The notes beneath the pieces are model-generated. The model did no database searches and was not told where the DNA came from. It saw nothing but the letters and a program-made list of their open reading frames with translations. DNA of 20,000 nt from an uncultured virus (IMG/VR IMGVR_UViG_3300035696_000033) (lineage: Duplodnaviria > Heunggongvirae > Uroviricota > Caudoviricetes): the IMG/VR virus record IMGVR_UViG_3300035696_000033. One strand, 5' to 3'. Position numbers and translations under genes: made by a program. This document shows positions 1-20,000 of this stretch, piece by piece; the first letter of the stretch is position 1, and the number at the start of each line of letters is the position of its first letter.

Positions 1-1
1 G

Positions 2-3000
2 GCCAAGGAGGCGGGCGACAAGGCGGAACAGAAGCGGCTGCAGCGCGAGGTCGTCGCCTACGAGCGGCAGCGGGCCAATTTCCAGCGGATGGAGGCCGCA
101 AGCCGGGGCGCGCCGGGGATAGAACAGCAGGCGGCGCTGGCGGCGGAGGACGTGCGGACGAACGAGCGGCTGGAGAAGGAGCGCCAGGTGAAGGAGAGCC
201 ACGCCAACGCGCGGAAATACGCGGAGGAATTGAAGGCGAAGGGGGCGATGCAGGTGGGCGGACGGCTGCCGGGCGGACGGAAGCCGGAGCAGCAGATTTT
301 TGAATGGGACGAGGGGGGGCTGCGGCGGCAGGCGACCATCAATTATGGCGGCGAAGGGGCGGATGTTTCCCACCGCAACCTGCGGCCGGAGAAGGCGGCG
401 CAAACCCGGTGGCAATCGGCGGTGGCGGGGATGAGCCTGCCCAACATGGCGGCGAACGTTTTGAAGGTGACGGAATGGGCTGCGGCGGTGGCGGTGCTTT
501 ACAAGAGCGTGGAGCTGCTGCGCTACAGCCTCAAGCGGATGGAGGACACGGGCATGGAAATGGCGCACCTGTCCATCGTGTTCCGGGGCGTGGGCGGCAG
601 CGTGGCCGAGCTGACGAGCGACATGATCAAGCTGGCGTCGGCGCAGGGGCGGAGCACCAGCGAGACCATGGAAAGCGCCATTGCGTGGTCTCGTCTTGGT
701 GGCGACCGGAAGGCCATCAATGAAGAGGTGCGCCTGTCCGCGCTGGCGGCGAACATTGCCCAGATCAGCATGGTTGAGAGCACCAAACAATTACAATCGC
801 TAAGCCATATCTATGGGCTGGATGTTGCCGGACTCTCAACCGCGCTGGGGGGCCTGGTGAACACCAGTTTGAAATACAACGTCACCCTCGATGAAATGTT
901 TGTGGGGCTGGACCGGTCGGCGGCGGCGGCGAAGGTGGCGGGCATAAGCTTGAGCGAACTCCAGGCAATGATCGGGGTGGTGGTGGGCGCGACGGGGCAG
1001 ACCGGGAGCATGACCGGCAACTCCCTGAAATACATATTTCAGGAAATCAACAAGCCAGAAGTGCAGCGGCAACTGCGCGGTTACGGGGTTGAGGCGCGCG
1101 GCAACAATCTGGAGATGAAGCCGGGCGGCCAGATCTTGTCCGAACTGTCCGGCCAATGGGGAACGCTGGGCAGCCACGCGCAGCAGTCGTTGAGCGGGCT
1201 GCTGGGAGGACGGTTCAACGCGGCGCGCGTGCCGATTGTGCTGCAGGATTATCCGCGGATTTTGCAACTGGCCATTGACGCGCAACTGAACCTGAACAAG
1301 GCGCAGGAAACGAACGTGAAAATCCTAGACACCCTGCACGCGCAACTGGAAGGCATCCATGCGGAATGGGACCGGCTGGTGATGAGCTCGCAGGTGATGG
1401 GGCCGTTGAGCATGGCGGCGCGCACGGGAAAAAACCTGCTGGGCGCGACGGCGGACGCGGTGACCAGCGGGAAGCCGGCGCAGACCATGGAACAGTGGCG
1501 CGACACTGTGGAAGGTTATCTTTCGCAAAAAAAGAACGCGGCCGGCCTGTGGCTGCGGGCGGGGTGGAGCACTTTGAGCAACATTGGAAACCTTGGCGGT
1601 CTTATGGGTTCAACCAGCGGGACGCCGGGCTTGTTTGACATCTTTAATTATTCGCGGCTGACATCGGATGAAAAATCGGCGGGTCGAGGGGGAGGGATAG
1701 ACGCACTCATCACCAATTTTACCAGCAAGTCGGAGGTGGCATCACAGCGCCAGACCGCGCTGGCGCTGGCCATGACCACCCTGCGAAACGGCACCATGAC
1801 CAACGAGAGCGCGGGAAGCTTTGCCGGCATCATTCAAAAAATGCAGGGCGGCGAGGCTGGCGCAAAAAAATTCATGGCAGCCTACCAGTCCCATGATTTT
1901 GAGGGCGCAAGCACGGTGTTGAACCAATTTCAGCACCAGGCGACCCAAGATGAATTGGAGGCCAAGGGAAGGGCGGCAGCGGCCGCGCAAAAACAGCAGA
2001 TGGACTGGCAGACCGCGAAAGACGAATTGGTAGCCGAACGCAACGGGCTTGGCCCCGGGGCCAAGCACGATGATTTGAACAAGCAGATTGACGATCTCAA
2101 CAGCCAGATGTCGCTTGGCAAGGAGCGCGCCGACGCCCTCTCCGCAGCCTATCAAAATCTGGCGGGCGACACGGATGATGTCTCCCGAGCCATGTCGGTC
2201 TTTGGCGGCCAGATGAAGGGACAGGAGGCGGTCGCCTCTCAAATTGAACAGTGGTTCAACATGGTGGCCGCCGTGAACCCGCTTCAGGCGTTAAGCCGAG
2301 AACTGGCGGTGGCCTCGACGCAACTGGATTACTGGCAGCAACGGAAGAAAGAAAACGACAACAACACGCCCTTCGGCCCGTTGTCACAAGAACAACAAGG
2401 ATTAAGAACCTTCTACAACGATCAAGTATTGAAGGCGGAGCAGGCGGTTCAGGCGGCGAACGATCCAGTGCGCAACCAGATGGCGCAAAAGCTGATGGAA
2501 CAGCAGTCTGGCGGCCGGGGCGCACAAAACTTCGCGACGGCGAATGATTATGGAATTGATGCGGCGGCGAAAGCATTGAGCCAGCTGCACGCCCTGCAGG
2601 CCGACCGGGATCAAACATTGAAACAGCTTCAGCAGCAGCCCGGCAACGCGGAATTGAATGGCCGATTGCAGCAGGAAGATGCGGACATCTGGCAGAGGAA
2701 GCTGGATCTGGCCAGGCGGTTTGCCGAGGTGAACCGCGACATCAAGCAACTGGCGATTGACCAGAACAAGGAGTTCATGCGGTCGTTCTACGGCGACGGG
2801 CCAGCGCAGATGCTGCAAAAACTTGCGGCGTTCCGTATGGCCTTCAACGGGGACGGCTCGCCCCGTTCGCCCTTGAGCCAGGGCGCTTTCTTTGGCTTAT
2901 CGCCGGGGATGCGGCAGGACTACGGCCAGCTCAACCCGCAATACAACCCGCAGATGATCGAGCTTCAGAACGAGAGGAACCGGATCATCCGAGCCCAGAA

Positions 3001-3334
3001 TGAGTGGAAGAACCCCACATCTCCCGGGAGTTCCCCGGGGCCGGGAACCGGATTGTATTCCGCAAAACCGATTGACGACGCGACGGTGGCGGCGGCGGCG
3101 AGCATCCATGCCTCCGGCACGTCGCTGGGGCGTGCGTTGGAGTGGGTGGGACAGCACATCAAAGACGTGGTGCAGGACGCGCTTGGTTCAAGGGGGCAAT
3201 CCGCGAAAGGCGTGGTGACTGGCGGCCAACTTCCGAAGAACCCGCAATCCGGAGGCGTGGGGGGGGCAAATGGATTTGCTGCGCCGAACTACTCCACGTT
3301 TGATTATCACACAGGAACACTAGTTCCCCATTAA
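2..3334 (+). CDS. Phage tail tape measure protein (TP901-like core), 5'-truncated by window edge
   Basis: The frame is open from nt 2 (AKEAGDKAEQKRLQREVVAYE...), so the ATG at 89 is probably internal. The protein is long, helical and Ala/Gln-rich. Residues at ~540-1300 show the TMP core pattern (KLASAQGRSTSETMESAIAWSRLG...AAAAKVAGISLSELQAMIG...TGQTGSMTGNSLKYIF...GQILSELSGQW). Confidence 0.85.
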   Translation, partial: AKEAGDKAEQKRLQREVVAYERQRANFQRMEAASRGAPGIEQQAALAAEDVRTNERLEKERQVKESHANARKYAEELKAKGAMQVGGRLPGGRKPEQQIFEWDEGGLRRQATINYGGEGADVSHRNLRPEKAAQTRWQSAVAGMSLPNMAANVLKVTEWAAAVAVLYKSVELLRYSLKRMEDTGMEMAHLSIVFRGVGGSVAELTSDMIKLASAQGRSTSETMESAIAWSRLGGDRKAINEEVRLSALAANIAQISMVESTKQLQSLSHIYGLDVAGLSTALGGLVNTSLKYNVTLDEMFVGLDRSAAAAKVAGISLSELQAMIGVVVGATGQTGSMTGNSLKYIFQEINKPEVQRQLRGYGVEARGNNLEMKPGGQILSELSGQWGTLGSHAQQSLSGLLGGRFNAARVPIVLQDYPRILQLAIDAQLNLNKAQETNVKILDTLHAQLEGIHAEWDRLVMSSQVMGPLSMAARTGKNLLGATADAVTSGKPAQTMEQWRDTVEGYLSQKKNAAGLWLRAGWSTLSNIGNLGGLMGSTSGTPGLFDIFNYSRLTSDEKSAGRGGGIDALITNFTSKSEVASQRQTALALAMTTLRNGTMTNESAGSFAGIIQKMQGGEAGAKKFMAAYQSHDFEGASTVLNQFQHQATQDELEAKGRAAAAAQKQQMDWQTAKDELVAERNGLGPGAKHDDLNKQIDDLNSQMSLGKERADALSAAYQNLAGDTDDVSRAMSVFGGQMKGQEAVASQIEQWFNMVAAVNPLQALSRELAVASTQLDYWQQRKKENDNNTPFGPLSQEQQGLRTFYNDQVLKAEQAVQAANDPVRNQMAQKLMEQQSGGRGAQNFATANDYGIDAAAKALSQLHALQADRDQTLKQLQQQPGNAELNGRLQQEDADIWQRKLDLARRFAEVNRDIKQLAIDQNKEFMRSFYGDGPAQMLQKLAAFRMAFNGDGSPRSPLSQGAFFGLSPGMRQDYGQLNPQYNPQMIELQNERNRIIRAQNEWKNPTSPGSSPGPGTGLYSAKPIDDATVAAAASIHASGTSLGRALEWVGQHIKDVVQDALGSRGQSAKGVVTGGQLPKNPQSGGVGGANGFAAPNYSTFDYHTGTLVPH

Positions 3335-3540
3335 GGCGGAAGCATTGATAGAACATGATTCAGAATGACGCAGGCACCGATGACAAGCCACATAACAGCC
3401 GCGAAGTAAAAAACCACCGGAATTTTTAATTTGACCGGTTCGCTGTCATACGGTTCGCCACAGTGAGGGCAGGCGTGGGCGTCGCTGCTGATCTGTTCAC
3501 GGCAGGCTTTGCATTGCAAAAGGTTTCGTGTGGTTTCCAT
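3331..3540 (-). CDS. Small zinc-ribbon + single transmembrane protein (moron-like)
   Basis: 69 aa with CKAC...CPHC followed by a hydrophobic stretch (IPVVFYFAAVMWLVIGACVIL). It is AT-richer than its neighbours, and its stop overlaps the TMP stop at TTAA 3331-3334. Confidence 0.75.
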   Translation of the reverse strand: METTRNLLQCKACREQISSDAHACPHCGEPYDSEPVKLKIPVVFYFAAVMWLVIGACVILNHVLSMLPP

Positions 3541-3705
3541 GAGGCTTCTTTAATCTATTACGCCGGCATGTGCAAGCCAACAACCAGCCATTCAAACTGG
3601 CCGGATCCCTCATCGGTCAGGTTGGCCGGATAATTCAGGGATTTAATTAGCCTTCGGATTTTGAGCAACGTTCCCCGGAATAAAACCGAACGGGGGTAGA
3701 CTCAT

Positions 3706-3789
3706 ATCAAGTGCGGATTGTGGAGTGCGGAGTGCGGAATTAGAAAGCCCGACCCAACCCGATCAAGTGCGGATTGCGGAATAAAGCCC
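3706..3789. repeat. Intergenic heptamer array with 15-bp direct repeat
   Basis: ATCAAGTGCGGATTG occurs at 3706-3720 and 3762-3776. Each copy is followed by GA(G/T)TG(C/T)G units and then ...AAAGCCC. Confidence 0.8.
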
Positions 3790-3811
3790 AGTCTGCATTC
3801 CTGAACGAATT

Positions 3812-6800
3812 ATGAAATTGATCTATAACAGTTTTGACCTGTCGAGCATCGGCGAGATCGCGGTGAAATGGAACCGGACCTACGAGGGCGGCAATGACGC
3901 GCCGCAGCGCTGCCGGGTGACGGTGGATTGCAGCGTCAAGGTGTTTGAGCGGTCTTATGGCGACAACTACTCGCTGCTGCGCCAGGCGCAGGCGGCGGTG
4001 ATGGCGCCGAACCAGCAACTGACGTGGACGAACGACGAGACGGGCGAGAGCTACATTGACCAGACGGCCGCGCTCACGCGCCAGAATTTCCCGGAGGAAT
4101 GGGGCACCTATTTCCAGCAGCTTGAACTGTCGTTCCAATACTGCGAGAACCTGGACACGTCGGCGCAGAACCTGCTCTGCACATTCACCAAGACGGGTTC
4201 GACCACCCCGCTCCAGTTCGACAACATCACCAAATGGGCGGAGAGCGCCAGCACGAAACGGTTCTCCACGCTGCGGAGCCAGCGGGAGCAGGTGACGGGG
4301 CAGTTGACGGTGGAAGGGCTGCTGCTGGGCGACACGACGCTGCCGCTGGCGGCGCGGCGGGCGGGTCTGGCGCAACTGGTCGCGACCTTCCGCCGCGAAC
4401 TCAACGCCGCCGACGGCAACCTCACCTACGGAGTGCAGGGATCAACGGCCACCCCCACCCCGATGTTCCAAAACGTGGTGCGCATCACATCGTTCGAGGC
4501 GGCGGTGGACCAGTCCATCTGCGCGGTGCCGTTCAAGTTCACCGCGGACTACACGCTGTTCCCGGATGAGACGAACTACGCGACGGTGACGGCGACGGCG
4601 GCGGTGAGGGACCCGCAGACGGGCGAGCTGTTCCTGAACATCAGCGGCAGGATCGAGTCGGCGACGGAGGCGCTGGCGCGCACCAAGCTGGCGGCGGTGG
4701 TCGCCGCGCTCCTGAAAAGCCACGGGTTTGACAAGGGGCAGAAGCTGGAATTCAGCGCGACGCCCAACCTGATCTCGGCCAACGCGGACGGCGACACGTT
4801 CACCGAGCTTTCGTTCACCGGCCAGTGGCGCAAGTGGCGCGCCGGAAACTTCGCGGCGTCCTTCACGCCACCGTCGCCTTCCGGCGGGGCGTTGGAACCG
4901 ATTTCGTTTGGACAGGTCTCGACATGGGAGGAGGGGATCAAGTCCGAGCGGTTTGACCCGATGCGCCCGCAACGGCGGCGCACGGTGGACACCATCACCG
5001 CGACCGGCGTGTTCGTGGGCGACGCGGGGCTGGCGCTGGCCGACCGCAAGAAGCAACTGCTCGCGCGGCAGCGGGCAATGACGGCCGCGTGCAACAACCC
5101 GCAAGGGGTGCTGCAATACGCGGACTGGAGCCAGACCGTGCGCGTGGAGAGTTTCAACGCGAAGATCAACCAGGCCGAGACGGGCATTGAATGGACGCTG
5201 TCGGCCTATTACAACGCCTTTCCGGACGAGGCGGGCTACACGACGGTGGAGGCGACCGCCGAGGAAAAGGACGGCATGACGGGCGAGATGTTCCTGACAT
5301 GCGGCGGGAAGATCCAGGCGGCGAGCGAGGCGGCGGCGCGCACCAAGCTGGGGATTGTCATCACCACATTCCTTGCGCAATACGGCTACACGGGGAGCAG
5401 CGCGCAGAAGATACAATTTGACACGACGCCCAACCTGATTTCCGCCAATGCGGACGGCGACACGTTCACCGAGCTTTCATTCAGCGGCCAGTGGCGCCGC
5501 TGGAAATCCAGCAACCAGCGGGCGGTGTTCACACAGACGGGGCACAAGACGCCGGTGGCGCTGGGCAACGTGCGGACCTGGGATGACGGCTACCGCGCCG
5601 AACGCTTTGACGTGCAGCGCAGCGAGCGGCGGCACGCGACGGGGATGGTGTCGGCCGCCGGCACGTTCTCGGTGGATCCCACGATGGCGATCGCCGACCG
5701 GCGGGCGGCCCTGTTGAAGCAGCAGCGGGCGTTGAAGGCGGAGGTGAACGCGGCGGACGGGACGCTGACGTATGGCGACTGGAGCCAGGTGGTGCGGGTT
5801 GAGGAGTTCAACGCCAAGATCAACCAGGCGGAGACGGGCGTGGACTGGAGCTTCACGGCCAGCTACTCGCTGTTCCCGAACGAGGGCGGCTATGTGACGT
5901 GCGAGTTCAGCGCCGAGGAAAAGGACGACGTGGAGACGGGCGACCAGTTCCTGACGTTTGCGGGGAACATTTCCGCGCCCAACGGATCGCTGGCCCGCGC
6001 CAAGCTCGACTCGCTGCGCGCGGCGACCCTGGGCATTTACGGTTTTACCGCGACGCAGCGCGTGCGCGGCGGCAACGCGACCCATGAAGTTTCCGCCAAC
6101 GGCGACCAGACCGCCGGCGTCCCGGAAGGGATTGAGACGCAGGGAGACGCCACGGGCGTGTCGTTCATCCAACTGTCGTTCTCCGAGGAATACCGCCGCC
6201 GGACGCCGGGGACGGTGGTGAGCAGCAAATACCAGATTGCCTCGCGCGACGACACGGCAAGCGGGCTGGTGCTGACGACCTACTCCGGCAGCGTGACGGC
6301 AACGGGCGCGACGGCGGACGCGGCGCTGGCGGCGGCGGCGGTGCAGGCGCTGCTGCTGGGCGCGAACAAGCAGGGGGCGATTGACAGCACGGCGTTTCTC
6401 AAGAGCCAGCAATGGACGATTGAACGGCGGCAGTTGACCGGCGCAAACCCGGATGAGTTTGTGGCGCTGGCGTTCAGCTACGAATACCAGAGCAAGATGG
6501 CGCCGGGGCGTTCCTATGTGGAGGCGAACACGGCCGCGGCGACCGACGCTTTCGGGCCGGATTCGCAGAACGTCAGCGGTTTTGTGGTGGCGCGCGACGA
6601 GGCCACGGCCACGGCCGTCTATCTGCAGCAGGTGCGCGCGCCCTATGCCGGGATGCTGATCCGCAACGAGACGACGACGTTTCAGCGCGTGCTGGCGGAA
6701 GCGGCGACCGCGACGCCGGCGGTTTACCAGGTGGTGGGATTGGACGGGGCCAACATCCCGCAGAATCCGCAGCCGGGAACGGGCTACACGGCGCAGATGT

Positions 6801-7489
6801 TGCGGCTGGAATTCAGTTTCACCGTGCATTCGGTGAAGCCGGCGGGACGCGTGACGGCGCGTTACTCCATGAGCGTAAGCCGCGATTTTCTGAACCTGAA
6901 GCTGTCCACCCATGTGCGGGGCAGCGTCTGGGCGGCGACGCGGCCGGCGGCGGACGCGCTGCTGCCCGCGCTCTTTGGCACGATGGCGGCCGGGCAACAG
7001 GTGACGGGCGAGCGGAACGAGGACCATGATTATACGCCGGAGTTGAACGCGTTCATCAAGCTGGACTTTGATGACGGCTATGAGGCGGCGCTGACGGGGG
7101 TGACGGGGGTTCTGGAATGCCACGTGACCGAGAGCGTGAAGTTTTCGAGCACGCGCTGGGCGGTGCAGCCGCTGCCCTTTGACAGCAATGGCGCCGGCGG
7201 CGTGAGCATTGTGCAACCCGCGGGCGTTGCGGAGGGCGGCCGCACCGTGCGCGGGACCGTGACTGCGGCGACGCTGGCGGTGGCGCAGGCGTGGGCGTGG
7301 AAACAACAGGCGTTGCTGACGGGCGATGACGACGGGACGTTTGCCCCGCTGCCGCCCGAGGTGGAAAATGACTACGAGTTTGCGCCGCGCGTGAACGGCG
7401 TGGCCAGCGGCGCCGGCCAGAACGTGCGGCTGTTCCGGGTGACCTTCACCTTTGGGGAGATTCTGCCGGATTATCCCGCGCCGGATTGA
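3812..7489 (+). CDS. Putative tail-tip/baseplate structural protein made of tandem Dit/tail-tube-like domains
   Basis: 1225 aa with strong GC3 bias, located after the TMP. The N-terminus resembles siphovirus distal tail proteins (MKLIYNSFDLSSIG...RVTVDCSV...helix...LTWTN...LELSF). There are three clear ~220-aa internal repeats. Confidence is high for the CDS and moderate for the function. Confidence 0.65.
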   Translation: MKLIYNSFDLSSIGEIAVKWNRTYEGGNDAPQRCRVTVDCSVKVFERSYGDNYSLLRQAQAAVMAPNQQLTWTNDETGESYIDQTAALTRQNFPEEWGTYFQQLELSFQYCENLDTSAQNLLCTFTKTGSTTPLQFDNITKWAESASTKRFSTLRSQREQVTGQLTVEGLLLGDTTLPLAARRAGLAQLVATFRRELNAADGNLTYGVQGSTATPTPMFQNVVRITSFEAAVDQSICAVPFKFTADYTLFPDETNYATVTATAAVRDPQTGELFLNISGRIESATEALARTKLAAVVAALLKSHGFDKGQKLEFSATPNLISANADGDTFTELSFTGQWRKWRAGNFAASFTPPSPSGGALEPISFGQVSTWEEGIKSERFDPMRPQRRRTVDTITATGVFVGDAGLALADRKKQLLARQRAMTAACNNPQGVLQYADWSQTVRVESFNAKINQAETGIEWTLSAYYNAFPDEAGYTTVEATAEEKDGMTGEMFLTCGGKIQAASEAAARTKLGIVITTFLAQYGYTGSSAQKIQFDTTPNLISANADGDTFTELSFSGQWRRWKSSNQRAVFTQTGHKTPVALGNVRTWDDGYRAERFDVQRSERRHATGMVSAAGTFSVDPTMAIADRRAALLKQQRALKAEVNAADGTLTYGDWSQVVRVEEFNAKINQAETGVDWSFTASYSLFPNEGGYVTCEFSAEEKDDVETGDQFLTFAGNISAPNGSLARAKLDSLRAATLGIYGFTATQRVRGGNATHEVSANGDQTAGVPEGIETQGDATGVSFIQLSFSEEYRRRTPGTVVSSKYQIASRDDTASGLVLTTYSGSVTATGATADAALAAAAVQALLLGANKQGAIDSTAFLKSQQWTIERRQLTGANPDEFVALAFSYEYQSKMAPGRSYVEANTAAATDAFGPDSQNVSGFVVARDEATATAVYLQQVRAPYAGMLIRNETTTFQRVLAEAATATPAVYQVVGLDGANIPQNPQPGTGYTAQMLRLEFSFTVHSVKPAGRVTARYSMSVSRDFLNLKLSTHVRGSVWAATRPAADALLPALFGTMAAGQQVTGERNEDHDYTPELNAFIKLDFDDGYEAALTGVTGVLECHVTESVKFSSTRWAVQPLPFDSNGAGGVSIVQPAGVAEGGRTVRGTVTAATLAVAQAWAWKQQALLTGDDDGTFAPLPPEVENDYEFAPRVNGVASGAGQNVRLFRVTFTFGEILPDYPAPD
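4150..6211 (+). repeat. Three tandem ~220-codon intragenic repeats
   Basis: TPNLISANADGDTFTELSF.GQWR occurs at ~4759 and ~5425 (666 nt apart, near-identical DNA). DWSQ.VRVE.FNAKINQAETG occurs at 5123 and 5777 (654 nt apart). The junction F-P-D/N-E-x-x-Y recurs at ~4560, ~5220 and ~5875. Confidence 0.9.
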
Positions 7490-7641
7490 GCACCTTGTAA
7501 ATCTTGCCATCCAGACCAATCCATTGCGGCCAGATCGTAGATAAAAATCGGGCCGTTTAATGCGGCGTGAAGCATTTTAGAACTGATGCGTTCCTTGTCT
7601 CGCAACAGCTTCATGGTGTCCCGAACGTGGATGATATTCAT
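7471..7641 (-). CDS. Possible 56-aa hypothetical protein (MNIIHVRDTMKLL...)
   Basis: The ATG lies 8 nt downstream of the helicase stop and the ORF fills the AT-richer gap between the convergent genes. It overlaps the tail gene end by 19 nt and has no recognisable motif. Confidence 0.3.
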   Translation of the reverse strand: MNIIHVRDTMKLLRDKERISSKMLHAALNGPIFIYDLAAMDWSGWQDLQGAQSGAG

Positions 7642-7649
7642 GGTGTAGT

Positions 7650-10600
7650 TTAATTCCGGCGCAAGAATCGTTGACGCCACAGCGGAAGATCGCCGGTAAT
7701 TGCGGAGTGCGGAGCGCGGAGTGCGGAGTGCGCGGGGACGCTCGCCCCACCCTTGACCGACAGGCTGGTCCATTGGAGGAATGCCCTGCCCAGCCCGGCG
7801 CGCAGGCGGGGCCAGCCCTGTTCCAGCTCGTGCTCATCCAGTGTCTTGACGTTCTTGAACTCGCGCTCGGCGATGTGCAGCAGTTCGGCGAGGTTCACCT
7901 CGGCGGGCGTCTCGCCCAGCAGATGACCGTCCAGCACCAACTCGGCGGCGTCCTTCTTCTCGTGGATGCCGCCCTCCAGCTTGCGGTCAATGGAGCCGTC
8001 GCAGATGACGGACCAGACGTTGACCGGCCACGGCGAGTTGATGCGGTGCGCCCGGTTGATGAACTGCTCGAACTTGTCGAACGCCCACGAATAGGCGGTG
8101 AGCAGGACGTTATTGCACAGGTTGAAGCTGTGCAGCTCGGCCATGCACTCCTGACCGGCCAGCAGCACCGGGAACGCGGAGTGCGAAGCGGGAACAAGAC
8201 CTTCGTCCACGGCGCGCGGCGGCCCCTGCTTGAATTGCCGGGCGAGTTCGCCCCGGCGCTTCTGGGAGACGCGGCCGTCCAGGACCAGATGCGGCACACC
8301 GGCCTCCTTGAGGCGGGCGCTGAAGACGTCGAGGCCGTTCTGGAACGCGCTGCCGATGATGACCTGCTCGCGCCGCTCCAGTGCCTGCCGGACGAGTTCC
8401 AGCGCGCTGGCCACCTTGGGGATGTAGGTGAACTTGCTGCGGGGACTGCCGCCGGTGACATCGTGTTCGGGGCGCACCAGCAGTTCGCTGGCGGGGTTGG
8501 CGGCGGCGATGCGCAGCGCCTGCAGCTTCGCGCCGATGGCCGGCCGCATATTGCAGTCCAGATACTTCGCCTTCAAGTGGAACTGATACGCGGCGGCCTG
8601 ATACAGGCCCATCGGCACGCGGACGACGTGGCGGATCTTCGGGACGATCTCCTCGCCGCAATCCTCCTTGCGCCGGCGGAGGATGATTGGGGCGAGCAGT
8701 TTCCATGCGCGATGGACGTTGCAGACCTGCGGGGTGAACTTGACGAACCGGCGGTGCGTGCCGCACGGGCCATCTTTGGCCAGCTCTTCTTTGGTTAAAT
8801 TCCGTTCGCTTACCAAAAACTCCTCGGCGAAGGTTTGCTTGTCGAGCCTGGCATACGGGAAGCGCGGCGTGGGCTCCTCGTGGCCGCCACAGACGTAGTG
8901 CGCCAGATGGAACACATCCGGGAAGCGGTTCTTGATGGGGGTGGCCGTCAGCACCAGGCGGTAGGGGGCGTTGATCTGGCGGACGCCCGTGCCGACGATG
9001 GTGTTGTCGCCCTTGATCCGGGTGCCTTCATCAATGACGCAGACCTCAAAGCAATCCTGGCACAAGTCGGCCAGCGACGGGGAATAGACGCACTTGATGT
9101 TTTGTGTTGCCCCCACAACCCGGCCATCTACCCCGGCGGGGGAGAAGGTGTCCGAAGGACGGTTGAGGGGGCGCGTCTCACCGATGCCGGTGGAAAACTC
9201 ACGGTGCTTGCAGATGGCCAGCTCGGAGCGGATGAACTGCTGCTGCTGTTCGGACAACGCCTCCCACTGATGAATTGCGGATTGCGGATTGCGGATTGCG
9301 GATTGAATCCCGGCGGCATTGAACCGTTTATTGATTGCGGAGTGTGGAGTGCGGAGCGCGGATTCATCCTTGCGTCCGGCGCCGGGTTTGCCGGTGGGGG
9401 TCAGTTGTTCGAGGACGCGGAACGACTCGCGGGCGAGGTCCACGACGACCTTGTCGGCGGTGCGCCGGATGATCTCATAGGCGGCTTGAATTTCTTTCAG
9501 CGTGGCGTCGGGCGTAATTACCAAATGTCCGCCATCACCCCAGCCCGAAAGCCGCGCGTAATGCTGGCCGTAGATATTGCCGCGATTGTTCCACCAGTCC
9601 ACGGCATCCTGCTCCTTCAAGTTGAGCTGCGACAGGGTGCGCTCCGGGTGGAGGCGGTCGAGCGGCGGGAACTCCGCGACGCCGTTGCCGGTGAGCTGGG
9701 TGTAGTTGGTGAGATAATAGTTGGGCGGCAGGCTCATGCGGCCCGTGCGCGGATCGGGTTTGGCGAGGCGGCAGAACACCGACTGGCTGTCGATCCGGAC
9801 GATTGGGATTGCGGATTGCGGATTGCGGATTGCGGAGTTCCCGAAGTGGCGGCGGTATTCATCCTCGGTCTGGTCGTGGCCATCCCCCGGCACGACGAGC
9901 AGGACGGGCCGGGCGGGTTTAACCCCGCACTCCGCACCCTCCATTCCGCACTTGAGGAGCGGCCAGATGAACAGGGCGATGGTCTTGCCCAGCCCGGTGT
10001 CGTGGCCGAGGATGATGCCGTCGTGCATGGCCGCGCGGGCATAATCATCCAACTGAAATTCCTTGAATGCAAAACCGGATCGCGACGCCCGCGCGCCCTC
10101 ACCCCGGCCCTCTCCCGCTCCCGCGAGAGAGGGGGAAAGAAGCCGGGCGATGTCGCGCATGGTCTGGCGGTGCTTCTCGAATTGTTTGGGATTCAGCGCG
10201 GCGACATCCGGGACTTCGGGGATGACGAACGAGTCCGCCAGTTGCTTGAGGGTGAAGTCAATCACACACTCGTCCTCGATGTCCTTTTCCTTGCGGCCGG
10301 TGGTGCCGGGTTTGATGAGGTTGACCTTCACGTTGTCGGCGCGCAGGCGCTCCTCCATGAAGCAGCGTTCCACGCCGCCGTCGTCGGTGATGAAGAAGGC
10401 CAGCTCCTGCCCGTTCCACTCCACGTCGTCCAGCAGGCCGATGGTGTTCATCTTGGTGCCGGTGCGCTTGACGGCCACGGTGGTGGAGCGGATGGGGTAT
10501 TTTCCGCCCCGGCGGAAAACAGTTTCGGATTTCAAATCCGCAACCGGCAATCGCAAATCGGCAATGCAGGTGATGTCGTCCTGTTCGTCGAGGTAGCCGA

Positions 10601-11819
10601 GGCGCTGGATTTTGGGGAGCGGATAGAGCGGCGCGCGGACGTGGTTGTATTCCGCGATGGCCGTCTCGACGGCGCGCATCAGCGCTGGATCCACGCGCCA
10701 GGGTCCTTGCGGACGGCCACCAACCCCCACCGCATTCTCCAGCGCGCGGCGGGTGTTGCGCTGGACCACCAGTTGAATGGGCTGGCGGCCATTGAGGGCA
10801 TGGAGCGACGCGGCGGCGGACTTGTCCACGCGGCCGCTGGCGGTGTCGAACGTGTTCAGGTGGGTGCGGATGACGCCGCGTTCGGTGTCGAACCAGATGT
10901 TGAAGGGCGGCGCCTCGGACAGGCCCTGCTCGCGCTCGTGTTCCTCCCTGGCGGCCCGCCACAGTTCCACGCTGTCGGTGGTCTGCAAATACCGGGCGGC
11001 TTCGGGGCCGTCGCGCAGGGTGTAACGGTTGCGCTTCGCGTCGCGGAGGGAATCTTCAACATCCATTGGGGTTCCAACATCGAACATTTTGGTGAGCTGC
11101 GGGCCGCGATCGTGGCCGCGCGCAAAGTAGATGACGCCGGTGTGGAAGTTTCCGGTTTCCGGCTGGCAGATGTTGCCGGGGATGATGAGGCGCGCCCAGA
11201 TGTGCGCGGCCAGCGCGCGGTGCGGCGCGTTGTCCGCAAAGATGAGCCGTTCCAGGGTTGCATTGTTGGCGATGAGAAAGCCGTCGGTGTAACTGCTGGA
11301 GCGGTCGAGCGCGATGCAGAGCGTGGCGATGGTGGAATCAATGCACTCGCGCGGCGTGCGGCCGTCGTGCGCCGCAAACGCCTCGCGCACGGCGGGGCAT
11401 TCCGAGCCGGCCAGCGCCGACAGGCGATCACGATACCAGTGCAAATCCCACGGCGGGTTCAGCACGAAGCAATCGCACTTCCAGTTTACGGCGCGCAGCT
11501 TGGCGTGGAACCGGGTCACGTCCGCCGTGACGAAGTGAGGAGTGCGGAGTGCGGAGTGCGGAAAAGGTTCGAGGTCGCAGCCGAGCAGGGTTGAGAATTT
11601 CTTGTCGCCGTCCACCTGCGAGCTTCTGGCGCCCCAGAGGAGCGAGCCGTTGCCGCAGGCGAGGTCGGCGATGACGGGGCGGTAATCGTTGAGCGGCAGG
11701 GACAGGATGCGCGCCCATTCGGCTGGCGTGAACCATTGCGCCTGCCCCTTGTCGGCGGCGTTGCTGGCGGAATCGAACAGGGTTTGAACGGCGGTGGGGG
11801 AGATGGAGGATTTGAGCAT
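7650..11819 (-). CDS. N6-adenine-MTase-like domain fused to SNF2-family helicase/ATPase
   Basis: The N-terminus has QWFTP (motif X), DLACGNG (SAM-binding motif I) and NPPW (motif IV). The C-terminal part has GHDTGLGKT (Walker A), VLLVVP (Ia), IDEGTRIK (II), LTATPIKN (III), LRRRKED, and QFINRAHRI (VI). Confidence 0.85.
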   Translation of the reverse strand: MLKSSISPTAVQTLFDSASNAADKGQAQWFTPAEWARILSLPLNDYRPVIADLACGNGSLLWGARSSQVDGDKKFSTLLGCDLEPFPHSALRTPHFVTADVTRFHAKLRAVNWKCDCFVLNPPWDLHWYRDRLSALAGSECPAVREAFAAHDGRTPRECIDSTIATLCIALDRSSSYTDGFLIANNATLERLIFADNAPHRALAAHIWARLIIPGNICQPETGNFHTGVIYFARGHDRGPQLTKMFDVGTPMDVEDSLRDAKRNRYTLRDGPEAARYLQTTDSVELWRAAREEHEREQGLSEAPPFNIWFDTERGVIRTHLNTFDTASGRVDKSAAASLHALNGRQPIQLVVQRNTRRALENAVGVGGRPQGPWRVDPALMRAVETAIAEYNHVRAPLYPLPKIQRLGYLDEQDDITCIADLRLPVADLKSETVFRRGGKYPIRSTTVAVKRTGTKMNTIGLLDDVEWNGQELAFFITDDGGVERCFMEERLRADNVKVNLIKPGTTGRKEKDIEDECVIDFTLKQLADSFVIPEVPDVAALNPKQFEKHRQTMRDIARLLSPSLAGAGEGRGEGARASRSGFAFKEFQLDDYARAAMHDGIILGHDTGLGKTIALFIWPLLKCGMEGAECGVKPARPVLLVVPGDGHDQTEDEYRRHFGNSAIRNPQSAIPIVRIDSQSVFCRLAKPDPRTGRMSLPPNYYLTNYTQLTGNGVAEFPPLDRLHPERTLSQLNLKEQDAVDWWNNRGNIYGQHYARLSGWGDGGHLVITPDATLKEIQAAYEIIRRTADKVVVDLARESFRVLEQLTPTGKPGAGRKDESALRTPHSAINKRFNAAGIQSAIRNPQSAIHQWEALSEQQQQFIRSELAICKHREFSTGIGETRPLNRPSDTFSPAGVDGRVVGATQNIKCVYSPSLADLCQDCFEVCVIDEGTRIKGDNTIVGTGVRQINAPYRLVLTATPIKNRFPDVFHLAHYVCGGHEEPTPRFPYARLDKQTFAEEFLVSERNLTKEELAKDGPCGTHRRFVKFTPQVCNVHRAWKLLAPIILRRRKEDCGEEIVPKIRHVVRVPMGLYQAAAYQFHLKAKYLDCNMRPAIGAKLQALRIAAANPASELLVRPEHDVTGGSPRSKFTYIPKVASALELVRQALERREQVIIGSAFQNGLDVFSARLKEAGVPHLVLDGRVSQKRRGELARQFKQGPPRAVDEGLVPASHSAFPVLLAGQECMAELHSFNLCNNVLLTAYSWAFDKFEQFINRAHRINSPWPVNVWSVICDGSIDRKLEGGIHEKKDAAELVLDGHLLGETPAEVNLAELLHIAEREFKNVKTLDEHELEQGWPRLRAGLGRAFLQWTSLSVKGGASVPAHSALRAPHSAITGDLPLWRQRFLRRN
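7698..7751. repeat. In-frame heptamer array (5 units) fused to a REP-like half palindrome
   Basis: AATTGCG-GAGTGCG-GAGCGCG-GAGTGCG-GAGTGCG followed by CGGGGACGCTCGCCCCACC. It encodes GGASVPAHSALRAPHSAI at the helicase C-terminus. Confidence 0.85.
9126..9170. repeat. REP-like double-hairpin element, in frame
   Basis: The minus strand reads CCCCTCAACCGTCCTTCGGACACCTTCTCCCCCGCCGGGGTAGAT, with a GTCC/GGAC stem and an imperfect second stem. It encodes PLNRPSDTFSPAGVD. Confidence 0.6.
9273..9364. repeat. Two adjacent in-frame heptamer arrays
   Basis: AATTGCG(GATTGCG)3GATTG at 9273-9305 and GATTGCG-GAGTGTG-GAGTGCG-GAGCGCG-GATT at 9333-9364. They encode QSAIRNPQSAI and ESALRTPHSAI. Confidence 0.9.
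9807..9838. repeat. In-frame (GATTGCG)4 array
   Basis: Four perfect copies at 9807-9834, encoding NSAIRNPQSAI. Confidence 0.9.
9922..9953. repeat. Degenerate heptamer array, opposite orientation
   Basis: The minus strand reads AAGTGCG-GAATGGA-GGGTGCG-GAGTGCG, encoding KCGMEGAECG between the Walker A helix and motif Ia. Confidence 0.7.
10096..10133. repeat. REP-like palindromic element copy 1 (CCTCACCCCGGCCCTCTCCC...GAGAGGG), in frame
   Basis: 20 bp (10097-10116) are identical to 19830-19849, with a CCCTCTC/GAGAGGG stem. It encodes PSLAGAGEGRGEG. Confidence 0.85.
10533..10565. repeat. Degenerate heptamer array, opposite orientation
   Basis: CAAATCCG-CAACCGG-CAATCGC-AAATCGG-CAAT, encoding IADLRLPVADL. 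Confidence 0.65.
11533..11563. repeat. In-frame (GAGTGCG)3 array
   Basis: AAGTGAG(GAGTGCG)3GAA, encoding FPHSALRTPHF inside the MTase-like domain just after the GCDLE strand. Confidence 0.85.
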
Positions 11820-11876
11820 AGATTGAACAGGTTTGAGCGGACTCGTCCGCTGCTACGGAATGAAACGGATTCGGAT

Positions 11877-12269
11877 TTATTTTTGACGGCGCAGTTCTTC
11901 GGAGCGAGCCTGGCCGCCGCCACCCGGTTCGAAGCAGCAGACGTTGGTGGGAACGTCCTGTTGCAGGACCCCGCTAATGGTGAACGCCTGCGTCCAGATC
12001 ATGCGCCGATGGCTCCAGTCCAGTTCAATGGCGATGGCGTGGAACGCAAGATGGCGGTTGTGTGGCAGCATCTGACTGACAATGTCGCGCCACGCGCGAA
12101 ACAATTCCGGCGGGGCCGACGGGTAGCTTATGAGGTTGGAGAGGTTGACGCTGGTGATGAGCGCGTGGGTGTCGGTGCTGGTCAGCCCGCCGAGTGAGCG
12201 CGGACCGAGGTTGATCTTGAGCCATGTGAGGATTTCTTTTGGGGATTTCATAAAAATTTCGACAATCAT
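11877..12269 (-). CDS. Hypothetical protein (130 aa)
   Basis: The ATG at 12269 overlaps the upstream stop (ATGA); an alternative start is at 12251. The longer ORF-track version overlaps two real genes. Confidence 0.7.
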   Translation of the reverse strand: MIVEIFMKSPKEILTWLKINLGPRSLGGLTSTDTHALITSVNLSNLISYPSAPPELFRAWRDIVSQMLPHNRHLAFHAIAIELDWSHRRMIWTQAFTISGVLQQDVPTNVCCFEPGGGGQARSEELRRQK

Positions 12270-12454
12270 TTTTGTTTGGTCAAACGGGAGATCAGGGTGG
12301 CGAGGGCGCCGCTCCGATGCCATCCATTGCAATGTTTGCAGTGATAGGTGGACTGGCCTTTTTGATAGGCCTCGGCCTCGGTGTTGTAGCGGCGCTTGCG
12401 CTGGCAGCTTTTCCAGAGCTGAAAGTCGCGCGCGCCCTTGTTGCGCTTGCTCAT
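12266..12454 (-). CDS. Small basic Zn-finger-like phage protein
   Basis: 62 aa with C-x2-K-x-RY-x-T...Y-x-C-x2-C-x-GWH, a pattern common in small phage ORFs. It starts 3 nt after the MTase stop. Confidence 0.75.
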   Translation of the reverse strand: MSKRNKGARDFQLWKSCQRKRRYNTEAEAYQKGQSTYHCKHCNGWHRSGALATLISRLTKQK

Positions 12455-12457
12455 AAA

Positions 12458-13567
12458 TCAAAGGAGTTGTTCTTCCGGCCGCAAGCAGTGGGGTGAAAAC
12501 CAGATACGCTCGCGACCGGCATTGCTGCGGCCGGTGCCGTGCGACTGGTTGCCGTAGCCGCCGTTGGCCTTCCACGGGACGCAGATCCACGCGCGCGGCA
12601 TCTTGTGTTCGCCCTCATACCCGCACAGGGCGATGCGGAGCCTGGGATTCGCGCCGTTAGCCAGCGCCCACCGCGCAACGTCAGCACCCACTTCAAGGCT
12701 GTCGTGGTTGTAGATAGATGGATCGCGCTGCGCGCCGGCGGAGTATGGCGGGTCGAGAAACACGGCGGTCACACCAATGCAGCTGGTTGGACTTGGGCCA
12801 AGGATGCGCTGCCAGTCGCCACAGCAAACGCGGGCGCGACGCAGCCGGTCGCTCAAGGCCATCATGTATTCCAACAGATTTTTGCTGACGGCCCGTGAAA
12901 GCACCCCGCGGCCACTGCCGCTGCCGCTGCCGGAGAGCTGCGGCAATTGACCGCGAAGGGCGTGGACACCATTGCTTCCGGTCAGGAACGGTCGCGTTTG
13001 CCACTGGCCCATGCGGGAAATGCCGCGTCCACCGCGCTCCAATGATGGACGCTTCTTCCAATTATTGCTGGCAGAAATGTCCCGGGTCCGGGTTAAATTG
13101 GGGCGTTGGTTGTAGGCGTCTGTTTGGATGCCGCGCGATGTCCGGGGCAGGAAGCGCCCCATCCATTCCGGGCGCGAACACCAGCCGGAGCCGATCCACT
13201 GGCTGATTCCCCACACCCACCAGCCGGCTATCCGGGCATCGAAGTAATCTGGATCCCGCATCATGCGCGCGCGGAAATCCGCCTGCTCCACGAGCCAGAG
13301 ATGACGGGCGTGCAAGTCGGCCTCATTCACCGGCCAGTCGGCGTGGCGGGCGACCTGTTCCGGATCTTGCCGGGTGGCGCGCCAGAAGTTGGCGACATAA
13401 CAATCCTTGTCGTTGATGGTTTCGGTGCGCGGCGGATGCGGGCGCGCCAGCAACACCGCGCCGCTGCCGAAGAAAGGTTCGACATAGTTCGGCACGTTGC
13501 CGAAGCGTTGCCAGACCATGTGGGCGCACCGGCTCTTGCCGCCGAACCAGGGGAAGGGGGCTTTCAT
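12458..13567 (-). CDS. D12-class (Dam-like) N6-adenine DNA methyltransferase
   Basis: 369 aa from the ATG at 13567 (ATGA overlap). Motifs PFPWFGGKS, YVEPFFGSGAV, ETINDKD and VFLDPPY are present. Target specificity cannot be inferred. Confidence 0.92.
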   Translation of the reverse strand: MKAPFPWFGGKSRCAHMVWQRFGNVPNYVEPFFGSGAVLLARPHPPRTETINDKDCYVANFWRATRQDPEQVARHADWPVNEADLHARHLWLVEQADFRARMMRDPDYFDARIAGWWVWGISQWIGSGWCSRPEWMGRFLPRTSRGIQTDAYNQRPNLTRTRDISASNNWKKRPSLERGGRGISRMGQWQTRPFLTGSNGVHALRGQLPQLSGSGSGSGRGVLSRAVSKNLLEYMMALSDRLRRARVCCGDWQRILGPSPTSCIGVTAVFLDPPYSAGAQRDPSIYNHDSLEVGADVARWALANGANPRLRIALCGYEGEHKMPRAWICVPWKANGGYGNQSHGTGRSNAGRERIWFSPHCLRPEEQLL

Positions 13568-15396
13568 AGGACTGCGCCGGTGAGGGCGGCGGTGAGTTCG
13601 GTGGGATTGGAGTTGCCGATCTGCTTGACGATCTGGGTCTTGTTGCCGGAGAACTTGTAGCGTTTGGGGAAGCTGTGGGCGGCGGCGAGCTCGCCGGGCT
13701 TGAGCAGCCGGAAATAAATCTCCAGCTCGTGCTGTTCGCTGGTGGCGGGATTGACGAGCAGGAACCGGTCCTTGGTGGTGACCGAATCCAGCGGCTCCTC
13801 CACGCCCTGCGCGGTGGCCGTGCCGTAATACTTGGCGATGAAGGGGCTGACGAGCAGGTGATGCTTGCCGGTGGTGCTGATGGTGGACACGGGGCGGTCC
13901 ACGGATTCGGCGGAGCTGTTCAGGTGTGACGGGCTGGTGCCGCGTTGCTTGACAATGAACGGGTTGATGACGCCCCACTCGCCCTTGGCGGTAGTGGTGG
14001 GCAACGGCTTGTCGGTGTCGGCGGTGCGCAAATCCTTTTTACCGTGCCGCGTGCTGACGAGGAACGGGCGGGCGACGGCGAACTGGTTGCTGGTCTTGAG
14101 GGCGGGCAACGGCTTCTCCGCGCTGATGGCCCGCCGGGAATCGTTCTCGCCGGGTTTGCGGCCGTGCGCAACGCTGACGAGAAACCCGGCGCCGTGTCCG
14201 GCGGTGACGGTGTTCAGCGGTTCGTCCGGAGAGCGGGCGACGTTGCCGCGATGGACGCCCTCATGCGGCAGGATAAAGGACGTGACGAGGCCGCAGTTCT
14301 GCTTGGTGACGCATGTTGGCACCGGTGAATCCACGGAGCGGACGCACTTGCCATTGCCGCCGGTGTTGTCGGTCTGCACCAGGAACGGGGTGGCCAGAGC
14401 GATCGCGCCATCGGTGGCGACGGTGGGCAGCGGCTCGTCGGTGCTGCGCGGTGCGGCGCACGACTGCTGGCCGAGAACGAACGGCGCGCACGGAGTGCCG
14501 CGCCCCACCTTTGAATTGACGACGGCGTGCGACTGTGAGCCGTGAACTGTGGCCAGCGGGGCGTCCACGCTGGCCACGCGGGGCGACTGGCCGGGACGCT
14601 CGCCGAAGTTGGTTGGCACGATGAACGACATGCCGCAGAACTTTTTCAAGCCCGCCTCGATGCGGCGCATGGTGTTGGGCGAGAGCGGTTTTTTGCGGTC
14701 GCTCAAGGCCGTGCCGAGATCGGTCCAGTCAATGATGCTGCGGGCGGTGCGCCAGGGTTTCGCGTGGCCGAAGAGGTCGTTCACGCTTCCGGGGGCGCGA
14801 TGGGTCGGCTCCGGCCAGACGACTTTGAGGGGCTTGCGCCGGGCGATGACGAACAGGCGGTGCCGGCTGGTGGGATCGCCGTAATCGGCGGCGCAAAGGA
14901 CGCGGTAGTCCACGTTGTAATTGCGAGCCTTGAGGCTTTCGATGAAGCACCGGAAGCTTTCGCCGCGCTGCGCCTTGATGGGCAGGCCTTTTTTGTTGAG
15001 GGGCCCCCAGTCCATGAACTCGGGGACGTTTTCGATGATGACGTTTTTGACATAAAGCTTGTCCAGCCACGCGAGGATGTGGTTTGCGCCGCTGCGGGAC
15101 TGGTTCTGACGCGGCTTGCCGCCGCGCGCGCGCGAATGGTGGGTGCATTCCGGAGATGCCCAGAGCAGGTCCAGGCAGCCGGCGGGGACGGCCTCGCACG
15201 GGTCCACGCGCTCGATGCTCTCGCACAGGTGCGTGACGTTGGGGTAATTGGATGAGTGGGTTTCCACCGCGACCGGCCAGTGGTTGATGGCGACTCCGAA
15301 CTTGATGTCGCGCCCGGCGCGATGGGCGGCCTTGACGACGCCGGTAGTCGCGCCGCCGGCGCCGCAATAGAGGTCTGCAAAGGAAAGGGGAGTCAT
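13564..15396 (-). CDS. C5-cytosine DNA methyltransferase with repeat-expanded variable region
   Basis: 610 aa from the ATG at 15396 (ATGA overlap). Motifs: DLYCGAGG (I), WASPECTHHS (IV), IIENVPEF (VI), PTSRHRLF (VIII), RLLKPGELAAAHSFP (IX), KQIGNS (X). Confidence 0.93.
   Translation of the reverse strand: MTPLSFADLYCGAGGATTGVVKAAHRAGRDIKFGVAINHWPVAVETHSSNYPNVTHLCESIERVDPCEAVPAGCLDLLWASPECTHHSRARGGKPRQNQSRSGANHILAWLDKLYVKNVIIENVPEFMDWGPLNKKGLPIKAQRGESFRCFIESLKARNYNVDYRVLCAADYGDPTSRHRLFVIARRKPLKVVWPEPTHRAPGSVNDLFGHAKPWRTARSIIDWTDLGTALSDRKKPLSPNTMRRIEAGLKKFCGMSFIVPTNFGERPGQSPRVASVDAPLATVHGSQSHAVVNSKVGRGTPCAPFVLGQQSCAAPRSTDEPLPTVATDGAIALATPFLVQTDNTGGNGKCVRSVDSPVPTCVTKQNCGLVTSFILPHEGVHRGNVARSPDEPLNTVTAGHGAGFLVSVAHGRKPGENDSRRAISAEKPLPALKTSNQFAVARPFLVSTRHGKKDLRTADTDKPLPTTTAKGEWGVINPFIVKQRGTSPSHLNSSAESVDRPVSTISTTGKHHLLVSPFIAKYYGTATAQGVEEPLDSVTTKDRFLLVNPATSEQHELEIYFRLLKPGELAAAHSFPKRYKFSGNKTQIVKQIGNSNPTELTAALTGAVL
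14482..14509. repeat. REP-like hairpin, in frame in the C5 MTase
   Basis: The minus strand reads GGTGGGGCGCGGCACTCCGTGCGCGCCG: a GTGG foot plus a GGCGCG(G)CAC/GTGCGCGCC stem. It encodes VGRGTPCAP between two variable-region repeats. Confidence 0.7.
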
Positions 15397-15809
15397 AGGA
15401 TGTATTTGAACTCGATGCGGGTGACGGGCGTGGACGGGGTGCAGCCCCTGTGGGTGCGGCAGAAAAAACCGATGAACTCGGTTGGAAAATGAAGCGGCGA
15501 GCCTTCGGGAAAGCCTTCGCGCGCCGTCTCTGAAAAACCGTAGTCCAGATTGTCGGGACGATACAGGTTGGTCAGTTCGTCCAGCCGCTCGCGCCGGACG
15601 CTGACGACCTCGATGACGGCGAGCCTGACCAGCGGTTCGCCGGGCTTGCGGCCCATGCACTTGCGGCAGACCTGCAGGCGTTCGCCGACCTTGAGGTATT
15701 GCCAGCCGAGCCGGCGGGTGACATCCTTGACGGGTGGGCCGCCGCGCTTCACGCGTTCGAGGGATTCGAGGATTTGCCTTTCGGTAAGGCTGGCGGAAAT
15801 GTTTCTCAC
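15393..15809 (-). CDS. ASCH-domain protein
   Basis: 138 aa from the GTG at 15809 (GTGA overlap, GGAGG just upstream). It shows the K-x-VTRR...LKVGERL...IEVVSVRRERL...AREGF...VTRIEF pattern. Confidence 0.75.
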   Translation of the reverse strand: MRNISASLTERQILESLERVKRGGPPVKDVTRRLGWQYLKVGERLQVCRKCMGRKPGEPLVRLAVIEVVSVRRERLDELTNLYRPDNLDYGFSETAREGFPEGSPLHFPTEFIGFFCRTHRGCTPSTPVTRIEFKYIL

Positions 15810-16780
15810 CGGAAACCTCCCTGGAGCGCGGGACACTCACATATCCCATAGCGTTCGTCTCCGTATGGGTGGCCCGTTCCGGCGCACCATTGACACATTG
15901 TGGGGTCGTCTTTCCACGACGCATCGGCGAATGGTGGCGTTCCGGTATAGTTGCATTTAAGGGTTCGCGTCTGCGCGGTCACTGGAAATTCAGCGCGCCA
16001 GATGCCGGTGCCTTCAAAGGAGGGGCGCAGATTGCCCTTGAAGAAAACGGGGATGCCGCTCAAGGCGGCGGACACACGACGATAAGTATTCCAGTCCGGC
16101 TGGAAGGTGTGGCTGCCGTTGCTGGCCGCGCCGATGACGGCCCAATGCAGCTTGTCCCGATACTCTGCCAAGATGTCCGAGCAATCCCACGAGAGCGGTT
16201 CAAGGCTGACCCAGCGCACGGTGGCGTCGCACGCGCACAGGCATTTCAGCGCCTTGCGGAACCATGCGCGCTGCTGGGCCGGCGTCAGCTCCTTGCCGAA
16301 CATGAAGGTGGGCGGCATCGAGACGCCGAGGAACAGGTTGCCGGGCCATTTATTTTGCGGATAACAGGCCAGTCTGGTTTGCAGTTGGGGCAGCCGCGCC
16401 GGGTTTTTGGTCAGCGAGAAGAAAATGTGCTGCGGACAATCCCACATGGCATCCAGCACCTTGACTATCTGCGCCTCCGTCACCGCCTGCGCGAACAGGT
16501 CGGACATGGAATCAATGAAGATGCCGGCGGGTTGCTCATGCAGGCGGATGGATGCCAGGACGGCGGGGTGAAACGTGACGTGCTCGAATGAACCGACACC
16601 CCACATCCGCTCCTTTTGGGCCTTGGCGTAACAGACGGCCACGTTGCCGTCAGGCATGCGCCAGCGGCATTGATGCCGGCAGCCGCGCACGGGGTTGGCG
16701 GTGTAGCCCGTGCCAGGGCCGAAGATGTGCGTCCACTCAATGCCGCCGGACGGATTGGATTTGTTGCCCTGTTTGTTCAC
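15806..16780 (-). CDS. DUF5131 / phage Gp37Gp68 family protein (three-Cys motif)
   Basis: 324 aa from the GTG at 16780 (GTGA overlap with the dnaN stop). Motifs IEWT...NPVRGC.xxC...CYA, IFIDSMSDLF, HIFFSLTKNP, RWVSLEPL, WAVIGA and PVFFK are present. Confidence 0.9.
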   Translation of the reverse strand: MNKQGNKSNPSGGIEWTHIFGPGTGYTANPVRGCRHQCRWRMPDGNVAVCYAKAQKERMWGVGSFEHVTFHPAVLASIRLHEQPAGIFIDSMSDLFAQAVTEAQIVKVLDAMWDCPQHIFFSLTKNPARLPQLQTRLACYPQNKWPGNLFLGVSMPPTFMFGKELTPAQQRAWFRKALKCLCACDATVRWVSLEPLSWDCSDILAEYRDKLHWAVIGAASNGSHTFQPDWNTYRRVSAALSGIPVFFKGNLRPSFEGTGIWRAEFPVTAQTRTLKCNYTGTPPFADASWKDDPTMCQWCAGTGHPYGDERYGICECPALQGGFR

Positions 16781-17955
16781 GATTCCACCCCGGCTGGCGT
16801 GGCTTCCGGTTTGGCTTGGGTGGCCTCCGGTTCGGGGTTGACGGATTCGCTGGAGCGCATCGGCATGATGACGGCCTGCCAGGGCTTGTCCTTGGCCTTG
16901 AGCACGATGGGCGACGACTTGCCAGTGTTGAAGAACAACACCTCGTCGTCGGTGACGGCCTTCAACACCTGGAGGAAGTATCTGGCATTGGCGTTGACGC
17001 TGCCCGCCCGGCAGCGCGGGATGAGCAGGCACTCGGTGGCGTCGCCGGGAACATCCTTGTCCTCGCTCCGGGAACTGACGGTGAGCAACTGCTGGCGGAA
17101 ATCGAAGTTGATGTTGCCGCCGACGAGCGACACGCGCTCGATGACCGCCAGCAGGTCGGCGCGCCCCACGGGGACGCCGTTGCCAGCATCGCGCAGATCG
17201 GGGATGACCTGCCTCCAGTTCGGGTAGTTGCCCTCGATGACCTTGCTGGTGATGACCGTCTCGCCAAAGGCGAAGGAAATGTTGTTGTCGCCGATGGTGA
17301 CGGTGACGTTCGCGTCGCCGTCATCCGCCAGCAGCGGGAGCAGGGTGCTGATGGCGCGACGCGGGATGATGGTCTCGGACTTGGGCAGCTTCTGGCCGAT
17401 GTCCACGGTCATTTCCGCCAGGCGGCGGCCGTCGGTGGCGACGGCGCTGATCTTGCCATTGGTGGCGAGCAACGTGCCGCAGAGGACGTAGCGGCTCTCG
17501 TCGGCATCGTTGCCGGGGTAACTGGTGGTCTGGAGCAGTTCGCGCAGGGTGCGCTGGGGCAGCTTGAACTCCGTGCCATCCTTGATGCGGGGCATCGGCG
17601 GGAACTCCTCCGCGTCAAGGATGCCGAGGTTGTATTTGGCGTCGCCGCAGGTGATGCGCAGCGTGCCCTTGACGAGTTCCAGCCTGATGTCGGCGTCGCC
17701 CTCCTTCTCCGGGAACCGGCTCACGATGCTGTGCAGCAGGCCGGCGCTGACGGTGAGACAGCCCTTCTCCTTCACGCCGGCATCGAGCCGCTCGCGGAGA
17801 TAGAGGTCGAGGTCGGTGCAGACCAGCTCGACGGATTTCTCGAACGTGCGGATGAGGACGTGCGAGAGGATGGGCAGCGTGGTGCGCCCGGAGACGCCGG
17901 CCTTGACGGTGGCCAGCGCCTTGACGAACGATTTTTTGGATACGGTTAGTTTCAT
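16777..17955 (-). CDS. dnaN: DNA polymerase III beta subunit (sliding clamp)
   Basis: 392 aa with RTTLPILSHVLI, TDLD, EEFPPMP, ESRYVLCG, VATDGRRLA, IIPRRA, SKVIEGNYPNWRQVIP and AVIMPMR. Confidence 0.95.
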   Translation of the reverse strand: MKLTVSKKSFVKALATVKAGVSGRTTLPILSHVLIRTFEKSVELVCTDLDLYLRERLDAGVKEKGCLTVSAGLLHSIVSRFPEKEGDADIRLELVKGTLRITCGDAKYNLGILDAEEFPPMPRIKDGTEFKLPQRTLRELLQTTSYPGNDADESRYVLCGTLLATNGKISAVATDGRRLAEMTVDIGQKLPKSETIIPRRAISTLLPLLADDGDANVTVTIGDNNISFAFGETVITSKVIEGNYPNWRQVIPDLRDAGNGVPVGRADLLAVIERVSLVGGNINFDFRQQLLTVSSRSEDKDVPGDATECLLIPRCRAGSVNANARYFLQVLKAVTDDEVLFFNTGKSSPIVLKAKDKPWQAVIMPMRSSESVNPEPEATQAKPEATPAGVES

Positions 17956-17965
17956 TTGGTTATTG

Positions 17966-18002
17966 GGACAGTTTGGTTTTGGCAGTTTGGACAGTTTGGT
18001 TT
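17966..18002. repeat. Short direct repeats in the dnaN leader
   Basis: CAGTTTGG occurs at 17969, 17983 and 17992. GGACAGTTTGGTTT occurs at 17966-17979 and 17989-18002. Confidence 0.7.
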
Positions 18003-18014
18003 GCTGGTGAACAA

Positions 18015-18122
18015 CTACGGCGATGGCGCGACCTCGAGCGCGTGGATGGAAACGCCAAGCTTTTCGGCCTCGTTATGAAGCCACTCCTTGTAGGGAATCT
18101 CGATGGTGACGCGGGCTTTCAT
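18015..18122 (-). CDS. Putative 35-aa micro-ORF, RHH/HTH-like fragment (MKARVTIEIPYKEWLHNEAEKLGVSIHALEVAPSP)
   Basis: Read manually because it is below the ORF-track cut-off. It lies directly behind the predicted promoter and shows a strand-helix-'LGVS'-helix pattern. Confidence 0.45.
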   Translation of the reverse strand: MKARVTIEIPYKEWLHNEAEKLGVSIHALEVAPSP

Positions 18123-18158
18123 GGATACAATTCGCCCAAGTCCTTGGATATGTGAACA

Positions 18159-18210
18159 ACTCTGGCGGAAGGGGCGGCATCTGTCAATAATTATTTCTAG
18201 GAAGTTATAT
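18159..18210 (-). promoter_or_regulatory. Putative sigma70-type promoter
   Basis: The minus strand has TTGACA (18187-18182), a 17-nt spacer and CAGAGT (18164-18159, 3/6 match to the -10 consensus). An AT-rich tract lies upstream, and the palindrome AATAATTATT (18186-18195) overlaps the -35. Confidence 0.6.
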
Positions 18211-18212
18211 TG

Positions 18213-18917
18213 TTAGAACGCCCAGCGGTGTTTCACCCAGAAGGGGAAGTCCAGTTCGGGGTTGCGGAGCTGGCGGGGATAGGGGCTGTCGGTGCGCTTG
18301 GCGACGAGGCCCTCGAACAGCGTGTGGCCGATCTGTTTGTTGATGGCCTGCAGCCGCGGCCAGGCGGCGGCCGGGAACAGGTCCGGGTCAATCACGGTGG
18401 CGCCCTGCGCCCGCTGGCAGGCTTCATCCTCATAGCGGTAGGCGAAGGACAGCACGGCGTTTTCCGGCGGCAGGAACTGTTCATGCGCCCACGGCTGGGC
18501 CGCGCCCGCGTCCACCAGTTGATGCAGCCGCTCCTGCCGGGCGGTCCAGTCGCCGGGGGCGAGCGGCGCGTCGAGCAGGACGAGCGAGCCCTTGCCCAGC
18601 GGGATGCGGCGGCCGAGGCACATGACATCCAGCCAGTCCAGCGCCGGATCGTTGATGGCATCCGATAGGATTTCGGTGGCGTTGGCGAACTGGCCGGCGA
18701 TGGAAAGCGGTTCCAGCCGGCGGTTGAACAGGGCGCCGGTTTCGCGGTGCAGCAGGCCGCGCCAGTCATTGAGCTTTGGCTCGTAATACCACGGCGAGCC
18801 GCCGGGGCCATTGGACTTGGGGAGGGCCTTGGGCAGCGGGCCGCCGTTGACGGGGCGGGCGGGATAGGTGGGGGGGCGGATTGCGGATTGCGGATTGGCG
18901 ATTGCGGATTGGGTCAT
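18213..18917 (-). CDS. ATP-dependent ligase-like nucleotidyltransferase (adenylation domain only)
   Basis: 234 aa from the ATG at 18917 (ATGA overlap). Motifs: EPKLNDWR (I), NR, VLLD (IIIa), EGLVAK (IV), SPY and WVKHR (V), followed by a stop three residues later. Confidence 0.75.
   Translation of the reverse strand: MTQSAIANPQSAIRPPTYPARPVNGGPLPKALPKSNGPGGSPWYYEPKLNDWRGLLHRETGALFNRRLEPLSIAGQFANATEILSDAINDPALDWLDVMCLGRRIPLGKGSLVLLDAPLAPGDWTARQERLHQLVDAGAAQPWAHEQFLPPENAVLSFAYRYEDEACQRAQGATVIDPDLFPAAAWPRLQAINKQIGHTLFEGLVAKRTDSPYPRQLRNPELDFPFWVKHRWAF
18877..18912. repeat. In-frame heptamer array at the start of the ligase-like gene
   Basis: GATTGCG-GATTGCG-GATTGGC-GATTGCG-GATTGG, encoding QSAIANPQSAIR. 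Confidence 0.85.
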
Positions 18918-19318
18918 GGCTTTCCGAGGATGATGGTCTGGCCGGCGGTGGAGACTTGAAACGGCTTGCCGGGCTGTCGTTGCAGAACGGCAGCATCGGC
19001 CTTGATGCGTTCCGCCAGTTCGGGTGGACAATCCTTTTCCAGTTCCAATTTCAGGGTGGCGTAGGAAAGAAAGCCGAGCCGTTTGTAATCGCGGTTCACT
19101 TCCACCAGCTTGTCGGCGTAAACCAAACCGCAGGGATAGGCGCCGACGAACAGGCGGTCTCCATCCCACCAATCGGGATGGAGGTCCTTGGGGCAGGTCT
19201 TGACGGTCCAGCCGGATTTTTCGCGGCGTTTGATTTCGGCCTGGCTGGTGTTGTCGGTGAGTTTGAGCCACGGCTGGCCGGGACGCCGGCCCCAGAGGAT
19301 CAGGGGAATGGTTTTCAT
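18914..19318 (-). CDS. Hypothetical phage protein (134 aa)
   Basis: It has ATGA overlaps at both ends and a globular-looking sequence (RLFVGAYPCGLVYAD...DYKRLGFL...VSTAGQTIILG). Confidence 0.8.
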   Translation of the reverse strand: MKTIPLILWGRRPGQPWLKLTDNTSQAEIKRREKSGWTVKTCPKDLHPDWWDGDRLFVGAYPCGLVYADKLVEVNRDYKRLGFLSYATLKLELEKDCPPELAERIKADAAVLQRQPGKPFQVSTAGQTIILGKP

Positions 19319-19608
19319 GGCGTGCCTTTCGCTTTCTGTATGGCGGCGTTGCTGGCATCCACGGCCCTGGTAAGTGAGGGCGAAAGCGCCCCGCGCTTCA
19401 TGCCGTTGAAGTGGGCGACAACCATTTCCGCCGCCGCCAGCAGTTCCGGCGCGGCGGCGATGAGGCGGGCGTTGGCCTTGTTTTCTTCATCGTCAAAACG
19501 GCGCGGTTCAATGCGGGCCACTTCGATCTGGCCGCTGATGACGGTAAAACGGTCGGGGTTGTGGAGCGCAATGGTGCTGATGCTCCACGAGCCGGAAGTG
19601 GATTTCAT
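19315..19608 (-). CDS. Hypothetical phage protein, 'ANARLIAAAPELL' family (97 aa)
   Basis: It has ATGA overlaps at both ends. The TSGSW...ANARLIAAAPELL...AAIQKAKG pattern is frequent in phage early regions. Confidence 0.82.
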   Translation of the reverse strand: MKSTSGSWSISTIALHNPDRFTVISGQIEVARIEPRRFDDEENKANARLIAAAPELLAAAEMVVAHFNGMKRGALSPSLTRAVDASNAAIQKAKGTP

Positions 19609-19796
19609 GGCTGTTTTTTGATGGTGACGATTTCCAGCCAGTCGCGCTTGGGGATGTCGGCTTCGCTGGCGTATTCGCGCCATGTAAAAGCGCCGCGGGC
19701 GGCCTCGCTGGTGGTGCCGCGTCCTGCCGCCAAACCCCAGACGGTGACTTTGGTTTTGGTTTGGACGGCGACTTGGGATTTAGTTTGGTGTTTCAT
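19605..19796 (-). CDS. Hypothetical protein (63 aa)
   Basis: It starts 10 nt after the upstream stop, and its own stop overlaps the next ATG (ATGA). Confidence 0.6.
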   Translation of the reverse strand: MKHQTKSQVAVQTKTKVTVWGLAAGRGTTSEAARGAFTWREYASEADIPKRDWLEIVTIKKQP

Positions 19797-19806
19797 ATAT
19801 CAGATA

Positions 19807-19998
19807 TCAGGCTTCGACGAGTTCGGGCACCTCACCCCGGCCCTCTCCCCATTGCTTCGCGCGGAGAGGGAGCGGAACCGGCCGCAAGATTTCCTCCATG
19901 AGGCCGCTGGCATGGTAGAGTTCCACCAGCGCCGCGCCGTGCTCGGCTGTGGCGCAGCGGTAGGCCTCGATGATGCGGTCGTAGTTGGTTGGTTTTTC
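19807..19998 (-). CDS. 3' end of a hypothetical protein entering from beyond the window
   Basis: Manually translated open frame EKPTNYDRIIEAYRCATAEHGAALVELYHASGLMEEILRPVPLPLRAKQWGEGRGEVPELVEA* with high GC3. Confidence 0.65.
   Translation of the reverse strand, partial: EKPTNYDRIIEAYRCATAEHGAALVELYHASGLMEEILRPVPLPLRAKQWGEGRGEVPELVEA
19830..19870. repeat. REP-like palindromic element copy 2, in frame
   Basis: CCTCACCCCGGCCCTCTCCC is identical to 10097-10116. It has a perfect 8-bp stem CCCTCTCC (19841-48)/GGAGAGGG (19863-70) and encodes ...WGEGRGE. Confidence 0.85.
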
Positions 19999-20000
19999 CC

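What the first reader, a model, noticed from the sequence alone, without database searches (positions are those of the whole stretch)
7698..11563. MTase-SNF2 gene carries about ten frame-preserving repeat insertions
Seen: repeat-derived segments at 7698-7751, ~8171-8193 (degenerate), 9126-9170, 9273-9305, 9333-9364, 9807-9838, 9922-9953, 10096-10133, 10533-10565 and 11533-11563. They come from at least four sequence families, and the heptamers occur in both orientations. The 1389-codon frame stays open and every insert falls between conserved motifs rather than in one. I saw no comparable inserts in dnaN, the N6 MTase or the TMP. Known: palindromic elements can insert in frame into genes (Rickettsia RPEs). 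Inference: this gene is an insertion hotspot, or a tolerant sink under purifying selection, for a host repeat-spreading mechanism that writes new loop peptides (SAIRNPQSAI, SALRTPHS, GEGRGE) into a phage enzyme.
Basis: partly seen in the sequence, partly recalled or inferred. Interest (0 to 1): 0.8.

Follow-up and report, generated by a model that had tools for sequence, protein, structure and literature searches.

The report
Phage helicase loops overwritten by repeats
A phage gene for a predicted DNA methylase-helicase stays readable from end to end while carrying twelve tiny repeats of kinds found in its likely host bacteria, and related phages fill the same protein loops with different repeats, so these loops are likely overwritten again and again by host mobile DNA.

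Summary
Confirmed and extended. All ten repeats lie in frame in the 1389-codon MTase-SNF2 gene, and two more were missed (11148-11165, 10704-10721). Six of the ten are bridged by independent contigs; a ~99% identical strain differs by +21 and +6 nt. Core dN/dS is about 0.2.
The repeats match host-type families: heptamer arms of four-helix-bundle genes, the palindrome beside DUF559 genes, a GTAG-like repeat and an 18-mer. They are often not clean inserts: two are length-neutral and sit in well-ordered loops.
Homologs fill the same loops with other families (30 of 35 repeat peptides fall at this gene's sites, 23% of its length). A tail protein with similar indel tolerance carries none above background.
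Best reading: host repeats are copied in, kept only in frame in surface loops, eroded by slippage and overwritten by newcomers; the peptides are passengers and the mobilising enzyme is unknown.
Intragenic repeats biased to DNA-repair genes are in print, and this scan noted heptamer-filled loops on other DNA before. New here: a phage gene, at least seven repeat kinds, serial overwriting at fixed sites.

The parts
7650..11819 (-). Host gene of the repeats: N-terminal N6-MTase-like domain fused to a SNF2 ATPase, 1389 aa, intact
   Evidence: PF00176 E 1e-17 over cut-off; PF02384 20.0 bits, just under 20.4; Rad54 top hit
11533..11563 (-). S1: CCGCACT heptamer array (FPHSALRTPH); loop length kept, five other units in homologs
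11148..11165 (-). S11 (new): eroded heptamer array QPETGN; run X1 has +21 nt; at least 7 other repeat-like peptides here in homologs
10704..10721 (-). S12 (new): sharply bounded 18-nt dispersed element read as GGRPQG
10533..10565 (-). S2: left arm plus stump of the right arm of an inverted heptamer mini-element; P0001 has 7 more residues in the right arm
   Evidence: same unit arms a four-helix gene in L141
10086..10143 (-). S3: CCCTCACCCC..CCCTCTCCC palindrome family (core 10096-10133; GEGRGEG); +19 aa; empty allele in run X1 differs by net 57 nt
9922..9953 (-). S4: AGTGCGG array in the opposite orientation, length-neutral; several homologs hold the 18-nt element here (VLADGH)
9807..9838 (-). 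S5: CCGCAAT array (SAIRNPQSAI), +10 aa; three close relatives have three other repeats behind EYRRHF and before PI(V/T)R
9333..9364 (-). S6a: CCGCACT array (SALRTPHSAI)
9273..9305 (-). S6b: CCGCAAT array (QSAIRNPQSAI)
9120..9175 (-). S7: second palindrome-like family (core 9126-9170; PLNRPSDTFSP), +22 aa; rare in the MAGs searched
8171..8193 (-). S8: eroded CCGCACT array, +1 aa; run X1 has +6 nt
7698..7752 (-). S9: composite, GTAG-like element (7729-7752) abutting a CCGCACT array (7698-7732)
14483..14509 (-). GTAG-like insert in the C5-methylase gene (VGRGTPCAP), +10 aa against L009
18876..18911 (-). CCGCAAT array at the start of the ligase-like gene; L009 has a CAGCCTT array at the same place
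3707..3742 (+). Intergenic AGTGCGG array upstream of the tail gene; L009 has an AAGGCTG array there
19828..19875 (+). Intergenic CCCTCACC-family palindrome

Best explanation
The gene is an open, conserved phage gene for a predicted methylase-SNF2 enzyme whose variable loops hold short repeats of host-type families that were likely copied in from the host genome and likely overwrite one another at the same sites over time. Steps: (1) Source, shown by match: the units arm host four-helix-bundle genes, the CCCTCACC palindrome flanks host DUF559 genes, and the GTAG-like and 18-nt elements are dispersed in Verrucomicrobiota MAGs. (2) Transfer in trans during lysogeny or infection: inferred; no enzyme identified, and none of three candidates is on the phage contig. 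(3) Filter, shown: every event keeps the frame and avoids motifs, and the core is under purifying selection. (4) Erosion by slippage in 3n steps: differences of 21 and 6 nt shown between strains, direction inferred. (5) Re-occupation: different families at the same sites shown; that an old repeat or its stump attracts the next one is inferred. The peptides are most likely neutral passengers.
For: Same loop, different families. S1 holds six units at nearly constant length, 20-22 aa. S11 holds at least 7 repeat-like peptides in 28 homologs and S5 holds 4 within one clade. 30 of 35 detected peptides in 27 close homologs fall at this gene's 11 site windows, 23.5% of its length (P~1e-14, relatives not independent). 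Phage L009 carries 11 detected elements in the same gene and other families at the same four outside places: upstream of the tail gene, upstream of TMP, ligase start, TMP N-terminal region. Host link: arrays on both sides of 14 of 30 and 6 of 20 four-helix genes, either side 22 of 30 and 11 of 20, background 0.12/kb. AGTGCGG arm in L185, CAATCGG arms in L141. Palindrome beside 7 of 9 DUF559 genes, 22-115 copies per MAG. Composites of two families abut at S9 and in L009, P0002, L119. Tail family: 2 hits in 54,523 aa (reversed control 4) against 35 in 34,017 aa, 22 of them from host-derived heptamers alone. Yet its indel rate is similar (6.3 vs 9.0 per 1000 aa at 45-60% identity) and its dN/dS is higher in the one paired phage (0.50 vs 0.37).
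Against: No insertion intermediate, target-site duplication or full cassette was seen in the gene. The families go with different host genes, so one mechanism is not shown. The GTAG-like element was not beside Y1 transposase genes (1 weak match in 20 loci). The S7 family had only 4 matches in 8 MAGs. Exact AGTGCGG trimers were in 4 of 151 genomes, and the true host is unidentified. Family-wide DNA enrichment is modest (0.42 vs 0.15 per kb in 11 close loci, dominated by L009; 0.21 vs 0.08 in 76 far loci), and 14 of 27 close homologs have no detected peptide. Tail homologs are not paired to the same phages except in two cases. The palindrome peptides were picked from this family, so that part is circular. 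The 18-mer peptide test did not discriminate (28 look-alike hits in the tail family). Clustering in a few loops is also expected from tolerance alone. The tree is a quick, unfinished search.
Confidence: 0.6

Rival explanations
1. Tolerant sink only: elements land at random, selection removes all but those in the few loops of a low-expression accessory enzyme, and turnover merely looks like overwriting.
For: Larger inserts lie in low-pLDDT coil. Small genes of the same leftward operon also carry elements, many in L009. Host RimO and MutL carry several arrays in linkers.
Against: The tail protein has as many indel-tolerant bins (30 of 61 vs 28 of 64) and no repeats. Density in the gene (7 in 4.2 kb) exceeds intergenic density (6 in about 8.5 kb). 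Two replacements sit in ordered loops. Loop length and flanks stay while the unit changes.
Confidence: 0.22
2. Cis-targeting: DNA-processing enzymes such as this SNF2 translocase act on their own gene while being made and create the breaks or single strands that capture repeats.
For: The coding hits in this phage are mostly DNA enzymes (SNF2, C5 methylase, ligase-like). Di Nocera 2013 (PMC3733652) reports the same unexplained bias to uvrA, uvrD, polA, recBCD, dnaE2. Host MutL holds three arrays.
Against: dnaN (0 in 10 homologs, 11 kb) and the D12 methylase are clean, while TMP, RimO and membrane proteins are hit. No direct test was possible.
Confidence: 0.08
3. Adaptive diversification: the loop peptides are selected, for example to evade a host sensor or tune activity.
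For: Hypervariable loops on a conserved core. PMC3733652 speculates that inserts modify repair proteins.
Against: Peptides differ freely in chemistry and orientation, erode in 3n steps and are absent from many homologs. The same units sit in intergenic DNA.
Confidence: 0.06
4. De novo origin by local slippage and homogenisation, with no import from the host.
For: Slippage-sized changes of 21 nt are seen. MacGregor 2015 relays the proposal that heptamers arise from polymerase slippage (PMC4679880).
Against: Units recur at distant loops in both orientations and match arms of host cassettes. The palindromes and the 18-mer are not tandem and occur as exact copies in MAGs.
Confidence: 0.03
5. Assembly artefact: high-copy host repeats were merged into the phage contig.
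For: The repeats reach summed depths in the thousands in the runs. Four sites are not bridged by a listed contig.
Against: Six of ten sites are bridged. All twelve keep the frame. S2 and S12 are shared with separately assembled homologs.
Confidence: 0.01

Closest known systems
Intragenic GTAG/CGTC REPs in DNA synthesis and repair genes (Di Nocera et al. 2013, PMC3733652; passages and sections 15, 17 part 1 read)
   Same: [quoted passage not shown]
   Different: There one or two inserts per cellular gene, otherwise at different sites. Here twelve in one phage gene, mostly heptamer arrays, at fixed sites with changing family.
Rickettsia palindromic elements (as summarised in PMC10969869; passage read)
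   Same: In-frame, translated repeats said to be compatible with the fold.
   Different: RPEs are ~150-bp palindromes in unrelated metabolic genes. These are 18-65 nt, of several unrelated families, in a phage, and often replace rather than add sequence.
Bacterial tandem heptamer repeats: Geobacter four-heptamer elements (PMC2700814), Xanthomonas/Nostoc (PMC4692102), Beggiatoaceae (PMC4679880); passages read. Cyanobacterial STRRs in frame in nifJ are recalled, no call.
   Same: [quoted passage not shown]
   Different: In the passages read they are treated as regulatory or unexplained, one unit per study; no phage case and no serial replacement by other units.
Small dispersed repeats (SDR), seen only as a one-sentence mention in PMC2884548; that paper also describes in-frame 'segment replacement' loci
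   Same: ~20-nt possibly mobile repeats (like S12); replacement commoner than simple insertion.
   Different: No sequence link tested; replacing segments there are not assigned to repeat families in the passages read.

Membership tests
SNF2 ATPase | SNF2-related domain and SF2 motifs | tested here: met
   PF00176 64.4 bits vs cut-off 24.9; motifs located; model pLDDT 86.8 matches Rad54, E 3e-18, TMq 0.43
N6-adenine methyltransferase domain | Profile match and SAM-binding and NPPW motifs | tested here: inconclusive
   PF02384 20.0 bits vs cut-off 20.4; phrog_6380 E 8e-5; LACGNG and NPPW present; no PDB sequence match; domain not folded
Rickettsia palindromic element | ~150-bp palindrome encoding a conserved peptide | tested here: not met
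   Elements are 18-65 nt and mostly tandem; folding not above shuffles
Rickettsia palindromic element | In-frame insertion compatible with the fold | tested here: met
GTAG-tagged REP (S9 part, C5-methylase insert) | GTAG tag before a short stem | tested here: inconclusive
   Tag reads GTGG; a 6-9 bp stem is predicted but is not significant; L009 flank copies read GGTAGGG or GGTGGGG
GTAG-tagged REP (S9 part, C5-methylase insert) | Multicopy in host genomes | tested here: met
   S9 part: 21 copies in G005, 4 in G003, 0 in three others; C5-methylase insert not counted
GTAG-tagged REP (S9 part, C5-methylase insert) | Flanking a RAYT (Y1) transposase gene | tested here: not met
   1 weak match (4 mismatches) in 20 loci, 20 of 34 Y1 matches examined
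Heptamer arms of four-helix-bundle (PF05635) genes | Same unit arms a PF05635 gene | tested here: met
   AGTGCGG upstream in L185; CAATCGG both sides in L141; the CCGCAAT unit was not seen as an arm in the 50 loci
Heptamer arms of four-helix-bundle (PF05635) genes | Complete cassette (gene between inverted arms) in the phage | tested here: not met
   No PF05635 on G000, a record estimated 57% complete; only single arms and one eroded gene-less hairpin (S2)
MITE | Terminal inverted repeats and target-site duplication | tested here: not met
   Empty vs filled S3 and S7 show loss of about 2 native codons and no duplication; the comparators are diverged
Intein or self-splicing insert | Removal from RNA or protein | not testable with these tools
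   No RNA run listed; no Rfam match in 7400-12200; far too short for an intein (established knowledge)

The most novel reading that the evidence does not exclude
Repeat-rich bacteria run a repeat-to-repeat replacement system: small cassette proteins (four-helix-bundle, DUF559) recognise an existing repeat or its stump, whatever its family, and write their own arm over it. A site once hit stays a landing pad, in phage as in host, and long-lived DNA-enzyme genes become recording tapes of the hosts a phage has passed through.
Probability: 0.22. Interest if true: 0.85.

Novelty: new variant of a known kind. Interest (0 to 1): 0.57.

Why it matters
How heptamer arrays and similar micro-repeats spread, and why they collect in DNA-repair and replication genes, is open (PMC4692102, PMC3733652). 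This gene family is a compact test bed. It has about a dozen fixed sites, over 100 alleles, empty and filled states, strain-level changes and a neighbouring control gene, all on a phage genome that moves between hosts. It shows that phage enzymes take up host repeat-derived peptides and that such loops turn over by replacement. The repeats may also serve as host-range fingerprints for uncultured phages.

Tried and rejected
Single-sequence AlphaFold of the SNF2 half was useless (pLDDT 35); the N-terminal 539 aa, holding S1, S2, S11 and S12, was never folded. The first viral scan with the single protein found nothing. Loose patterns for two further palindrome families gave chance hits and were tightened or dropped; the GTAG1 hit at contig 63818 was judged false and left out of the count of 7. 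The two L046 rows came from off-frame ORFs and were dropped; many L098 and L046 rows are unrelated ORFs and were ignored. Hairpin stability was not above shuffles for any of 6 segments. No PF05635, DUF559, Y1 transposase or resolvase was found on G000, which may be incomplete; L009 has a serine recombinase. A GTAG-like stretch at 11836-11858 had 0 matches in 8 MAGs. The 18-mer peptide test was not specific. No Rfam match. No RNA holder listed. Three G001 and three G003 regions fetched around CCGCAAT arrays showed no obvious four-helix ORF by eye. The careful tree did not finish. Ten literature searches listed no paper on multi-family overwriting in a phage gene or on heptamer arms of four-helix genes; the library lacks most subscription papers, and supplements (e.g. 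Additional file 3 of PMC3733652) were not opened. PMC3711429 was irrelevant.

Full report
SETTING. The window is the last 20 kb of a 72.6-kb linear virus record, estimated 57% complete. ORF 7650-11819(-) encodes 1389 aa: an N6-methylase-like N-terminus (PF02384 just under cut-off) and a SNF2 ATPase (PF00176 over cut-off). A model of residues 540-1389, built on 108 sequences, has mean pLDDT 86.8 and matches Rad54 best. Of 22 genome loci holding relatives, 18 are titled Verrucomicrobia or families thereof, so the host is likely a verrucomicrobium (inference). The runs that hold the gene are peat metagenomes.

OBSERVATION. All ten segments exist and keep the frame. Period-7 arrays number 11 in the contig against 0.03 expected in coding shuffles. 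Contigs from public runs bridge six of the ten sites; four were not bridged in the listed rows. Run X1 holds a ~99% identical strain with 21 more nt at 11148 and 6 more at 8184, both in frame. It also holds a related contig with an empty S3, net 57 nt shorter. X1 may be the source sample. Two further sites emerged: S11 (11148-11165) and S12 (10704-10721). S12 is an 18-nt element with sharp edges in unrelated flanks, with 11 copies in G003, 16 in G004, one each in two more and none in four of 8 MAGs. That makes twelve sites of at least seven kinds: the CCGCACT, CCGCAAT and CAATCGG/AAATCGG heptamers, two palindrome-like families, a GTAG-like element and the 18-mer.

NOT CLEAN INSERTS. Against 17 full-length homologs only S3, S5 and S7 are clear gains (+19, +10, +22 aa over the mode); S4 is +0, S8 +1, S1 -1, S11 -4. 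At S3 and S7 about two native codons are missing and no target duplication is visible. In the model S3, S5, S6, S7 and S9 have blocks of pLDDT 42-74, whereas S4 and S8 lie at 90-94.

THE SAME LOOPS, OTHER REPEATS. At S1 the window, L001, L006, L009 and L015 have loops of 20-22 aa made of different heptamer arrays. At S11 at least seven different repeat-like peptides occur among 28 homologs. At S5 four members of the window's clade share the left flank EYRRHF and a PI(V/T)R right flank but hold four different repeats. At S4 several homologs hold the 18-mer instead (L001, L004, L019). Of 35 repeat peptides detected in 27 close homologs, 30 map to this gene's 11 site windows, 23.5% of its length. 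P0001 keeps a full inverted mini-element at S2, seven residues longer than the window's. Phage L009 has 11 detected elements in the same gene and 16 in 19.8 kb outside it. It has other families at four homologous outside places, and at its TMP site a palindrome follows what looks like a stump of the window's heptamer (the TMP alignment there is weak).

IS THE GENE SPECIAL? In the window's phage one detector finds 7 elements in this gene (4.2 kb), 3 in the other ~60 kb of coding DNA and 6 in ~8.5 kb intergenic (gene calls are my own codon model). Across 87 non-redundant loci the in-gene excess is only about 2.6-fold and load varies from 0 to 11. The 1225-aa tail protein is the control: 2 peptide hits in 45 proteins (reversed control 4), against 35 in 27 close SNF2 homologs (reversed 4) and 35 in 80 far ones (reversed 19). 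It tolerates indels about as well and has the higher dN/dS in the one paired phage (0.50 vs 0.37). Core dN/dS of the SNF2 gene is 0.14-0.24 in six of seven usable pairs. The 27 X1 differences I took from the 40 rows shown (99 were not shown) fall in 21 synonymous and 4 non-synonymous codons. So relaxed selection or general indel tolerance does not explain the excess, though an expression or assembly cost on virion proteins could (inference).

WHERE THE REPEATS COME FROM. In eight Verrucomicrobiota MAGs, PF05635 four-helix-bundle genes have heptamer arrays within about 300 nt on both sides in 14 of 30 and 6 of 20 loci, and on either side in 22 of 30 and 11 of 20. The arms are inverted and each cassette has its own unit; background is 0.12/kb (30 of 44 and 20 of 20 matches examined). 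The AGTGCGG and CAATCGG units of the phage gene occur as such arms (L185, L141). The S3 palindrome lies beside 7 of 9 DUF559 genes and has 22-115 copies per MAG. The GTAG-like part of S9 has 21 copies in one MAG but was not beside Y1 transposases. The S7 family is rare in the MAGs searched. Host RimO and MutL genes carry several arrays in frame too. None of the three candidate mobilisers is on the phage record.

MECHANISM. Shown: match to host families, frame and motif avoidance, purifying selection, 3n strain differences, family exchange at fixed sites. Inferred: copying in trans while the phage is in the host (L009 encodes a serine recombinase), erosion by slippage in steps of three heptamers, and attraction of new elements to old repeats. 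Composites support the last step (S9; the 18-mer inside a GGATGTT array in four G004 copies, though these share flanks and may be one composite element). Tolerance alone also predicts clustering, so I give the overwriting model 0.6 and the pure sink 0.22. The peptides are most likely neutral.

WHAT IS KNOWN. In-frame repeats are known from Rickettsia (PMC10969869, passage). Intragenic REPs biased to DNA synthesis and repair genes, highest for GTAG in Opitutus terrae, are in PMC3733652 (sections 15, 17 part 1), which also notes different REPs at about the same site in two recB genes and otherwise different sites. Heptamer arrays inside genes are in PMC2700814, PMC4692102 and PMC4679880 (passages), with no mechanism. 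In-frame segment replacement as a common kind of variation is in PMC2884548 (passages). Ten searches listed no account of several repeat families replacing one another in a phage gene. Unchecked notes of this scan describe heptamer arms of four-helix genes and repeat-filled loops in other genomes, none for this locus; they are leads, not support.

VERDICT. Real, not an artefact, and a new variant of a known kind. It works like intragenic REP or RPE insertion, is not a member of RPE or MITE, and adds serial, multi-family overwriting of fixed loops in a phage enzyme. Interest 0.57.

Noticed in passing
window 10704-10721; G003, G004; L007, L019, L042, L052: A sharply bounded 18-19 nt non-palindromic dispersed element, found in 16 phage-related loci at up to 5 places each and inside this gene family at several loops in both orientations (GGRPQG, SLRTAT, VLADGH). 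Several G003 copies sit in T-rich intergenic DNA, so a promoter or operator role in prophages is not excluded.
   Followed up: partly
window 11598-11624, 11076-11093, 9525-9551, 8760-8786: Four more short stretches that look like eroded repeats or small gains (+9 aa at 9525-9551, +5 aa at 8760-8786); P0001 has a heptamer array at the first, L009 a palindrome at the third.
   Followed up: no
window 3707-3742; contig 51607-51635; L009 17464, 23696: Arrays just upstream of start codons are in the purine-rich orientation, like upstream arms of four-helix genes; in L009 one ends a few bases before the ATG.
   Followed up: partly
window 3760-3782: A second short heptamer stump lies between the 3707 array and the tail-gene start.
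   Followed up: no
P0008 and P0012, S6 loop: Both carry a ~70-aa insert of ordinary-looking protein at the S6b loop, like a small domain.
   Followed up: no
window 12458-15396: A D12-class adenine methylase and a C5 cytosine methylase with internal repeats lie upstream of the MTase-SNF2 gene, giving three methylases in one operon; the D12 gene has a SGSGSG hexamer run at 12906-12932.
   Followed up: no
window 3812-7489: The 1225-aa tail-side protein has ~220-aa internal repeats whose number varies among homologs (709-1640 aa) and no Pfam or PHROG match.
   Followed up: no
L010-L042, L098 and other loci: Many relatives encode the methylase and SNF2 halves as separate ORFs, split near residue 580 where S3 lies.
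   Followed up: no
L173 (G049:C30): A gene-less inverted AGTGCGG/CCGCACT hairpin follows a gene that looks by eye like a phage capsid gene.
   Followed up: no
window 17955-18002 and 19740-19788: Other short tandem repeats (periods 23 and 24) in intergenic or terminal DNA.
   Followed up: no
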